A DNA stretch of 56,672 bases from a virus (taxonomy: Duplodnaviria > Caudoviricetes). The stretch spans positions 1 through 56,672 of the IMG/VR virus record IMGVR_UViG_3300027747_000649. One strand, 5' to 3'. Made by a program: the position numbers and the translations under genes. Every line of letters starts with the position of its first letter. Positions within the stretch are counted from its first letter, which is position 1. This document shows positions 1 through 56,672 of the stretch, in pieces. The notes beneath the pieces were generated by a model. The model was not told where the DNA came from. It did not search any database and was given only the letters and a program-made list of their open reading frames with translations.

Positions 1-863
1 AAGCTATAACGCTCGCGGGCTTTGTAACGAACGTTACCTGTGTCAAAGTCGCCGTCCATGCTGTTTTGCAGCGGAGTACGGACAAAGTGCTTCAAGCCGT
101 TTGGCACGTCAGTCAACAGGAACCAGCCGTTGGTGTCTGTCAAGAAGTGGTTAACGGTATAGCCTTCAGGGATTGAGCCGTTGTTCTTCAAGGCGTTGAT
201 GTCGTTGTCGGTTGTACCAACGCGCAACTCGGTTTCGAGCAGGCGGGTAGCCACGAACATCAATGATGGAGGAACGATCAACTTCTTAGGCTTAGCAGCG
301 ATCAACAGACCACGTTCATCGGTCCAAGCAGCGATTTGAATAACAGCGTTTTCCAACGATGTTTCGTTCAAGTCAGCGCCAGTCGAAGGACGATTGCTGT
401 TAGTACCACCAGACACCAGAGGGTGAGCTGTAGAGCACAGAACCACGCCGTCGCCGTATGTAGGGCCACCGGTGAAAGCGTTGTTCAACACGTAAGCAGC
501 TTTAACTTGCTTTGTGTAAGCCATACCACGGGCCAAAGCCTTGGTGTAGCGGCTGGACAACGAGTCATACAAGTTGTCTTCCACTGCTTCTTCAGTGATG
601 GAGAAGCCCATTGCGATGGTTTCGTGTGTGTAACGAGCAGTCCATGCTTCCTGTGCGTTGTCATAAGCGATGGCAGAGCCTTCGTTCTTAACAGGTGCAG
701 CAGAGAAACCAGACAGTTTCGTTTCTTCTTCAAAGCTACGCTCAGATGTCTCTGTTTCGTAGATTTCTTTGTGCTCTTCGCCGTATTTAGCGTACTCCAA
801 GCCGAACAAAGCGTTCAGACCGGGGAGCAATTCCTTGAGCAGTTGTGCGCGTGAAATAGCCAT
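1..863 (-). CDS. Major capsid protein (3'-truncated by window edge)
   Basis: Not in ORF track. Manual translation from ATG at 863 (GGAG RBS upstream): MAISRAQLLKELLPGLNALFGLEYAKYGEEHKEIYETETSERSFEEETKLSGF...MDGDFDTGNVRYKARERYS, open to the edge. Resembles Mu gpT-related capsids and lies downstream of portal/scaffold. Confidence 0.9.
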   Translation of the reverse strand, partial: MAISRAQLLKELLPGLNALFGLEYAKYGEEHKEIYETETSERSFEEETKLSGFSAAPVKNEGSAIAYDNAQEAWTARYTHETIAMGFSITEEAVEDNLYDSLSSRYTKALARGMAYTKQVKAAYVLNNAFTGGPTYGDGVVLCSTAHPLVSGGTNSNRPSTGADLNETSLENAVIQIAAWTDERGLLIAAKPKKLIVPPSLMFVATRLLETELRVGTTDNDINALKNNGSIPEGYTVNHFLTDTNGWFLLTDVPNGLKHFVRTPLQNSMDGDFDTGNVRYKARERYS

Positions 864-874
864 GATTTAGCTCC

Positions 875-1489
875 TTAGATACCGGTAGTACTGTTGTACT
901 GAGCGGTGTTGAACTTCACGAGGAACTCGTAGTACGTGGTAGCAGCGACGTTGGCAGCGCCAGTAGCTGTATCAGGAACAACGTCAACCACGCGGACGGG
1001 CAAAGTGTTGGTTGTGGCGGCAGAAGAGCCGTCAATACCGTAGTAAGAGTCACCAGTGTTGGTCGAGCCAACGTTGGCAACCAAAGCTACGTTAGAGCCA
1101 ACAATCGAACGGCTGTAAGCCGTAGGAGCAGTGGAACTAGCAACAGTGGCAACAACTTTGAACACTGCACTTGGGTCATCCACAACATAGGCAAACGACA
1201 TGTTGGTAGATGTAGATTGTGCTGCTGGGTAGTACTGACCCTGAACTGGCTGACCAGAAGAGTTAGTGTACGAGCAACCAACCAATACGCCAACGATGTT
1301 ACCGGAGTCAGTAGTTGAAGCAGCTACGATGTAGCCGTTGGTGTCTACTTTTACGGTATCGCCGTTCAGGATCGCTGTTGCGTAGGCAGGGGCCACGGGG
1401 ATTTGACGGATCGCTCCGGCGTAAGGCAAACCATCTAAACGATTCAATGGTTTAAAGCCGTACGTCTTGTCAATGGTAGGATATGCCAT
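875..1489 (-). CDS. Virion structural protein (putative capsid cement/decoration)
   Basis: 204 aa, T/S/A/V-rich beta-type sequence, immediately upstream of the capsid gene. Confidence 0.65.
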   Translation of the reverse strand: MAYPTIDKTYGFKPLNRLDGLPYAGAIRQIPVAPAYATAILNGDTVKVDTNGYIVAASTTDSGNIVGVLVGCSYTNSSGQPVQGQYYPAAQSTSTNMSFAYVVDDPSAVFKVVATVASSTAPTAYSRSIVGSNVALVANVGSTNTGDSYYGIDGSSAATTNTLPVRVVDVVPDTATGAANVAATTYYEFLVKFNTAQYNSTTGI

Positions 1490-1507
1490 CTGAAGACTCC
1501 AAAAAAA

Positions 1508-1966
1508 TTAAATACCTTTACCGAAAGTGACCTTAGAGCTTCGTTCTTTGAACATCGGCATCCGAGGATCATTCTCGCGCATGAAGGTGTTATCCACTGA
1601 ATTCATCTGCGCCTCTGCCTGTTGGCGGTAATACGCATCACGCTGTTCAGTAAACTCCACCGGGGTTTTGCAAAGCAACAAACCGCCGACTTCCACACTG
1701 TCTTGGAACTGACCGTTGGTCGATCCAAAAAGGCGAATTTCGGGATGGTCAGAAGCCTTAACGGGTTCCCAGCCTTCGCGTAATTTGGCGGAAAGGTTAG
1801 TGGCGTCAGCCTTGTTTAAAGTACTGATCCGTATCCAACGAAAGGCATAACCGGGTTCCGGGTTCGGATCGGGTAGGAGTTGCGGAGGCATCCATTGTTT
1901 TGGACGTTCAGCAATTTCGCGGGTTTCAAGATCACGACTTGGACGTGCAGCTTTTTCCATTTTCAT
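1508..1966 (-). CDS. Conserved head-module protein of unknown function
   Basis: 152 aa, WxPP...GYAFRWIR...EGWEPV motif, ATGA-coupled to the upstream gene. Confidence 0.7.
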   Translation of the reverse strand: MKMEKAARPSRDLETREIAERPKQWMPPQLLPDPNPEPGYAFRWIRISTLNKADATNLSAKLREGWEPVKASDHPEIRLFGSTNGQFQDSVEVGGLLLCKTPVEFTEQRDAYYRQQAEAQMNSVDNTFMRENDPRMPMFKERSSKVTFGKGI

Positions 1967-2922
1967 TTCCTCATTTCTTCAGCAACTTTACGAGCATAGA
2001 GTTCCAATGGAACGCCAAGCCGCTTAGCGATATTCACTTGCGATTGATTCAGCACGATCTTTTTAGGCGCTGTGCTTCTCGTCGCAGGTGCAACATTGTT
2101 GGATTTAGTGCGTTGAGGTTTAGCATCAACGGACTCGTCGGTTCCAAACTGGTCCGAGAATCTTGACCTGATGTCAGCGTCAATACGTCGATAGTATTCT
2201 TCGCTGCCAGCAGGAATTCCTTCGCCAACCAAATCTTCATGGACGCCCAAAGCATAGGCGGTCATGCGCTTGTTGCTTCCAAACCACTGATTGTTGTCTT
2301 TCCATGCAAGCAGTTTGTCGTCAACGGGAGCCTGTCTGATTGGCTGTGACTCGATTTGTACAGGAGTTTCCTGCACTTGTAAAGGGGTGGGACGAAAATT
2401 GTTAACTTTGTCCGCCCTGATTTTGGCGTTTGTAAGAGCTTCTTGCGCTTCCAATAGCTTATCTGAGTCACCAGACTCATAAGCCTCTTTGTACATGCGC
2501 TTTGCGTCATCAATCTCATTACCAACAACCCTTTTGGCCTGTTCAAGCAACGCAGTTTGGTTTTGATTAACAGAACCTTTGAGTTGATTGTTCTCGGCCA
2601 ATATGGCTTGGGCCAGTCGAATTGCTTCTTCCTTCTCACGTTGCGCAGATTCTTTTGCACGGCGCTCTTCGTGATAACCCTTGGTGAAATGCTTGATGCG
2701 CTTTTGGACACTCTCGTCGTATTTGGTTAACTCTTCATCGTTGAATTCCTTTGGTGGCTCCACCATTGGTTTACGATTTCGGTCTTCCGGAGGGGTGTCA
2801 TCCACCACCTCAATCTCTGGCTTCTCGTCATCGTCTGGGGCTACAACCCGGCCGCCTGCGCGTGGGTTTTTTTCCTCAGCCATGTCGGGAAACTCAAATT
2901 CGGTTTTTTCAATTTCAGCCAT
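1963..2922 (-). CDS. Putative capsid scaffolding protein
   Basis: 319 aa, acidic N-terminus, coiled coil, basic C-terminal helix (IAKRLGVPLELYARKV); located between portal and capsid. Confidence 0.65.
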   Translation of the reverse strand: MAEIEKTEFEFPDMAEEKNPRAGGRVVAPDDDEKPEIEVVDDTPPEDRNRKPMVEPPKEFNDEELTKYDESVQKRIKHFTKGYHEERRAKESAQREKEEAIRLAQAILAENNQLKGSVNQNQTALLEQAKRVVGNEIDDAKRMYKEAYESGDSDKLLEAQEALTNAKIRADKVNNFRPTPLQVQETPVQIESQPIRQAPVDDKLLAWKDNNQWFGSNKRMTAYALGVHEDLVGEGIPAGSEEYYRRIDADIRSRFSDQFGTDESVDAKPQRTKSNNVAPATRSTAPKKIVLNQSQVNIAKRLGVPLELYARKVAEEMRK

Positions 2923-2931
2923 GATGACTCC

Positions 2932-3330
2932 TTAAGGACGTTGTATTCCTCTGGGATCCTGTACAACTGCTTGTACAGAATCATCGTTAATAAGACGCCA
3001 TTCAGTGCCGTGAATTTTCATTCGGGTGCCGGTGTTTGGCCGGACCAAAATAAAATCTCCAACTTTGCATGATGGTCCAGATGGAAAACGCGCCTTATCT
3101 TGGAACGCATCGGGGCCAATTTTGGCTACAAACAAAACGGGGGAGAGAAGCTCCTCGTAGTGCATTGTTTCTTTTGCTTTAAGCAAACCACCTTCGTATT
3201 CTTCTTGTGCATCTGGGAGCATGCACAGAAGGTGATAGGTTGCAGGATCGGGTACTTGCTTTGCCTTTTCTTCGGTGGTGGTATTAAGCACACCGGATAA
3301 GTCAATTGCACTTACATCGAATTCAGTCAT
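2932..3330 (-). CDS. groES: GroES-like co-chaperonin
   Basis: P...LLC, GGLL loop, VAKIGPDAF, CKVGDFILV, RLINDDSVQAVV match the Cpn10 pattern. Confidence 0.8.
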   Translation of the reverse strand: MTEFDVSAIDLSGVLNTTTEEKAKQVPDPATYHLLCMLPDAQEEYEGGLLKAKETMHYEELLSPVLFVAKIGPDAFQDKARFPSGPSCKVGDFILVRPNTGTRMKIHGTEWRLINDDSVQAVVQDPRGIQRP

Positions 3331-3523
3331 CGTTAGATTCCTTTAGTTTACGCACGAGGTCGCCGAGTTCACGTTGAGCGGTTCGGAGACCTCGGATGAT
3401 TCCGCTCAACTCTTTGTAGTGATCGTAGGATGTAGCTCCACCATCACACAAAACTTGCACAATGCTTTTGACTTCTTCTTCAAATTTTTTATTGAGGATT
3501 TCAAGAATTTTTTCGTCCATCAT
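3323..3523 (-). CDS. Small head-module hypothetical protein
   Basis: 66 aa helical protein (SYDHYKELSGIIRGL), coupled to portal and GroES. Confidence 0.7.
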   Translation of the reverse strand: MMDEKILEILNKKFEEEVKSIVQVLCDGGATSYDHYKELSGIIRGLRTAQRELGDLVRKLKESNDD

Positions 3524-5991
3524 TAACCCCTTTGAGCCATCTGTTGAGCTTTAAGCTGGGCCTTGGCTTGCGCCGCTTGCTCTGCTTGGTTTAATTTTTG
3601 TTGATGAATTTGCTGAGCCTGCATCAGCTCCATTTGATGGCGTTGATTTTGTTGCTGAATTTCCTGATCGTGACGAGCCGCAATCATTTCAGGAGACTCA
3701 CCATTTTTCATCATCATCTCTTGCTGTTTCATTTGAAGCTCTTGCGCTTGAAGTTGCAATTCGCCTTGAACTTTCTGCGCCTTGATTTGCACTTCTTGTT
3801 GTTTGATTTGCAATTCAGCTTGTTGCATTTGTACAACAGGGTCCTGCATTTGTTGCTGAGCTTGCTGCTGTGCCGCTTGTCCTTTGTTCAACTGGGTCAG
3901 TTGAGTTGAAGCCTTGGCCACAAGTTTGGACAATTGAACTTCTACGTCTTTGGACAGCTCTGCATTTGGCTCTGGCAACGTAGCACCCAACTGCTCTTGA
4001 ACACCGTTGCGATACTGGAATGCAACGTGCTCTGCAACGTGAGCCATGATAGCCGCTTGGATTTGCTGAGCCATTGGGTTCTGGCCGATCTGGCCCATTA
4101 CCTTGGGGTCTTGCATCATCGAAGTGTGAGCTGCAATGTGGGCATCGTGGTCTTGATAGATAAACGCTTTTTGAGGCTTACCAGTTAAGAAGCCCATGTT
4201 CTCGCTGATCGGGTCATGAGGCAACTGGTCGTCTTCAATAGGCACCAGTTTGTCGGCATTCTTAATTCCAAGCACTTCAATCATCTGGCGATGCAATTGA
4301 GGCAAGTCATAAATCTGCGGAGCGCCTTGAGCCAATTGAATGACCGCTTGGTACTGCATGATCCGCTGGGCCATTGTCGAGCTGTTGGGATCGGACACAG
4401 GGATAACATCCACCATGTCGTAATCTTGGCGCTTGGCTTTACGCGAACCTTCAATCGGGTTGTACTCGTACTCGCCCGGGGTGTGGTCACGAATAATATC
4501 CCGCAGCAGTTTGAATTCTTGCTTCATTGAGAAGTGAACTCGCGCCTGAACAGCGGACATGTTCTTTAGCTGGCGCTCAAGCAAAGCCAAGGTAGTACCG
4601 ACCGGAGCGTTTGCACTCATGTCGCTGATGTTCATATCAGCAATCGAACCAAGCCGGCGGCCTTCATCCGTGATTTGGTTGAGCAAGCTCATCAGAACTT
4701 GACTCGGCTCCTTGTATGGGAGCATCATAATGTTGTCGCGTACCGTACCGGAGGGCACATCCACGTCCCTAAATTCACCCGGAGCAATGGGTGTATCGTC
4801 ACCCTTTACACGTAAACCGCGTGCTTTTAGGCCGCCGGGCAGGTTAGAAAGCGTGCCAGCATCCACCAATTGGCGAATAATGCTGGTTCCAGCCCGGGCA
4901 TAACCACCAATCAGGTGAATTAAACCCAATCCGTAAGCGCCAAAGCCGGGAATATACGTGTATTGGACGAAATGCTCGCGCTTTACCTTGCGTTCGTCGC
5001 TCTCTTCCCAGTTTCTACGGATGGCCAGCACTTCATTTGTGCCGCGATCAATCGTAATCACATAAGGAAGCGCGATTCCGTCTTCGTCTTCGTAGCCGGG
5101 CAGGTCATAGTCGATGTGAACTTCCAAAATCTGGTAGCGATCATCGTCCGTGAGTGAATATCCTTGGTCTTCGGCCTTCTTTTTTTCCACATCCGTGTGA
5201 ATAGTGACCGGCTCACCCAGTTCTACATCGCAATAGAAGCCAGAGACCTGTAATTTTTTGATTTCGTTCTTTGTTTTGCGCATAACGTGGGTAACACGCT
5301 CGGCATTGAACAAACTTGAAGCTCCGTAGGGAATGATTACGTCTTCGGCCGGGATAAACGTGGCCATTTGACGGTCATAACCCGGGTCAAAATAGATTTT
5401 CTTAAACGCAGCGCCAGCTAAACCTAATGAATACAGCAATCTTTCATGTTCTGGGCGGTATTCAGGCATGCCCTCTGTCAATTTGTAGTTCATGTCATCA
5501 CGAACTCGCTCGGCCGCATCTTCTTTGAGCTTGTCAATGGCTCCGATAATCTCAGTTTTAACTGGGCCCGCCGCAGGGAATGTCTCCAGAATGGTTTCAC
5601 TTTGGAAACGTATCGCAGCTTCAGTCAAAATCGTTGAGTACACACCGCAAGCGCCCATCCAAGGCTCAGTGCGCTCCTCATACTTCATGCCAAGGACTTC
5701 CAAGCCCTTGACGTACATCTCAACCCAGTCTTTACGGCTGTTAATGTCGGCGTCCACCATCTCGACAATGTCGCTGGCCACTTTTTGCAGATCGCCGCCG
5801 GACATTTCTTCTGCCAAGTTGGCATCAAAATCCATCTCGTCGGTTTCTGGCATTAAATCAATCTCCACCCCGTCTATGCCGATCTGCACACCATCGGGAT
5901 TTTCAATTTGAATCTCAATATCCGGGCCCTCGTCTTGTAAAAGACTGTCCAAACCCAAAGGTGCTTGGCTGATTGATTGTTCAATGCTCAT
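3523..5991 (-). CDS. Portal protein with Q-rich C-terminal extension
   Basis: 822 aa directly after TerL; helical portal-like motifs and a long Gln-rich coiled-coil tail as in P22-like portals. Confidence 0.85.
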   Translation of the reverse strand: MSIEQSISQAPLGLDSLLQDEGPDIEIQIENPDGVQIGIDGVEIDLMPETDEMDFDANLAEEMSGGDLQKVASDIVEMVDADINSRKDWVEMYVKGLEVLGMKYEERTEPWMGACGVYSTILTEAAIRFQSETILETFPAAGPVKTEIIGAIDKLKEDAAERVRDDMNYKLTEGMPEYRPEHERLLYSLGLAGAAFKKIYFDPGYDRQMATFIPAEDVIIPYGASSLFNAERVTHVMRKTKNEIKKLQVSGFYCDVELGEPVTIHTDVEKKKAEDQGYSLTDDDRYQILEVHIDYDLPGYEDEDGIALPYVITIDRGTNEVLAIRRNWEESDERKVKREHFVQYTYIPGFGAYGLGLIHLIGGYARAGTSIIRQLVDAGTLSNLPGGLKARGLRVKGDDTPIAPGEFRDVDVPSGTVRDNIMMLPYKEPSQVLMSLLNQITDEGRRLGSIADMNISDMSANAPVGTTLALLERQLKNMSAVQARVHFSMKQEFKLLRDIIRDHTPGEYEYNPIEGSRKAKRQDYDMVDVIPVSDPNSSTMAQRIMQYQAVIQLAQGAPQIYDLPQLHRQMIEVLGIKNADKLVPIEDDQLPHDPISENMGFLTGKPQKAFIYQDHDAHIAAHTSMMQDPKVMGQIGQNPMAQQIQAAIMAHVAEHVAFQYRNGVQEQLGATLPEPNAELSKDVEVQLSKLVAKASTQLTQLNKGQAAQQQAQQQMQDPVVQMQQAELQIKQQEVQIKAQKVQGELQLQAQELQMKQQEMMMKNGESPEMIAARHDQEIQQQNQRHQMELMQAQQIHQQKLNQAEQAAQAKAQLKAQQMAQRG

Positions 5992-5999
5992 GATGTGCC

Positions 6000-7514
6000 T
6001 TAATAGTAGACGGTTTTACGGCGGAAGCTTTGCAGCTCTTCGCGTTCATCGGATTCTAATCTCAGGAAGCCGCCTTGTCTAAACCTGAGTAACGCTTGTA
6101 CGGTGGTATCTACCAAATCGTCGTGGGCCGCATTCGGGAAAGCAGCCATCTGGTCGATCACTTCTCTGGCCCATCTTGTATCCGGTGCCCATACTTTCCC
6201 AGAGTTAAACATGTCCGACACGGAATTTAAACGCGCGATCTTATCGTTTGACTGCTGTCTTGTTCCTCGGGTCGGGGTGTATTCACTCACAGGAATTCCG
6301 GCTGCACGCATTTCAAATACCAACGGAGCTCCAGCCGCTTTGGCTTCAATAATACAGGCGTCTGGCTGCCAGTCCATATAGTGGGCTTTGGCTTTTTCTT
6401 TGAGCTCGGGGAACTCCATTCGCTTTTGGAAAGAATCCAGCAGGATAATATTTGCATTGTTTGAATCCTCATCCATGTGGAAAACACCCCACGTCGTACA
6501 AGCGGAAAAGTCGGAGCGTTCATTTTTTGTAAACGCTGTATCCCACGACTGGATAATAAATTCACACCTCGGCGGCTCTTCCTTCTCCCAAATCCTCCAC
6601 CACTCCCGCTTAACAATCGCTCCCTCTTCGCCAGTGGGCTGCTGCTGGTACTGAGCATTCCATTTAGCTGGAGATAGTTCTTCTTTCAAAGCTTCCAATA
6701 AATCCAATGGCCAGAACTCAGGCCACAAAGAAGCACCGCTCGGCATGATCGCAGGGAACTCAATGACATCCCACTCGTCAGGTCTCCCCCGCTCGATCGA
6801 GTCATTAATCACCCGGCCAATCAAATCCCGCTCGGACCATCTCGTCGCAATAATAATAATTGCCCCGTTAGGCTGAAGTCGCTGGCGGGGACCGGACGTG
6901 TACCACTCATACGACTTATCGTAAATACTGGGATCGTGCGCAGCGTTAGCCGCTTCTTGCTCCGTATGCGGATCGTCAATGATGACCAGATCAGCACCCC
7001 GGCCAGTCATAGTACCTCCCACACCGATCGCAAAGTACTCTCCGTCTTTGTTCGTACTCCATCGGCCGGCAGCCTTACTATCCTGTCTCAAAGTCACCCC
7101 GGGGAATACTTCCTCATACTGGTCACTCATTACCAAGTTACGCACCTTACGTCCAAACCCGACAGCAAGTTCTCCCGTGTTCGACGCTTGCATAACCTTC
7201 TTGCCCGGGTACTTCCCCAAAAACCAACTCGGAAACAAGTACGAGCCAAACTCACTCTTTGTATGCCGAGGGGGTAAAGAAATAGCCAGTCTTTTAATCT
7301 TCCCCGACGCAACATCCTCAAACTTCTTAGCCAGTACCGCATGATGTCGGCCATGAATAAACCCCGGCCACATCCGTTTAACGTAAGCCATGAAAGACGA
7401 CTGACAGTTCTCCCGCTCCACAGAGAGCTTGTACTCATTCATCTTCCGGCGAAGCGTCTCAAACTTCTCCTGAGGCAAAGACGCTATCTGCTCATCCGTT
7501 AAATCAAACATCAT
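6000..7514 (-). CDS. terL: Terminase large subunit
   Basis: Walker A variant LPPRHTKS, Walker B LVIIDDP, C-terminal RNase H-like nuclease (QSWDTAF...FPNAAHDDLVD). Confidence 0.95.
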   Translation of the reverse strand: MMFDLTDEQIASLPQEKFETLRRKMNEYKLSVERENCQSSFMAYVKRMWPGFIHGRHHAVLAKKFEDVASGKIKRLAISLPPRHTKSEFGSYLFPSWFLGKYPGKKVMQASNTGELAVGFGRKVRNLVMSDQYEEVFPGVTLRQDSKAAGRWSTNKDGEYFAIGVGGTMTGRGADLVIIDDPHTEQEAANAAHDPSIYDKSYEWYTSGPRQRLQPNGAIIIIATRWSERDLIGRVINDSIERGRPDEWDVIEFPAIMPSGASLWPEFWPLDLLEALKEELSPAKWNAQYQQQPTGEEGAIVKREWWRIWEKEEPPRCEFIIQSWDTAFTKNERSDFSACTTWGVFHMDEDSNNANIILLDSFQKRMEFPELKEKAKAHYMDWQPDACIIEAKAAGAPLVFEMRAAGIPVSEYTPTRGTRQQSNDKIARLNSVSDMFNSGKVWAPDTRWAREVIDQMAAFPNAAHDDLVDTTVQALLRFRQGGFLRLESDEREELQSFRRKTVYY

Positions 7515-7889
7515 TTACTCAAGGTTCCGAAAATTAATGTACACAGGCCGGATCGTCCTACCCAGCCCGTCAATCTTCTTAATCACGCCAAGCAATACCA
7601 GCCGATCTACAATCTTCTTCGTGTTCCCAATACCCATCTTACCCCTCACATACGCTATATCCCTCAGCGTAGGACTGTACCCATACTTCTTCCACCACTC
7701 ATCAATCACCAAAAACACTTCTTTTTGCGCCGGGCTCATATCCATCTCCATGCACTTTATCTCTGTTAGGTCAGCACGTTTCTGCCTCATGACCCTGTGG
7801 ATAACTTTGGAACGAGCCCTTATTTGTTTAAGGGGCGGTCTGGCAAAGGTATCCAATTCGTTATGTTGCAGTACTACTCCGGTATCCAT
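7515..7889 (-). CDS. LexA-type winged-helix DNA-binding protein (no peptidase domain); start uncertain
   Basis: MSPAQKEVFLVIDEWWKKYGYSPTLRDIA...LVLLGVIKKIDGLGRTIR matches the LexA N-terminal domain pattern. Confidence 0.8.
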   Translation of the reverse strand: MDTGVVLQHNELDTFARPPLKQIRARSKVIHRVMRQKRADLTEIKCMEMDMSPAQKEVFLVIDEWWKKYGYSPTLRDIAYVRGKMGIGNTKKIVDRLVLLGVIKKIDGLGRTIRPVYINFRNLE

Positions 7890-7934
7890 ATTTTGTCGTC
7901 AAAAATGTTGCTTAAAAAAGTAGCACCCCTACCC

Positions 7935-8678
7935 CTATTTTACCAAAAACGATGACGGGGGGTCTTCCTCAGATTGAGGGGTGGGGTCTGTTGGATTGGA
8001 AAAATTAGGGGCTGGTTCGAGTGGGATAGTATGTAAATATTGTAGGGACTCCTCCTGCGTGGCTGTGGGGGTCGGGGGCGGGTGGGTCTCGGCGGCGGCG
8101 GATTTCAGTTCGTCCAGCAGGTCGGCAGCCTGAGCGTCGATGACCTGAGCATCTATCGCGTGAGCGTTGGCCAGTGATCTAAGTTCGGCCATGATCTCCG
8201 CGCGCGCGTCAGTGCTGGACGTGATAACTGTCGTTTCCTTGCGCTCAGTGAATGCAGCCACCTCAGTCACGCCGCCCAAAACCTTTACCGCCTGCAGCCG
8301 GATCGCGTCCTTTGTGTCGGGATTGGTGGCCAGTTCCACCAGCGTGTTAATGACCAGCATGCGCAGGGCCGCAGGGTTTTTTATGTGTTCAGCCTCTTGC
8401 GCCCGCTTTATCGCTTCTATCTCCAGACTGATTCCCGAATGTTGCTTCATGAGGCTTGCTGCATTGCCCGCGGTTTTGGGTTTGGCCTTGTCACTGTAGA
8501 CCTTGCGATAGGCACCGGCACCAGTTGCGCCCATTGCTACTTCACGCGCGAATGCCTTTTGTTTGCTTGTCAACTCTCGATTGTTTCCAGTCAGCAAGGC
8601 CGAAACGGGTACAGAGTCGAGACCTTCAGTGATCTGCTTGCGCGTGAGCCGCTTAGGTGATTGTGTTGTGCTTGTCAT
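7935..8678 (-). CDS. Putative terminase small subunit
   Basis: ELTSKQKAFAREVAMGATGAGAYRKVYS is a TerS-like HTH; lies upstream of TerL. Start re-placed at ATG 8678. Confidence 0.6.
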   Translation of the reverse strand: MTSTTQSPKRLTRKQITEGLDSVPVSALLTGNNRELTSKQKAFAREVAMGATGAGAYRKVYSDKAKPKTAGNAASLMKQHSGISLEIEAIKRAQEAEHIKNPAALRMLVINTLVELATNPDTKDAIRLQAVKVLGGVTEVAAFTERKETTVITSSTDARAEIMAELRSLANAHAIDAQVIDAQAADLLDELKSAAAETHPPPTPTATQEESLQYLHTIPLEPAPNFSNPTDPTPQSEEDPPSSFLVK

Positions 8679-8684
8679 GGTGCG

Positions 8685-8713
8685 ATTGTAGAGGAACAGC
8701 CAGAGAGCTGCAA
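8685..8713 (-). promoter_or_regulatory. Sigma70-like promoter for the late/packaging arm
   Basis: TTGCAG-17 nt-TACAAT on the minus strand, 6 nt before ATG 8678. Confidence 0.55.
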
Positions 8714-8887
8714 CGCTTCGCTGATTCCCCGCGCTTAACACCCTGCAGCCGACGATCGACAGACCCGCCGAAACGACCGGAGAGGGTCCAGCATTACAGT
8801 TTCAGCCACTACAGCAACACCAGAGCCGCACCGCTTCGCTGATAGCCTGCGCCTATCGAATCCCGATTCTTGATAAAAACAATTGTC

Positions 8888-8915
8888 TTGCATACCCCAA
8901 AAAACACCCGATAAT
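8888..8915 (+). promoter_or_regulatory. Possible sigma70 promoter for the early small-gene cluster
   Basis: TTGCAT-16 nt-GATAAT upstream of the first + strand RBS (AGGAG at 8951). Confidence 0.4.
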
Positions 8916-8963
8916 AACTATCAGGCAGGTTGAATGGCAACCTACCACATAGGAGAAAAGACA

Positions 8964-9131
8964 ATGAAATATGTTTATTTGGTTATCGGGGCCGGCGGCT
9001 TTATTTTTGGCGTTTACGCCTCACAAGCCGACGCACAAAAAGTATTTAACGCACTGGCCGCAGATAACGACGGTTTACGGTTATCGACTGAACCAGTCAT
9101 TACCAAGCCCGCCCATTTTCCCCAAAAATAA
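8964..9131 (+). CDS. Small early hypothetical protein
   Basis: MKYVYLVIGAGGFIFGVYASQADAQK; AGGAG RBS supports the 8964 start. Confidence 0.65.
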   Translation: MKYVYLVIGAGGFIFGVYASQADAQKVFNALAADNDGLRLSTEPVITKPAHFPQK

Positions 9132-9149
9132 ACCAAAGGACCCGACACC

Positions 9150-9317
9150 GTGAACGCCTACACAAACAACGGATACACCGACCGCGCTGATTATCTCGCC
9201 AGCCTATGCGACGAATACGACCCCCTAATGGTCCGAACGCTGGCCGCCCTACTGGGACCAGAAGAAGACTTCGACGGGCTTGTCAGCAGTTTGGAAGACT
9301 TCGCAGAAGGATATTAA
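9150..9317 (+). CDS. Small acidic hypothetical protein (55 aa, not in ORF track)
   Basis: GTG start after AAGGA: MNAYTNNGYTDRADYLASLCDEYDPLMVRTLAALLGPEEDFDGLVSSLEDFAEGY. Confidence 0.7.
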   Translation: MNAYTNNGYTDRADYLASLCDEYDPLMVRTLAALLGPEEDFDGLVSSLEDFAEGY

Positions 9318-9362
9318 ACAAACCCGCCCGCCTAACCAGCGGGCACCACAGGAGAAAAGACC

Positions 9363-9524
9363 ATGACACACAAAACCGCCGACACAATGCGCAGCACACT
9401 GGCCGCCATTTTTATCGCCCTGATACTGGGCACCGCATGGGCAAACCGCCCATATGAATGCGGGACCGATACCGATTGCGAAGCAGAAGAAGCAGCACGA
9501 TGCTGGATTCTCTGCGAAGCATAA
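9363..9524 (+). CDS. Small secreted/membrane Cys-rich peptide (53 aa, not in ORF track)
   Basis: AGGAG RBS; MTHKTADTMRSTLAAIFIALILGTAWA-NRPYECGTDTDCEAEEAARCWILCEA. Confidence 0.6.
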   Translation: MTHKTADTMRSTLAAIFIALILGTAWANRPYECGTDTDCEAEEAARCWILCEA

Positions 9525-9541
9525 CCACAGGAGACAAGACC

Positions 9542-9700
9542 ATGAACCAATACGCCGCCACCATTGAAACCGACGACGACGAACTAAACCGCGAAACAGT
9601 GGAATACGAAGCCTTCAGCGCCAGCGAAGCACAAGCCTACGCAATGGACGACTTGCAAGATAACCAGCGCATTATTGCCATTTGGCAGCGCATTTTATAA
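9542..9700 (+). CDS. Small acidic hypothetical protein
   Basis: AGGAG RBS; MNQYAATIETDDDELNRETVEYEAFSASEAQ... Confidence 0.65.
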   Translation: MNQYAATIETDDDELNRETVEYEAFSASEAQAYAMDDLQDNQRIIAIWQRIL

Positions 9701-9725
9701 ACCAAAACGCACAGGAGCCTAAACC

Positions 9726-10118
9726 ATGAAACCCGAACACTTCGCCGACTTCGCAAATTCAATTCTTAGCGCAGGACTCATGCGCCACAATGCCCACGGA
9801 GAGCCAGCCGCGCCCGCCGCCGTGACTGCAGCGCACGCACTGGCCGCCAAGGTTGACCGACTGGGCCAACTGGCCGCCGACGTTGCCGCAATCGAGCTGG
9901 AGGCAGCCCGCATACGCGCCGAGCTGGAAGCCGCCGGACTGCGTGAAATACTGGGCCAGAATTACCGCGCCACTTTTGCGCCATGCAAGGGCGCGCAACG
10001 AATTGACTGGAAAGCCATTGCAGCCAAGTTCAAGCCGAGCCGCCAGCTAATCGCCGCGCACACAACGACGGGCAAAGAATCCACCCGCATGACCATAACC
10101 GCACACCCCACACACTAA
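9726..10118 (+). CDS. Hypothetical protein
   Basis: 130 aa, AGGAG RBS, coiled coil followed by RIDWKAIA motif. Confidence 0.7.
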   Translation: MKPEHFADFANSILSAGLMRHNAHGEPAAPAAVTAAHALAAKVDRLGQLAADVAAIELEAARIRAELEAAGLREILGQNYRATFAPCKGAQRIDWKAIAAKFKPSRQLIAAHTTTGKESTRMTITAHPTH

Positions 10119-10130
10119 GGAGCCCACGCC

Positions 10131-10433
10131 ATGAACATGACCGACATTCACACAATCGAAACCGACGACGAAGCCACGGCCGAAGACTACTACCAAGCCA
10201 TGCAGCGCGCGATAAATTCCGGCACCGCTTGGAGTTTTCAAGGCAGTTATGGCCGCGCCATGATGGGCGCAATAACCGACGGATTTTGCATGCTGGGCAC
10301 CGCGCCCGCCCGCGACTACTACGGAAACCGCATACCCAGCCGCACCGAAGTGCAAGAAGGCACAAAGGGGAGTTACTCATACGTGAGCCGCGCCAATGGT
10401 GAAGAATGGGCCGACATGATGGCCGAAGCATAA
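10131..10433 (+). CDS. Hypothetical protein
   Basis: 100 aa, AAGGAG RBS, AINSGTAWSFQGSYGRAMM...RDYYGNRIPSR. Confidence 0.75.
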   Translation: MNMTDIHTIETDDEATAEDYYQAMQRAINSGTAWSFQGSYGRAMMGAITDGFCMLGTAPARDYYGNRIPSRTEVQEGTKGSYSYVSRANGEEWADMMAEA

Positions 10434-10445
10434 GGAGATTACCCC

Positions 10446-11132
10446 ATGAAATACCAAGCAGTTAAACAAAGCAGCAACCGCAAGACCGGACCGATCCCGG
10501 TAACCTACAGCCAGCGCGAGACGTGCCCGCCCTCATGCCCGCATTACCTTGACGATTGTTATGCGGAAGGGTTTCACACCCGCATGACTTGGGACAAGAT
10601 ACCCGCCCGAGGGGTAGAACTGGGCGCGCTTTTGCGCTTCATTGAATCAATGCCGGCCGGCCAAATATGGCGCCATAACGTCGCCGGTGACTTGAACGGC
10701 AACGGGGAGGAACTGGACGCGGCCGAACTGGGGCAAATTGTTGCAGCCAACAAAGGCCGAAAGGGTTTCACCTACACGCACAAGAAAAGCCCCGACGCCA
10801 TCAAATGGGCACGCCATGCGACGGAATGGGGCTTCACGATCAATCTGAGCGCCGACGACGCGGGAGAGGCCGACCAACTGGCCGCGCATGGTTTACCAGT
10901 GGTTTGCATTGTGCCAATGGACACACCAAAACACACCACCACGCCCGCCGGCCGATCAATCCTAGTATGCCCCGCCCAAACCGTTGATTACATGACCTGC
11001 GCGCTTTGTGGACTGTGCCAGAAGGCCGACCGCCGGCAGATTATCGGCTTCCGAGCCCACGGCACCAAAGCCCGCGAGACCGACCACAAAGCCCGCCGCG
11101 TGATCCCACTTTATCAGGAGCGCGCACAATGA
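10446..11132 (+). CDS. Cys-rich protein, possibly Fe-S/radical-SAM-like phage family
   Basis: 228 aa; TCPPSCP...CYA, RHNVAGD, FTYTH, INLSAD, CPAQ...CxxCxxC. Confidence 0.55.
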   Translation: MKYQAVKQSSNRKTGPIPVTYSQRETCPPSCPHYLDDCYAEGFHTRMTWDKIPARGVELGALLRFIESMPAGQIWRHNVAGDLNGNGEELDAAELGQIVAANKGRKGFTYTHKKSPDAIKWARHATEWGFTINLSADDAGEADQLAAHGLPVVCIVPMDTPKHTTTPAGRSILVCPAQTVDYMTCALCGLCQKADRRQIIGFRAHGTKARETDHKARRVIPLYQERAQ

Positions 11133-11281
11133 AAGGCTTAGATTATTATTTCGGCTGCATGCTGGCCGATTATCTGGACGCACCCGACGAGCCCGAGGCC
11201 GAGCCGGTGCCATGCGTTTATTGTGGCCACGACTGCGACGAGCACGACGATTGCACAAACCCCGATTGTCCCGAGCGATGA
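11129..11281 (+). CDS. Small putative zinc-binding protein
   Basis: ATGA-coupled start; CVYC...C...C-x3-C pattern. Confidence 0.55.
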   Translation: MKGLDYYFGCMLADYLDAPDEPEAEPVPCVYCGHDCDEHDDCTNPDCPER

Positions 11282-11346
11282 AAGGATCACGTTAAGCCCT
11301 TCCGTGAGGGTTTAGCGGGAAATTGTCCCGAACAGGAGAAAACATT

Positions 11347-11529
11347 ATGAGCACACAACAAAGCCCGAGCGCACAAGCCGCCGTTTTATGGATTCGAGCC
11401 CAATGGCATCGCGCACAGTCCCGCGATTTTTTAAACAACAGCACCGCGAGCATGTATCAGCATGAGCACGCAGCCGAGGCACTGGAGGCGCAAGCCGCCC
11501 AACTGACCCGCGAGGACATGGCCGCATGA
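11347..11529 (+). CDS. Hypothetical protein
   Basis: AGGAG RBS, 60 aa. Confidence 0.6.
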   Translation: MSTQQSPSAQAAVLWIRAQWHRAQSRDFLNNSTASMYQHEHAAEALEAQAAQLTREDMAA

Positions 11530-11708
11530 AATACCCTGAAGCCGCTTACATTAACGCCGGCCACGCATACGAGCGAGCCCGAACACCGCAAGCAACCCAA
11601 GCCCGCGCCCAGACAATCCGCACCATGCTGGAGGCCGAGCGAATAGACGACCGAGCCGAAGCCCGCCAACTGGTGGAGACTGGCCGAGCCGAAGCCCGCC
11701 AACCCTGA
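11526..11708 (+). CDS. Hypothetical protein
   Basis: 60 aa, ATGA overlap, GAGGA RBS. Confidence 0.65.
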   Translation: MKYPEAAYINAGHAYERARTPQATQARAQTIRTMLEAERIDDRAEARQLVETGRAEARQP

Positions 11709-11757
11709 CCGCCGGACCGCCCGCCAACCGGTGGGCACCCGCCCGCACCAGCTTTTC

Positions 11758-11943
11758 AGGCTGCGAGGTTGATCCATATTTTTAGGCTGAGAGGTTGATC
11801 CATGAAAACTTTTCCCGAATCCGAAAACCCGTTGACGTTGGCATTGATTCAGTCCACGCGGGTACAAACACACACCGACATGGTTCAGGCTGTGAGGCTG
11901 ATCCGTGCTTTGGAATCTAAATTAACAGGCTGCGAGGTTGATC
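11758..11943 (+). repeat. Four 17-bp direct repeats AGGCTGNGAGGYTGATC (iteron/parS-like)
   Basis: Copies start at 11758, 11784, 11887 and 11927; a fifth near-copy is at 15198-15214. Confidence 0.85.
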
Positions 11944-11990
11944 GGTGCCGATTGGCCGCAGAAGTATTGATCGAAAGACGACTGACATGA
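11802..11990 (+). CDS. Hypothetical protein overlapping the repeat cluster
   Basis: 62 aa; GAGG of repeat 2 could act as RBS. Confidence 0.5.
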   Translation: MKTFPESENPLTLALIQSTRVQTHTDMVQAVRLIRALESKLTGCEVDRCRLAAEVLIERRLT

Positions 11991-12070
11991 TGACACGATG
12001 GGAAAAATTTGAACGGGCTGTGTTCCTGCTTTGCTTAATTGTTGTGGCTTGTAGCCTGTACTGGCCGTGA
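11987..12070 (+). CDS. Tiny membrane peptide (27 aa)
   Basis: ATGA-coupled; MMTRWEKFERAVFLLCLIVVACSLYWP. Confidence 0.4.
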   Translation: MMTRWEKFERAVFLLCLIVVACSLYWP

Positions 12071-12886
12071 GGGTAATCCTTTGGCGAGGGCTTGACTTGA
12101 TCTAAACAAGCCGGCCCCGTCAGCAAAATCGTTGAAGTCGTGACCAATTACGGGAGGCATGAAATATGGCCATCCTATTTTTTTAGCTGTGTTCAATCCG
12201 GTTTGGCTGAAATCATTGTCCGCGACAATGAATCCCTCTTTCAGAGATGCCGCGATCTTTTCCATGTTGCCTGCGGAGAAGCATACGTGCAACGTATACC
12301 GTTTCTTCAATGCCTTCATGGCCGCTCGGATAGACAGGCCAGTCGCGTACCCTTCACAGAGAATGTGCGGGCCTTTGTTGTCCCAGACAAACTCAGCATT
12401 ACTGGTGCGCTGGCCGAACAAAAACTTTTTCTTTCCCTCGGGCTCGATGATCTGCACGCCCACCAGATTAGGTCCTACACGCATCGGGATCAGCAGCAGC
12501 AGCACTCCGTCTTTGACGTACACGTTGCCCTGTTCGTCGGGAAATCCCTTTGCTGAAAGGTAGGGGTGATGGGCGATCTGGCTTTCTTTCAGCATCCATG
12601 CAGCAGTCTTGGCCGCTTCAGCCTGCTTGCGTTTGATGTCGTCGTCTGCCTGTTTTGCTATGCGCTTTATTTTCTCGAAGTCCACCGCCGAATCAGCGTC
12701 AGCCTTCCAGACTGCAATCTCTGTCATCGTCGCGTGGTTTTGCAAAAAAGCATAGTCACCCATAAATTTGACCGACCCATTCTTGTGGGCTGGCTTGTCT
12801 TCTGTCGCGTATCGTTTCCACTGGCCGACGGGTGGCATATGGTTTATGGCTATGCCGTGCAGCCTTGCAAATGAGATGAAGTCCAT
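12035..12886 (-). CDS. TOPRIM-domain primase-like protein
   Basis: HPYLSAKGF, LLIPM...VQIIEPEGKKKF, ILCEGYATGLSI, FSAGNM, VADND. Confidence 0.85.
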   Translation of the reverse strand: MDFISFARLHGIAINHMPPVGQWKRYATEDKPAHKNGSVKFMGDYAFLQNHATMTEIAVWKADADSAVDFEKIKRIAKQADDDIKRKQAEAAKTAAWMLKESQIAHHPYLSAKGFPDEQGNVYVKDGVLLLLIPMRVGPNLVGVQIIEPEGKKKFLFGQRTSNAEFVWDNKGPHILCEGYATGLSIRAAMKALKKRYTLHVCFSAGNMEKIAASLKEGFIVADNDFSQTGLNTAKKIGWPYFMPPVIGHDFNDFADGAGLFRSSQALAKGLPSRPVQATSHNN

Positions 12887-12888
12887 GA

Positions 12889-14355
12889 TTATTTTTTCGA
12901 TTTGAGATAACGAATCAGCGCCGCTTTGACCGCCTTGTCAAATTCTTTCGAGGGCGTGACAGCCTTTTCATCAAGTCCTCTTGGCCAGACTCCAAACTTT
13001 TCTTTGTAGGTGTGGGCTGCTCGTCCTGCACTCCATCCTTTGTACTTGACCATGTACTGGCACATTCCCCACCAGTCTTGCTTGATGTCCCGACTTGCGC
13101 TGGGCGCCAGCTCCTCCATTTCTCCAGAGATTTCAACCACTTGATTCTTGCGCTCTCGGACGTGGCCGCAGTGCAAACAAGTGTCGGATTTACTTGGCCA
13201 AAACGCGCCGCACATCGGGCACTTGGCCGCCTCCTTTTCTTTGTCGGTCTTTTCTTTCTTGGGCTTCTCTCGCGTGTCGTCCAGCTCACTGACGCCGTTG
13301 TTGTAGACCTCTTCCCAATCCTCTTGAAACCGCAGATAGTTGCCCGAATGACACAGCCAAACGCCATACTCTTTGTCGGGATGGCTGCGCATGACTCGGC
13401 CCATCTGCTGGATGTGAGACGACAGTGACTTGCTGAAAGGTCTGGCCGACACACCGATCTTCACGTCAGGAACATCAAAACCTTTGGTCAAAATATCAGT
13501 AGCAATCAGGCCATGAATCTCTGTGTCCGGCCGAGCGAAGTCCTCAATCACATCCTGCTTGAATGTGCCATCGTCTTTGTAGCTGATGGATACAAAGTTG
13601 TACCCCTCTTCACCGAACTTCTTTGCGAGGTCCGCACCGTGCGCCACACCTGAGCAAAAGACAATCGTCTTGACGGGCTTGCCGTATATCTCATGAGTCT
13701 TCTTGATCCACTCGGACACAATGTCGCCAGTGATCTGCATGCCGCGCTTCTCGGTTTCTTTGGACGACCATTCACCCGCGACTTTCTTTGCCCCGTCCAT
13801 GTTTATTTCTTTGGCAATGAACACGCGAAGTGGTGCCAATACTTTTTGATCGACCAGCTCTTTGGTGGTGACTGTGCTGACCACGTTCTTGTAAGTATCT
13901 CCAAGCCCTTTGGTAAAAGGTGTAGCCGATAAGCCGATCACTTTTATCTCGGGGTTGTTCTTGATGAACTCGATGGTCTGCGCCCGTTTGGCATGGCACT
14001 CGTCCACGATCATCAGGGAGAGGCCGGGAAAACTACCTCGCTTTTCGATGGTCTGCGCTGAACACACTTGGATGTACTCGTGAGGCCGATACCGCCAGTG
14101 GCCGGCCATCAGGACGCCGTGCTCGATCTTGTATTTCTCAAGGCGCTGGCTGGTTTGGTCGGTGAGAATAATCCGGTCAAGGATCATTGCAGACCTGTTG
14201 CCCTTCTTCATTGTGGCTTCAAGCAGAGCGATGGCCATCTCTGTTTTACCACCACCGGTGGGGCTGTAAAGTATTTGCGCGGTGTGCCCATCGGCAAAGC
14301 CTTTGCGCAGAGCATCAAGAGTTTTCTCCTGATACTCACGAAGTTTCAGTGACAT
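12889..14355 (-). CDS. Superfamily 2 DNA helicase with C-terminal zinc ribbon
   Basis: LREYQ, SPTGGGKT, IVDECH, GLSATP, TKGFDVPD, QQMGRVMR, CPMC...CLHC. Start at 14355 is supported by an AGGAG RBS. Confidence 0.92.
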   Translation of the reverse strand: MSLKLREYQEKTLDALRKGFADGHTAQILYSPTGGGKTEMAIALLEATMKKGNRSAMILDRIILTDQTSQRLEKYKIEHGVLMAGHWRYRPHEYIQVCSAQTIEKRGSFPGLSLMIVDECHAKRAQTIEFIKNNPEIKVIGLSATPFTKGLGDTYKNVVSTVTTKELVDQKVLAPLRVFIAKEINMDGAKKVAGEWSSKETEKRGMQITGDIVSEWIKKTHEIYGKPVKTIVFCSGVAHGADLAKKFGEEGYNFVSISYKDDGTFKQDVIEDFARPDTEIHGLIATDILTKGFDVPDVKIGVSARPFSKSLSSHIQQMGRVMRSHPDKEYGVWLCHSGNYLRFQEDWEEVYNNGVSELDDTREKPKKEKTDKEKEAAKCPMCGAFWPSKSDTCLHCGHVRERKNQVVEISGEMEELAPSASRDIKQDWWGMCQYMVKYKGWSAGRAAHTYKEKFGVWPRGLDEKAVTPSKEFDKAVKAALIRYLKSKK

Positions 14356-14366
14356 AAGTTTCTCCT

Positions 14367-14395
14367 GCCGGTACACATGCCCACCGGCTTGGGCA
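14367..14395 (-). promoter_or_regulatory. Predicted H-type RNA pseudoknot abutting the helicase RBS
   Basis: UGCCCA-A-GCCGGU-GGGCA-UGUGU-ACCGGC-AGGAG; stems UGCCC/GGGCA and GCCGGU/ACCGGC. Confidence 0.55.
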
Positions 14396-14400
14396 ATGGA

Positions 14401-15222
14401 TTATTGCTCGTATTTCTTGAGTTGACGTTGCTGTGCGGCCACTTGCTTTTTGAGCTGAGCGCACTCGTCTTGGAAGCGATCACGACTGCCTTTGAGCGAG
14501 ACAATTTCTATCTCGGCAACACGCAATTGTTCACGCAGATCAGCGATCATTTCGCTGGCCGCTTGCTTTTCTTCGGCCGTTCCTTCCATACCAGAAACCG
14601 CGAGTTGTGTCGTTAACTCTGCATTTTCTTGAGTCAATCGTTCGATCAAATCTTGCTGCGCATCGTACTGAGGGGGCTCTGGTTCGGGCTCCTTCGGTGC
14701 CCCTACCTTAGCCTTGGCTGGGCGGCCAACGGGCTTGCTCATGGTTTTTGTTTCGCCGCTTGGCGTCTGGTATTCCACCTTGTCGGGCATCTTGCCGCTT
14801 GAGTTGCGCAGGTTGGACACGAATGTAATTGATACATCGCAGTGACGCGCAATTTCTGTGTTGCTTTTCTGGCTCCACTCAAAGTCATCTAAATGCGTCA
14901 TTACCGCTTTGCGCTTGTCGGCTTGGGTGCGTCGCAGGCCGTGGTTGCTGTTGACGCTAGTCGCAAACAACTTGGCGTCGCGGAATGTGCCATTGACTAC
15001 GTTGCACTTGATGCTGACCTTGCCGGCTCGCTTGTGAGCATGGTAGCGATGATAACCATCGGCCAGATAAAAGTGAACGCCATCAAAGAAGACCGACACC
15101 GGATCGAAGTCTGCGCCCTGCTCAATCTTGTATGCGTAATCCGTAACCGTTTCTTCGTCGATTGCGACACGCATTTGCAGGTCTGCATGCAGCACCAAGG
15201 CTGCGAGGTTCATCGGCTTCAT
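14401..15222 (-). CDS. ParB/Sulfiredoxin-like protein with HTH and C-terminal coiled coil
   Basis: FDPVSVF...YLADGYHRYHA, NSNHGLRRT, SNTEIARHCDVS HTH. Start re-placed at MKPMN. Confidence 0.8.
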   Translation of the reverse strand: MKPMNLAALVLHADLQMRVAIDEETVTDYAYKIEQGADFDPVSVFFDGVHFYLADGYHRYHAHKRAGKVSIKCNVVNGTFRDAKLFATSVNSNHGLRRTQADKRKAVMTHLDDFEWSQKSNTEIARHCDVSITFVSNLRNSSGKMPDKVEYQTPSGETKTMSKPVGRPAKAKVGAPKEPEPEPPQYDAQQDLIERLTQENAELTTQLAVSGMEGTAEEKQAASEMIADLREQLRVAEIEIVSLKGSRDRFQDECAQLKKQVAAQQRQLKKYEQ

Positions 15223-15371
15223 GTGTTTCCTTTTGTCATTGTCCAGCCCAGATAGAACCAGCGCCAGTAAGTTTGAATGTTGTCGTTTGTGTATCGAGTA
15301 CCGCTCCACGAGGGGGCGTCCCTGCCTTTGGCTTCGATCAAAGCCTCAAATTTTTGTCTTGCTTCTTCCAA
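15219..15371 (-). CDS. Small hypothetical protein (50 aa, not in ORF track)
   Basis: GGAGG RBS, TTG start: MEEARQKFEALIEAKGRDAPSWSGTRYTNDNIQTYWRWFYLGWTMTKGNT; ATGA-coupled to the ParB-like gene. Confidence 0.6.
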   Translation of the reverse strand: MEEARQKFEALIEAKGRDAPSWSGTRYTNDNIQTYWRWFYLGWTMTKGNT

Positions 15372-15401
15372 TTAAACCTCCAAAAAAAAGTAAAAAATAT
15401 C

Positions 15402-15443
15402 TTGCGATGCTTAGCATTCTACAGTAAACTACACCCATGTCAA
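15402..15443. promoter_or_regulatory. Overlapping divergent sigma70 promoters
   Basis: + strand TTGCGA-17-TAAACT (15402-15430); - strand TTGACA-16-TAGAAT (15443-15416); between divergent operons. Confidence 0.6.
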
Positions 15444-15494
15444 CAGGTATATTTTATATCTTGCTGACAGGTAGGAGAAAGTAAACAACAACTT

Positions 15495-15519
15495 GCTGCC
15501 CTTATTTGTTTAAGGGCAG
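15495..15519. repeat. Palindrome GCTGCCCTTA-TTTGTT-TAAGGGCAG (copy 2 of 3)
   Basis: Core CCCTTA-TTTRTT-TAAGGG also at 7817-7834 and 24658-24675. Confidence 0.85.
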
Positions 15520-15581
15520 GTCACTAAAAGGAAATCACATGAAATCAACAGTAAGAACTTTTGTTTTAAAAGGATATTGAC

Positions 15582-15785
15582 ATGGATGCTGCACTGGACT
15601 TGATGAAAGAACTGGTAATTACCGCCGCAATCATCTTCGGCATTATGTGCCTTTTGGCCTTGTGCTTTTGGATGTACCCGAGCATGACGGAGGTCAAAAA
15701 GATGGACTGCTCCCTTGTGGAGTTTAGCCCTGACGTGGCACTGGAAGTTAAACAAGCATGCCGAGAGGCAAGGAGTAAAAAATGA
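15582..15785 (+). CDS. Membrane-anchored hypothetical protein
   Basis: One TM helix, then DCSLVEFSPDV...KQACR. Confidence 0.65.
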   Translation: MDAALDLMKELVITAAIIFGIMCLLALCFWMYPSMTEVKKMDCSLVEFSPDVALEVKQACREARSKK

Positions 15786-16150
15786 AAAAACTGATTACAA
15801 CACTGGCTATTGCAACCCTTGCAGGGTGCTCATCTGATGCGGACGTTGCGTCGCAAAATATGTCTAAAGCCGCAGATAACTTTGAGGTGGCGCGGCGCGT
15901 TATTTTTTATAACGGCATCACAAATGAATATATGTTGACCATTGAGGGGTACTGCTCAATTTTTCCAGAATCAAAAAAGCTGTCGGTGGTTTGCAAGACT
16001 GGCCCCGGCGCTTACAAAAAGCATTACCTTGGTCTATCAGACAACGTGACGTTTTTTGTTGAACAACTTGATGCAAAAAATGTAGGCACAAGTTTTTATC
16101 GCGTGGTGTTTAAACCATCAACAATTATTCCTGATGTGGTGATGAAATGA
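15782..16150 (+). CDS. Phage lipoprotein
   Basis: Lipobox LAGC after a signal peptide. Confidence 0.8.
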   Translation: MKKLITTLAIATLAGCSSDADVASQNMSKAADNFEVARRVIFYNGITNEYMLTIEGYCSIFPESKKLSVVCKTGPGAYKKHYLGLSDNVTFFVEQLDAKNVGTSFYRVVFKPSTIIPDVVMK

Positions 16151-16374
16151 AAGTAAAAGACCTGATCGAAGCGTTACAGACCTACGACCAAGACCTGATG
16201 GTCATCCGCAGTGGATACGAAGGTGGCGTGGAAGAAGTAAGCAGCGTAGAACTTGAAGTCGTTGCGTTAAACGTTAATGAAGCGTGGTATTACGGAAGCC
16301 ATGAAACGATTGACGATCTTGAGAGCAATGAATATCCGGGCCATGAGCGCATCAAAGCTGTTTACATAAGTTGA
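16147..16374 (+). CDS. Hypothetical protein
   Basis: 75 aa, MKVKDLIEALQTYDQDL; ATGA-coupled. Confidence 0.75.
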   Translation: MKVKDLIEALQTYDQDLMVIRSGYEGGVEEVSSVELEVVALNVNEAWYYGSHETIDDLESNEYPGHERIKAVYIS

Positions 16375-16383
16375 GGAGTTGAC

Positions 16384-16605
16384 ATGAAAACAATCATCCA
16401 TGTAAACCAACACGTTATCAAAGCCAACGCCAAGAATGGCGCAAATGACCCTGCGCTGACGGTGAAGACGTACAAGACCACAACCTATGCACACGCAGTG
16501 ACGATCAACGGGCCGAGCCAAGTTATCTATTCAGAAAAGCCCCTATCCTGCGGTGCGCGGGTATGGATTGAGACTCAAGCAGAAGTATTCATTGACAAGG
16601 AGTAA
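16384..16605 (+). CDS. Hypothetical protein
   Basis: 73 aa, IHVNQHVIKAN...KPLSCGARVWIET; GAGGAG RBS. Confidence 0.8.
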   Translation: MKTIIHVNQHVIKANAKNGANDPALTVKTYKTTTYAHAVTINGPSQVIYSEKPLSCGARVWIETQAEVFIDKE

Positions 16606-16608
16606 GAC

Positions 16609-16845
16609 ATGAAGCCGTGCGCCATGTGCCCATGCAAACCGACAACCCCAGAGTTCCATAGAAATTTGGTAAGGAATATGTACGGCCAAATCGTAATGTC
16701 TGGCGGGTTCCCCTGCCATGACAAGCACCCTACAGCGCACGTCCTACATCCAGACGCTATTGGCAAAGATGGGGCGTTTCATACGCCGGACTGTGCGGGA
16801 TACAAATTGTGGGGCTTGACCCCGGATTTTAAGGAACAAAGATGA
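16609..16845 (+). CDS. Small Cys/His metal-binding protein
   Basis: PCAMCP...FPCH...CAG; AAGGAG RBS. Confidence 0.65.
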   Translation: MKPCAMCPCKPTTPEFHRNLVRNMYGQIVMSGGFPCHDKHPTAHVLHPDAIGKDGAFHTPDCAGYKLWGLTPDFKEQR

Positions 16846-16937
16846 AACGACAAACACGACTGGAAGTTTACGTCACGGTGCTATGCGCTGTGTGTGCGTC
16901 ATTGATTATTTGGAGGTTTTATGACTGGATGGCGTAA
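16842..16937 (+). CDS. Tiny membrane peptide (31 aa)
   Basis: ATGA-coupled; MKRQTRLEVYVTVLCAVCASLIIWRFYDWMA. Confidence 0.4.
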   Translation: MKRQTRLEVYVTVLCAVCASLIIWRFYDWMA

Positions 16938-17169
16938 GAGGACGATCATGGAAATGGCGCGGGAGGCTGGGGCGGTATTCCCTGCTGACGGTAGCTACCA
17001 CCAGTTTGAAAGACACGAAGACCTTGAAGCCTTTGCCGCGCTGGTGCGTGAAGATGAGCGTGAGGCGTGTGCAAAGGTTTGTGAAAGCATTAACAGCATT
17101 GAAGATTATTACGAAGAACGTACAGAGTTAGTTTGCGCTAAAGCCATCAAAGCAAGGGGACAAGCATGA
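16921..17169 (+). CDS. Hypothetical protein (EREACAKVC...AIKARG type)
   Basis: 82 aa, GGAGG RBS. Confidence 0.75.
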   Translation: MTGWRKRTIMEMAREAGAVFPADGSYHQFERHEDLEAFAALVREDEREACAKVCESINSIEDYYEERTELVCAKAIKARGQA

Positions 17170-17645
17170 CTGAAAAAGAAATCAACAAAGCATTTGATGA
17201 GGAATACATCAAGTACCGTGACGCATTTCCAAAAGACTACGACATACCAGCCTTGGCACAGCCAGCACCTGTGCAGTACCCATTGCCTGACGATATGTAC
17301 GACAGCAAAGACTGGCGGGATGCCGACTATGCGGGCAGAGTCGAATGGCTGCACACGATGTACGAATCGAGCAAGAGAACGCTTGATGCGTACACCACCC
17401 CACCCGCACAGCCAGCACCTGTGCAGGAGCCTGTGGCGATTGCCTTAAACACCGGAACAAAACAAGGTGTGAAGTGGCTGAAAAATGTTGAGCATCGTGT
17501 AAACCTTTACACCACCCCACCCGCAGCACAGCGTGAGTTTGTAGGGCTGACTGATGAGGAAGCACAATGGCTTTACGACAACTGCCGAACGCCATCTAAT
17601 TTGATTGATATGACTGAAGCCAAACTTAAGGAGAAGAACACATGA
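17166..17645 (+). CDS. Mosaic hypothetical protein (QEPVA / LYTTPP / GLTDEE / EAKLKEKNT modules)
   Basis: 159 aa with internal DNA repeats. Confidence 0.75.
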   Translation: MTEKEINKAFDEEYIKYRDAFPKDYDIPALAQPAPVQYPLPDDMYDSKDWRDADYAGRVEWLHTMYESSKRTLDAYTTPPAQPAPVQEPVAIALNTGTKQGVKWLKNVEHRVNLYTTPPAAQREFVGLTDEEAQWLYDNCRTPSNLIDMTEAKLKEKNT

Positions 17646-17917
17646 TGATTAAACGCGATATGGCTTTGGATAATTTAATCAAGGTCTGCCAAGAAACACT
17701 GCAAATCATTGGCGATATGGTTGAGGCCGACAGCGTGGCTTACTCCCGTGGCTACGAAGATGGCATGGCCGCTGAAGCGCAAGTGCAAAAAACTTTGAAG
17801 CCGTGGGTAGGGCTAACGGATGAGGAACAACAACAGGCGTACGAGCAATGGCAGAACGAAGGCTGGGGTGTTTTTTACCGAGCTATCGAAGCCAAACTCA
17901 AGGAGAAGAATACATGA
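17642..17917 (+). CDS. Hypothetical protein (WVGLTDEE / EAKLKEKNT modules)
   Basis: 91 aa; shares C-terminal modules with the previous gene. Confidence 0.75.
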   Translation: MMIKRDMALDNLIKVCQETLQIIGDMVEADSVAYSRGYEDGMAAEAQVQKTLKPWVGLTDEEQQQAYEQWQNEGWGVFYRAIEAKLKEKNT

Positions 17918-18048
17918 ACACTGAAGACGATGAATTTGAGCGCATCGAGCGTGAGATGCAGTGGCGGCAGATACCGGATGATCTGCCCAAGGCCATACCA
18001 TTCATTACCGAAGAAGAACTGCAACAACTTTTAAAGGACGAGACATGA
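17914..18048 (+). CDS. Small acidic hypothetical protein
   Basis: MNTEDDEFERIERE..., ATGA-coupled with AAGGAG RBS. Confidence 0.6.
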   Translation: MNTEDDEFERIEREMQWRQIPDDLPKAIPFITEEELQQLLKDET

Positions 18049-18326
18049 ACCCCGAACAAATACAACAGTTTCACATCAAAGAAAGCCACATGGCCGAAGG
18101 CATTAGTGCCGACTACGTGTGGTACGAAGCATCAATGATCCGCAACGCAATGGAGGCCAGCCTGCACCGCTTTGACAAGGTGGTCAGCGTCATGGAGGCA
18201 CGGCACAAAGAGCACATCAAAATGCTGCAAGATGTCATGGCAGAGAACCGTGCCCTTAAAGCTCGAATCAAAGATGACACCATTTCAATCGTTGCAAATG
18301 TAGGAACAAAAAATGATCCGAAGTAG
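18045..18326 (+). CDS. Hypothetical protein
   Basis: 93 aa, coupled within the operon. Confidence 0.65.
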   Translation: MNPEQIQQFHIKESHMAEGISADYVWYEASMIRNAMEASLHRFDKVVSVMEARHKEHIKMLQDVMAENRALKARIKDDTISIVANVGTKNDPK

Positions 18327-18594
18327 GCATCAATTGATCCGAGACATTTTGCTGGCCTCGGAGGACGGCTTGACCGTTAAGCAGATTGCAGAGGTTCTGG
18401 GTGATGACAACTACAGATCAGTGGCAAAGACGATAAAGCTGATCCACGGCGTGTACATTGACCGATGGATGGTCCCCAAGCGCGGCCAGTACGCGGCAGT
18501 GTATGACTGCGTAGAGGTTCCAGAAGATGCGCCGCACCCGACAGAGAGATACCTTCCACAAACCAAATGGCAACCAACGGAGCAAAGAGCATGA
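18313..18594 (+). CDS. Putative winged-helix DNA-binding protein
   Basis: IRDILLASEDGLTVKQIAEVL...VYIDRW. Confidence 0.6.
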   Translation: MIRSRHQLIRDILLASEDGLTVKQIAEVLGDDNYRSVAKTIKLIHGVYIDRWMVPKRGQYAAVYDCVEVPEDAPHPTERYLPQTKWQPTEQRA

Positions 18595-18917
18595 AACCAA
18601 TTGAATTGACAGTAGAAGAACTCCCGCACAGCGGCGATGTAGACCAGAACGGAGAGTTTCTTTTCCACTTGTACACATCCAACATGTGTGATGGGGAATT
18701 GGAAGAGGCTATGCCTGTGCTGATGAAATTATGGGAAGAAAATTTTGAAGTGAACTTGACCGTCACCATGAAAACAAGAGACCTCTTCAATCAATTGTTT
18801 GACATGTACAACGTGGGCGGCAAGATGGACTCAGAAGATGCCCCCCGTTTTCAAGCTCTGCGCAACGATTGCCAGTGGATCATTGACCAAATTGACAAAA
18901 TGAAAAAATTAACATGA
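18591..18917 (+). CDS. Hypothetical protein
   Basis: ATGA-coupled start at MKPIEL; acidic. Confidence 0.65.
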   Translation: MKPIELTVEELPHSGDVDQNGEFLFHLYTSNMCDGELEEAMPVLMKLWEENFEVNLTVTMKTRDLFNQLFDMYNVGGKMDSEDAPRFQALRNDCQWIIDQIDKMKKLT

Positions 18918-19102
18918 TCGACGTATACGCAACCGAAGTGCAGGCCGTGGATGAGGATAACAACTTGCTGTTCACTTTAAAAATGGTGGACGAGTACTGC
19001 TGCACAATGGAACTCTCCAAGCCTTTGTTGTTGAGTAAAGGCAACTTGGAAGAGGTGCTGGGCGCCGTAAGACAAGCTGTGAAGATGCTGAGGCTGGAGT
19101 GA
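18914..19102 (+). CDS. Hypothetical protein
   Basis: 62 aa, coupled. Confidence 0.65.
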   Translation: MIDVYATEVQAVDEDNNLLFTLKMVDEYCCTMELSKPLLLSKGNLEEVLGAVRQAVKMLRLE

Positions 19103-19539
19103 CACGCCCCATTTACGAGACGCCGGACGACCTTCACAATGAGGCTGATGTCCTGCGTCTCATCTCTAACTTATGGCCTTCTAAATTCCACAAGCTGCCC
19201 ATTCGCTATCACCTTGATTACGCAGCCACCAAGGAAAACGGAGCAGTTGTAGCGTACTTGGAAATCAAAGTGCGTAAACACTCAATGGACCAGATCAACA
19301 GGTGGGGAGGCTACATGCTCAGCCTTGCCAAATTACAGACCGCTGAGTCACTGTGCCGGATCAGTAAAGCCGTCTTCGTCCTTGTCGTGAAGTGCCCCGA
19401 GGGTGTGTACTGGGCAAAGATCACTGACTTTACGCAATTCCCCGTAGTGATTGCCGGCCGGACAGATCGCGGGGACTCGCAGGACGTAGAGCCTTGCGTG
19501 ATGATTCCTACGAAACTGTTTATTCCGTTAGCCAGCTAA
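19099..19539 (+). CDS. PD-(D/E)XK-fold endonuclease-like protein
   Basis: E...YHLDY...YLEIKVR catalytic-like pattern. Confidence 0.6.
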   Translation: MTRPIYETPDDLHNEADVLRLISNLWPSKFHKLPIRYHLDYAATKENGAVVAYLEIKVRKHSMDQINRWGGYMLSLAKLQTAESLCRISKAVFVLVVKCPEGVYWAKITDFTQFPVVIAGRTDRGDSQDVEPCVMIPTKLFIPLAS

Positions 19540-19950
19540 AAAAATTTCAGCGCAGCAGCCCCCAAGGGTGATAGCCACGGCTGTTCACTCACTGCCCAGA
19601 GGGCACACACAGCGCACTCCTAGCAAACCCATAAGGTAGCGATTCGTCGATAGGGCGTTTGTCTTCACCGCTTGCCGCCCAATCTTCCCCAGTCCCTCGC
19701 TAACAGGCTGGACGGCAGTTCATCTGGGGGTGTACCAGTGCCGGTGTTTACTTCCTCGCGGCCCATGCAGGCCCAGTGCTAACGTGAGGAGAACGGCTAC
19801 TGTAGGGGTGGGGGTGGATACCCATAAACGAAAAGGCCGCTTACAACTGCGTCCGGTAGGAACCTTACCTAATAAATCCACGACTCATCATTAGGTAAAG
19901 CGGAACGCATGTGTAAACGGCCTAACTCTCGTCGCTTCCTACGGCAACGG
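19540..19950 (-). ncRNA. Candidate structured non-coding RNA (~400 nt)
   Basis: No ORF of 60 aa or more; own promoter; long stems (19834-19923, 19698-19784) and a GUAGGAA/UUCCUAC loop complement. Confidence 0.55.
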
Positions 19951-19954
19951 TTCC

Positions 19955-19985
19955 ATTATAACCATACGGAATCGTTGCGTGTCAA
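19955..19985 (-). promoter_or_regulatory. Consensus-hexamer sigma70 promoter driving the candidate ncRNA
   Basis: TTGACA-19 nt-TATAAT (spacer longer than optimal). Confidence 0.6.
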
Positions 19986-19994
19986 GAAGTATTT

Positions 19995-20069
19995 TGGTTG
20001 CGGAGGCTGGATTCGCACCAGCGGTCTCTTGGTTATGAGCCAAGCGGATTCCTACTTTCCCACCCCGCG
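19995..20069 (-). tRNA. tRNA-Met(CAT), initiator-like
   Basis: CGCGGGG acceptor with C1:A72 mismatch, anticodon arm CTTGG-CTCATAA-CCAAG, T arm GCTGG-TGCGAAT-CCAGC, encoded CCA; 75 nt. Confidence 0.9.
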
Positions 20070-20075
20070 ATAAAA

Positions 20076-20354
20076 GTTGTTGGCAACCGAGAATCCCCAG
20101 TCCGACACGACCCTAATAGCTATCGCCATCTGTCTTTGCTTAACCAACACGGCTGGGGACTAATCATGGATGAACCCATATAGTCGTCAATCCCCATGCG
20201 TGTTAGTTGTTGGTGGCTCACATCAAGCAGTGTTTTTAAAACCAACTAACCGCAACGGCGCTAACCCGTTACACCACCAACACGGCTGAACCCGCTTGCA
20301 TCACCGCGCCCAAGCAAAACTTAGGGACTCCGCAAAAAGGCTCATGCGTCTTGG
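20076..20354 (-). ncRNA. Two-unit array of structured RNA cassettes with constant stems and variable inserts
   Basis: + strand repeats: CCAACACGGCTG at 20144 and 20277, GTTGTTGG at 20076 and 20206, CATGCGT at 20195 and 20343. Confidence 0.6.
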
Positions 20355-20356
20355 TA

Positions 20357-20389
20357 GAAAAAACTCCCACGTCTGAGGTGGGAGTAAAA
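20357..20389 (-). terminator. Rho-independent terminator
   Basis: ACTCCCAC-7 nt-GTGGGAGT stem followed by a T-run on the minus strand. Confidence 0.6.
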
Positions 20390-20432
20390 CTCAACCGGAG
20401 TACCATGAAACAACCGAAGTTGCAGGGCAATC

Positions 20433-20717
20433 TTACACGCAAGATTTTAACAAAGCAAGCGCATCATCCGGCCCTAACACTATGTGCAAGTTGTTTCCGG
20501 GCCACGAGTCGTGAAACTTTTTTTCGGCCGGCGACAGCTCTCGCGCAGAGGGCGGCTTCTTCCCGTCTTTCACTTCCAGCAAGAGAGTGTTGCCTCTGTA
20601 CCACACCAGTAAATCAAATGTTCCGCCGTCGTTGATCTTCTTGACGAATGCACCGCACGCCTCAAGGGCGCTCACGATCTGCGTTTCGTTGGCATCTCTG
20701 CGTGCTGCAAGTCTCAT
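20433..20717 (-). CDS. VRR-NUC/Holliday-junction-resolvase-like nuclease
   Basis: RRDANE...FDLLV...LLEVKDG...LSPAEKKFH. Confidence 0.8.
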   Translation of the reverse strand: MRLAARRDANETQIVSALEACGAFVKKINDGGTFDLLVWYRGNTLLLEVKDGKKPPSARELSPAEKKFHDSWPGNNLHIVLGPDDALALLKSCV

Positions 20718-20764
20718 AGGGTTTGTCCTAAGTAAATATTTTGCAAAACATATTGTATCGGGTG

Positions 20765-20794
20765 TTGACGAACCTGATATGTAGTAGGTACAAT
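20765..20794 (+). promoter_or_regulatory. Sigma70 promoter for the recombination operon
   Basis: TTGACG-18 nt-TACAAT upstream of an AGGAG RBS. Confidence 0.6.
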
Positions 20795-20823
20795 ACAACC
20801 TCACCTACCACACAGGAGTTACC

Positions 20824-21084
20824 ATGAAGAAAGAAAATGTTAAGTCTTCTGAAGTTCAGCATGAGCCAGAAGTTTTGGAAAGGTCAAAGGTTCTTGCCGC
20901 TCATTTGGCTGAGCTGCTCTACGCCCAAGAAGAAACCACTCAGGAAAAGATCGTTGCTGCTGGAATTGTTTTTTCATCAATGGCTGCTATGCACGGGGTG
21001 CCGCTACCTCACGCAATTAATTTATTGGTTGGCTGCTACGGGCTGGCTGATAATTTCTTTGAAACAGCGGGGCCAATGCAATGA
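20824..21084 (+). CDS. Hypothetical protein
   Basis: 86 aa, AGGAG RBS. Confidence 0.65.
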   Translation: MKKENVKSSEVQHEPEVLERSKVLAAHLAELLYAQEETTQEKIVAAGIVFSSMAAMHGVPLPHAINLLVGCYGLADNFFETAGPMQ

Positions 21085-21950
21085 AGTTGACCAACAACCT
21101 CGGCCTGCCTGACACCTTTGTCAACGCAATCTCCCGGCCCACCTACACCAAGGGTGACGCACAGATCAGCGCGACAGAGATACTCAACAGCCCGCGTATC
21201 GTGCAGCTCAAGCGAAAGCATTGGGACGATCTTGAAGAAGACGCAGCCGATATGGTCTGGTCGCTCTTTGGCTCGGCCGTCCACGAAGTCTTGCAACACG
21301 GCAAGGACGACCACCACATCGTGGAGGAGCGCATCCACACCGAGTATCTGGGCTGGAAGATCAGTGGTGCAATCGACCTGCAAGAAGTTTATGAAGACGG
21401 CGTTGTCATCAGCGACTACAAGGTCACCAGCGCATGGGCCGTGATGAACGAAAAGGCTGATTGGCACAACCAGTTAAACCTGTACGGCTGGCTTGTCGAG
21501 CGTGTCAAAAAGCAAAAGGTTAAATCTTTGCAGATCATCGCCATCGTTCGAGACTGGTCACGCCGCGATGCGGCCACACGCGAGGGCTATCCCAAAGCGC
21601 CAGTGACTGTGATCGAGCTGCCATTGTGGTCATACGCTGACCGTGAAACGTATATCGCTAAACGTTTAACGCTGCACAACGATGCGTTCTTTGCCGTACA
21701 CACAGGGCACGGCATGCCTGAGTGCTCAGCCGAAGAGATGTGGGAGAAGCCCACCATGTACGCAGTGATGAAGGAAGGCGGCAAGCGCGCCAAGAGCGTT
21801 CACATTAACAAGGCAGAGGCTGAAGTGGCCATGCCTTCAACAGGGTACTTTATCGAGGTACGTGAGGGTGACAGGACTCGTTGCTCTGGCTTTTGTCAGG
21901 TCAACAAGCAATGTGACCAATATCAAAAATATCTTTTAACCAAGGAGTAA
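21081..21950 (+). CDS. PD-(D/E)XK (RecB/Cas4-like) exonuclease
   Basis: ISAT...GSAVHEVL, ISGAIDL, ISDYKVT, QLNLY, C-terminal RC..FC....C; adjacent to ERF and SSB. Confidence 0.85.
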   Translation: MKLTNNLGLPDTFVNAISRPTYTKGDAQISATEILNSPRIVQLKRKHWDDLEEDAADMVWSLFGSAVHEVLQHGKDDHHIVEERIHTEYLGWKISGAIDLQEVYEDGVVISDYKVTSAWAVMNEKADWHNQLNLYGWLVERVKKQKVKSLQIIAIVRDWSRRDAATREGYPKAPVTVIELPLWSYADRETYIAKRLTLHNDAFFAVHTGHGMPECSAEEMWEKPTMYAVMKEGGKRAKSVHINKAEAEVAMPSTGYFIEVREGDRTRCSGFCQVNKQCDQYQKYLLTKE

Positions 21951-21952
21951 TC

Positions 21953-22186
21953 ATGTTCATATCAAACAAAGACAAAGAAAGTATTAACTTTTCAATAACA
22001 GATTTATACAGCCGCGTGGACAAGTTGAGCCGAAGCCTCAATGCCGTGCTGGATAAACTGACCAGCCCAGAAGTCAACTTGGAAAAACTCACCAAAGCCA
22101 AACGAGAAAAACGTAATGCGTATGCGAGCGCGTATTACTACAGGAAGAAGGCCGAGAAGGCAGCAGCATCACAACCCAAGGAATAA
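21953..22186 (+). CDS. Hypothetical basic protein
   Basis: 77 aa, KREKRNAYASAYYYRKK. Confidence 0.65.
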   Translation: MFISNKDKESINFSITDLYSRVDKLSRSLNAVLDKLTSPEVNLEKLTKAKREKRNAYASAYYYRKKAEKAAASQPKE

Positions 22187-22188
22187 TC

Positions 22189-22386
22189 ATGCGGTTTAAA
22201 GAACACGTTACCAACTTTGACATTCAGCCCATCAGCAACAGTTTGATGCATGGTCCAATTACAGAAGAGATGATTGACTTCATCCTTCAACGTAACGACG
22301 AAAAGCGTGAGGCTTCGATTGCTTACCTCGGTGAGAAGTGGTTGCTGCATCCCAATAACAAAACACAACGCAAGGAAATTCAATGA
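22189..22386 (+). CDS. Hypothetical protein
   Basis: 65 aa, YLGEKWLLHP. Confidence 0.65.
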   Translation: MRFKEHVTNFDIQPISNSLMHGPITEEMIDFILQRNDEKREASIAYLGEKWLLHPNNKTQRKEIQ

Positions 22387-23069
22387 CCGTTCACAAGAAA
22401 CTGATGCAAGCTCGCGTCGAACTTCAAGGCATTCAGCTCAAGAAGTCTGGCCACAACAAGTTTGCAGGCTATAACTACTTTGAGCTGGGCGACTTCTTGC
22501 CCACTATCCAAATCATCTTTAACAGGATTGGCTTGTGCGGGGTAGTGTCTTACACCGCAGAGATGGCAACCCTGACAGTCGTGGACACCGAAGATGGCAC
22601 GATCCTGCTCATTACTAGCCCGATGGCCGAAGCAAGCCTGAAGGGGGTTCACCCTATTCAGAATCTGGGTGCCGTGGAAACCTACCAACGCCGCTACCTT
22701 TGGATGACCGCCCTTGAGATCGTAGAGCACGACGTGCTTGATTCCCAGACTCATGAGCCAGCCAAAGCAGCGCCAAAGTTGGTTTCTTTACCCGCCAAGG
22801 CACCGGTAGCCCCAAAGCAGATCGAGGGCAAGGAAGGCCCGTGGTATCTCAAAGTGACTACAGATCCAGAGGGAAACTTTGATGACTGGACTAATCTTGT
22901 GCAAGACGTTACGCAGATTGCCTTGGATCATGCCGAAAGCGAATCTGACGTAATGGCCATCTTCCGCAATAACAAGAACATATTTGACCAAGTCAAACAA
23001 AGCGCATCAGCTTACGAATCAATCTTGGCCATGTTTACCGTAGCTAAAAATCAATTTAAAAAGGACTAA
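22383..23069 (+). CDS. erf: ERF-family single-strand annealing protein
   Basis: KKSGHNKFAGYNYFEL...QNLGAVETYQRRY signature. Confidence 0.88.
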   Translation: MTVHKKLMQARVELQGIQLKKSGHNKFAGYNYFELGDFLPTIQIIFNRIGLCGVVSYTAEMATLTVVDTEDGTILLITSPMAEASLKGVHPIQNLGAVETYQRRYLWMTALEIVEHDVLDSQTHEPAKAAPKLVSLPAKAPVAPKQIEGKEGPWYLKVTTDPEGNFDDWTNLVQDVTQIALDHAESESDVMAIFRNNKNIFDQVKQSASAYESILAMFTVAKNQFKKD

Positions 23070-23071
23070 CA

Positions 23072-23452
23072 ATGAATTCAATTACAGTAGCCGGTACGCT
23101 CGGCAAAGACTGCGAACTCAAGCAGACAGCAAACGGCAACACCATTGCCAACTTCTCTGTGGCCGACTCAATGGGCCGCGACAAAGGAACGATTTGGTGG
23201 AACTGCCAGCTCTGGGGTAAGCGCGCAGAAGCCCTGTCCTCCTATCTCGTGAAAGGTCAGGCCGTTACGGTATCTGGCACCGTTACCGAGCGCGAATGGA
23301 CGGACAAAGAAGGAGCCAAGCGCAAGGCAGTTGAAATCAATGTGAACGACGTGGCCTTGCAAGGCGGGCGCCGGGAATCATCCGAGCCTCAGCAGGAGCG
23401 CCGCAGCCCCAAGCAGCAGCAAAGTTTTGATGATGCGGATATTCCGTTCTGA
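23072..23452 (+). CDS. ssb: Single-stranded DNA-binding protein
   Basis: OB-fold motifs and an acidic DDADIPF tail. Confidence 0.95.
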   Translation: MNSITVAGTLGKDCELKQTANGNTIANFSVADSMGRDKGTIWWNCQLWGKRAEALSSYLVKGQAVTVSGTVTEREWTDKEGAKRKAVEINVNDVALQGGRRESSEPQQERRSPKQQQSFDDADIPF

Positions 23453-23454
23453 CC

Positions 23455-23880
23455 ATGACGATCCAGACGCTACAGTTTGAGGGTGTGAAAATAGCCATGA
23501 AGCAGGACAAGACTGGCTATATTCTCACTCTTAATATACACCCTGACGACGCCCCGGAAGCCTTGCTCCGCGATTTTGTCGGCGCAAGGTACCAAGTGGT
23601 TATGGTTCGTTTGAATGGAGAAGAGCGACCCATTAACAGAGATGTAGAGTACTCCCGTGATCCAGTGCGTACAGCCGGGATACTCTGCCGCGATTCAATG
23701 TTTGCCCAGTACTTAATGGATATTGGGCAGATATTTGAAATGACTGAGTCGGCCGTGGTGGCATGGCTGAAAGAAGAGCTTGAAATTCAATCTCGCTCAG
23801 AACTAAAAGAAAACTTTCAAGCTGCCAAGAAATTGCAGTTTGTTATCAAGGAGTACCATTCATGGAAACAAAGCGTCTGA
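23455..23880 (+). CDS. Hypothetical protein
   Basis: 141 aa in the recombination operon. Confidence 0.75.
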   Translation: MTIQTLQFEGVKIAMKQDKTGYILTLNIHPDDAPEALLRDFVGARYQVVMVRLNGEERPINRDVEYSRDPVRTAGILCRDSMFAQYLMDIGQIFEMTESAVVAWLKEELEIQSRSELKENFQAAKKLQFVIKEYHSWKQSV

Positions 23881-24185
23881 TCCCCTACTCTGTGCATTTG
23901 CCAGAGGAGATTTACAAGAAGCTCAAAGCTGCGGCCGGTGAGCGCAAAGCGTCAGCACTGGTGCGCGATGCCATCACCTTGATTATTGAGGGAGATGACT
24001 CGTTCAATGGCGGCTACAACAAGGCTGTGCGTGACGTCATTGAAACTTTGCACAATGACTCGTGGTGCAAGTCGCTGGGTATCGAGGGCCAGAGCATGGC
24101 TTACTACCTTAATGAACTGCTGTCGCCTATGCTTGTTCCTCAAAACACAAAGGGTAAAGCAAATGCCAAGAGCAAAAAAGCCTGA
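23862..24185 (+). CDS. Ribbon-helix-helix DNA-binding protein
   Basis: YSVHLPEEIYKKLK...SALVRDAI. Confidence 0.65.
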   Translation: METKRLIPYSVHLPEEIYKKLKAAAGERKASALVRDAITLIIEGDDSFNGGYNKAVRDVIETLHNDSWCKSLGIEGQSMAYYLNELLSPMLVPQNTKGKANAKSKKA

Positions 24186-24357
24186 AGGTATTGAAGAGCT
24201 GGTTGCCCCGATGGAGCAGCCATCCATTCAAGAGATAACCATGCTGGACTGGTACGCGGGCTTTGCTATGTTGCGAGCCTTTGGCCTGCGTGATACCGCA
24301 AAAGAAATGTTTGATATGGCCGAGGAAATGATGGCGGAAAGAAAGAAGAGGCTATGA
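24163..24357 (+). CDS. Hypothetical protein
   Basis: ITMLDWYAGFAM...AEEMMAER motif; start re-placed at MPRAKK. Confidence 0.65.
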   Translation: MPRAKKPEGIEELVAPMEQPSIQEITMLDWYAGFAMLRAFGLRDTAKEMFDMAEEMMAERKKRL

Positions 24358-24363
24358 AACATC

Positions 24364-24639
24364 ATGCAAAGCAAAAATAAGAAGGCACCCACGTCGTCAG
24401 AGCGCATCCACATTGCACGGATCAAGGGCATGGACTGTGTAGTGTGTGGCGCATCAGGGCCGAGCGAGTGTCACGAAATCAATCAGGGCCAGTGGTTTAC
24501 TTCCATGCCCCTGTGCGCTGATTGCCACCGTGGAAGCCTCAACGGAATACACGGGCAAAAGCGCATGTGGGCCGTTCAAAAGCTGGACGAGCTGTCTGCG
24601 TTAAATAAAACTCTTAACCTACTATTTGATGGCAATTGA
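24364..24639 (+). CDS. Zn-binding HNH-like protein (Ref/DUF968-like)
   Basis: CVVCG...CHEI...PLCADCH. Confidence 0.65.
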   Translation: MQSKNKKAPTSSERIHIARIKGMDCVVCGASGPSECHEINQGQWFTSMPLCADCHRGSLNGIHGQKRMWAVQKLDELSALNKTLNLLFDGN

Positions 24640-24653
24640 AAACCAAATGAATC

Positions 24654-24689
24654 GCTGCCCTTATTTATTTAAGGGCAGCTTTTTACTTT
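24654..24689. terminator. Palindrome/terminator between convergent arms (copy 3 of the CCCTTA palindrome)
   Basis: GCTGCCCTTA-TTTATT-TAAGGGCAGC followed by TTTTT. Confidence 0.65.
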
Positions 24690-27600
24690 CACTTGTTTTT
24701 CCGCTTGCTTTCCAATTTTTCAATCTGTTCATTTAAGATCAGCATTTGATTGGTAATGAGCTTTTCCGTGCCTTGAACAACTTCTTTTGGAGCATTGTTT
24801 TCAACTTGAGTGTGGCGCAACTTGCGTAATTTTTGCACATTGCGCTCCACCTGATCGGCCATTTTATAAAGCGCGGCTTCTGGGTTCTCCGCTAAAAACT
24901 TTGCCACGTTTTCTTGGCGCTTGGACATACCCTTGATGGTGTTTTCGTACTCATTCATCTTCTTCAAATTATCGTAGAAGTGATTGGCCACAGATGAACT
25001 GCCTTTTGTATCGCCGTAAAACCTGCCGACTAAAGGAATCTTGTGGGGCGGCAGCTCTTCACCAGTCACGACAGAGCGCAAGACCTGCTCAGCCTTCATC
25101 ACCTCTCGGCCGAGGCCACCAGTAGCTTGACCAACCAAGTAATCAATCTGGTCTGGTGTAGGGCTGACTACTCCGGGCACATCTGCGCTGCCGCCTGAGA
25201 CATAGTTCAAAAACTCCGAGAACTTTTTACCAAAGACGGATGCGGACTCTTTGGCGCGCATATAACCGGGCGTTGGGTCCAAGCTATTGAAGTCTTTCTT
25301 GGCAATCGGTTTGCCCGTCCAGTCTTTGTTTTCAATAATCGCAGCCAGCCAATCCAGCGGTGTTGGCGTTACCGTCTGCATGGACCAACCGGCATTTCCG
25401 ATCGGGTTGAAGGCGTCCGCAAACAAGCTCAGCAGGTGTTCTGTGCGCTTGCCTGCATCTATTTTTCGCCCATCCTTTGCAGCAAGAACGCCCTCTGTAA
25501 TGATGCGAGCGGCCGATGGAATGACGTTGTAGCCCAAAGGCATAGGGAAAGCCAAATACTTTCCGCTCGGCAGCGGAATGATGAAGCTCTTGTCCTTCAC
25601 AAAGTCTGGTGGATCGTCATCGCCAAAGCCGGCCATTGACAGGCCCACCGCTTGGATGACGCCAGCCAACATGCCGCCGCCAACAATCAACTTGCCCGCT
25701 GGGCCGGCAATAGTTTGTCCCAAGCGCGTCGTACCTTGCACGGCGGAATTAAAAAACGCATACAGCGCGTTGGCGTGCGTTGCAATTTGGCCTTTGCGGT
25801 TAAAGTTTACCGTCAAATTCTTAGCAAGACTGGCTGCCTTTTCTTTGCTTAATTTGTTATCCAAGCCTGTTTTATAGGCGGCCAAACGAACGGCATTTTC
25901 CATTGTCTCGTTGTAGTCGCTAAGCCAATTTAAAACGGCATCCTTGGCATCACTGGCTTTGCCTTGAGACATCTTTTTAAGCTCGCGCTCAAGAGCTTGG
26001 CCACGCTCCTCGGCACGACTAAACTGGTCGCGGAAGCCTGTCTGCCCCCCTTGCTGCTGGAACTCTTCCCACAGCTTTGACCATTGACCCGTGGACACCT
26101 TGCCTTGATGATCGGCGCGAAGCTGAGCGTAGATGCCTCGCACTGCGGGCATAACTTGCTTCAGCACTTCGGCTTGCTTGCCTGCCAGCTCAGTGGTGGT
26201 GAGCTGTAGTACCGCGCCCTCGGTGTCGCGCAAGAAGTTGTAAACACCAAACACAGGGTTGTACTGCGTGTTGATGCTGGCAAAGAAACGAGTTACCTTT
26301 GCCGAGTTGCTCAAAATAAAACCAAGTTGGTCGGCGTCAAGGTTCTTCAAAGCCGTAACCATTCGGTCAGCCCGCTCATTGTTTTGATTGAAGAACACAA
26401 AACGGTCTTTGCCATTAACCCGAACGGACATAACGTTGTCGGCCCCGCGCAGCACAGGATTGACGCGCTCTGTCACTAAGCCCGTCTTGGGGTCAACTAC
26501 TTTCTGGGTTGGCTCTTTCATCAGGTTCTGTGCGTCCTGCATGGTCAACCCCATATTGACCAACTCATTGATCGTGGCCTGCATGTCTTTCTTGCTGTCT
26601 GGATTGACTGCCATCCAGAACTTGGGATTTGGGCTCTTCAAGGCCAAGCCGTACAAGGCTGTGGCTACACGGTTCTTTTCCGCACGAACAATAGTGCGCT
26701 CGCGCTGCATGGCGATGTTGGCCAAGATGTCAACAACCTTGCGAGTCGAGCCAATAGACCGCTTGGAAGATGATCCTCGCACGCTGAAGCCCTGACCAAC
26801 TGACTGGCCCTGTTGCGAGCTGTAGTCAACATCGTCGCGGTTCAGGGGCACGTAATCGCCGTAAGTTTTATCCCATGTATCAATGGTGTCTTGGCTTTCC
26901 AATCCGCTGTCAACTAGCATCTGTCGCGTGTTGCCGGTGATGATCTTCACCATTCGATCGGCTTGATCGAGCTTGGCTTTTTGAGTGGCAGAAAGGCCGG
27001 CCAAGTATGTGCGCGCATCTGCGGTATCAATGCCAGAGCCGCCGTCAGGCAGGGTTGGATTGACCTTGGCCACCTGAATGTTTCGCTCTTCAGCGTGCTT
27101 GTTGTGTAGGTACTCTTCCAGCTCGGGAATGGTCACGCCCAAGCGATCCATCTCCTTCAGTAGCGGACGGAGCTCGTTCACCAAAAAGTCTTTGGTCTGC
27201 TTGGCTGCACGCCCGTGGAACAACTCTTCCATCAAGTACGGGTTCCAATTGTCATCAATTTCGCCAACAGACTTTGTGATCTCGTCAATCACGCGCTTGG
27301 TATCAATGTGCCGGTTTTGCAAGTTGTAAATAAACTTGTCATTACTCGTCATCTCTGGAGCAGTCCAGTTGACAAGCGGCTTTTGGTTGAAGATGGTCTT
27401 GCCTACAGATGCATAAGTGCTGGACTCACTAAGCATCTCTTTGCTTTGGAACTTGCCGTCACCTTTGCTCAGACTGTCCAATGCGTTGATAAGCTTACCT
27501 TGTGAGCCCATGCCCACCATAGACAAAATCTTTTGACCCAACTCTTTCAGCCAATTCTTAAGGCGCGCCAATACACCACCGCGCACCGCATCAAAACGAC

Positions 27601-30600
27601 CTTGCATGATGTCTGTGCCGTTAACAGCCCAGAACTCGGACGGGTTGACGTATTGATAAAAGGAAGAAGGAACTTGGCCGTCTTTAACCATTTGCACGGC
27701 TTTTTCAAAATCAACCTCGCGCCCTTCTCCATGCCAGTGATACATGCCTAGCAATTTAAAAAACTCTTGCTGAGCTTTGTTTTCAATCTTTTGCTTTGCC
27801 TTGCTGAACTCTTTGGTCCATGCTTTGCGTATAGCGTTCTGCATGTCTGGCGGCATCATGCGTTCAAGGTGATGCAAGATTTCATGAACAGTTGTTGTGT
27901 CCTTGCCGGACTTCTTCATGAGCACCATCAAGCGGTTAACATCAAAGTACTGGCCTGATACGCCATCTTCTTTTGGTGCGCGAATGGAGATGCCTAAATC
28001 CTCTACCAGTTGCGGGTTTCTTTGAATGAACCATTCCGCAAAGTCAACAGCCTCGTCCGACAAATCGCCGCGACGCTTGGCCTCCAGTAGACGTTGGCGA
28101 ATAAAGTCGGCACCTCGTGTGCGCGGAGCACGTTGAGCGTACATACGAGCTTTTGCAGCATCATCCAAAGCGGTATCTACGCCGTCGATGAATGCCTCAT
28201 CCGTTATCTTGCCGCCTTCTCGGTCGCGGTTCAGCTTATCCAGTTTTCGCTTAAGGGAGGGGTTGCGTTTTTTCTCTTCATCAACCACGGGACCGGCGCT
28301 AATCTCCCTTGCGTTTACTCTAATACCTCGATCTTCGAGGCCCTCAGCTCCGCTGATGCCAGTGCGTTCTGCGCCAACATTGGGTTGAACTGCTGTACCT
28401 TTTTCAGTTCTTGAGGGTTGAATTTTGATGCCAACAGTGCCTCTCTCTGTTGTGCCTGCTGCTCTTGCTTTTTGCGATCCATCTTGAATCCTTTCGATGA
28501 TGGCTTGAATTTGGGAGTATGCCTCTGGAGCGTTCTTTTGTAAATCCACGGGCGATGTAAAGTAGCGGGCGAATGCCTCAGCAAATGACTCCATCTCGTA
28601 ATCAACAGAGCCCTTGTACTTTGCCGCATAAGGATAATAAAAGGGATGATTAAATTTATTATCGCTTCCGTTATACCAATTTTTTAATTCTGTTTCAGCT
28701 TTTGACCAGTTGATGCTGTAAGAAATTGTGTTGCCTTTAAAATCAACAGAATGACCAAGCTCATGAACAAGTGTGTGTAATTTTTCTGCCGGAGATTGAT
28801 TTTTCCATTGTGATCCAGTCATGAGCCAGCCTTGCTCTGACATGACTCCTCCTGCTTTCATTCTGGTAGAGCCGGCACCCTTTACATTGCCAAGCACGGC
28901 AGCAGGCAAACCCAAATCAAGCGCATCAGAAGCCAGTTGGAGAATTTCTTTAATCTGCAAATTAGTAAGGGGGGCCGGCCTTATCATTTGAGTTTTTTTA
29001 ACGCCAACCGCTCTAAACGGAGGAATTGGAGTTTTTAATTGTTTTTCCAATTGCTCTAATGCTTCCTTGCGCTCTTGTTCTGGACTTATTGCAACAACCT
29101 CAGGCTCTAATGCTGGCTGGTCAAACAAACTTCCAGTAGTATCCTGACGCCCTTCTTCTTGTGTTAATTTAAACTGATCGGCTCCGGCCTCAGATTCTTT
29201 GCGTATCTGCTCTTGCTCATCAAGTTTTTCAGCGTTTGCTTTGCGCTCCTCTTGATCGGCAACATCTTGCTCGGTTGGACTTTCTAAGTTAATTGGTTGC
29301 GCCTTGGGCACGGGTGTGCCACGAGCAGTGCGAATCTCGGCAATCAAGTCGGGGTTGGTTGACCAGTTATCCCAAGATGCTTTGAGCTGCCGCAGCTCAT
29401 CAATACGGCGCTTAACAGCCTCTGGGTCACGAATATCAATGCCCTCGGCCTTAGCGAGTGCTGGATTTTTGGCTGCACCAGTAATGGCAGACAAGCGAGT
29501 TTGCATTTCTCGTTGTTTGGCGGCCGCTATTTTAGCCATTTCTTCCGCCTCTTTCATGGCGGACTCGTCAAACCCAAACATATCTGTGGTGGTGTCTGAT
29601 TCTTGCGCAAGAGCCTTAACGGCTTGCATTAAATTAACCGCAGCAACAGCAGACTTTCCTTCTTGAATTGCTTTAATGCCAACACTTTGCAATCTGGAGT
29701 CGTTGGGTGCATTTAAAGAAATTAAGTAGGCCGCTTCATCCCCGACTTTGTCGGAACGGACACCGGCAATGAGTTCATCACTGCCTTGATTTGAGATGGT
29801 GAAAGCCCGCTTGCCCGTCGATCTCGCCAATAATCCGCGTGATTCTGCCGTGTCTTGGTCGAGGCCGGTGCCTTTGAAGTAGTTGACATAATCTTTTACC
29901 TTTCCTTGTCCATCACGAATATTTAACTCAGCATCTAAAACGGCAGCCATATCTTTTGTAAAGCCAGCGTCTTCATCATGAATTTGAGCTGGAATAGTCT
30001 TTTCGCCGCTGCGTTTTGCAAGATCAAAGCGATGACGACCGGAAATAATTTCCATGCGACCATCGCTTCTACGCCAAACTTGGATTGGAGCAACTCCAGT
30101 TCTTTCAAACTTACCGCCCAAAGGTTCAACAACGCCTTCTTTATTTGCGTCAGTTTTAAATTGAGGAACATCTTCAGATAATTGAAGCGTGTCAATAGGC
30201 ACTTCAACAGTTCTGCGACCCGGAAACTCTGTTTGTTTGGCCTCTTCTGCTGCAGCAGGCTGCTCCACTTCTACCGCGACAGGCTCGACAATCGCTGCTT
30301 CTGTTTTTGGAGTAACAGGGATGTTTTCTTGTGGAGCTGCCGCCTCCAGCTCTTGCTTCAAATCTACTTCAGCGGGCTGCGCCACCTCTCCGGCAACAAG
30401 CCCTGCAGGCGGATTTTCTTCTTGTGGAGCAACAAAAACATTTTCTTTTGGAGTTGCCGCTTCCATTTCCTGCTCAAGATCAAGCACGCGCTGCTGCTCC
30501 TCTGCGCGTTGCTGGGAAAGAGCATTTGGCTGGGGCGGTGTTGCCCGCTCTAAATTTGGCTCACTGACGGCAGTCTCAAGATTATCTGGCTCAAACGTTG

Positions 30601-31696
30601 GCTCAGTTCGTTCGGTTGTTGGAGCAACTGGAGGAGCGGGCTTTTGCTCTGTAGATGGCTCTTTTTCTTGCCGCTGTCTGCCAAGAACTTGACCGGCTCC
30701 AGTGCCTGCAACTCCCATTGCCGCGCCGGTTAATAAGCCCATAGCTGATGCTTCTGCAACACCGTCCATGATTGGTTTGTTGGTGGCGTAATTCATCCAC
30801 ATTTGCTCTTGTGCAGACTGAGGAAGCTCCTCAAAAACGCCTTCAGATATACCGGATGCACCAGCCTTTTTGGCAAAATCAAGGACCGACTTTGATTTGC
30901 CTCGTGAGACGCCAGATGCCAACATGGTTTCCACGTCATCTAAACCAAGTTTATTGGCAAGTCGGCCACCCACAGCACCAAAAGCAGCAGTACCAACACC
31001 TGAGCCAACTGCTGAAAGTGCTTCTTTAGGGGTCAGCAAACCAGTTTTGGATTCTTCACGCAGTTGCTCGGCAGCAGAGCCAGCCCCAAGCGCGCCCTCG
31101 CCAAGAGCGCCAGCCAAAAAAGGAGCAATAGTTGGTGCGGCCTTTAGCAAACCACGAGAAATACCAGCACCGCCAAGCATTTGAGGCAATGATTCGGCAG
31201 CAGATGATGCAATTACACTGGGGTTTTGTAGTCCAGCAAGAATTGTCGGGCCAAAGCCCTCCGCTTCTTTTACTTTTCTGTTTGCCGCTTGCTGGGCTTC
31301 AGATAAGTACGTATCAAGAATGGCCTTTGCTTCTTTGGGTTTGTATCCTTGCTCCTCAAGAAACTTGCCAATACGGCCGGTAGTAGGAATATCAGCCAAG
31401 CCTACAAAAGCTTCAGGCAAACCGATTGCGCCCTTAAGCAAAGAGATGCCGGAATCTAAAACCGTCCCCAATACGGAACGCTCTGGATTTTCTTGTTTGC
31501 GTTTGGCCACGGCCGCCAAATAATCTTGCGCATTTATTGAGCCCTCGGGCCCGCCTGACTTAACTACCTGCCATTGATTGCCCACCAAGAAAGCTGAGTC
31601 ACCTGCTTCATTTTTGGCGGTATCTGTTGGTTTAACCCATTGGTTGTTGACAAGAAAGACTACCTCACCCGTTTCAGGATTAACTGCGCGTTCCAT
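24689..31696 (-). CDS. Large polyvalent virion protein (ParB-like domain, two zincin HExxH motifs, LPD38-like C-terminus)
   Basis: 2335 aa; PIQVWRR...IISGRHRF; VHELGH...ESFAE; VHEILHH...EFWA; C-terminal NKDWTGKPI...SPTPDQIDYL. Confidence 0.75.
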   Translation of the reverse strand: MERAVNPETGEVVFLVNNQWVKPTDTAKNEAGDSAFLVGNQWQVVKSGGPEGSINAQDYLAAVAKRKQENPERSVLGTVLDSGISLLKGAIGLPEAFVGLADIPTTGRIGKFLEEQGYKPKEAKAILDTYLSEAQQAANRKVKEAEGFGPTILAGLQNPSVIASSAAESLPQMLGGAGISRGLLKAAPTIAPFLAGALGEGALGAGSAAEQLREESKTGLLTPKEALSAVGSGVGTAAFGAVGGRLANKLGLDDVETMLASGVSRGKSKSVLDFAKKAGASGISEGVFEELPQSAQEQMWMNYATNKPIMDGVAEASAMGLLTGAAMGVAGTGAGQVLGRQRQEKEPSTEQKPAPPVAPTTERTEPTFEPDNLETAVSEPNLERATPPQPNALSQQRAEEQQRVLDLEQEMEAATPKENVFVAPQEENPPAGLVAGEVAQPAEVDLKQELEAAAPQENIPVTPKTEAAIVEPVAVEVEQPAAAEEAKQTEFPGRRTVEVPIDTLQLSEDVPQFKTDANKEGVVEPLGGKFERTGVAPIQVWRRSDGRMEIISGRHRFDLAKRSGEKTIPAQIHDEDAGFTKDMAAVLDAELNIRDGQGKVKDYVNYFKGTGLDQDTAESRGLLARSTGKRAFTISNQGSDELIAGVRSDKVGDEAAYLISLNAPNDSRLQSVGIKAIQEGKSAVAAVNLMQAVKALAQESDTTTDMFGFDESAMKEAEEMAKIAAAKQREMQTRLSAITGAAKNPALAKAEGIDIRDPEAVKRRIDELRQLKASWDNWSTNPDLIAEIRTARGTPVPKAQPINLESPTEQDVADQEERKANAEKLDEQEQIRKESEAGADQFKLTQEEGRQDTTGSLFDQPALEPEVVAISPEQERKEALEQLEKQLKTPIPPFRAVGVKKTQMIRPAPLTNLQIKEILQLASDALDLGLPAAVLGNVKGAGSTRMKAGGVMSEQGWLMTGSQWKNQSPAEKLHTLVHELGHSVDFKGNTISYSINWSKAETELKNWYNGSDNKFNHPFYYPYAAKYKGSVDYEMESFAEAFARYFTSPVDLQKNAPEAYSQIQAIIERIQDGSQKARAAGTTERGTVGIKIQPSRTEKGTAVQPNVGAERTGISGAEGLEDRGIRVNAREISAGPVVDEEKKRNPSLKRKLDKLNRDREGGKITDEAFIDGVDTALDDAAKARMYAQRAPRTRGADFIRQRLLEAKRRGDLSDEAVDFAEWFIQRNPQLVEDLGISIRAPKEDGVSGQYFDVNRLMVLMKKSGKDTTTVHEILHHLERMMPPDMQNAIRKAWTKEFSKAKQKIENKAQQEFFKLLGMYHWHGEGREVDFEKAVQMVKDGQVPSSFYQYVNPSEFWAVNGTDIMQGRFDAVRGGVLARLKNWLKELGQKILSMVGMGSQGKLINALDSLSKGDGKFQSKEMLSESSTYASVGKTIFNQKPLVNWTAPEMTSNDKFIYNLQNRHIDTKRVIDEITKSVGEIDDNWNPYLMEELFHGRAAKQTKDFLVNELRPLLKEMDRLGVTIPELEEYLHNKHAEERNIQVAKVNPTLPDGGSGIDTADARTYLAGLSATQKAKLDQADRMVKIITGNTRQMLVDSGLESQDTIDTWDKTYGDYVPLNRDDVDYSSQQGQSVGQGFSVRGSSSKRSIGSTRKVVDILANIAMQRERTIVRAEKNRVATALYGLALKSPNPKFWMAVNPDSKKDMQATINELVNMGLTMQDAQNLMKEPTQKVVDPKTGLVTERVNPVLRGADNVMSVRVNGKDRFVFFNQNNERADRMVTALKNLDADQLGFILSNSAKVTRFFASINTQYNPVFGVYNFLRDTEGAVLQLTTTELAGKQAEVLKQVMPAVRGIYAQLRADHQGKVSTGQWSKLWEEFQQQGGQTGFRDQFSRAEERGQALERELKKMSQGKASDAKDAVLNWLSDYNETMENAVRLAAYKTGLDNKLSKEKAASLAKNLTVNFNRKGQIATHANALYAFFNSAVQGTTRLGQTIAGPAGKLIVGGGMLAGVIQAVGLSMAGFGDDDPPDFVKDKSFIIPLPSGKYLAFPMPLGYNVIPSAARIITEGVLAAKDGRKIDAGKRTEHLLSLFADAFNPIGNAGWSMQTVTPTPLDWLAAIIENKDWTGKPIAKKDFNSLDPTPGYMRAKESASVFGKKFSEFLNYVSGGSADVPGVVSPTPDQIDYLVGQATGGLGREVMKAEQVLRSVVTGEELPPHKIPLVGRFYGDTKGSSSVANHFYDNLKKMNEYENTIKGMSKRQENVAKFLAENPEAALYKMADQVERNVQKLRKLRHTQVENNAPKEVVQGTEKLITNQMLILNEQIEKLESKRKNK

Positions 31697-31717
31697 AAAT
31701 TCCCCTCGATGATTGGT

Positions 31718-33286
31718 TTATTGTTTCACAAAACCGGGAGGTGGTGGAGGTGCCTTGCCGGGAATTGAGGGAATGCCACCCTCTTCCTCTTTGATAAGAC
31801 CAGATAGCATTTCCAATCGTTGACGTGCAGCGGCTAATTTTACTTTTGCCTGCTCTCTTTCTTCTGGCGTACCCGTTGGGTTTGTTAATGGATTGATTTC
31901 CTTCTCATAGCCAGAAATGGACATTTGCAATTGACGTGTTAAGTTTTTAGCTGCGCCTACACCCGCAGCGCCGCTGCCTGTAATGGAACCGTAAATTTCT
32001 TGCCTTTGCTTTGCTTCAGCCAAGGCTTCTGGGGTGCCTTTTTGTATCAAAGCCATGATTCTGTTGGTCTCGCGTTCAGATTGGCCCGGTGCATTTGCTG
32101 TGGCAATACTAGTTGCGTTGCGATTTGCAGAAATCATTTCATTGCTGGCGCGATCAAGTTCCTGTATTTTTTCTTTGCTGGCGCGGTTCAGCTCGTTGTC
32201 CGTCATTTGTTTGGCCAACTTTTCGGCCTCAAATGCGTTCTGAGTCATTTTCAAAGCAACTTCGTAGTTCGCTTTGTATGCTTGATCGTAAGCGGCGCGA
32301 CCCAATCCAAACAAATCTTTCTTCTCGCCAAAAGTAATATCAGCTTTCTTTTGAGCCGCATCAATTGCTTGCTTGGTCAACTCAAACTGTTGAGCTTGAC
32401 GCTGAGCATTTAAATCATTTTGTGCGCGAGCAGCCATCGATCCCGACTCCATCCATGTTTTACCACGAGGAGTAGCGGCAATTTGACCTAAGTATTCCAT
32501 GAGCGCATCTATGCCGGGCTTTGGCCCTTCTAGTTGCTTTTTGCGGTTCTCATACTCGGCAATCAAGCGATCGTACTGCGATGTATCGCGGTTGCCCACT
32601 TCGCGTTGGTACTCGCGGATTGCAGAAGCTTTGGCTTGTTCTGGATTTTCATTCAATGCGCGAGCTTCAATGTCTCGTGCGCGTTGAATCAATTCGGCCG
32701 GCATGGTGTATGCAGGCGGCATGGTGTTGGCTTTGTTCAGCGCCTCAGTGACGGCTGGATCGTAAGCTGCTTCCATACGGCGTAATTTATCACGCTCACT
32801 AAGCACTTCTTCGCCTTCGGCAAACGCAACAATCCCACCGCCAGACATGTGCTGGCCAATATTGGATTGCAACTGCTGGATGCCGGGGCGCTGCTCTGGT
32901 TGAGGCACGTCTTGAGACATCCCCTGTGCAATACCTTGAGGCGCACTTGGAGGCATGCTTGGGGGCGCGGCTTGGGGCATACCTTGTGGCATTTGAGGCG
33001 CGCCTTGTGAGGCACCTTGAGGCGCACCTTGGGGGGCTCCCTGTTGCGTAGGTTGTTGTAAGGCTTGCATTAACTGTTCGGCAACAGTTGGCGGACTTTG
33101 TTGATTCATAGCTTGCTGGCGCTGATAGGCTGCTTGCTGTTGTTGAATGTCCTGCAGTGCAAGCAAGTCCCGAAGGTCAGCAGGAATGCCGGGGTTGCCT
33201 TTCTGCTCCTGCTGAACTTTGGCTTGCAGTGCGCCCGGGTTACCCATATACGCAGAAGTAATTTGATTAACGCTAGGTTCAAACAT
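31718..33286 (-). CDS. Putative internal virion/ejection protein
   Basis: 522 aa, Q/A-rich helical; GGGIVAFAEG motif. Confidence 0.6.
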   Translation of the reverse strand: MFEPSVNQITSAYMGNPGALQAKVQQEQKGNPGIPADLRDLLALQDIQQQQAAYQRQQAMNQQSPPTVAEQLMQALQQPTQQGAPQGAPQGASQGAPQMPQGMPQAAPPSMPPSAPQGIAQGMSQDVPQPEQRPGIQQLQSNIGQHMSGGGIVAFAEGEEVLSERDKLRRMEAAYDPAVTEALNKANTMPPAYTMPAELIQRARDIEARALNENPEQAKASAIREYQREVGNRDTSQYDRLIAEYENRKKQLEGPKPGIDALMEYLGQIAATPRGKTWMESGSMAARAQNDLNAQRQAQQFELTKQAIDAAQKKADITFGEKKDLFGLGRAAYDQAYKANYEVALKMTQNAFEAEKLAKQMTDNELNRASKEKIQELDRASNEMISANRNATSIATANAPGQSERETNRIMALIQKGTPEALAEAKQRQEIYGSITGSGAAGVGAAKNLTRQLQMSISGYEKEINPLTNPTGTPEEREQAKVKLAAARQRLEMLSGLIKEEEGGIPSIPGKAPPPPPGFVKQ

Positions 33287-33295
33287 AATTTTTCC

Positions 33296-36200
33296 TTAAT
33301 AACCGGGAACGCCAAGAGCCTTGAGCAATTGTCCAATTGTGGAGGCCCCGCCGGCAGCACCTTGCAATCCATTAGGCTGAGCCATTGCATAATTTTGCGC
33401 AGTAATTGGCAAGCCGTTAAGCATGGATTGTTGGAACTGCAGCTTGGTAAACGGATCTTTACGTGCCTCATCAAACTGAGCTTTATCTGCCGCAATACCT
33501 TCGGATTGAATGCCCCTTTGCGTAGCGCCCAATGCAGCTTGCTGTTGCAGATTTTGAAGATTCAAGCCGCCCGATGCGATGCCCAAGTTGCCTTGTGCCT
33601 GTGCAGCTTGCAATCCAGTGTTTAAACCCTGAAGGCCAAGGTTTGCGCCAAATTGACGGGACGCTTCAGAAGCTTGCTGCCCTGCCAAACCGTATTGCGC
33701 CGCTTGCTGGGCTGCAGTCATTCCTTGTGAAGCACCAAACTGGCGTGAAGCTTCGGCTTGACGCGCAGCTTCCAAAGCCGCGTTGATGTTGCCTTGGCCT
33801 GCGGTAAGACCTGCCTGTTGGTTTGCCAATGCTGCTTGCAAACCCTGCGAACCGGCCGTCGTTGCCGCTTGCAATGCTTGGCTTGCACCAAACTGTCGGG
33901 AGGCTTCTTGCGCTTGTTGTGCAGACAAACCGTATTGAGCCATAAGCTGCGCGGCAGTCATCCCTTGATTTGAACCAAATTGTCGAGACGCCTCGCGTGC
34001 CTGCTCTGCAGCAAGACCATATTGGGCGGCAGATTGAGCGCCCGTCATGTTTTGCTGTTGATTAAATTGCCGCGCAGCTTCCTGAGCTTGCTGGGCAGAC
34101 ATTCCATACTGCGCCATCATTTGAGCAGCAGTCATAGATTGGTTTGCGCCAAACTGTTTAGATTGCTCTGCCGCTTGCTGGGCTTGCATATTACGCGCTT
34201 GGTCAGCATTAAACTGGCCCATTGCATTGGTAAACGCAGTGTTGTAGCCCTGACCCGTAATGTTTGATAAGTTTGTACCCAAGTTGCGTTGGTTTTCAGC
34301 AGTCAAAATGGCTTGTCGGCTACCGCCAAATGCGCCAGCCTTAGTCATTGCTGCGTTGTTTTGCTGTGCCGTGATGTCTGCTTGACGACGAGCCTCTTCC
34401 AATTGTGGATTCAGAGACTGCTGCAAGTACGGATTCATGTACTGCTGGGCTGCACCGCTGTCAAACGTACCGGATGTGAAGTTGGTATTTTGATAATTGC
34501 TTGGTGCTTGGTACTGATTGGTAAAATTAGTGGCAGCAGACTGTACGGGCGCTTGAAACTGATTTTGAAAATTACCAGTTTGATATGCAGCAGGAGCCTG
34601 ATATTGATTGGCAAAGTTTCCTGTCTGATACGCCGAAGGAGCTTGGAACGACGAAGATACATTGCCAGCATTAAGCTGGTTATATTGCGGCGCACCGGAG
34701 GCTTGGTATGCTGCGGGGGCATTGAACTGATTGCCAAACTGAGTTGGGGTGTAATTCAAGTTTTGAGCTTTTTGCCCAATTTGCCCCATAGTGGTTTGTG
34801 CTTGCCCAACACTTGAAGGCACAGACAGATTCCCAGCATTGGTGAATGCCTGCTGTTGCAGAGTAGAAGCGCCCGCAGTCAATGGGCCTGTATAAGCCTT
34901 GTACGGAGTGTTAGCCTCTGCTTGTGCTTTAGCCAGCATGTTGGCGACATATGGGCCAATCCAACTTGATAAGTTTTGCTCGGTTCCGACTACACCCGCA
35001 TTTGCTTGACTTGCAACGGTGTCACCTGCAGCAAAACTTTTAATGCCGCCGCCTCGGGCATAGCCGACCGAGCCGCCGGGCATAAAATTGTTGGCATTAA
35101 TCTGCTTTCCCTGCTCAGTCGTCCCGGTGCGAGCCTTGCGGATTTTTTCCATCATGTGTTTTAGTTTGCGTGAGCCTTCATCCATATCACCATCTCCAAG
35201 TTGTGCCACCATGCGCGGTGATACGTATGCTTCCTCGTTTGCAACCAAAGCCTTTTCTCGGCCCTCAATTGAAGCAGGAATAGAGTCGCTCATTCCATCG
35301 CCATGACCGCGAATTGGTTTAGCGCCCAGCTTGTGTTCAAGCAATTTTAATCCGGCATCACTGCTGCCGTTTCCAAAATGAGAAACAACATCTGCAGGGA
35401 TGACAAACCCGCCGTGATCCAGATTTGTTAATCCGCCTTTAGCCATTCCGCCGATTACAAATGGGCTCGACTTGGCAACTTCTGCGTCATGAGCAGCTAA
35501 CGCTGCGGCATGCGCTGCGGCCTCAGGTGTAGGAGTGCTGTTTGCAGCAACTTGCCACGGCGCAGCTTCTGTTGAGTTAGTCAGCGCCCTTCTTCTTGCC
35601 TCTCGGTCCAATTGGTCTTGTGCATTTTGCAAGATGGTAGAGTTTGATGTTGGGTCGGTAATGCCTTGTTTTTTCCAAACATCAGATATGGCCCCCGTAC
35701 CAAACTGATTGGCTTGGCTGCCCTGCCAATTGATGAATTTTTTGAGTTCATCGCTAACAGCAGGGGCCGTAGAAGTTGTAGGCGTGGTCGGCGCAGTAGC
35801 CTCGGTAGAAGAAATAGAAGCTTTATGCGTGTCAGGAATTGTAGAAACTTTTGGCGTGTCAGTAGTGGTGGTCGTAGTGGGTGCGGTGGTCGTGGTGGCC
35901 GCAGGAGGAGCGCCGTATTTATAATTAAATTCGTTGTGAGGATTGGCCAGCAAAAGCGCCATTAAATCAGGCACTGAAGTAGATGTATCGGAAACAACCT
36001 TGCCAGTGGCTTTATCTGTGTATTTAACGCCTGTGCCGTAATTGATACCACCAGAACCGGGGCGACGATCGGTGGGTGGAGCGGTCAGCATGGGTTGTTC
36101 GGCAACCAAATCAGGAATGCCGCCTTGGTAACCTACGGGTTTGTTGTTTGCGCGAAATGCACCTGAGCCGCCAAGAACAGCACCTAAACCCGCAGTGCCC

Positions 36201-36529
36201 ATTTTTAATAAGTCGGCAGCACTAAAATTTGTACCAAGGGCATCGTTAATTTTTTTAACAAACGACGGGTCTTTTAGCTTGGTTTGAAAAGTGGAGTTGT
36301 TTGTCTGATTGGCAGTGTTTGTTAGCTTATCAACAGCAGCTTGGCTAATAGGTTGGATGTTTCCGCCACTATCTTCATACGTCCAATTGCCATCTTTGTC
36401 TTTAGTGTATGTAAGGCCATTAATAGTGGTGGAATATCCGTAATCAATTTGCGTTCCAGTATCATCCACAAAATATCCGGGATACTCTAAAACACCATTT
36501 TCATCGTATTGGTCTGGAATCCAAGGCAT
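33296..36529 (-). CDS. Putative internal virion/ejection protein with Q/A-rich repeats
   Basis: 1077 aa; GDGMSDSIPA domain, YMNPY motif, NQ[FY]QAP and EASRQFG repeats. Confidence 0.65.
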   Translation of the reverse strand: MPWIPDQYDENGVLEYPGYFVDDTGTQIDYGYSTTINGLTYTKDKDGNWTYEDSGGNIQPISQAAVDKLTNTANQTNNSTFQTKLKDPSFVKKINDALGTNFSAADLLKMGTAGLGAVLGGSGAFRANNKPVGYQGGIPDLVAEQPMLTAPPTDRRPGSGGINYGTGVKYTDKATGKVVSDTSTSVPDLMALLLANPHNEFNYKYGAPPAATTTTAPTTTTTTDTPKVSTIPDTHKASISSTEATAPTTPTTSTAPAVSDELKKFINWQGSQANQFGTGAISDVWKKQGITDPTSNSTILQNAQDQLDREARRRALTNSTEAAPWQVAANSTPTPEAAAHAAALAAHDAEVAKSSPFVIGGMAKGGLTNLDHGGFVIPADVVSHFGNGSSDAGLKLLEHKLGAKPIRGHGDGMSDSIPASIEGREKALVANEEAYVSPRMVAQLGDGDMDEGSRKLKHMMEKIRKARTGTTEQGKQINANNFMPGGSVGYARGGGIKSFAAGDTVASQANAGVVGTEQNLSSWIGPYVANMLAKAQAEANTPYKAYTGPLTAGASTLQQQAFTNAGNLSVPSSVGQAQTTMGQIGQKAQNLNYTPTQFGNQFNAPAAYQASGAPQYNQLNAGNVSSSFQAPSAYQTGNFANQYQAPAAYQTGNFQNQFQAPVQSAATNFTNQYQAPSNYQNTNFTSGTFDSGAAQQYMNPYLQQSLNPQLEEARRQADITAQQNNAAMTKAGAFGGSRQAILTAENQRNLGTNLSNITGQGYNTAFTNAMGQFNADQARNMQAQQAAEQSKQFGANQSMTAAQMMAQYGMSAQQAQEAARQFNQQQNMTGAQSAAQYGLAAEQAREASRQFGSNQGMTAAQLMAQYGLSAQQAQEASRQFGASQALQAATTAGSQGLQAALANQQAGLTAGQGNINAALEAARQAEASRQFGASQGMTAAQQAAQYGLAGQQASEASRQFGANLGLQGLNTGLQAAQAQGNLGIASGGLNLQNLQQQAALGATQRGIQSEGIAADKAQFDEARKDPFTKLQFQQSMLNGLPITAQNYAMAQPNGLQGAAGGASTIGQLLKALGVPGY

Positions 36530-36530
36530 A

Positions 36531-38333
36531 TCAGCTCCTCAATAATTGCAAAAGAGCGTGGATGTCGCCGCCGCTCGAATAAATTTGACCGCCTGTTGCA
36601 GCTTCAACAACATCGGTTTGGTCTTGCGCCGAGGAAGCAGGCGTATGGTCGTAAATGCTACCACCAAACAGCTCTTCCAGTGATTTTATGTGTGCCACAT
36701 CATTTTTCATCTTTAGCACATCCAACGGGTCTAAGCCAATTCGCGTTGCAGTTGGTGTGGATGATGTTGTGGGCGTGCTGGCCGCAGGCGTAGTGGTTTG
36801 CGTGGCAGGGGTAGTTGTTTTGGTTCCGCCAACAGGAGTTGTTGTTTTAGTTCCGCCCGGGTTATTTCCAGTACCACCAGTTGCGGCTACGTAGCCAGAG
36901 TTTGCGGTATTTAAAATACCGTTTTGCACCATCTGGTCAACTTGGGTTTTGGTTAACGAGTAAGGATCACCGTTTTCGTTGGTAGCAATCGCAGTGCCGT
37001 CATCTTGAACCATGATGCGATCTGTGCCCACAGTCTGCCATTGGCTTGTGTACCCGCCTTTATCAATGATACTTTGCAAATTCTTGGTGTAAGAATCCCA
37101 TTGCGCAGGGTCAATGTTTAAATTTTGTGGCGCATACGTAGAAACATCGACACCCTTAATGGTTTTCCCAGTTACAGGGTCTGTTGTTTCTTGTGCATAT
37201 AACGCAGCCCAGTCGGTTGCGGCTTCATCAATTGTCACGCCAGCTTTTTCAAGTTGCTTAATGATGTCTTGAGTTCTGGCGTCTATTGCGGGTTGGTCAG
37301 CTTCCGCGCTTTTTTGTTGATTGCCAACCGCCAAATCAAGCAACGCATTTGGGTTTTTGCTTTCATATGGAGACAAGCTATCAATAAAATCTTTTGCTTG
37401 CGGCCCAGACATGCCCGCATCGGTTAGGGTTTGAATAACGTCTTTGTTTGCGGAACCAGCAACACTTGTAATCGCGCTAAGAACAGATTGCAAATTGCCT
37501 TTGCCAGACAAGATGGACTGAGCCAGCTTTGCATTTTTAGCCAGATCACCTAGCGTGTAGCCCGTATCGCCAATTTGCGTGCTTCCAGCTCCAGATAAAC
37601 TTGCAGCGCCGGTGATGGCGTTCATCCAATCGCCTTTTTCCGCTGCTTTTACAGCGTTAGCGGCAGTCATTACTTGCCCAACGGTAAACCCAGTATCCCC
37701 AATACCCAAGTTACCCGCACCGCCAAGCCCACCCGTAAAAGCACCCTTAAGAATATCCCCGCCAGATATTGCGGCCCTACCTGCGCCAAGTGCAGCGCCA
37801 CCTGCAATTTGGCCTGCTGTGCCAGACAAACCAAATAAATTTTGGCCTACACCTGCTGCACCACCAAAGCCAGCAGTCAGGGCAGACAATGCAACCATCT
37901 TTGCAAAATCGCCAAATCCGTCATGTTGATCATTATTTGTGTAACTAACATTTCCTTGCGCGTCTAAAACTGGTAGCCAATGATGCCCATTTTGATAAAA
38001 CTCTTTACCGTAACCAATTTGGAAATCACCGTTTTCGCCATATGTTGCATCAAAAATTTGATTACCTACTTTTAATGGCGCTGTATACGTAGTTGGACCA
38101 GCATGAATCTCAAGTTGTTGGCCGTAATCTTGGTCTCCCGTAGAATATGAAGACTCATTTTTTGTAACTTTGTCGCCTTTTGCGTTGTAATAAAACGAGG
38201 CGGGCACAGGGTTACCATCATTATCGGTAGTCATCTCTGTGGTATTTGCTTTTGCCAATGCAAAATCTAAAGGCGAAAATATTGACTTTGGGCCTTGATT
38301 TTGAATTGCTTGTGCAGCTACGGTTTTAGCCAT
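36531..38333 (-). CDS. Putative internal virion protein
   Basis: 600 aa, G/A-rich hydrophobic stretch, T-rich linker. Confidence 0.55.
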   Translation of the reverse strand: MAKTVAAQAIQNQGPKSIFSPLDFALAKANTTEMTTDNDGNPVPASFYYNAKGDKVTKNESSYSTGDQDYGQQLEIHAGPTTYTAPLKVGNQIFDATYGENGDFQIGYGKEFYQNGHHWLPVLDAQGNVSYTNNDQHDGFGDFAKMVALSALTAGFGGAAGVGQNLFGLSGTAGQIAGGAALGAGRAAISGGDILKGAFTGGLGGAGNLGIGDTGFTVGQVMTAANAVKAAEKGDWMNAITGAASLSGAGSTQIGDTGYTLGDLAKNAKLAQSILSGKGNLQSVLSAITSVAGSANKDVIQTLTDAGMSGPQAKDFIDSLSPYESKNPNALLDLAVGNQQKSAEADQPAIDARTQDIIKQLEKAGVTIDEAATDWAALYAQETTDPVTGKTIKGVDVSTYAPQNLNIDPAQWDSYTKNLQSIIDKGGYTSQWQTVGTDRIMVQDDGTAIATNENGDPYSLTKTQVDQMVQNGILNTANSGYVAATGGTGNNPGGTKTTTPVGGTKTTTPATQTTTPAASTPTTSSTPTATRIGLDPLDVLKMKNDVAHIKSLEELFGGSIYDHTPASSAQDQTDVVEAATGGQIYSSGGDIHALLQLLRS

Positions 38334-38334
38334 A

Positions 38335-38592
38335 TCAAACCTTCACTTTCAGTACGTTGCCTGCGGTCGTGTCTCGGTACACATCGCCCAAGCGCAGCGT
38401 AGCCAAAGACGCCTCGGTTGGCAAGGTTTTTAAATTGATGTTTAAACTGGCAATGTTGATGTGTTGCACCGCGTTAATTTGATTAAAAAACAAATTCAAA
38501 ATGTTTTGCATCTGAGCCATGAAACTCTGGTCATACTGCGTAGGGGCCGCCGTAGGCCGAGGCGTAGCGACGTTGCTGAACAAGCTACTCAT
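38335..38592 (-). CDS. Small tail-associated protein
   Basis: 85 aa, LPT...LRLGDVYRD...LKVK; coupled to the tail gene. Confidence 0.6.
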   Translation of the reverse strand: MSSLFSNVATPRPTAAPTQYDQSFMAQMQNILNLFFNQINAVQHINIASLNINLKTLPTEASLATLRLGDVYRDTTAGNVLKVKV

Positions 38593-40457
38593 GTGTTACC
38601 CCTTCCGCCATCTTGACGAATGTCCAAACGATGTGAACCCATCTGCCATGCGCAACCAATTTGGTTGGACTCCATAGTCAAAATCATCTGTCGTCCACGC
38701 ACTCGGATAAATACTTGGCCTGTAAATGCCTCAATTGGAACCGTGGCAGATCGAACGATTAATGCATTGCTGTCCCCGCCAACGGACTGCGGGCTGTTGT
38801 AGCCAGAGCCTGAGTTTTGCATAGGGGTTAAAGTCAATGTAACCTGAGGGTTGGCAGCAGTGGACCCGTTGAATGTCATGTCTGGCAGAATACGGCGCAC
38901 AAAACCAAACCGATCACCGTCATCGATGTCAAACTCGCTTGTGGAGATCATGGCGTAAATAGGCAGTGTGGTTGCTGTTTCGTTGTCATCCAAACCAAAC
39001 TCGTGGTTAACGATGTTGTAACTGTATGTCGCGGCTATTGGGTAGTTGCGCAAGCCTGAATCAAACCATGCCGTCCTTGCCATAGTGCCGTAGGCCCAAA
39101 CATCTTCTGCGTAGTTGTAAGTAACGTACCTGTCAATTGTTATGGAATTGGACGAACAATAGAAAAACCAAATCTCGTTAAAGCCTTCATTGGTTGTGGC
39201 AAAGAACTGCGATGACTGCGACAAGTTGATGTCGTTGTAAATGTACTGGCGCAGATCACAGCGCAACGTTTGCACCCGGCCATCGTATTTGTAGAACTTG
39301 TCTACGCCCATCCAATAAGCGGTTCCAGATGCCAGAGCGGCGGTATTTTGACCGGCAATTGACACGTTGTCGCCAAGCAACTGCGAACTCCAAACCGCTG
39401 GCGGGCCAACGTATTGAAGTGAATAAAGCGATGAATCTGTGTACACCAAAATCTCTTGGCGAGATTGAAGCACTGAGACAATTTTGGAGCCGTGCGACAA
39501 ACGCAAACTACCAGCCTGATTGGTTGTTGAGGGATACCATTCCAAATAATCTTCTTGGTTAGACCACCGGATCAACATGGGGTCAAGGGCGGAGTCTGCG
39601 TAATCATTTGTTCCAAACACAAACGTAAAACGGGAGGCGTCTGAAATCAAAATTAAGTTTTGAATCAGAGGCACATAAGAGGCGCTTGGCAAGCCGGAAA
39701 TTAACACGCCTCGGGTTGTCAATGAACCACTGGACTTCCAAACGTATAAAGCACCGCCATTTGGCCCAAAGATTAAATCTCCGCCAAAGTTGTTCTGACT
39801 CCAAATACGCATCTGGGTACTGCTTGCAGTTCCATTACCCCATGTTCCAGACCCCCAAGAGCCTGCGCCCCAGCCAACCAATGGAATTTGATAAGCTGAT
39901 CCAACATTAATCTGGTAAGCGGCAAGCACGGATGACCCACCACCTGTTGCAGTAGATGTGGCCGCTGTAGCCGATTGAATTGAATATGTTGTGGTGCTGA
40001 CGCCAATGTTGGTAATCTGATACTCGCCGTTTAAAGTAAGTCCACCAACAGCAGTAGCGCCGCTAAAAGTTACAAAGTCACCATTTGACCACCCGCCAGT
40101 TGCGTCTGTAACAATTACAGTTTTTGATAAATTTGTAGTGGCAAATGGATTTGTGCCCAGCAATGCTGCGGTCTTGCGTAACGGGGTGACGTCGTAGTAA
40201 ATGCCCCCGTTTTCAATGTAAAACTTCAGGTTTGTGCCAACACCCAACAAGTTTAAACCGCCAACCGTGATCCAATTCCACAAAGAACGGCATATGCCTT
40301 GAAATGTATTTGCAGATATGCGTGCCCACCCGCCAATTTTCTCGGGCGTACCTTGACGAAAACGGATTTTTTCTGACTCAAAATAGCCGTTTTCATTGGT
40401 GTAGCGGGTGTTCTCTCTATTTACACCGGCTTTCTGGACAAGTTTTTTTAAAGGCAC
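38589..40457 (-). CDS. Tail nozzle/stabilisation-type protein
   Basis: 622 aa beta-rich, IRWSNQED motif; podovirus tail position. Confidence 0.65.
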   Translation of the reverse strand: MPLKKLVQKAGVNRENTRYTNENGYFESEKIRFRQGTPEKIGGWARISANTFQGICRSLWNWITVGGLNLLGVGTNLKFYIENGGIYYDVTPLRKTAALLGTNPFATTNLSKTVIVTDATGGWSNGDFVTFSGATAVGGLTLNGEYQITNIGVSTTTYSIQSATAATSTATGGGSSVLAAYQINVGSAYQIPLVGWGAGSWGSGTWGNGTASSTQMRIWSQNNFGGDLIFGPNGGALYVWKSSGSLTTRGVLISGLPSASYVPLIQNLILISDASRFTFVFGTNDYADSALDPMLIRWSNQEDYLEWYPSTTNQAGSLRLSHGSKIVSVLQSRQEILVYTDSSLYSLQYVGPPAVWSSQLLGDNVSIAGQNTAALASGTAYWMGVDKFYKYDGRVQTLRCDLRQYIYNDINLSQSSQFFATTNEGFNEIWFFYCSSNSITIDRYVTYNYAEDVWAYGTMARTAWFDSGLRNYPIAATYSYNIVNHEFGLDDNETATTLPIYAMISTSEFDIDDGDRFGFVRRILPDMTFNGSTAANPQVTLTLTPMQNSGSGYNSPQSVGGDSNALIVRSATVPIEAFTGQVFIRVRGRQMILTMESNQIGCAWQMGSHRLDIRQDGGRGNT

Positions 40458-40465
40458 GGATTACC

Positions 40466-40535
40466 TCATGCGGTTAAGACACTGAGGGCGGTGTTGATGT
40501 AAGCAACCCTATCGTTGGGTCCGATTGTGCCATGA
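40466..40535 (-). pseudogene. Probable relic of a GH19-type endolysin C-terminus
   Basis: Reads NHGTIGPNDRVAYINTALSVLTA*, resembling the INGG-x-x-GL-x-DR C-terminal motif of GH19 phage lysins. Confidence 0.5.
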
Positions 40536-40566
40536 TTGAAGTTACTTGTCACCCCCGCCATTTGTA

Positions 40567-40595
40567 TTGTAAACGTCATTTTTAGCCTTTAGGAT
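40567..40595 (+). promoter_or_regulatory. Promoter for the antisense-oriented acidic gene
   Basis: TTGTAA-17 nt-TAGGAT, followed by hairpin AAATGCAGC/GCTGCATTT and AGGAG. Confidence 0.5.
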
Positions 40596-40631
40596 AGCAA
40601 ATGCAGCAATCCCGCTGCATTAGGAGCAAGC

Positions 40632-40835
40632 ATGTTTAAATTTGAAATGACACTGGGTTGGATGGGTAACGGCAAAATGACGATTGAAACTCATGACTTT
40701 GACATGATCGAAGCCCTGAAAGAATTCGTTGAGTTCCAAGAAGACAATGGCTGGATTGGCAACTGGGATGAAGTCGCAGTTGAAGAAGGCGAAGAAGAAG
40801 TTGCTGAAGAAGAGGCAGAAGAAGTTACTGAGTAA
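40632..40835 (+). CDS. Small highly acidic protein (moron-like)
   Basis: 67 aa, 22 D/E versus 3 K; AGGAG RBS; opposite strand to its neighbours. Confidence 0.7.
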   Translation: MFKFEMTLGWMGNGKMTIETHDFDMIEALKEFVEFQEDNGWIGNWDEVAVEEGEEEVAEEEAEEVTE

Positions 40836-41808
40836 TAACTTTAATCACACGGCCTCGGAATTCAATGGAATCGGGGCTGTGTGTCGTCACCAACTCAGGC
40901 AACAACAGTTTGCCATCCACAAACGTAAGAACGGCAAAGCCCGACCGCCAGTTGAGTGGACCGTGCTCGGTATAGTCTTCAAACTGTGGTCCGTAGGGCT
41001 CTGCAAGCGTACCAGTATCAATACCGTAGCGCACCCCGTTGTAGTCAGAAAATGGCGTGACTTTTAAGCTGTGCAAGTGGCCTGTAACGATGTTCTTGCC
41101 TGACCACATGGTGTTATTGTGGGTAGCGTGGATTCCACCTTTGAAGCGGTGTTTGACAACAGTGTTGTCGTTTAGCCATACAGCCCAGCACGGCTCCCAA
41201 TCTGGGAAGTGGTCACGTAGGGTAAACCCTTTTACATGTTCATACTGCGGGGCGTTGGCAGCTAAGAACGTCTCAAATCGCGCGTCGTGATTGCCCAAAG
41301 GCCAGATCAGCTTGACGTTGTGACGGGCTTCTTTGGCGGCTTCTTCAATGTACCCCATGCAAATCGTACAAGCCTTGAGTTCTTCCATTACAGAAGGAGA
41401 CTTTGCCCAGCCAATGCGTGGGTGGCGAGAGATACCCGCCCCATCAAAAATATCGCCGTTGGCAATAACTGCGTTGGGCTTGAGTTCTTTGATAGCCCAC
41501 AAGAGGCCGTAGAATGCTGTGGAGTAGATGCCGGGCCAGAAGTGAGCATCACTGAACACAATCACAGTGCCGTTTAATATGCCAAGATCTTTTTTGGCGG
41601 GGTGAACGTGGGCCGTTTGAAGATGTGTGTATTGTTGGGTGGCTTGCGGCGCTGTGATTTTTATTTTTTCTTTTTGCTCAATACGCCTACGGCGTCTGTT
41701 TAGCCCTGACAAATCCATCCCAAGGGTGATACTTGCTTGGCGAACTGAACTACTGTTTTCAATTGCGCTGATGATTTCTTGATCTGTATATTTTTGGACG
41801 GGCATCAT
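40825..41808 (-). CDS. Calcineurin-like metallophosphoesterase with N-terminal HTH
   Basis: SDAH, NGDIFD, GNHD, KH, GHLH motifs. Confidence 0.85.
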   Translation of the reverse strand: MMPVQKYTDQEIISAIENSSSVRQASITLGMDLSGLNRRRRRIEQKEKIKITAPQATQQYTHLQTAHVHPAKKDLGILNGTVIVFSDAHFWPGIYSTAFYGLLWAIKELKPNAVIANGDIFDGAGISRHPRIGWAKSPSVMEELKACTICMGYIEEAAKEARHNVKLIWPLGNHDARFETFLAANAPQYEHVKGFTLRDHFPDWEPCWAVWLNDNTVVKHRFKGGIHATHNNTMWSGKNIVTGHLHSLKVTPFSDYNGVRYGIDTGTLAEPYGPQFEDYTEHGPLNWRSGFAVLTFVDGKLLLPELVTTHSPDSIEFRGRVIKVITQ

Positions 41809-42221
41809 AATTTCCTACGCCAATACAGCGTGTTTTTGAAGCCCCAAGGCTTCGTCGGTTGGAACAACTTAAAACCTGTGGCAATTAAACTGTTTGCCGA
41901 TGCCGGATTGTCGGTTGTATCAGTTACGACCCATCTCCACCCAAGAGCTTTTGCCTGTCGGAGGCGGACACGAATAAACTGTCTCTGTAATCCTTGTCCA
42001 CGAGCAGCAGGAATAACACCTGCGCGACACAGATACCCGCAATCAATCCAACTAACGGTACGAACAAGGCCCGCAAAGCCAATATCCACACCATTCTCAG
42101 TAGCAATCCACCAAGAACCAAAATTTGTGTCAACTGGCTGGTCATAAGGTAAGCAAATCTTTTGAAGTGCCGACAGCTTGTCCTGAATTGACTCTTTGCG
42201 AATGTCTACTCGTTTAAGCAT
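41805..42221 (-). CDS. GNAT acetyltransferase
   Basis: VIPAARGQGLQ acetyl-CoA motif, NPAS...GFK. Confidence 0.85.
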   Translation of the reverse strand: MLKRVDIRKESIQDKLSALQKICLPYDQPVDTNFGSWWIATENGVDIGFAGLVRTVSWIDCGYLCRAGVIPAARGQGLQRQFIRVRLRQAKALGWRWVVTDTTDNPASANSLIATGFKLFQPTKPWGFKNTLYWRRKL

Positions 42222-42252
42222 GAGCGTATTGAAAACGCTCGGTGTGACGCCG

Positions 42253-42762
42253 TTATGACATTGATAATGCAGTTGCGTTTACTTCTTTGACCCTGCGCTC
42301 CCATCCCTTGCCAAATGTTTGCCACGTTTGGAGCATTTTGAGATACGCTAAACGGTACGCACAATAATCGTTGATAAGTTCTTTTGCGTCTTTATTTAGT
42401 ACAGCTTGGATTGTCTTGTCGCCAATAATGCCATCTGCGTACACGTTTACACAAGCTTGCAACCACTTGGCGGCACGGCCCGGGCCTGAGTTAATCGCCG
42501 CATCAAACACCACGTAATCCACGCCTGCTGGCAGAGCATCGCCTTTGATCTTATCCCAGTACTTGTTCTTGTACAGCGGGCCAACATCAGCGGGGGTCAA
42601 GGCACGCATGGCTTTTTCGTCTACTGGGTGGCCGCAGTGTTCTTCCCAGACTGTCTTGGTACAGCCGAGGTTGGTCATGCCGCCCGGGTCTTTGGGATTA
42701 TTAACGTAGCCGCCTTCGTGTACGAGGACAGCGGCAAGGGCTTTGGGGAAATTGGCGTTCAT
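42253..42762 (-). CDS. Endolysin, GH108 family with peptidoglycan-binding C-terminus
   Basis: HEGGYVNNPKDPGGMTNLG, FDAAINSG, DGIIG, FGKGWERRV. Confidence 0.92.
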   Translation of the reverse strand: MNANFPKALAAVLVHEGGYVNNPKDPGGMTNLGCTKTVWEEHCGHPVDEKAMRALTPADVGPLYKNKYWDKIKGDALPAGVDYVVFDAAINSGPGRAAKWLQACVNVYADGIIGDKTIQAVLNKDAKELINDYCAYRLAYLKMLQTWQTFGKGWERRVKEVNATALSMS

Positions 42763-43169
42763 TTTCTGCCCTTCATATCAGCCAGCTTTTCAAGCGTGCG
42801 ACCGCCAAAGTAAGCGCCCATTACCAGCATGCCCCACTGCCCAAGCAAAGTAACGTAGGACTCAGCAATGTGAAAGCCTGTGCCGTCCATAATGGCCAAA
42901 GCAAGGTATGCGCTCAAGATGTAGACCAGCGTCAAAGGGCGCACGTTCTTGGACAGCCAAGAATCAGAAGCCATGTCGGCTTTCCAGCGATCCGAAGTGT
43001 TGGTCTGCTCAATCCCAACCAGCTTGGTTTCATTTGCCATCGCGGCAAGCTCCCCGTTTTGGGCCAGCACCGCCAGATCAAGTTGGGCCTTGGCTTTGGC
43101 TTCAGGATCGGGAATCAGTTTGTCGATAAGCTTGCCACCGATATTTAGTATTGCATCGAGTCCAAACAT
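42759..43169 (-). CDS. Holin (3TM, gene-transfer-release type)
   Basis: GKLIDKLIPDP...SWLSKNVRP...YFGGRTLEK; adjacent to the lysin. Confidence 0.8.
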   Translation of the reverse strand: MFGLDAILNIGGKLIDKLIPDPEAKAKAQLDLAVLAQNGELAAMANETKLVGIEQTNTSDRWKADMASDSWLSKNVRPLTLVYILSAYLALAIMDGTGFHIAESYVTLLGQWGMLVMGAYFGGRTLEKLADMKGRK

Positions 43170-43170
43170 A

Positions 43171-43470
43171 TCATCTGCCTTTCAGTCGTTCAAGAATAAT
43201 GGCAATGTCTTGCCGATTGTTTGCAATGTCGTCGCGGTTTTTTTGGATTTCTTTTTCCAAATCTTGACGTAGTTTTTCACGTGCTAACTCAGCACCTGAG
43301 TTTGGTGATTGCCTATTGTCTGACGTAACAACAAGGCTAATTTTGCTGTTGAGTATTGTGACCTCATGGCCCAGATTGGACAAAGCCGACATTAAGTACA
43401 CCACGCATGAAAACAGCAGTGGCAACAAAGCAAACGTGAGTTTTTCAATCAAAGCTCCTTTGTCGTCCAT
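43171..43470 (-). CDS. Membrane-anchored coiled-coil protein (lysis-module associated)
   Basis: One TM helix then coiled coil; AAGGAG RBS supports the MDDKG start. Confidence 0.6.
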   Translation of the reverse strand: MDDKGALIEKLTFALLPLLFSCVVYLMSALSNLGHEVTILNSKISLVVTSDNRQSPNSGAELAREKLRQDLEKEIQKNRDDIANNRQDIAIILERLKGR

Positions 43471-43481
43471 ATTTATCTCCT

Positions 43482-44060
43482 TTAAGGGCAAGGGCCAGCA
43501 ACAAATCCATTAGAGCCGCATATAGGTGGAATTGGTTTACACGGTCCAACTACATGTCCATCTGTACACCAATCAATTCGAGGTGACGCCAATCCACTTA
43601 TAAAAATTTCAGGTCTAACAGTTGCAGATTGACCAACAATGGGCGTGGCACTAAAAGTAACAGTAGAAACTGGACCTGCAACAAATTCTGGAGTAATAGG
43701 GCCTCGGAAAAACGGCGCTGGCAACACCACATTTGCATCAAGTCGAACTAATACAGGAGGTAATGGTACACATGGGCCAATCACAAACCCGTCTGTACAC
43801 CAATTAATGGGGGGTGTAGGGCCAACAACAACAATTGGTGGATTTGTAATGGCTGTTGGTCCAACCACGGGGCCAGTCACAAATGTAACTACAGGCGCAG
43901 ATGCAGGCGTTGCTTGAGTACCACTTGGGCCAAGCACAAAAGGGCTAGGCGGGACAGCATCAAAAGACAAACGTACAGACATGGTTCTGTCTTGAGGGGC
44001 AGGGTCTGAACCCACTCCGCAACCGGACAAAACAAGACACAAAAGCAATGCATATTTCAT
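43482..44060 (-). CDS. Pro-rich lipoprotein with internal duplication
   Basis: Lipobox LSGC; two WCTDGxVxGPC repeats plus a third CGSNGFVAGPC. Confidence 0.7.
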   Translation of the reverse strand: MKYALLLCLVLSGCGVGSDPAPQDRTMSVRLSFDAVPPSPFVLGPSGTQATPASAPVVTFVTGPVVGPTAITNPPIVVVGPTPPINWCTDGFVIGPCVPLPPVLVRLDANVVLPAPFFRGPITPEFVAGPVSTVTFSATPIVGQSATVRPEIFISGLASPRIDWCTDGHVVGPCKPIPPICGSNGFVAGPCP

Positions 44061-44131
44061 ATTGGTCTTTCAAATTTTAGGCAGACTTCAACCCTACAGG
44101 ACGGTCTGCCAGCGCCCCCTTTGCCCCGGAG

Positions 44132-44314
44132 TTACGGGTTGGGTTGTTCTGCTGGCGCGGCTTGCTCAGAGATTTGCGGCACAGCTTGATCGCGGATGAC
44201 TTGAACCAAGTCGGCCACTTGCTCATAAGGCGCTTTGCCCAGAGCAGCCAAGATCATGTTAATCGCGCCCAAAGACAGTGTCAGGTTAATGGGCGTTTTT
44301 TGCTCTTCGTTCAT
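44132..44314 (-). CDS. Small tail-fibre-associated protein
   Basis: INMILAALGKAPYEQVADLV...QAVPQ; GGAG RBS. Confidence 0.7.
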   Translation of the reverse strand: MNEEQKTPINLTLSLGAINMILAALGKAPYEQVADLVQVIRDQAVPQISEQAAPAEQPNP

Positions 44315-44330
44315 TTACAGTTCTCCAGTA

Positions 44331-44361
44331 CCGCTGAGACGGGGCAGCGGCGTAACCCCGT
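44331..44361 (-). promoter_or_regulatory. Predicted H-type RNA pseudoknot upstream of RBS
   Basis: ACGGGG-UUACG-CCGCUG-CCCCGU-CU-CAGCGG, then UACUGGAGA. Confidence 0.55.
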
Positions 44362-44396
44362 GTTATTTTAAACCTTGGCCCAAAAAAATGGCGTAT

Positions 44397-47048
44397 TTAA
44401 AAATTCGCAGCATCCAAACGTGTCTTGAGTGACTTGATAATTGCGTCTTGGGTTTGCAACTTTTTAAGCAAAATAACAGTCAAACGTTCGTATTGAAAAC
44501 CCTCAACCTCGCCATCATTGCCGCGAGTAATAAGTTCTTCAAAGCCAGCCTCTGCCGCTTCGTCAGCAATTAAGCCTAAATGATCTTTGGTTTGGTCGTC
44601 ATTTTCGCATTTAGACTTGTAGCGAACTGGGCGCAAAAGGTTGATGTCCATTTCTTCAAGATCACGTACATCTTGTTTATATTTTAAGGCGGAAGTTGAA
44701 CGCTGGAAAGCGCCATCGCTGCGTACGTTAATGTTTGATGCCGTTGCTGTTGTTGAATTATATGTACCAACCGAATAAATTGTAGAAGTTGTAGCCGTAA
44801 ACCAAGTGTTCCCTAGATTGTCTACATAAATCCGTGGAACTCCGTCCCCATCGGACAACACGATGTAGTTGCTTGCGGTGCGAATATCAAGGCCGCCTTG
44901 GTTGCCGGAGTAAGTTCCAAGAATGGTGTTTGCGCTACCTGTGGTCACAAGATTGCCAGCACCGTTCAAAAATCCAGCTTTGCCTGAGCCAACAAATGTG
45001 TTGCTTGAGCCGCTTGTCAATGAGAGTCCAGCACCCCAACCAATCGCAACGTTGGTGCTTCCAGTGACTGGGCCGACAGCCATTGCGGTGCTGCCAATTG
45101 CAATGTTTGTATTGCCCGAACTAATGCCACCACCAGCGGCGGCTCCCAACGCCGTATTGCCACTGCCAGTTGCCGAGTACAAGGAGGCATTGTAAAAACC
45201 CGGAACACTTGAACCAACGCCGATGTTTTGCGCCCCAGTTGCGCTATAGCCCGCTTGGTAACCAATGTAAACACTGTTTCCAGAGGTTGTATTACTGTAC
45301 CCCGCCAACATACCTACCGCAGTATTAAAGTCTCCGGTTGTGTTGCTGCTTAACGCAGAATCACCAAATGCAGAATTTCTTGATCCTGTAGTGTTGCTTT
45401 GCAATGCACCAGCACCACTGGCTGTGTTGTAGCCCCCAGTAGTATTAACCCTAAGAGCATTAACGCCCAATGCTGTTAACTCCGTACCAGTGGTATTGCT
45501 ATACCCCGCCTGATAACCAACAGCAGTGTTGTTGGAGGCTGTGGTATTTTGGATTAAAGCACCCGCGCCAATTGCGGTATTGTTAGTGCCGGTAGTGTTG
45601 GCGTACAGAGCGCCGTTAAATACTCCGCTAGATGCTTGACCAATTGCGGTGTTGCCCGTGCCGGTTGTGTTTGATCCAAGCGCAGACCATCCAATCGCAA
45701 CGTTAACCGATCCAGTGGTGTTGGACAATAACGCTTGATAGCCCACCGCAGTTCCAGTACCAGTCGTATTGCTGTACATGCACTGATAGCCGACAGCAGT
45801 GTTGTTAGATGCCGTGGTGTTGGAAGTAAGGGCGCTTTCACCGATTGCTGTGTTAAATGCGCCAGTTGTATTGTAATACATAACGGCATAACCGACTGCC
45901 GTGTTGCTACTTGCTGTTGTGTTTGCTTGCAGGGTACGAGCGCCAATCCCCGTGTTATAGCTGCCAGTTGTGTTGGCCCCTAAAGTTCCATTAGCACCAC
46001 CCGCAAGAGCAGCACCAACGGCAAGATTAAAAGTTCCTGTTGTGTTGGCATACAAACTGGCAGTACCAACAGCCGTGTTGTTGGAGGCAGTGTTGCTATA
46101 CAAAGCACTTGCACCAAAAGCCGTTACGCCAATACCAGTGGTATTTGATATCAATGCACTTGCACCCACCGCAGTGTTTGTTACCACAGCGCCCCCGCCA
46201 CGGCCTACGGTAACGCCGTAAATTAAAGCATCACCGTTTACATCAAGTTTTTGGGCTGGTGAATTTGTACCAATACCTACGTTGCCGCCGGAAAGAATTG
46301 TCATCCGACCTGTTGCCGCACTGTACGCATCGTTAACGGTTTCAATCGACAAGTCACCGCTAGTTACATTACCAATACGCCATGTTTTTAAATTGGTTCC
46401 AGCATTACCGTTGTACAGTTGCAGATACGGCACGGTTCCAGATCCAGAAGCTGTTTTTGCGGCAATACCGCCGTTTGCAGTCAACGTGGCGTTTGCGAGT
46501 GAGCCTTGCCCGCCAACCGACAAAGTTGTACCGTCAAAAACCAAGTTGGCAGAATCAGTCTCCAGACCGCCTGTAGTGCTATACACTACACGGCCCGATG
46601 TTAAGCCAGCATTGGTGATTGAAGTAAACAAACCAGCGCCAGATGTGTTGCTGATCTTGATGAAATCAGAACCGTTCCAAGCGCAGACGGCAGCCTCACC
46701 CTTTGCAATGGTTACACCCGTGGTCGGGCCTGAAGCTCGAAGCACAATAGATTGAGTGCCTGAGCTTGCATTGATGACCGTGTAAATCTTTGACTGCGCC
46801 GGGGCCGTGATGTACCGGGTGGCCGTTCCGCCTGCAGACCATAGCAGAATAGCTTCCCGCGACGTATTGGCTGTGCCAGAAGTTGTGGTTAGCGTGACAT
46901 CAGCATCAGAGCTCAGCGTAGTTGTCCCTGCAATAGCGGAGTCCAAGAGCGAAGTGATGGAGTTGTTTACCACATCCCCCCAAGCGCCATTAAGTTCCCC
47001 TGTAACTGGCAGTGCCAATCCCAAGAGCGATGTATATGCTGTAGTCAT
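44397..47048 (-). CDS. Tail fibre with NTAVG beta-roll repeats and C-terminal S74-type intramolecular chaperone
   Basis: 883 aa; ~14-aa NTA[VI]G..AL..NTT repeats; TSALKYKQDV...LRPVRY...HLGLIADE. Confidence 0.85.
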   Translation of the reverse strand: MTTAYTSLLGLALPVTGELNGAWGDVVNNSITSLLDSAIAGTTTLSSDADVTLTTTSGTANTSREAILLWSAGGTATRYITAPAQSKIYTVINASSGTQSIVLRASGPTTGVTIAKGEAAVCAWNGSDFIKISNTSGAGLFTSITNAGLTSGRVVYSTTGGLETDSANLVFDGTTLSVGGQGSLANATLTANGGIAAKTASGSGTVPYLQLYNGNAGTNLKTWRIGNVTSGDLSIETVNDAYSAATGRMTILSGGNVGIGTNSPAQKLDVNGDALIYGVTVGRGGGAVVTNTAVGASALISNTTGIGVTAFGASALYSNTASNNTAVGTASLYANTTGTFNLAVGAALAGGANGTLGANTTGSYNTGIGARTLQANTTASSNTAVGYAVMYYNTTGAFNTAIGESALTSNTTASNNTAVGYQCMYSNTTGTGTAVGYQALLSNTTGSVNVAIGWSALGSNTTGTGNTAIGQASSGVFNGALYANTTGTNNTAIGAGALIQNTTASNNTAVGYQAGYSNTTGTELTALGVNALRVNTTGGYNTASGAGALQSNTTGSRNSAFGDSALSSNTTGDFNTAVGMLAGYSNTTSGNSVYIGYQAGYSATGAQNIGVGSSVPGFYNASLYSATGSGNTALGAAAGGGISSGNTNIAIGSTAMAVGPVTGSTNVAIGWGAGLSLTSGSSNTFVGSGKAGFLNGAGNLVTTGSANTILGTYSGNQGGLDIRTASNYIVLSDGDGVPRIYVDNLGNTWFTATTSTIYSVGTYNSTTATASNINVRSDGAFQRSTSALKYKQDVRDLEEMDINLLRPVRYKSKCENDDQTKDHLGLIADEAAEAGFEELITRGNDGEVEGFQYERLTVILLKKLQTQDAIIKSLKTRLDAANF

Positions 47049-47097
47049 GTTTAAACCTCAAATAGGCATTTGCCAAATTGTTGCTGATGTTACCCAG

Positions 47098-47424
47098 TTA
47101 TGCGGCCCAAGGCAACGGTGGCTGGACGACCGGAGGGTTAATCTGGTTTTGAATTTGGTTGTTCACCAGTGTTTCAGTTGCTGTTTTGTCAATACCGTTG
47201 TTCCAGCACCAGCCAAGCACTTGGTCTTGGGTCAGTTGAGCATACGGTGTAAACGAACCACCTTCTGCGGGTTGAGGGAATGAGCAAGTGCCATAAGCAG
47301 TCCCGCTAAATGTTTCATCTGTGCCATTACAGCGCCAGCCAGCAGTCAGAACAACTTCAGTGAAGCCGTTGATTTCAGTAGTAGATGCGTTCATCCATTC
47401 AATGATCCAAGTGATAGTAGTCAT
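47098..47424 (-). CDS. Tail-fibre-associated small protein
   Basis: FTPYAQLTQDQVLGW...LPW; between the fibre genes. Confidence 0.7.
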   Translation of the reverse strand: MTTITWIIEWMNASTTEINGFTEVVLTAGWRCNGTDETFSGTAYGTCSFPQPAEGGSFTPYAQLTQDQVLGWCWNNGIDKTATETLVNNQIQNQINPPVVQPPLPWAA

Positions 47425-47437
47425 GATTTTCCTTTAT

Positions 47438-49156
47438 TTAAAAAATTCGCGTTGCATTTGCAGTATAATTTACAGGCCCACCAAGAGCATTTGTAATTTG
47501 TACTGATGTGCCACTCATGGTTATAGTAAATCCCGCATTGTCAATAGACAAAATTGTTGCCGCTGCAGGATTTCCACCAGAAACATATCTTACAAGGGCA
47601 GTAACGCTAAGACCGCTTGCATTTCCTGTTTGAGCAGTTACTAAATATGCTGAGTCTGCGGTGATGGTAAACAATGTCGCAGAAGCAGCATTAGCTACAC
47701 CGCCAGATACAGCAATTGTTCTAAAAGTCCCTGCAACAACTATTCCTCCAGCAAATGGGGCAGTAGGTGCGGAGGCTGTGGTCCCCACCAGCAAATTCCC
47801 GCTGGAGTCTATACGGGCGCGTTCTGTAAGCGTATTTTCGCCCGTGCTGAATATTAAGTTTCCATAGAATGGGCCTCCTGAATCAACAACACTGTGAATT
47901 TGTGCTCTAACAGTTGTGTTACTGTAAAACTTCAAATATCCGCAAGTGTTGCCTGCAGAACCGTTGCTGTTCCACAAAGTTAAAACAGGGCCGCCAGTAG
48001 TTGCGCTGGCTTGTTGGACAGTAAGGTTGCCGTTAGTCGTTGTACTCGTCCCAATACCTACGTTACCGGAGGAATCGATACGCATGCGTTCGGTGGGAAA
48101 TGTGGACGCCGTAATTGATGTTGTCAGGAATCTAAAAATGCTCCCGCCTGCCGCGCCATTTGGAGCGCCCCCTGCATACAAATCTGATACGCGAGTTCCA
48201 TCAGTTATGGAATAGGTTGAAAAACCAGAAATGTCGTTATTGTTATATGTTTTTAACGCTCCAGAATTACCAACGCCCAAACCAAAAGAAAGTTGGCCGT
48301 TTGGCGAACTCGTCCCAATACCTACGTTACCGGAAGATTGAATACGCATTGCTTCTAAACCATTTGGGCCAGAAGCATCATAAACATTAAACGCTAAATC
48401 ACTTAAAAATGAAGTAGCATTGGTCATTACTGACCTAATTTTTCCCGAATAATATGTAGTACCAAACTGAGAAGCATTCCTAAAAGCTAAAACAGCTTCA
48501 TTTCCTATTGTAGCTATTGCCCCATTTGCTGCTGAAATAACGCCTCCAACACCCCCTGCTGTAGAAGTTGAAACTGATAATTTATCAAGAGGCGAACTCG
48601 TTCCAATACCTACGTTCTGGCTTGCGTCTATGTAAACAGCGTTTACCCCTGCCGTAGAAATGCCAATTGAATTGGTGGCAGGCAAGTACATACCGTTGCC
48701 CGTTACGCTAGTTCCTGTGGGAATAAGTTTTGTAGCCGTTGCCGTTCCGGTGGTGGCAAAGTTCGTGCCGTCAAAGGTCAAACCAGCAGAGTCAGTCAGC
48801 AGGCCGTTGGTTGTGGCATAAGTTACGCGACCCGATGACAGGGCTGCATTGGTGTTGGCGGACTTCTCTGCGGGGTATGTAACAAACACCGTTACCGTGC
48901 CACTGAACGTGACCGCGCTGCCAGAGTTGCTGGACGCTAAAATGGTAGTGCGGGTCAGTGTTGGGCCGGTTGTAGAGTACGTGCCAATCCCCACCTCCCA
49001 GCTCCCCGAGACATCTGTGGCCGAGTAATATGTTGTGTTGCCGTTACCGATGACGGCAAAGGATTGATAGCCTGTAACGCTGCCAGACAGTGTAAAACTG
49101 ACCGTCGTGTTGGCGGTTCCGGTTTGCAGTGTGCGGTCTGATAAAACTAAAGCCAT
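47438..49156 (-). CDS. Second tail fibre with GNVGIGT repeats
   Basis: 572 aa; MALVLSDR...WEVGIGTY anchor; repeated ERMRIDSSGNVGIGT-like units. Confidence 0.8.
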   Translation of the reverse strand: MALVLSDRTLQTGTANTTVSFTLSGSVTGYQSFAVIGNGNTTYYSATDVSGSWEVGIGTYSTTGPTLTRTTILASSNSGSAVTFSGTVTVFVTYPAEKSANTNAALSSGRVTYATTNGLLTDSAGLTFDGTNFATTGTATATKLIPTGTSVTGNGMYLPATNSIGISTAGVNAVYIDASQNVGIGTSSPLDKLSVSTSTAGGVGGVISAANGAIATIGNEAVLAFRNASQFGTTYYSGKIRSVMTNATSFLSDLAFNVYDASGPNGLEAMRIQSSGNVGIGTSSPNGQLSFGLGVGNSGALKTYNNNDISGFSTYSITDGTRVSDLYAGGAPNGAAGGSIFRFLTTSITASTFPTERMRIDSSGNVGIGTSTTTNGNLTVQQASATTGGPVLTLWNSNGSAGNTCGYLKFYSNTTVRAQIHSVVDSGGPFYGNLIFSTGENTLTERARIDSSGNLLVGTTASAPTAPFAGGIVVAGTFRTIAVSGGVANAASATLFTITADSAYLVTAQTGNASGLSVTALVRYVSGGNPAAATILSIDNAGFTITMSGTSVQITNALGGPVNYTANATRIF

Positions 49157-49165
49157 GATGTACCT

Positions 49166-49822
49166 TTATGAGTCATGCAAATCAATGAGCGCCCAACTTG
49201 CATCATCTGCAGTGTCTATTGATTGCCATCCTGCGGATTCTGGATTGTTGATAATTTGCCAATTTGCATCTTCAAAATCATTAATCAGGCTCCAGTAAAA
49301 TATTCCAAACGAACCCAAGCTGCCATTTGCTTGTACTCCAATTATCGCCCTAGACAGGGCTGGTGACAAGGTTCCTAAGAGCCCTGATGCAGAAGATCCT
49401 GTCAGGTCTGCTTGTTTGCCTTGAAAAACTGTCCCGGCAGCACCAGAGGCCGTTGCGCTTGTGAGTGCAACAGACACCACGGGGCCAACTGTGCCGACAA
49501 AACCATTTGCCGCATCTCCTGTTTGGCCTTCGCTTTTTGAGAACTGGACCGTGCCCAGCAAGCCTGCTGCAACAACTCCTGTAAGAGCAACGGATTTACT
49601 CTGCGTTACAGAGCCAACGGAGCCTGTGGCTTGAACCCCTGTAAGGATTGTGCCTTGAGTAACTGTGCCAGTTGAGCCTGTAGCCGAAACACCTGTCAGT
49701 GCAATCGTAATGCTAGGCGAGACCGTGCCTACCGAACCGGATGCGGCATTTCCTGTAACAGGAACAATTACCGATCCAAGCGCAGCAAACGGGACATCTG
49801 CAAATGGGGCTAATCCGAACAT
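49166..49822 (-). CDS. Structural protein with TG-rich repeats
   Basis: 218 aa; MFGLAPFA start, LTGVxAxG repeats, C-terminal W-x-x-I repeats. Confidence 0.65.
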   Translation of the reverse strand: MFGLAPFADVPFAALGSVIVPVTGNAASGSVGTVSPSITIALTGVSATGSTGTVTQGTILTGVQATGSVGSVTQSKSVALTGVVAAGLLGTVQFSKSEGQTGDAANGFVGTVGPVVSVALTSATASGAAGTVFQGKQADLTGSSASGLLGTLSPALSRAIIGVQANGSLGSFGIFYWSLINDFEDANWQIINNPESAGWQSIDTADDASWALIDLHDS

Positions 49823-49848
49823 GGCCCTCCCCAGACCTGAAAGTTAGG

Positions 49849-50325
49849 TCAAGTTGTAGCGAGGCGCAACAGTGCAGTGGTTGTTGTGTTGCTTGGCATG
49901 GTTAGTGTAAACGTACCAGCAGTGATGGTTTGCGAACCAAATGTGTGGACAGACACAGCCTTGTTGGACTGAGTGCTGTTATAAATCAACACAGTATCAA
50001 ATGCAGTGCTCAACGTTACAGTGGAGTACACCAAACTTCCCGATGGTGTCCAGTACCCCACACCTGCCGTGGCCGACGAGTTAGTCGAGGCTGGAGCTGT
50101 TGCGTTGGTCACCGATACACCGCCAGCAGTGTATCCTGTGCCAGTCACTTCACCGGTTGCTGAGTACGCTGTAGTTGATGCATTCAACGTTGCTGAAGCC
50201 AAATACAAAGCGCCCTTGAATGTATCGGCAGTAGAGGCCGCACGAATTGGAGATGCACCAAAGTTATGGGTGGCAGTCATCAATTCGCCCAAAAACGAAG
50301 TACACATGGATTGGGTATTACTCAC
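49849..50325 (-). CDS. Virion structural protein
   Basis: 158 aa; DTFKGALY...GYTAGG...LIYN; similar to 50951-51370. Confidence 0.7.
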   Translation of the reverse strand: MSNTQSMCTSFLGELMTATHNFGASPIRAASTADTFKGALYLASATLNASTTAYSATGEVTGTGYTAGGVSVTNATAPASTNSSATAGVGYWTPSGSLVYSTVTLSTAFDTVLIYNSTQSNKAVSVHTFGSQTITAGTFTLTMPSNTTTTALLRLATT

Positions 50326-50755
50326 TTGAATACTCCTTTAAATAAGAAATTGCCTTTGAAAGAAACTTTGGGTTGTCCAAAAACAAACCCAGCCCGGTGT
50401 TACATCTCATACAAAGCAGACCACGAACATCGCTGGTGGTATGGCAATGGTCAATAAAAAACATTTTAGTCCTACCGCCCGGTGTTTTGGTCGCACAAAT
50501 TGCACATTTACCATTTTGTTGAGCCAGCAGAGCATCATATTGTTCGGGCGTAATACCATACGTCATCTTCAACTTGCTTCGACGCTCAATTTCCAAAACT
50601 TTTTCTTTGTTGCTGGCCCTATACGCTTTGTTGTAAGCCACACGACATTTGGTGCATTGTGAAACAGGTTTCCCGGGCCGATGTGTTTTACGCACAGGAA
50701 ACTCCGACAAGGATTTTTCTTCCTTGCAAACGGTGCATGTATGCGTAATTTTCAC
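50318..50755 (-). CDS. Endonuclease VII-family (HNH) putative homing endonuclease
   Basis: CTVCKEEK zinc finger, YGIT...QNGKCAIC, IDHCHTT..VRGLLCMRCN. Confidence 0.88.
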   Translation of the reverse strand: MKITHTCTVCKEEKSLSEFPVRKTHRPGKPVSQCTKCRVAYNKAYRASNKEKVLEIERRSKLKMTYGITPEQYDALLAQQNGKCAICATKTPGGRTKMFFIDHCHTTSDVRGLLCMRCNTGLGLFLDNPKFLSKAISYLKEYSSE

Positions 50756-50762
50756 AAATGCC

Positions 50763-50954
50763 TTAAAAAGAAGCAGCTTCAGCGCCTATAAATACAGGCG
50801 CTTTTTTTAGAGTGACATGCGCGGATCGGTGAACAAGTTCTTCGCCCAGCCAATATTCCACCCATGTGGTGTATTCATCGTCATTATCCACAACACCTTC
50901 TTGCTTCACAAGAAGAGAATCGTCCATGTCGCCTTTGGTGGTGGTAACAATCAA
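50763..50954 (-). CDS. Small hypothetical protein
   Basis: 63 aa, TTKGDMD...EYWLGEELVHRSAHV. Confidence 0.7.
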   Translation of the reverse strand: MIVTTTKGDMDDSLLVKQEGVVDNDDEYTTWVEYWLGEELVHRSAHVTLKKAPVFIGAEAASF

Positions 50955-51370
50955 TTTGAACTCCTGATAAGCGCAGACGTTGATGTGTTGGCTGGCATGG
51001 TAATAAGAAACGTAGTTTTTGAAGATTTGTCAGAACCAAAATCTAAAACCGCCACCGATTTGTTGCCCTTGCTTGCGTTGTACATTAAAGCGCAGCGAGC
51101 AGTGATCGCGCCCGTCCAGCTTACGTTGCTCCAGTTAGCGTAGGCTGTGTAGCCATCGCTGCTGATCGCTACGCCGGTCATAATTTGACCGCCTGCTGTA
51201 TAGCCAGACGCTACAACTTCATTCGCACTAGAGTAAACGGTCGTAGCTTCGTTTAAATCTGCGGCAGCGGTATACAAGGCAATCTTGATTGTGTCGGTAG
51301 ACAGGTCGTGAATACCCTGATACAGCTCTTTTTTGAAGCTGGTGGTTTGAGTTTGCAGGATGGAACTCAT
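50951..51370 (-). CDS. Virion structural protein
   Basis: 139 aa; SFKKEL...DTIKIALY...GYTAGG...VLDFGSDK. Confidence 0.75.
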   Translation of the reverse strand: MSSILQTQTTSFKKELYQGIHDLSTDTIKIALYTAAADLNEATTVYSSANEVVASGYTAGGQIMTGVAISSDGYTAYANWSNVSWTGAITARCALMYNASKGNKSVAVLDFGSDKSSKTTFLITMPANTSTSALIRSSN

Positions 51371-52029
51371 GACACTTGAACCCTAACTTGTCCGTCTCGG
51401 TAAGCATCACCGCGTTGTTTGCCATCACCCAAGTTCTTAAGCAATGCAATTGCTTGGACGTAACGATCTGAGTAAAGCTGAACCATGTCCGGCTCACCCT
51501 TGATATAAGTGATTGCCTCGCACATAGTACCGTACAGCAATGCTGAATCAAAGTTATCGCCCAACCATGTTGTGTTAGAAGTTACAATTGATTCAGGATA
51601 ATAGTAATAGTGCAGCTCAGCCCCGTAAGAGGCGTCTGGTGTAGGGCCAACAATGAAAGACAATTCATTGGTGATGGTACTTCCAGAAACTGTTGGGCCA
51701 AAAATAGCGTAATGCTTTGGCTTACCTGTGGTCGCTGGGTTGGGATAAGCTTCACGCATGAAGTTTACGTCTTTGTTCAACAGGAACAAATACTCGCCGC
51801 CAGCAGCCGGATAAATAGCCAACGAATACGTAGACATAAAATCGTCAGGGCACGACAAATACTTGTTGCCACTGCTCAACACGCCCGTCACATTTTTCCG
51901 CAAATTAGAAAGCTGAACGGTGTTGTATATACGCTGTTCAGCTTGCTTAATGAACGTGTTCATGTCTACCGTGGGAAACGTGTTCTCACAGTAATCACTC
52001 ACCAAGGTGACAAGTTCGGTGTATGTCAT
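51367..52029 (-). CDS. Head-tail adaptor/tail tubular-like protein
   Basis: MTYTEL...FIKQAEQRI...GPTPD...ALLYG pattern. Confidence 0.7.
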   Translation of the reverse strand: MTYTELVTLVSDYCENTFPTVDMNTFIKQAEQRIYNTVQLSNLRKNVTGVLSSGNKYLSCPDDFMSTYSLAIYPAAGGEYLFLLNKDVNFMREAYPNPATTGKPKHYAIFGPTVSGSTITNELSFIVGPTPDASYGAELHYYYYPESIVTSNTTWLGDNFDSALLYGTMCEAITYIKGEPDMVQLYSDRYVQAIALLKNLGDGKQRGDAYRDGQVRVQVS

Positions 52030-52292
52030 GCCATCGGGCCTCGGGCCATCAAGCCTTTAGTTGCTGCGCCAGTACCACGGATTTTAATGCCGCTGGTTTT
52101 GATAGGCTCGTCGCCTGCCGACTTGCTTTCAGCGCCAATACTAACGTCCAACGTATCAAGCTTGCTACGGTTTGGGCCTTTGCCGGGATTTGTTTCCATT
52201 GTGACGGCTTTGCCGTTCATGGTGTGCGGCTTAGCATAAACGCTGGCATCGCCAACTTCCTTGCCCATCATTTTTTTGCTAAATGTAGCCAT
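52026..52292 (-). CDS. Small basic protein
   Basis: 88 aa, RGTGAATKG motif. Confidence 0.7.
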   Translation of the reverse strand: MATFSKKMMGKEVGDASVYAKPHTMNGKAVTMETNPGKGPNRSKLDTLDVSIGAESKSAGDEPIKTSGIKIRGTGAATKGLMARGPMA

Positions 52293-52294
52293 GA

Positions 52295-52483
52295 TTAGCC
52301 TCGCTTTTGATTGTTAGCACGAGCCATGTTGCGACCTACTGCACGCATAGCCTCGCCCGTTACACCTTTGGCTTTTCCCTTACCGCCCATCATTTCTTTT
52401 TGCATGGGGCCACTGTTGCCCAAATTCTTGCCATCAGTTTTGCCTTTTTTGGCAATACCATCTGCTGCGCGTTTAAATGTCAT
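52295..52483 (-). CDS. Small basic protein
   Basis: 62 aa, ADGIAKKGKT motif; AGGAG RBS. Confidence 0.7.
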   Translation of the reverse strand: MTFKRAADGIAKKGKTDGKNLGNSGPMQKEMMGGKGKAKGVTGEAMRAVGRNMARANNQKRG

Positions 52484-52492
52484 GATTGACTC

Positions 52493-52882
52493 CTATGAAA
52501 CTGTAACCGTTACTGTACCAACAAATGTCGTTTCCACCAAATAGTTTGGTGTAAGAGACGCATCAAAACCGCTAGAACCGCCAACTGGCCGCCAGCCCCA
52601 TTGGATATCTCTTGAGCCGCCAGACAAGTTGCCAGATGCATTTACCCCTGAAGTCACATACGTTGTGTCCCTGCGTGGGTTGCGCAACGCCTGCGGGTCA
52701 TCTACTGGGAATGTACCCAGCATCAACTGCGGCTGATCAGGATCCCAGCATTCAGGACAAACCAACAATTGATATTTGCGCTGCTTAATTACTTCCTCTT
52801 TGAGCTTTTTCAGTTTGAATTGGCCGCCGCATCTGTCACATTCGGCAATTGCAATTCGACCGGAAGCAAAACGATTACCCAT
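52493..52882 (-). CDS. Zn-ribbon structural-module protein
   Basis: CDRCG...CPECWDPDQPQ...DPQALRNPR. Confidence 0.75.
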   Translation of the reverse strand: MGNRFASGRIAIAECDRCGGQFKLKKLKEEVIKQRKYQLLVCPECWDPDQPQLMLGTFPVDDPQALRNPRRDTTYVTSGVNASGNLSGGSRDIQWGWRPVGGSSGFDASLTPNYLVETTFVGTVTVTVS

Positions 52883-53814
52883 TAGTAACCACCACCGCTA
52901 ATGAACATTTGCCGGGGGACGAAACGAATAGCCGCCTTCTCTCTGTCTTCGCCGGCAGCTATCTCAAATGTTTCATCGTAAATCTGTTTGAGCATTTGGA
53001 TGCGAGGCATCAGCTCAGGGGTCTTGACTGCAATGTGATATGCCAAACCAGCAACAACACATGGTAAAAACCTAAAGTTCATGTCTGCTGTCTCAGCACC
53101 TGCGCCGGCATCTTGCACTCTGCGCAGTCTCCAGTAAACAAATTGGTAAGGTGTACTGTTGTCGGGCGTCGGCCATACTGTTACGGCTGGAAGCTGCGGG
53201 ACAAAGACGGCCGTAGCTGCTGTGTGCGTAGCTGCAGTTGTATTGTTTTGACCACGGAACACGCCTCCAATGACGTTGCCCGTGATGTAGGTATAGTAAA
53301 TGTCTTCAGTGTCCAGACGGATAAAACCTGATCCAGCTAACCCAACCACCGAGTTAAGCGTGATCGTGGTGTCCGTGGCGCTGATTGTTGAGGATAAAAC
53401 AGAACTTGTAGGATTGACTTCGCCAGATAACCGCTGAACCCATACTTGAATCGGTCTTGCCTGTTGTAACTTGTTTGGGATGGTTGCATAGGTAGAAACA
53501 CTAATACGTGTGATTGTTAAGTCAGCTTGTGTAGAAGCGGTGTTAGACCCTGTACGGATTACATGTTCCAGCAAATCAATGGTGTTGGTTGGTAGCGCAT
53601 ACGTAGCCAAGCCGGGCGTGAGGTTGATGAAGCCTTGCTCCATCGTCCACATGTTGATACCCTTGTTCTGCCATTCGATGGTCATCAAGTTCATCGAACG
53701 ACGGGCAGTTCGCAGGTCATAACCTGAACGCATCTCCCGGCCCGCACGCTCCCATGCCTCTTCCGCAATCTCGGTGAAGTCCATGTTAAAGAGGGTTGAG
53801 CCGGTAGTGGTCAT
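52882..53814 (-). CDS. Head-tail connector-like protein
   Basis: 310 aa; EIAEEAWER...ARRSMNL...VWPTPD...GLAYHIA. Confidence 0.7.
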   Translation of the reverse strand: MTTTGSTLFNMDFTEIAEEAWERAGREMRSGYDLRTARRSMNLMTIEWQNKGINMWTMEQGFINLTPGLATYALPTNTIDLLEHVIRTGSNTASTQADLTITRISVSTYATIPNKLQQARPIQVWVQRLSGEVNPTSSVLSSTISATDTTITLNSVVGLAGSGFIRLDTEDIYYTYITGNVIGGVFRGQNNTTAATHTAATAVFVPQLPAVTVWPTPDNSTPYQFVYWRLRRVQDAGAGAETADMNFRFLPCVVAGLAYHIAVKTPELMPRIQMLKQIYDETFEIAAGEDREKAAIRFVPRQMFISGGGY

Positions 53815-53984
53815 TTCATGCCTTTGAGGGTTTCAGCAAAACGTGCGCGTTGACCCATTTTGCCGGGCTTTTTTGCTGCTGCAGCAAGCTTCTTGGTGGG
53901 GATTGTTTTACCCGCAGGAACGCCCAACTCTTTCTTCAAAGCGCCGGGCTTTTTGATTGCCTTTTGAATCCATTTTTCAGCCAT
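53811..53984 (-). CDS. Small Lys-rich protein (57 aa, not in ORF track)
   Basis: MAEKWIQKAIKKPGALKKELGVPAGKTIPTKKLAAAAKKPGKMGQRARFAETLKGMK; ATGA-coupled. Confidence 0.75.
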   Translation of the reverse strand: MAEKWIQKAIKKPGALKKELGVPAGKTIPTKKLAAAAKKPGKMGQRARFAETLKGMK

Positions 53985-53986
53985 GA

Positions 53987-54235
53987 TTACACCTTTGCAG
54001 TTTTGGCAGATTGCACAAATGCGTCGGCAGTAGGTGCGCCTTTGGCCCCGGGCTTGCGCATTTTTTCACCAGAACCAGCGGCTATGCGTTTCTTTTTAGC
54101 ATTGATATTGGCATACAAACCAACAGCTCCACCTTCAGCATACTGAGTGAAATCAGTGTTATCCCGTCTGGCTTTTTTTGAGCCTTTGGGCATCTTAGAG
54201 GGGGAGATGTCTCCCATGCCGCGACTGGCTAACAT
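53987..54235 (-). CDS. Small basic protein
   Basis: Start re-placed at MLASRGMG; YAEGG and GLYANINAKKKR motifs. Confidence 0.7.
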   Translation of the reverse strand: MLASRGMGDISPSKMPKGSKKARRDNTDFTQYAEGGAVGLYANINAKKKRIAAGSGEKMRKPGAKGAPTADAFVQSAKTAKV

Positions 54236-54236
54236 A

Positions 54237-54776
54237 TCAACACATCTTTCCGCGAGTCTTACCACGCTGGGCAATACCATCTGCACGGCTTGATGCTTTG
54301 GAAACCGATCCGCCTTTGGCATAACCACCCATGCCTGCGCCCATAGCGCGTGCGCGAATTGGTTGTCGGCCTTGACGAGCCATAATGTTTTTTACTGCGT
54401 CAACCATTTTTTCACTTTGCTCTGCACCGGGAGCAGACCGCATAGACCCCATCTGCCCGCCGCGAATTGGCATGGGCATTGGGCGGCTTCGTTTGGGGGC
54501 AACATCTTCTTGAGTTGGACCAAACTCTGGGATAATGCGCTCAGGCGGAAAATCCATTTCTTGAGTTGGACCCGGCTCTCCGATAATGCGCTCAGGCGGG
54601 AAATCCATTGGCATTGGGCGGTCCATTGGTCTGATAATGCGCTCAGGCGGAAAATCTTGGGCCTGCGGGGTTGGCGTGCGGCCCATCATCTTAGCCAAAT
54701 TAGCCGCGCCGTCTTGCTGGTCGTCAGAAGCCGTGATCCCGCCTTCATCATACCGTTTTGTTTTACGAGTTGCCAT
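54237..54776 (-). CDS. Low-complexity protein with DFPPERII repeats
   Basis: 179 aa; AAGGAG RBS; ends ADGIAQRGKTRG. Confidence 0.7.
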   Translation of the reverse strand: MATRKTKRYDEGGITASDDQQDGAANLAKMMGRTPTPQAQDFPPERIIRPMDRPMPMDFPPERIIGEPGPTQEMDFPPERIIPEFGPTQEDVAPKRSRPMPMPIRGGQMGSMRSAPGAEQSEKMVDAVKNIMARQGRQPIRARAMGAGMGGYAKGGSVSKASSRADGIAQRGKTRGKMC

Positions 54777-54786
54777 AATATTCTCC

Positions 54787-55377
54787 TTAGCAAGCGCCGC
54801 CGCGCATCATTTTTACTTGGGTGCCTTTGGTCTTGCCTTTAGTAGCAATACCGTTAGCTGATGCGCGGAATGTACCGCCTTTAGCCAGCTTCAAAGACGT
54901 GCCCTTGCCGCCTTTGTGCTCTTGAGCGTCGTGCTGCTTAAAAGCTTTTTTAATCATGGCTTTGTCTTGGGCTTTGTCCATCATGCCGCCTTCAGCCATG
55001 CCGCCTTTTTTCATGCCCATCATCTGTTTTTTATCCATAGCCATGTCGGCTTTAGAACCTTCGCGCATGCCTTTAGATTCGACGTCTTTGCCAGACTTTT
55101 CAAATTTAGCCATGCCGCCTTTAGCCATTTTGCCTATGCCATCAGCAGCAAAGTCGGGAACCATTTTGCCGCCCTTATTAACCATAGTCATACCGCCATC
55201 TGCGTATCCGCCCATACTCATCTTTTTCATGTCGCCACCTTTTGAGAATTTGCGGCCCTTGTCCGCAGTTGAAAAGTCTTTGCCCACAGATTGTGGGACC
55301 CCTACCTTTTTAGCAAACGATGGCGAATGTGCAATCGCTTCCATAAAGTTGTGCTGTTTTTTACTCGTGCTGGGCAT
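54787..55377 (-). CDS. Met/Lys/Gly-rich protein with repeated xxKGG/xxEGG motifs
   Basis: 196 aa; MPSTSKKQHNFM start. Confidence 0.75.
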   Translation of the reverse strand: MPSTSKKQHNFMEAIAHSPSFAKKVGVPQSVGKDFSTADKGRKFSKGGDMKKMSMGGYADGGMTMVNKGGKMVPDFAADGIGKMAKGGMAKFEKSGKDVESKGMREGSKADMAMDKKQMMGMKKGGMAEGGMMDKAQDKAMIKKAFKQHDAQEHKGGKGTSLKLAKGGTFRASANGIATKGKTKGTQVKMMRGGAC

Positions 55378-55606
55378 TTGACGTCCTCAGATTATCAATC
55401 TTACGCTCAAGTCGATCAAAACGGTCAAGTAATTGTTGCATGTCCGCCCTGAATTCAGTTCGCGTAATATGGTCACGCGCAACTTCTTCCCGGGTCCGGT
55501 TTAACAAAATGCTTAGCCGATCCAACTCGTCAAACTTGCCTTTAAGCAAAAAGCCCATAACCGCCACAATGGCGCTTAGGGCTGCGTTCCAAAGCATCAT
55601 TTCCAT
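55361..55606 (-). CDS. Membrane-anchored small coiled-coil protein
   Basis: N-terminal TM helix; LLNRTREE...FDRLERKID. Confidence 0.7.
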   Translation of the reverse strand: MEMMLWNAALSAIVAVMGFLLKGKFDELDRLSILLNRTREEVARDHITRTEFRADMQQLLDRFDRLERKIDNLRTSNAQHE

Positions 55607-55607
55607 G

Positions 55608-55871
55608 TCAGCACTTCCATCTTGCTAGTGCAGCCGCCTTGCGGGTAGGCTTGCCTTTTTCGTCCTTCATAGGACCGGGCATGCCCGACATGCGGGCACA
55701 GAATGAATCTTTACGTGGCCCGCCTTGTGGCTGCGGAGCTTTGAGGTTGCTGCCTGTTGCAGCGTTGTACTTGGCCCGGCCTTTGGCAGTCAAACCCGCA
55801 CCCTTGGACACGGGCAGTTTCTCGCCACGGCCTACAGCCAAAGATGGGGTTTTCTTTTTGGTCGCCATCAT
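55608..55871 (-). CDS. Small basic protein
   Basis: GLTAKGRAKYN...SFCARM...ALARWKC. Confidence 0.75.
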   Translation of the reverse strand: MMATKKKTPSLAVGRGEKLPVSKGAGLTAKGRAKYNAATGSNLKAPQPQGGPRKDSFCARMSGMPGPMKDEKGKPTRKAAALARWKC

Positions 55872-56602
55872 GCCGCCTTCAGCTTGGAGTTGTAAATGTT
55901 TTCCATCAAAGGCATTACGACCTCTTCCCGGAAATTACGACTGAATTCATTCGCGCCTACGTGCGGCAAGCTGATGTCTACGTCAATGTAAACTGTGAAA
56001 CCCATTTGAGCAGCGCGGTCGCAGAACAAGTAATCTTCGCCTACGTACTTGCCATCAACGATAGCAAAGTCAAACACGGCCGATACTGTTTCAGTCGGTG
56101 ATTTTTCGTAGGCCCACTCAGGGTGGACAAACACCATCTGCTCAAGAACATGCCGCTGGATCAACATGAACCCCGTGGGCGCACGTTCGACACGCATCAG
56201 TGACCCATCAAACTCCAGATCGCCGTTGGCGTCAAAATACAGGTCAGCAAAAAAGTTTTGGTCTTTGGCTCTGCGTGGGTACGCACCAGTGGTGATGTCT
56301 TTGTCACCGCTCTGAGCCATCAACCGCAAGATGTCGTCTGCCGTAACAATTACATCGCTATCAATGAACAACAACTCTGTTGCGTCCGTCTTCAAAAACT
56401 CATGAACCAAAGAGTTTCGCGCCATCGTAATGATGGAGCAGTTGGACAGATCAGACAAAATAACAGACACACCAAGCTGCATTGCTTTGGGCATAAGCTG
56501 CGCCAGAGCAAAAGCAGTCTTGATGTTTAACTTCCCATCATAGGTGGGTATGCCGATAAACAGCTTGCGCCCATTCAGAGTTGTCTGCTTGGTTTCAGCC
56601 AT
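55868..56602 (-). CDS. GT-A fold glycosyltransferase-like protein
   Basis: FIGIPTY, ARNSL, LLFIDSD (DxD), TGFMLI, GEDYLFC. Confidence 0.75.
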   Translation of the reverse strand: MAETKQTTLNGRKLFIGIPTYDGKLNIKTAFALAQLMPKAMQLGVSVILSDLSNCSIITMARNSLVHEFLKTDATELLFIDSDVIVTADDILRLMAQSGDKDITTGAYPRRAKDQNFFADLYFDANGDLEFDGSLMRVERAPTGFMLIQRHVLEQMVFVHPEWAYEKSPTETVSAVFDFAIVDGKYVGEDYLFCDRAAQMGFTVYIDVDISLPHVGANEFSRNFREEVVMPLMENIYNSKLKAA

Positions 56603-56672
56603 AATAAATGTTGCAAGCAGCTACGTTAGATAGATAGGCATAAACGCCGTTTACAGCCAACACGCCATCATC
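56595..56672 (-). CDS. C-terminal fragment of a small structural-module protein (5'-truncated)
   Basis: ...DDGVLAVNGVYAYLSNVAACNIYYG*, overlapping the next start codon. Confidence 0.6.
   Translation of the reverse strand, partial: DDGVLAVNGVYAYLSNVAACNIYYG

What the first reader, a model, noticed from the sequence alone, without database searches (positions are those of the whole stretch)
19540..19985. Promoter-driven ~400-nt structured RNA with a loop-loop complement and the same CAUG/CAGY motif
Seen: TTGACA-19-TATAAT points into an ORF-free region. The RNA starts with hairpin GUUGCC-GUAGGAA-GCGAC. Next is a long stem AGGCCGUUUACACAUGCGUUCCG/CGGACGCAGUUGUAAGCGGCCU carrying an inner hairpin and an unpaired UUCCUAC that exactly complements GUAGGAA, followed by UUUU. 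A further domain pairs CGUUAGCA/UGUUAGCG and GCAUGGGC/GUCCAGCC. Inference: an attenuator-controlled large ncRNA. The genome has primase and helicase but no recognisable initiator, so a replication-primer or origin role is one speculative option; C4-like antisense control is another.
Basis: partly seen in the sequence, partly recalled or inferred. Interest (0 to 1): 0.72.

Follow-up and report, generated by a model that had tools for sequence, protein, structure and literature searches.

The report
New phage RNA behind knotted terminator
This stretch of an uncultured freshwater phage encodes a real two-part non-coding RNA: a promoter-driven, knotted terminator hairpin followed by a 240-base intricately folded RNA of a widespread, uncatalogued family that usually sits ahead of phage DNA-replication genes.

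Summary
The RNA lies on the minus strand. The promoter hexamers, first hairpin, long stem, U-tract and the 7-nt GUAGGAA/UUCCUAC complement are all present as described.

Two separable modules:
- **M1 (19965-19826):** a conserved -10 box, a 5' hairpin whose loop forms a pseudoknot with a bulge inside a long terminator hairpin, then a U-tract. In 27 relatives 96.6% of cells pair, and the 7-bp loop/bulge helix covaries, with 12 different 7-mer pairs among 29 modules.
- **Core (19800-19556):** a ~240-nt multi-pseudoknotted RNA. The signature 19-mer hits 91 IMG/VR stretches and at least 119 metagenome stretches. It was not found in the GenBank phage or PLSDB plasmid collections by blastn, and the 9 signature hits in species genomes are short chance matches. 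Covariation is 0.381 against 0.138 shuffled.

Neither module matches any Rfam 15 family.

In relatives the core usually precedes a ParB-like/helicase/primase operon. In this lineage the intervening genes are inverted, yet the RNA keeps compensatory changes, so it works on its own. Biochemical function is unknown. A C4-like role is rejected; a primer role is not excluded.

First-reader notes on two other genomes describe what appears to be the same core.

The parts
19995..20069 (-). tRNA-Met (CAT), immediately upstream of the promoter; context, same strand
   Evidence: ARAGORN; Rfam tRNA 57.7 bits. tRNAs lie upstream on the same strand in 9 of 76 family loci.
19955..19985 (-). Sigma-70-like promoter: TTGACA (19985-19980), 19-nt spacer, TATAAT (19960-19955)
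   Evidence: Sequence. The -10 box is conserved at a fixed distance from hairpin 1 in 27 of 27 aligned relatives (A7 and A9 invariant; T6 and T11 at 90% or more). Promoter-like hexamers with spacers of about 15-19 nt recur in relatives.
19931..19948 (-). M1 hairpin 1 (S1): GUUGC / GCGAC with an 8-nt loop C+GUAGGAA (X = 19942-19936)
   Evidence: Fold. Helix 1: 5 pairs, 99.3% of cells paired, 3 with changes on both sides.
19856..19862 (-). X' = UUCCUAC, a 7-nt bulge in the terminator hairpin that pairs with the loop of hairpin 1 (pseudoknot helix S2)
   Evidence: helix 2: 7 pairs, 5 with changes on both sides, 94.7% of cells paired. 12 distinct X/X' 7-mers among 29 unique modules.
19831..19923 (-). 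M1 long terminator-type hairpin: 5' strand 19923-19901, inner hairpin 19900-19863, 3' strand 19855-19834, U-tract 19834-19831
   Evidence: Fold z -6.2. helices 3-5: 99.1%, 88.0% and 95.4% of cells paired, and 19 of 24 pairs changed on both sides. Three T of the T-run are invariant in 27 of 27.
19801..19830 (-). C/U-rich, G-poor spacer between terminator and core
   Evidence: Sequence. Similar C-rich spacers occur in relatives. In some relatives an extra element (M2) is inserted here.
19556..19800 (-). Core: ~240-nt multi-pseudoknotted RNA, member of a new family
   Evidence: nhmmer E 4.3e-54 at 19798-19559. CM R1 220.9 bits at 19556-19800. Structure counts.
19692..19710 (-). Invariant signature CAGCCUGUUAGCGAGGGAC within hairpin H4 (19712-19688). 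Its loop AGCGA (19701-19697), with U19702, pairs with UCGCUA (19642-19637)
   Evidence: Invariant in 54 of 54. Pseudoknot pair Y/R: CG 38, UA 13, UG 3. Used as the search pattern.
19649..19684 (-). Core helix H5, whose loop GGUGA (19669-19665) can pair with UCACC (19571-19567) near the 3' end
   Evidence: H5: 9 of 9 pairs changed on both sides. Loop/3'-end pair AU 38 / GC 37 in the hmmalign matrix; only two states, and linked to clade.
19538..19544 (-). U7 run after the core; possible 3' end. It overlaps the stop codon of the converging PDDEXK_14 gene (19099-19539, + strand)
   Evidence: Sequence. Pfam PDDEXK_14 E 4.8e-32. No canonical hairpin directly precedes it, so the 3' end is undefined.

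Best explanation
The stretch is a two-module non-coding RNA gene on the minus strand.

**M1.** A sigma-70-type promoter starts an RNA whose first 5-bp hairpin has an 8-nt loop. Seven of those loop bases pair with a 7-nt bulge inside a long G+C-rich hairpin that ends in a U-tract. With a 1-nt first connecting loop and a 0-nt second, this has the layout of a classical H-type pseudoknot locked onto an intrinsic terminator. I infer that most transcripts stop here, giving a compact RNA of about 115 nt, and that a fraction reads through.

**Core.** Read-through makes a ~240-nt RNA with nine nested helices and several pseudoknots around an invariant 19-nt signature. It belongs to a large, uncatalogued family of aquatic-phage RNAs. 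Ancestrally the pair heads an early operon that runs into ParB-like, SF2 helicase and Toprim primase genes.

**This lineage.** The small-gene block behind the RNA has been inverted and the replication operon has its own promoter. The RNA has still kept its fold through compensatory changes. So I read it as an autonomous, stable structured RNA, made next to phage tRNA genes, that acts as a folded RNA or RNA-protein particle on a conserved partner, rather than as a leader for a neighbouring gene.

**Shown:** sequence features, both folds by covariation, family size, synteny, the inversion, absence from Rfam.
**Inferred:** termination and read-through, stability, action in trans, and the partner.
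For: **M1**
- Window fold z -6.2.
- In 27 unique relatives 96.6% of cells are paired against 82.0% shuffled. Covariation is 0.530 against 0.231 (0 of 500 shuffles reach it; slid controls at most 0.136). 27 of 36 pairs changed on both sides.
- 12 distinct X/X' 7-mers among 29 modules.
- The -10 box and T-run are conserved.

**Core**
- The signature pattern hits 91 IMG/VR stretches and at least 119 metagenome stretches.
- nhmmer finds 90 near-full-length copies, 75 unique.
- RNAalifold: 23 of 31 pairs compensatory.
- My structure on 54 sequences: 87.3% paired against 72.4%, covariation 0.381 against 0.138 (0 of 500), slid controls at most 0.105, 42 of 66 pairs changed on both sides.
- Many G-U pairs in this orientation fix the strand.

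**Not catalogued**
- Rfam 15 gives only tRNAs.
- No blastn match in 50,697 phage records or PLSDB plasmids.

**Synteny**
- 25 of 48 loci with at least 2.5 kb downstream carry same-strand ParB-like, helicase and primase homologues (Pfam).

**Autonomy**
- Converging genes of different kinds follow the core in the window, L005, L006 and L010.
- Homologues of the window's intervening genes are on the same strand in L086, L094, L091, L131, L088 and L144, but on the opposite strand in L005, L006, L126, L061, L095 and L076.
- Within the five detached copies examined (77-94% identical), 19 of 66 pairs vary: 9 by compensatory change and 2 by a kept one-sided change.
- The ParB-like operon has its own TTGACA-16-TAGAAT promoter.
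- tRNAs lie upstream on the same strand in 9 of 76 loci.

**Expression**
- A lake metatranscriptome contig spans 19674-19986, across the terminator into the core.
Against: - There is no direct evidence for a start, an end, termination, read-through or stability. The RNA-library evidence is one low-depth contig (depth 4.8). It also covers 38 nt upstream of the predicted start, flanking genes are covered at similar depth, and DNA carry-over cannot be excluded.
- The whole 411 nt is not unusually stable.
- In 51 of the 70 loci that could be scored (of 76 in all) the next ORF is on the same strand. In 34 of 76 an AUG sits 0-13 nt (mostly 5 nt) after the conserved UUGGGG. Both fit a cis-acting leader.
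- 8 of the 19 variable pairs in the detached copies include a non-pair, partly from alignment error.
- The shuffle controls ignore relatedness and are not probabilities.
- No partner or activity is known.
- The 3' end in the window is undefined.
Confidence: 0.5

Rival explanations
1. Cis-acting operon leader. M1 gates transcription, and the core conditions the polymerase or the message for the long early/replication operon behind it. It would work as a processive antiterminator, a ligand- or protein-sensing switch, or a ribosome-loading site. The window's copy would then be a leftover after the inversion.
For: - The next ORF is on the same strand in 51 of the 70 loci that could be scored, of 76 in all.
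- 25 of 48 loci have the ParB-like/helicase/primase operon downstream.
- The core always follows a promoter-proximal terminator module and has no room for a promoter of its own.
- An SD-like UUGGGG plus AUG occurs in 34 of 76 loci.
- HK022 put shows that a phage RNA alone can make polymerase terminator-resistant (PMC9378689, passages read).
Against: - The detached copies keep the fold by compensatory change, with four different kinds of converging gene behind them.
- The distance to the next gene varies from -29 to 576 nt, and the gene identity varies.
- ORFs starting at the AUG are mostly 2-20 codons, and the AUG is absent in the window.
- The core lies after, not before, the M1 terminator.
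Confidence: 0.25
2. Replication-initiation RNA. The promoter-driven transcript acts at the DNA as a primer, R-loop former or helicase-loading scaffold for phages that have a helicase and a primase but no recognisable initiator. M1 would set how often initiation happens.
For: - Strong synteny and same-strand orientation with the replication operon, kept in the window at +4.25 kb even after the intervening block was inverted.
- The element persists on its own, as an origin would.
- The promoter is conserved.
Against: - 23 of 48 loci with enough flank show no helicase homologue downstream.
- Another first-reader note places an iteron-like 17-bp repeat cluster at the far end of the replication operon (e1-6301574, not checked here). 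That would be a more conventional origin.
- A tightly folded, pseudoknotted RNA is not what R-loop formation needs.
- Nothing here tests DNA-level function.
Confidence: 0.1
3. C4/CI-type antisense immunity RNA. The short M1 RNA would pair through its 7-mer with target copies in the same or another transcript, blocking expression of downstream genes and giving phage-specific immunity.
For: - The complementary 7-mers differ between close relatives. For example, the window has GUAGGAA while L019 has GUGAGAA behind a nuclease gene that is 98% identical. This recalls heteroimmunity determinants; the comparison is recalled, not tested.
Against: - No Rfam C4-type match at E up to 10 in the window, or at E up to 1 in relatives.
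- No further copy of X or X' at any conserved position in 29 loci.
- The 1-nt/0-nt loop layout is that of an intramolecular pseudoknot.
Confidence: 0.04
4. Not an RNA feature: chance complementarity, a protein-coding region, or a double-stranded DNA site.
For: The full 411-nt fold is no better than shuffles.
Against: - Covariation in both modules.
- G-U pairs are strand-specific.
- Single-base indels between homologues, and no conserved ORF.
Confidence: 0.01

Closest known systems
GOLLD and ROOL RNAs (large ornate orphan RNAs, often phage-borne and next to tRNA genes; Rfam families)
   Same: Phage-encoded, large, multi-pseudoknotted, found mainly in environmental sequence, sometimes beside tRNA genes, function unknown. 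The adjacency of GOLLD and ROOL to tRNAs is recalled. Their RNA-only assemblies are known to me from the abstract listing of 10.1101/2024.12.08.627333.
   Different: No match to either model. The core is smaller (~240 nt). It is always preceded by a pseudoknotted terminator module and is syntenic with a ParB-like/helicase/primase operon.
P1/P7 c4 RNA (Rfam C4 family) and P4 CI RNA
   Same: A short structured phage RNA made from the leader of an operon, with short complementary segments that covary. In P4 the controlled operon holds the replication gene (recalled).
   Different: No model match. Only one complementary pair, used within the molecule. No target site near a downstream ribosome site.
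HK022 put RNA
   Same: A phage leader RNA that acts through its fold, without a dedicated protein (PMC9378689, passages).
   Different: By those passages put is about 70 nt with two stem-loops; that it lies upstream of the terminators it suppresses is recalled. Here the core is about 240 nt and lies after the module's terminator. Homology could not be tested because I held no put sequence.
ColE1 RNA II / RNA I replication control (recalled)
   Same: A promoter-driven structured RNA next to replication functions, with kissing-type complementarity.
   Different: I did not look for an antisense partner gene. No evidence of an RNA-DNA hybrid. This phage has its own primase.

Membership tests
Rfam C4 antisense RNA / c4-a1b1 type | Match to the covariance model at or near the gathering score | tested here: not met
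   No such match in the window at gathering or at E up to 10, nor in 17 + 7 relatives' loci.
Rfam C4 antisense RNA / P4 CI RNA | Additional target copies of the complementary segment in the transcript (a2/b2, seqA/seqC), at the downstream ribosome site | tested here: not met
   In 29 unique modules, other copies of X or X' are sporadic and at no conserved distance.
Intrinsic (Rho-independent) terminator | G+C-rich stem directly followed by a U-tract | tested here: met
   Stem 19923-19834 followed by UUUU, then CGUUU. Three T of the T-run are invariant in 27 of 27 relatives.
Intrinsic (Rho-independent) terminator | Transcripts end at the U-tract | not testable with these tools
   Only contigs were available. 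One RNA-library contig bridges the site.
H-type pseudoknot | Hairpin-loop bases pair with a distal strand, short first connecting loop, covariation in both helices | tested here: met
   S1: 5 pairs. S2: 7 pairs, 5 with changes on both sides. 1 nt lies before X and 0 nt after it in the aligned sequences.
GOLLD / ROOL / other Rfam large RNAs | Match to the family model | tested here: not met
Riboswitch or cis-regulatory leader | Constant position before one class of gene, with an expression platform | tested here: inconclusive
   The next ORF is on the same strand in 51 of the 70 scorable loci, but its distance and identity vary. At least four loci have converging genes instead.
   Window 19556-19800, 220.9 bits, positions 1-244 of 244. 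The window was part of the seed alignment, so this match holds by construction. Independent copies score up to 229.6 bits.

The most novel reading that the evidence does not exclude
The core is a transcription-made replication-initiation RNA: a primer, R-loop former or helicase-loading scaffold. It would serve a large group of aquatic phages that carry a ParB-like protein, an SF2 helicase and a primase but no initiator protein. The pseudoknot-locked terminator in front of it would be the throttle that sets how often replication fires.
Probability: 0.1. Interest if true: 0.9.

Novelty: new variant of a known kind. Interest (0 to 1): 0.72.

Why it matters
Large, intricately folded RNAs with an invariant core are rare, and each new class has tended to reveal new biochemistry.

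- **Abundance.** This RNA is common in freshwater and other environmental phages: 91 IMG/VR and at least 119 metagenome stretches carry the exact signature.
- **Absent from catalogues.** It is missing from Rfam 15 and, by blastn, from the GenBank phage and PLSDB plasmid collections.
- **A defined genomic setting.** It sits between the nin-type nuclease genes or tRNAs and the replication operon.
- **A new design in front of it.** In M1 the loop of a 5' hairpin knots into a bulge of an intrinsic terminator. I have not seen this design described (recalled; see Tried and rejected for the literature searches). It occurs in at least four sequence types.

Together the two modules give a testable entry into how these phages, relatives of pelagiphage-type podoviruses, control early transcription or start replication.

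Tried and rejected
**Folds and pairings**
- The whole 411 nt folded as one unit is not special (z -0.78).
- A closing helix between the core's 5' flank and 3' tail looked good in the window (CAGUAGCC/GGCUGCUG, 8 bp). Family-wide it is no longer than in mismatched controls (mean 5.9 against 5.64). A GCCGUA/UAUGGC pairing exists only in a subset.

**Coding**
- An AUG lies within 16 nt (mostly 5 nt) after UUGGGG in 34 of 76 loci. The ORFs are mostly 2-20 codons, and the AUG is absent in the window.

**Bacterial genomes**
- The 9 pattern hits in species genomes are short matches only. nhmmer aligns about 25 nt in three of them, and cmsearch aligns only about 17-54 nt around the signature in each of the nine. 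By my arithmetic, about 17 chance hits are expected for 18 fixed bases in 596 Gb.

**Cultured relatives**
- The phages nearest by helicase (MW202426.1, Acidovorax phage AP1) have the ParB/helicase/primase operon, but I see no long non-coding gap before it in their annotation and no R1 match.
- The GenBank phage collection could only be searched by blastn, not with the model.

**Second target for the 7-mer**
- None found. GUAGGAA also occurs in the D-loop region of the neighbouring tRNA; I treat that as chance.

**Expression**
- Parts of the stretch without cover in the RNA library (19211-19612) say nothing.

**Literature**
- Three searches gave no description of this RNA. That covers only the held library and those terms.
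- Supplements were not consulted.

**Diversifying selection on X/X'**
- Window against L019 differs at 2 of 7 positions in X, against 14% overall. This is not distinguishable from ordinary helix drift.

Full report
**What is there.** The window is a 56,672-base IMG/VR virus record. By large terminase its nearest cultured relatives are the freshwater phage DSL-LC04 (54.6%) and Pelagibacter phage HTVC027P (52.2%).

The finding lies on the minus strand, in a 1.2-kb gene-poor gap. Reading 5' to 3' on that strand, the gap holds:
- a small nuclease-like ORF (20717-20433; PHROG endonuclease);
- a terminator (20385-20363);
- a repeat region;
- tRNA-Met (20069-19995);
- the promoter TTGACA (19985-19980), a 19-nt spacer, and TATAAT (19960-19955);
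- the RNA of the finding;
- the converging PDDEXK_14 gene, which ends at 19539.

**The observation.**
- Every element of the first 125 nt is present as described. This part folds at -53.7 kcal/mol against -32.3 +/- 3.45 for shuffles (z -6.2; 0 of 200 as good).
- The full 411 nt is not special (z -0.78).
- No ORF exceeds 54 aa.
- Rfam 15 gives only the tRNA, both at gathering score over the whole window and at E up to 10 in 19300-21200.

**Relatives show two modules.** I found 51 loci through the neighbouring nuclease. Only the 3' 260 nt of the region was widely conserved: 77-94% identity in five of those loci, with obvious compensatory changes.

An invariant 19-mer from that part (19710-19692) gave these hits:
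- 91 stretches in IMG/VR;
- 9 in 185,579 species genomes. These are short chance matches of about 17-54 nt.

blastn found nothing in 50,697 GenBank phage records or in PLSDB plasmids.

**The core (19800-19556).**
- nhmmer finds 100 hits, 90 of them near full length and 75 unique.
- RNAalifold on 75 sequences predicts 31 pairs, 23 of them compensatory. One pattern hit, L083, was dropped because it is not homologous.
- Mutual information on an HMM alignment added long-range pairs.
- I then counted a structure of 66 pairs on 54 sequences, each at most about 95% similar to any other (a sequence-matcher ratio, not aligned identity). It has nine nested helices plus three pseudoknot helices and two single tertiary pairs.

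| Measure | Observed | Control |
|---|---|---|
| Cells paired | 87.3% | 72.4% shuffled |
| Covariation score | 0.381 | 0.138 shuffled (0 of 500 reach it) |
| Covariation, partner slid 1-3 columns | - | at most 0.105 |
| Pairs changed on both sides | 42 of 66 | - |

- The best-supported long-range pair joins the loop of the invariant hairpin (YAGCGA) to UCGCUR 60 nt downstream. Its first pair is CG 38, UA 13, UG 3.
- Frequent G-U pairs fix the RNA strand as the window's minus strand.
- A second pseudoknot, GGUGR with YCACC near the 3' end, rests on a two-state, clade-linked pair (AU 38, GC 37). It is less certain.
- A covariance model (R1, 244 positions) scores the window at 220.9 bits. It also finds more divergent copies: L014, L045, L038 and a truncated L008.

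**M1 (19965-19826).** Upstream of nearly every core there is a terminator-type module. The window's type recurs in 29 unique copies.

| Measure in 27 aligned copies | Observed | Control |
|---|---|---|
| Cells paired | 96.6% | 82.0% shuffled |
| Covariation score | 0.530 | 0.231 shuffled (0 of 500 reach it) |
| Covariation, slid controls | - | at most 0.136 |

Five changed on both sides and 94.7% of cells are paired.
- The 7-mers take 12 different forms among 29 modules, for example GUAGGAA/UUCCUAC, GUCGGAG/CUCCGAC, GUAGCAA/UUGCUAC, GUUGCGA/UCGCAAC and GUGAAGG/CCUUCAC.
- One nucleotide always precedes the 7-mer in the loop and none follows it. That is the layout of an intramolecular H-type pseudoknot (inference from the classical geometry, recalled).
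- The -10 box (TAnAnT) sits at a fixed distance from the hairpin, and three T of the T-run are invariant.
- At least three further sequence types share the plan of 5' hairpin loop, complementary bulge in a long stem, and U-run.
- M1 also occurs without the core, for example in L019, whose nuclease is 98% identical to the window's, and in L001 and L009. The two modules are therefore separable.
- None of the types matches Rfam.

**Context.**
- Of 76 unique core loci, the nearest downstream ORF is on the same strand in 51 and on the opposite strand in 19. Five lacked flank and one had a gap of more than 600 nt. Some of the "opposite" calls are artefacts of my simple ORF picking.
- Pfam on 130 downstream ORFs: SF2 helicase domains 13, ParB_N 6, NinB 5, PAPS reductase 5, C5 methylase 3, Toprim 3.
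- Pfam on 109 upstream ORFs: DUF968 10, YbcO 5, NinG 2.
- tblastn with the window's own proteins shows that 25 of 48 loci with at least 2.5 kb downstream carry, on the same strand, the order ParB-like, helicase, primase.
- The window has the same operon 4.25 kb downstream on the same strand (helicase and Toprim confirmed by Pfam). The ParB-like protein itself has no Pfam hit.
- tRNA genes lie upstream on the same strand in 9 of 76 loci. L006 has 2 and L010 has 4.

**The window's lineage is detached.**
- The genes between the RNA and the operon (15782-19539) are on the plus strand.
- Their homologues lie downstream on the same strand as the core in L086, L094, L091, L131, L088 and L144. They lie on the opposite strand in L005, L006, L126, L061, L095 and L076. 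This indicates an inversion of the block.
- Converging genes behind the core are confirmed in the window (PDDEXK_14), L005 (sigma-factor-like), L006 (endonuclease) and L010 (MazG-like, nucleotide kinase).
- The ParB-like operon has its own promoter here: TTGACA-16-TAGAAT, 15443-15416.
- Among the five detached copies examined (77-94% identical), 19 of 66 pairs vary: 9 by compensatory change, 2 by a kept one-sided change, and 8 with a non-pair in some sequence.
- The fold is therefore maintained without any same-strand gene behind it.

**Expression.**
- Runs with near-identical DNA are mostly labelled freshwater or lake metagenomes; only one of those DNA runs, X2, was laid, so no habitat is claimed from the small shares.
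- One lake metatranscriptome holds a 313-nt contig over 19674-19986. It crosses the M1 terminator into the core.
- That contig has depth 4.8. Flanking genes are covered at similar depth, and contigs show neither ends nor strand. This is weak support for read-through and nothing more.

**Reading.**
- Both folds, the family, its synteny and its absence from catalogues are shown.
- Inferred: M1 ends most transcripts as a compact ~115-nt RNA and lets some through. The core is an autonomous folded RNA rather than a leader. I give this about 0.5.
- Rivals: a cis-acting operon leader (0.25), a replication-initiation RNA (0.1), C4/CI-type antisense control (0.04).
- The last fails both the model test and the target-site test.

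**Earlier notes of this scan.** Two first-reader notes on other genomes share short words with this core: e1-6281351, "upstream of the replication operon", and e1-6309050, "downstream of the c4-like RNA". They list the same CAGCGA/TCGCTG pairing. I reached the pairing and the synteny independently.

**Literature.** Three searches of the held library found no description. I read passages of PMC9378689 for the comparison with put. The abstract listing of 10.1101/2024.12.08.627333 was seen only.

Noticed in passing
window 20075-20161: Transcriptome contigs of two named-but-coded organisms (runs X23, X24) carry an exact 87-nt match to this stretch of the repeat region upstream of the tRNA, flanked by unlike sequence. 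A DNA run (X2) has a variant that skips 20074-20208 (135 nt), so the number of units varies.
   Followed up: no
window 20354-20076; L104, L098, L091, L131, L073, L070, L059, L110 between M1 and core: A third conserved non-coding element (GGGUUAGCGCC ... ACACUGCUUNAUGUGAGC inside a long hairpin) sits between M1 and the core in several relatives. In the window, similar copies lie upstream of the tRNA. It is not in Rfam.
   Followed up: partly
window 15782-19539: This block of small plus-strand genes is inverted relative to its homologues in relatives, where the genes run on the same strand as the RNA and the replication operon.
   Followed up: partly
window 15416-15443 (minus strand): Near-consensus promoter TTGACA-16-TAGAAT (11 of 12) in front of the ParB-like/helicase/primase operon.
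   Followed up: no
M1 promoters in window, L019, L129, L056, L069, L065: The spacer between the -35 and -10 hexamers is repeatedly 18-19 nt rather than 17. This could mean dependence on an activator, or a host polymerase with other preferences.
   Followed up: no
L019 4700-5090: The closest relative by nuclease (98% identity) has the same M1 type, but a different, unrelated non-coding stretch of about 390 nt in place of the core, followed by an ORF that looks like an HNH endonuclease from its Cys and His motifs, by eye.
   Followed up: no
window 20055-20049: The 7-mer GUAGGAA of the M1 loop also occurs in the D-loop region of the adjacent tRNA-Met. Probably chance.
   Followed up: no

Follow-up and report, generated by a model that had tools for sequence, protein, structure and literature searches.

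What is encoded by a short stretch of phage DNA that lies beside a tRNA gene and carries nothing but short reading frames? In the window, i.e., the whole analysed stretch of 56,672 bases, positions 20355-20076 hold two tandem units on the minus strand, each composed of a leader hairpin and a cargo, next to a tRNA gene; the ORFs overlapping them are short ones only (32-61 aa). The preliminary description had proposed a two-unit repeat with a period of about 130-150 nt, and the spacings found on the minus strand (130, 133 and 148) agree with it. CAGCCGUGUUGGU is present in two exact copies (20288-20276 and 20155-20143, spacing 133; repeat search and direct reading), as is CCAACAACU (20213-20205 and 20083-20075, spacing 130; repeat search), and ACCAAGACGCAUG at 20355-20343 recurs as ACUAACACGCAUG at 20207-20195, with 85% identity and a spacing of 148 (repeat search). 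With at most one mismatch, the 13-mer has three copies in the window against 0.12 expected, a number reached in none of 100 shuffles. The third copy (46070, plus strand, one mismatch) lies away from the array and looks like chance.

Read on the minus strand, the leader follows the formula YYAAS-ACG/CA/UGGGGAUUG, a variable head, and CAGUCCCCA/GC/CGU-GUUGG. Leader and cargo overlap by GUUGG, and the cargo is closed by a stem GUUGGNN...NNCCAAC, after which comes AAC. A covariance model of the leader found exactly two units in the 56,672-base window. Leader hairpin 1 (20276..20355; model match 20275-20355, 49.5 bits; MFE fold) has the lower stem ACCAAG-ACG / CGU-GUUGGU with one G-G mismatch, the 2x2 loop CA/GC and an upper stem of a variant type, UGAGCC.../...GGGUUCA. 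Cargo 1, of 73 nt (20209..20281), is closed by GUUGGUGG/CCACCAAC, and the junction AAC-U (20205..20208), within the direct repeat CCAACAACU at 20213-20205, connects it to leader hairpin 2 (20143..20207; model match 20142-20207, 60.6 bits). The latter also folds, with the lower stem ACUAAC-ACG / CGU-GUUGGU, the loop CA/GC and the consensus upper stem UGGGGAUUG / UAGUCCCCA. Cargo 2, of 70 nt (20079..20148), is closed by GUUGGU/GCCAAC and ends in an AAC tail (20078-20076). In the MFE fold of the array, both leaders form, lower stems included (z-score -3.95); in this predicted precursor fold, the cargo stems are unformed.

The two flanking genes had been taken for nucleases, and both are. On one side lies a PDDEXK_14 nuclease gene (19099-19539, plus strand; Pfam, 4.8e-32), on the other a small VRR-NUC (PD-(D/E)XK) nuclease gene (20433..20717, minus strand; PHROG 93, 2.4e-4), which opens a small minus-strand island of genes. 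Its model (pLDDT 72) is a stand-alone VRR-NUC domain (Foldseek 4qbn_A, E 4.2e-4, TM 0.57), and the residues D8, N10, D35, E48 and K50 are invariant in eight homologues. As the protein folds like DNA junction nucleases and, with homologues in eight other loci, is encoded in only 9 of 124 loci, it was rejected as an RNA-processing enzyme; it is probably a DNA junction nuclease outside the RNA system. The VRR-NUC gene ends, a few bases ahead of leader 1, in a terminator-like hairpin (20357..20385, minus strand; eight pairs followed by a T run), for which Rfam gave only a weak match, to a terminator-like sRNA. Next to the array on its downstream side is a tRNA-Met (CAU) gene (19995..20069, minus strand; ARAGORN; Rfam tRNA, 57.7 bits). 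Behind it, promoter-like boxes and a second conserved sRNA were recognised by direct reading (19826..19985, minus strand): TTGACA at 19985-19980 and TATAAT at 19960-19955, separated by 19 nt by manual count and hence unlisted in the promoter scan, which accepts spacers of 16-18 nt only. This sRNA, about 120 nt long, is separate from the units and ends in a terminator; members of its family occur at 18 loci and often follow the last unit at a distance of 139-224 nt.

Leader hairpin and GUUGG core in related phages

The leader/cargo frame is found in at least 208 other IMG/VR phage contigs. The family is restricted to phages: a strict pattern, searched in 185,579 prokaryote species genomes, gave 67 matches, of which three are real, all on MAG contigs (a Burkholderiales MAG, a Sterolibacterium MAG and a 2.3-kb contig binned as Flavobacterium), and the other 64, without an upper stem, are due to chance. 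In GenBank phages, the tRNA-Met part alone matches (eight records). Five phage genomes at least 92% complete each carry one or two units at a single locus.

No Rfam family accounts for the units. Rfam 15 (4227 models, gathering score) recognised only the tRNA, at 19998-20069, in the whole window, and nothing credible on the units appeared in the region 19500-20500 at E values up to 10. Across 35 related loci (17 + 18), there was no match on the leader; the matches were tRNA, abiF in one locus and two sub-threshold int-alpA. A literature search of titles and abstracts, with the motif catalogue in the supplements of PMC5737381 outside its scope, did not retrieve a description of this architecture. 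The phage RNA cassette family of which the units are members is large and apparently undescribed.

The helix of the leader is about 20 bp long, with 9 bp in the lower and 9 bp in the upper stem, a 2x2 loop between the two and the variable head on top. The lengths of stems and loop are unchanged in nearly all of 251 units, while the whole leader measures 66-145 nt. The inner stems named in the preliminary description pair as claimed, and the same pairs covary across 122 relatives; it had also called for a covariance model of the constant stems, and these do covary: in 122 leaders, the P1+P2 helix is 98% paired, with both-sided changes at 6 of 12 pairs. The number of cells changed on both sides is 75, versus 16.9 in shuffles (0 of 500 as high) and 10-20 in slid controls. 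Judged from the sequences, this conservation pattern, paired columns with very unequal head lengths, is that of a structured nucleic acid.

Which strand folds can be read from the mismatches. In 251 non-redundant units, P1+P2 comprises 2669 Watson-Crick cells, 306 G-U, 14 A-C and 23 others; one fixed U-G (227 of the 251 units) makes up 227 of the 306 G-U cells. Apart from it, 79 G-U stand against 14 A-C mismatches, so one strand folds. Leader model scores are 35-68 bits on the strand of the array and at most 29.3 bits on the opposite strand, and the units follow the strand of their neighbouring genes (TerL 31/31, TerS 24/24). The internal loop is near-invariant, with C-C in 238 and A-G in 242 of the 251 units. 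About 40% of the units have a mismatched lower stem: G-G in 60, U-U in 31 plus 12.

The core GUUGG covaries with an upstream as well as a downstream partner. Since both pairings are kept by covariation, the two helices are mutually exclusive, as had been suggested for UGUUGG. The core differs from GUUGG in 20 of the 251 units, and the upstream partner tracks the change: CCAUC/GAUGG in three units, UCAAC or UUAAC/GUUGA in three and CUAAC/GUUAG in one, besides paired one-base deletions in two loci (L199 and L214). The downstream partner tracks it in at least six units (L224, L249, L271, L062, L283 and L222). A closing stem of at least seven uninterrupted Watson-Crick pairs within 200 nt is present in 123 of 243 units, versus 7 in reversed and 2 in shuffled controls. 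This search gives a median cargo of 92 nt; cargo lengths run from 52 to 199 nt. The modal closing stem is 7 bp (72 of 155 units), and AAC follows it directly in 79 of the 155, with A in most.

Modular heads and cargos and their transcription context

The four inserts had been described as unrelated to each other, which is correct within the window; all four, however, have recurring family members in other phages. The head of leader 1 is 84-85% identical to those of L012 and L106; the head of leader 2, GACGACUAUAUGGGUUCAUCCAUGAUUA, is common to L114 (94%). In the family of cargo 1, a hairpin loop GGGUUAGCGCC and a segment CUGCUU(U/G)AUGUGAGC are invariant (25-member alignment), and the hairpin stem has both-sided changes in 12, 12, 6 and 8 sequences at four pairs. 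Cargo 2 is of the same family as the cargos of L094 and L099. In total, 148 cargos fall into 67 sequence clusters, and the heads form recurring families with internal covariation that reassort independently of the cargos. Unit number and inserts turn over in relatives, as anticipated: the nearest relatives of the window's modules are all in different phages, up to four tandem units occur, and a DNA contig that joins 20073 to 20209 represents a co-occurring variant lacking exactly unit 2.

Some cargos resemble tRNAs. Four cargos in relatives match the Rfam tRNA model at 35-48 bits, starting exactly at the G of GUUGG; ARAGORN called no tRNA among these four, and their anticodon region, inspected by eye, is aberrant or expanded. 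Neither ARAGORN nor Rfam calls a tRNA in the two cargos of the window, and a canonical T arm beside the 3' strand is present in only 6 of 130 cargos. tRNA genes are also found as neighbours: a tRNA-Met lies within 400 nt of units on the same strand in 20 unit-tRNA pairs at other loci, and tRNAs of any kind are near units in 21 of 212 loci.

As for proteins, the array neighbours in the window are DNA nucleases and recombination genes. Over 124 loci, no neighbour cluster is present in more than 31; the commonest clusters encode terminase subunits, a small HNH nuclease, a replication protein and a resolvase. Many arrays sit between an HNH gene and terS. A packaging site was considered and rejected: the terminase gene of the window (6000-7514) is 12 kb off.

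In five loci (L032, L007, L054, L213 and L266), leaderless cargos start 6-7 nt behind a -10-like box, and arrays end in terminators in L032 and L108. First units often lie directly behind a terminator-like hairpin, with no promoter evident there. A leader alone precedes apparent ribosome-binding sites and start codons in four loci (L002, L102, L257 and L279; by eye). Contigs from RNA libraries of three studies cover units or cargo 2; as contigs, they do not show starts, ends or strand, and the libraries may contain DNA. Those of two libraries match 20075-20161 without differences, and one contig covers 19674-19986, with the second sRNA. In X3, the adjacent ORF is not covered by RNA-library contigs. 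The contigs X23 and X24 run across leader-cargo and cargo-leader junctions, hence at least some molecules are unprocessed, or DNA. The tRNA, most of cargo 2 in X3 and the VRR-NUC ORF are without cover, which is not evidence of absence.

Proposed processing model and rival explanations

The reading that we prefer, and to which we give about an even chance, is a co-transcribed, host-processed array of discrete small RNAs, in which the leader serves as a spacer for processing and folding control. The units would be cassettes of a phage-specific small-RNA operon, and each cargo a discrete structured RNA with an acceptor-stem-like closing helix, which is modally 7 bp long (GUUGGNN/NNCCAAC) and has A-AC behind it. 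A cargo that is first in the operon would be transcribed directly, with its 5' end at or beside the G of GUUGG; a cargo behind another element would have the constant leader hairpin in front of it. In the precursor, the leader would fold first and sequester GUUGG in its 3' strand; a host endonuclease would then separate the modules, and GUUGG, once free, would close the cargo stem. The constant segments may double as homology handles for the exchange of heads and cargos between phages. Co-transcription, the cleavage sites and enzymes, and the folding order are what we infer here. Processing into discrete small RNAs is plausible because leaderless cargos start 6-7 nt behind a -10 box, tRNA-like cargos begin at the G of GUUGG and RNA-library contigs cover units.

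Two enzymes are candidates. In a tRNA-type maturation, RNase P would cut between CGU and GUUGG, and RNase E and exonucleases would trim the AAC tail. An RNase P substrate has a 7-bp acceptor-like stem, G+1:C+72, a U at -1 and an unpaired discriminator base; the cargos modally have such a 7-bp stem in the context CGU-GUUGG...CCAAC-A, with candidate cuts before GUUGG and after CCAAC, although cleavage itself is a prediction. Against RNase P speak the cargo tail, which is AAC with no encoded CCA, and the scarcity of T arms (6/130); the unformed cargo stems of the predicted precursor fold are likewise awkward for this enzyme. Alternatively, RNase III may cut within the 20-bp leader, an interrupted double helix of the length and structure of a T7-type site; here, too, cleavage is predicted. 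A phage-encoded RNase III (PF14622) is present in none of five genomes, so that the host enzyme would be needed.

Some observations go against the preferred reading. A processing-only spacer has no obvious need of strict sequence conservation or of structured, family-conserved heads, the lower stem is mismatched in about 40% of the units, RNA-library contigs cross the module junctions, first units often have no evident promoter, and the leader is also found alone before apparent ORFs. We consider it unlikely that the working RNA is the leader, in the form of a constant scaffold for protein binding that shows a variable head and, for example, titrates or recruits a host or phage protein. The protein would bind the internal loop and the upper stem with its fixed U-G, the cargo stem and processing being secondary. 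This would explain why loop and upper stem are near-invariant in sequence and not just in pairing (251 units), why heads form internally covarying families that reassort independently of cargos, and why leaders without cargo precede apparent ORFs. However, no consistent partner protein was found in 124 loci, the commonest neighbour cluster (31/124) being a terminase; one to two copies per genome are few for a sponge, and the covariation of GUUGG with the cargo 3' strand ties the leader to the cargo. That the leader is a new self-cleaving ribozyme, freeing the cargo before GUUGG (after CGU) or behind CCAAC (before A), has a very small probability. Its about 35 near-invariant nucleotides, set about a conserved internal loop, its peripheral hairpin, which varies, and its position before each cargo would fit, and ribozymes are carried by phages beside tRNAs; but Rfam gave no ribozyme match at E values up to 10, what is conserved amounts to a simple interrupted hairpin in which neither a pseudoknot nor a multi-helix core can be recognised, and RNA-library contigs span the proposed cleavage sites. 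Marginally lower still, we rate a regulatory switch, in which a ligand, temperature or a protein acts on the competition for GUUGG and decides on cargo folding or downstream gene expression. Two mutually exclusive helices, both kept by covariation, and leaders immediately before a ribosome-binding site are what such a switch would have, whereas the variety of downstream elements (RNA families, ORFs, tRNA-like RNAs) leaves no common regulated function, no conserved pocket-like junction is visible and up to four copies occur in tandem.

Action at the DNA level, with folded single-strand recombination sites or inverted ends of mobile cassettes (attC, IS200/IS605, MITE) and incidental RNA features, is improbable. 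Integron attC arrays are alike in layout: inverted cores enclose a centre of variable length, one strand folds and the cassettes are tandem and swappable. The attC R''/R' boxes are RYYYAAC / GTTRRRY, with extrahelical bases; the cores (R)YYAAC / GTTGG(Y), compared by reading, look similar to these but are one base shorter, and a conserved 2x2 mismatch is present. CCAAC...GTTGG...CCAAC also looks like inverted core sites flanking a variable centre, the upstream, core and downstream 5-mers co-vary, cassettes are gained, lost and shuffled, and folded single-stranded DNA would tolerate G-T pairs too. Unlike attC cassettes, however, these are RNA genes, whose orientation and promoters indicate a role at the RNA level: orientation tracks local transcription, including the small minus-strand island of the window, tRNA-like gene cargos lie in the same orientation, arrays are bounded by promoters and terminators, and RNA-library contigs cover units. 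Furthermore, the tyrosine recombinase (integron integrase) PF00589 and the IS200/IS605 Y1 transposase PF01797 are each absent from all five leader-bearing genomes at least 90% complete, while the positive controls were detected (in 14/14 genomes for PF00589), and the copies are not dispersed but confined to a single locus per genome. A general mRNA punctuation element or a MITE was rejected on the same ground of one locus per genome.

The repeat-insert cassette of the preliminary description thus stands in its constant stems and variable cargo; the antisense, guide or decoy roles that it assigned to the inserts against the host are not supported. The longest antisense match to the phage genome is 11 nt, no better than in shuffles (11-15), and targets within the phage's own genome were rejected. 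Nor are the inserts unique, spacer-like sequences; they are structured, family-conserved RNAs. The sole hint of a decoy is an orphan, antitoxin-type abiF motif directly behind a cargo in 2 of 200 related contigs, too few for a general cargo function; in L056, Pfam recognised no AbiF-type protein in the four downstream ORFs scanned. That the cargos act on the host or its defences would be a guess. More ambitiously, and only tentatively, the arrays of these freshwater phages could be the RNA counterpart of a gene-cassette platform: a two-state junction, with leader hairpin and cargo stem competing for GUUGG, would let the phages exchange, co-express and set free a hypervariable set of structured RNAs, among them mimics of tRNAs and of antitoxins besides many unfamiliar folds, for host takeover or counter-defence, and the leader would be a new kind of processing signal, possibly cut by an undescribed mechanism.

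Comparison with known systems and significance

The tRNA region of phage T4 is a tRNA cluster with co-transcribed small stable RNAs, species 1 and 2. Like such clusters, the present arrays have tRNAs and small structured RNAs in a head-to-tail row on the same strand, host tRNA-processing enzymes presumably cut the modules from a common precursor, some relatives' cargos score as tRNA, and tRNA-Met follows the array. In contrast to T4, each module is preceded by a constant hairpin of 66-145 nt and closed by a GUUGG/CCAAC stem, the modules reassort among at least 208 phage contigs, and most cargos are not tRNA-like. In phage T7, RNase III processing hairpins lie between early genes, spread along the mRNA between protein genes. 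The leader, like them, is a conserved hairpin of some two helical turns that is interrupted by an internal loop and placed between functional units; it differs in being confined to one locus per genome, in its structured variable heads and in its overlap with the stem of the next RNA.

CRISPR arrays and the solitary repeat units of phages also alternate a constant structured element with variable inserts in varying unit number. Here, on the contrary, the inserts are covarying RNA families conserved across phages, what stays constant is a long, split hairpin whose head varies, and no cas genes were seen among the annotated neighbours, in keeping with the earlier view that this is not CRISPR. 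ToxI arrays and abiF (RF03085) consist of tandem structured RNA units as well, and the orphan abiF motif occurs in two related contigs. Type III antitoxin arrays, however, are near-identical short repeats beside an endoribonuclease toxin gene, whereas these units differ and have no adjacent toxin gene; the abiF motif is absent from the window (Rfam). PMC12373285 reports an RNA that carries two abiF motifs and binds the AbiF toxin directly, thereby neutralising it. GOLLD and ROOL are structured non-coding RNAs, often phage-borne beside tRNAs and possibly co-transcribed with them (PMC5737381). Unlike these single large RNAs of fixed architecture that are in Rfam, the present element is modular and small, and their Rfam models did not match the window or the related loci.

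If the preferred reading of a processed small-RNA array holds, a large class of non-coding RNA in phages has so far gone unannotated. Its members, found in many metagenomes and on at least 208 viral contigs besides this one, would have a defined architecture that can be searched for and a cargo repertoire whose diversity far exceeds that of any other phage RNA locus known. The units would be a natural design for the expression of several structured RNAs from a single transcript, and a tractable case of two helices, both evolutionarily kept, that compete for one strand. Should the leader be no more than a spacer for processing between small RNAs, phage biology would still gain a new conserved processing element. 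The cargos amount to a collection of dozens of structured RNA families, some of them tRNA-like but lacking a normal anticodon arm, and the targets of these families could reveal new phage-host interactions.

Organization of the units and their island

Each unit consists of a leader, which is a constant split hairpin with a variable head, and of a cargo RNA. Two such units lie in tandem on the minus strand: leader 1 (20355-20276), cargo 1 (20281-20209), leader 2 (20207-20143), and cargo 2 (20148-20079). The lower stem of the leader pairs (A/G)YYAAS-ACG with CGU-GUUGG-U; a 2x2 internal loop (CA/GC) and the upper stem, UGGGGAUUG/CAGUCCCCA with one fixed U-G pair, follow, and the head stands on top. 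The cargo is a structured RNA with the closing stem GUUGGNN/NNCCAAC and an AAC after it. GUUGG, the core, is shared by leader and cargo. The three repeat segments described earlier for the minus strand were all found twice by repeat search, with spacings of 148, 133, and 130 nt, and the repeat 13-mer has three matches with at most one mismatch, against 0.12 expected. A covariance model derived from related loci detects two units and no more in the window, each of them on the minus strand.

The window record, 56,672 bases and ~90% complete, carries tailed-phage genes: the large terminase, portal, helicase, primase, and structural genes. The largest ORF is a single one of 2335 aa (24689-31696, minus strand). 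The array belongs to a minus-strand island surrounded by plus-strand early and recombination genes, among them a PDDEXK_14 nuclease (19099-19539), an exonuclease (21081-21950), and Erf (22383-23069). From 5' to 3', the island comprises a 94-aa gene (20717-20433), a terminator-like hairpin (20385-20357), the two units (20355-20076), a tRNA-Met (20069-19995), and, by direct reading of the sequence, a TTGACA/TATAAT promoter-like pair with a structured RNA ending in a terminator (~19985-19826). This array occupies the early region; many others have a small nuclease gene on one side and the terminase genes on the other.

The 94-aa protein retains D8, N10, D35, E48, and K50 among eight homologues. 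Pfam and PDB sequence searches gave no match; the best structural match of its model (pLDDT 72) is a stand-alone VRR-NUC domain (4qbn_A, E 4.2e-4, TM 0.57), with Holliday-junction resolvases ranking next. The gene family is found near arrays in 9/124 loci and, judging from this model, is taken as a putative member of the recombination module, outside the RNA system.

In the tRNA-Met(CAU), C1 is unpaired opposite A72 (a non-canonical mark in the Rfam alignment), a mismatch that is a hallmark of the bacterial initiator tRNA. Its CCA is encoded, and its anticodon stem has just two G-C pairs adjoining the loop. The RNA at 19826-19985 (minus), ~120 nt long and equipped with a sigma-70-like promoter of its own and an intrinsic terminator, is a second conserved sRNA without an Rfam match. 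It occurs at 18 loci (including L118, L096, L222, L191, L260, L238, L239, L210, L282, and L264; L-numbers denote other unit-bearing loci, mostly IMG/VR phage contigs), often 139-224 nt behind the last unit. Its consensus pieces are GUUG(C/U)CGU..., CCGUU(U)AC(A/U)CAUGC, and ...CAGU(A/U)GUAA(A)CGGCUUUUUU.

Family size, neighbors, and variable modules

Rfam 15, suggested as a check in the preliminary description, recognized the tRNA alone in the window; the units were without a credible match even at E up to 10. A strict pattern, made of two leader anchors with a gap and leaving the upper stem unspecified, matched at least 120 IMG/VR stretches. The upper stem GGGGAUUG...CAGUCCCC is present in almost all of the matches listed, though it lies outside the pattern; hence, these are relatives and not chance matches. 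With a second pattern, the upper stem alone (at least 120 IMG/VR matches), at least 212 loci with units were collected, at least 208 of them IMG/VR contigs besides the window. In one genome per species from 185,579 prokaryote species, the strict pattern gave 67 matches. Three of these also have the upper stem, and each is on a MAG contig: one from a Burkholderiales MAG, one from a Sterolibacterium MAG, and one of 2.3 kb that was binned as Flavobacterium. GenBank phages have nothing in common with the window region beyond the tRNA. The unit family is large, phage-restricted, and absent from Rfam.

One unit is present in 164 of the 212 loci, two in 44, three in 2, and four in 2, a strict-pattern tally that is an undercount. 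Five phage genomes at least 92% complete carry one or two units each, at a single place. Unit strand agrees with that of the neighboring gene (TerL 31/31, TerS 24/24, small HNH gene 19/21), and units on both strands were seen in a single locus of the 212. In 21/212 loci, the units have a tRNA no more than 400 nt away, in nearly every case a tRNA-Met of the same orientation. The arrays of L032 and L108 end at a terminator. In five loci (L032, L007, L054, L213, and L266), a leaderless cargo starts 6-7 nt behind a -10-like box, which would place the 5' end of these RNAs at or beside the G of GUUGG.

Several further elements were observed around the arrays. By eye, a small GC-rich hairpin with a GAAA-type loop (e.g., CCGG-AAAGA-CGG) is seen 5-6 nt upstream of the first leader in a subset of loci (L023, L032, L043, L106, L111, L121, and others), abutting the 5' strand of the lower stem; elsewhere, the same place holds a terminator-like hairpin with a U run. 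Behind the array terminator of L032 (~2290-2420) and L108 (minus; after the last unit), a short ORF starts MKTLFTIAALL..., signal-peptide-like by eye and conserved between both loci. Sub-threshold matches to the int-alpA motif (RF02996, gathering score 35.8) lie a few hundred bases from the arrays in L108 (2554-2627, minus, 32.2 bits) and L054 (2677-2753, minus, 31.9 bits), and one adjoins a tRNA. Intein-like insertions interrupt the large terminase and helicase of related phages (L011 2303-4549 and L115 10010-12361; Pfam Intein_splicing, 6e-7 and 2.7e-9).

Heads and cargos alike are structured, and each kind recurs across loci. The 148 cargos fall into 67 sequence clusters. In the cargo 1 family, with 25 distinct aligned members, the hairpin top GGGUUAGCGCC and the segment CUGCUUUAUGUGAGC are invariant; the hairpin stem covaries, with 12, 12, 6, and 8 both-side changes at four pairs. 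Two of the loci hold relatives of cargo 2. The head of leader 2 is 94% identical to that of L114, whose cargo is of the cargo 1 type, and the head of leader 1 is found again in L012 and L106 beside other cargos. L096 possesses cargo 1 and the downstream sRNA, without unit 2 and without the tRNA. Heads and cargos reassort between phages.

Folding of the minus strand and competing helices

Across 122 aligned leaders, the two leader stems (P1+P2) are 98% paired, with both-side changes at 6/12 pairs. Cells changed on both sides number 75, against 16.9 in shuffles (0/500 as high) and 10-20 in slid controls. Among 251 non-redundant units, the cells of both stems comprise 2669 Watson-Crick, 306 G-U, 14 A-C, and 23 other combinations. 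As 227 of the 306 G-U cells are the one fixed U-G, 79 G-U remain against 14 A-C, an asymmetry that folding of the array strand predicts and that is unexpected if double-stranded DNA repeats merely stayed alike. Covariance-model scores reach 35-68 bits on the array strand; on the opposite one they do not exceed 29.3 bits.

The claim that UGUUGG can pair either upstream or downstream, exclusively, is borne out by covariation with both partners. The core is other than GUUGG in 20/251 units. The upstream 5-mer follows the change (CCAUC/GAUGG in three units, UCAAC or UUAAC/GUUGA in three, CUAAC/GUUAG in one), and in two cases a single base is lost from both strands of the upstream helix (CCAU/AUGG and CCAA/UUGG). 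The closing strand downstream changes along with the core in at least six units (...CCAUC in L224, L249, and L271; ...UAUCAAC in L062 and L283; ...CCUGAC in L222). At least seven uninterrupted Watson-Crick closing pairs occur within 200 nt in 123/243 units, against 7 and 2 with reversed and shuffled downstream sequence; the cargo stem is therefore no search artefact. Its modal length is 7 bp (72/155), and AAC comes next in 79/155. The upstream helix is mismatched in ~40% of units (G-G 60, U-U 31 and 12, of 251), and the downstream partner of GUUGG is nearly always complementary. In the minimum free energy fold of the window array (-110.4 kcal/mol, z -3.95), both leaders are formed, including their lower stems, and the cargo stems are left open.

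Proposed processing, turnover, and possible role

About an even chance is given to the reading that the array yields co-transcribed, discrete small RNAs, the leader being a spacer that directs processing and controls folding. GUUGG would be held first by the leader and afterwards handed to the 3' strand of the cargo, which fits the frequent lower-stem mismatches and the near-perfect cargo stem. Within this reading, two candidate enzymes share the weight by our judgment. Somewhat more of it goes to a tentative tRNA-type maturation, in which RNase P would cut CGU|GUUGG and the AAC tail would be trimmed. Suggestive of it are the U at -1, G+1:C+72, and a 7-bp stem followed by A; furthermore, transcription of leaderless cargos would start at the same place, and the tRNA-like cargos start at that G. 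Indeed, the Rfam tRNA matches overlapping a cargo (L081, L116, L106, and L108; 35-48 bits) begin exactly there in 4/4 cases, and ARAGORN called no tRNA in them. Beyond the stem, the likeness to tRNA ends for most cargos: a canonical T arm stands beside the 3' strand in just 6/130. In the tRNA-like ones (L081, L116/L060, L106/L098, and L108/L053/L079), acceptor, D, and T arms are normal, and the anticodon arm is, by eye, abnormal, enlarged or replaced: a 7-bp stem with a loop of ~9-10 nt in L081, ~70 extra nt in L108.

Cleavage inside the leader by RNase III, the second candidate, is given somewhat less weight. It would be consistent with the constant, interrupted ~20-bp helix predicted to be formed in the precursor; an interrupted RNase III helix of this kind is known from T7 early RNA. 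None of five genomes tested encodes RNase III, a tyrosine recombinase, or a Y1 transposase. The absence of the last two counts against an unlikely rival at the DNA level, a recombination site. A regulatory switch is another improbable rival; solitary leaders were seen by eye directly ahead of apparent ribosome-binding sites and start codons in L002, L102, L257, and L279. A protein-binding scaffold and a new ribozyme, both rather unlikely, would be further rivals for the role of the constant leader.

Matches to the window in sequencing runs come from Logan contigs, from which RNA ends, strand, and levels are unreadable. In a lake metatranscriptome (X3), contigs cover 20150-20400 and 19674-19986, the latter spanning the second sRNA, and none covers the VRR-NUC ORF. 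One X3 contig departs from the window sequence exactly at the core (20150), suggesting a relative that carries another cargo. Contigs of two RNA libraries (X23 and X24) match 20075-20161 with zero differences, with a different head upstream and another leader downstream. In a DNA run (X2), a contig joins 20073 to 20209, a variant lacking exactly unit 2. These contigs establish that units turn over among co-occurring relatives and that array sequence is present in RNA libraries, which falls short of proof of transcription or processing; from those that span junctions, some molecules are unprocessed, or are DNA. Together with the P1+P2 covariation and module reassortment, the variant without unit 2 upholds the earlier proposal that stems covary while units and inserts turn over in relatives.

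No significant antisense match of the cargos to the phage's own genome was found. Directly behind a cargo, the abiF motif (RF03085, gathering score 37) is present in L056 (1269-1305, plus, 55.2 bits) and L029 (73-109 of the contig, minus, 44.1 bits), that is, in 2/200 contigs, and is absent from the window. At both loci, this orphan motif doubles as the array terminator. In L056, a Pfam scan of the four ORFs in the 2.7 kb downstream revealed no AbiF-type protein, the sole matches being terminase domains. In PMC12373285, RNA with abiF motifs is described as neutralizing the AbiF toxin in another system. The orphan motif may be a phage-borne antitoxin mimic.

The architecture is undescribed in Rfam, GenBank phage annotation, and, judged by title or abstract, the literature searched, the supplements of the 2017 motif catalogue excepted. 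The general kind, a co-transcribed and processed small-RNA array beside phage tRNAs, is already known; what is new is the two-state junction and the acceptor-like stem, both constant, along with two variable slots per unit (head and cargo) and a family of such size and diversity. By analogy, counter-defence loci come to mind, which the family resembles in its diversity, in having a single accessory locus per genome, and in its rapid turnover.
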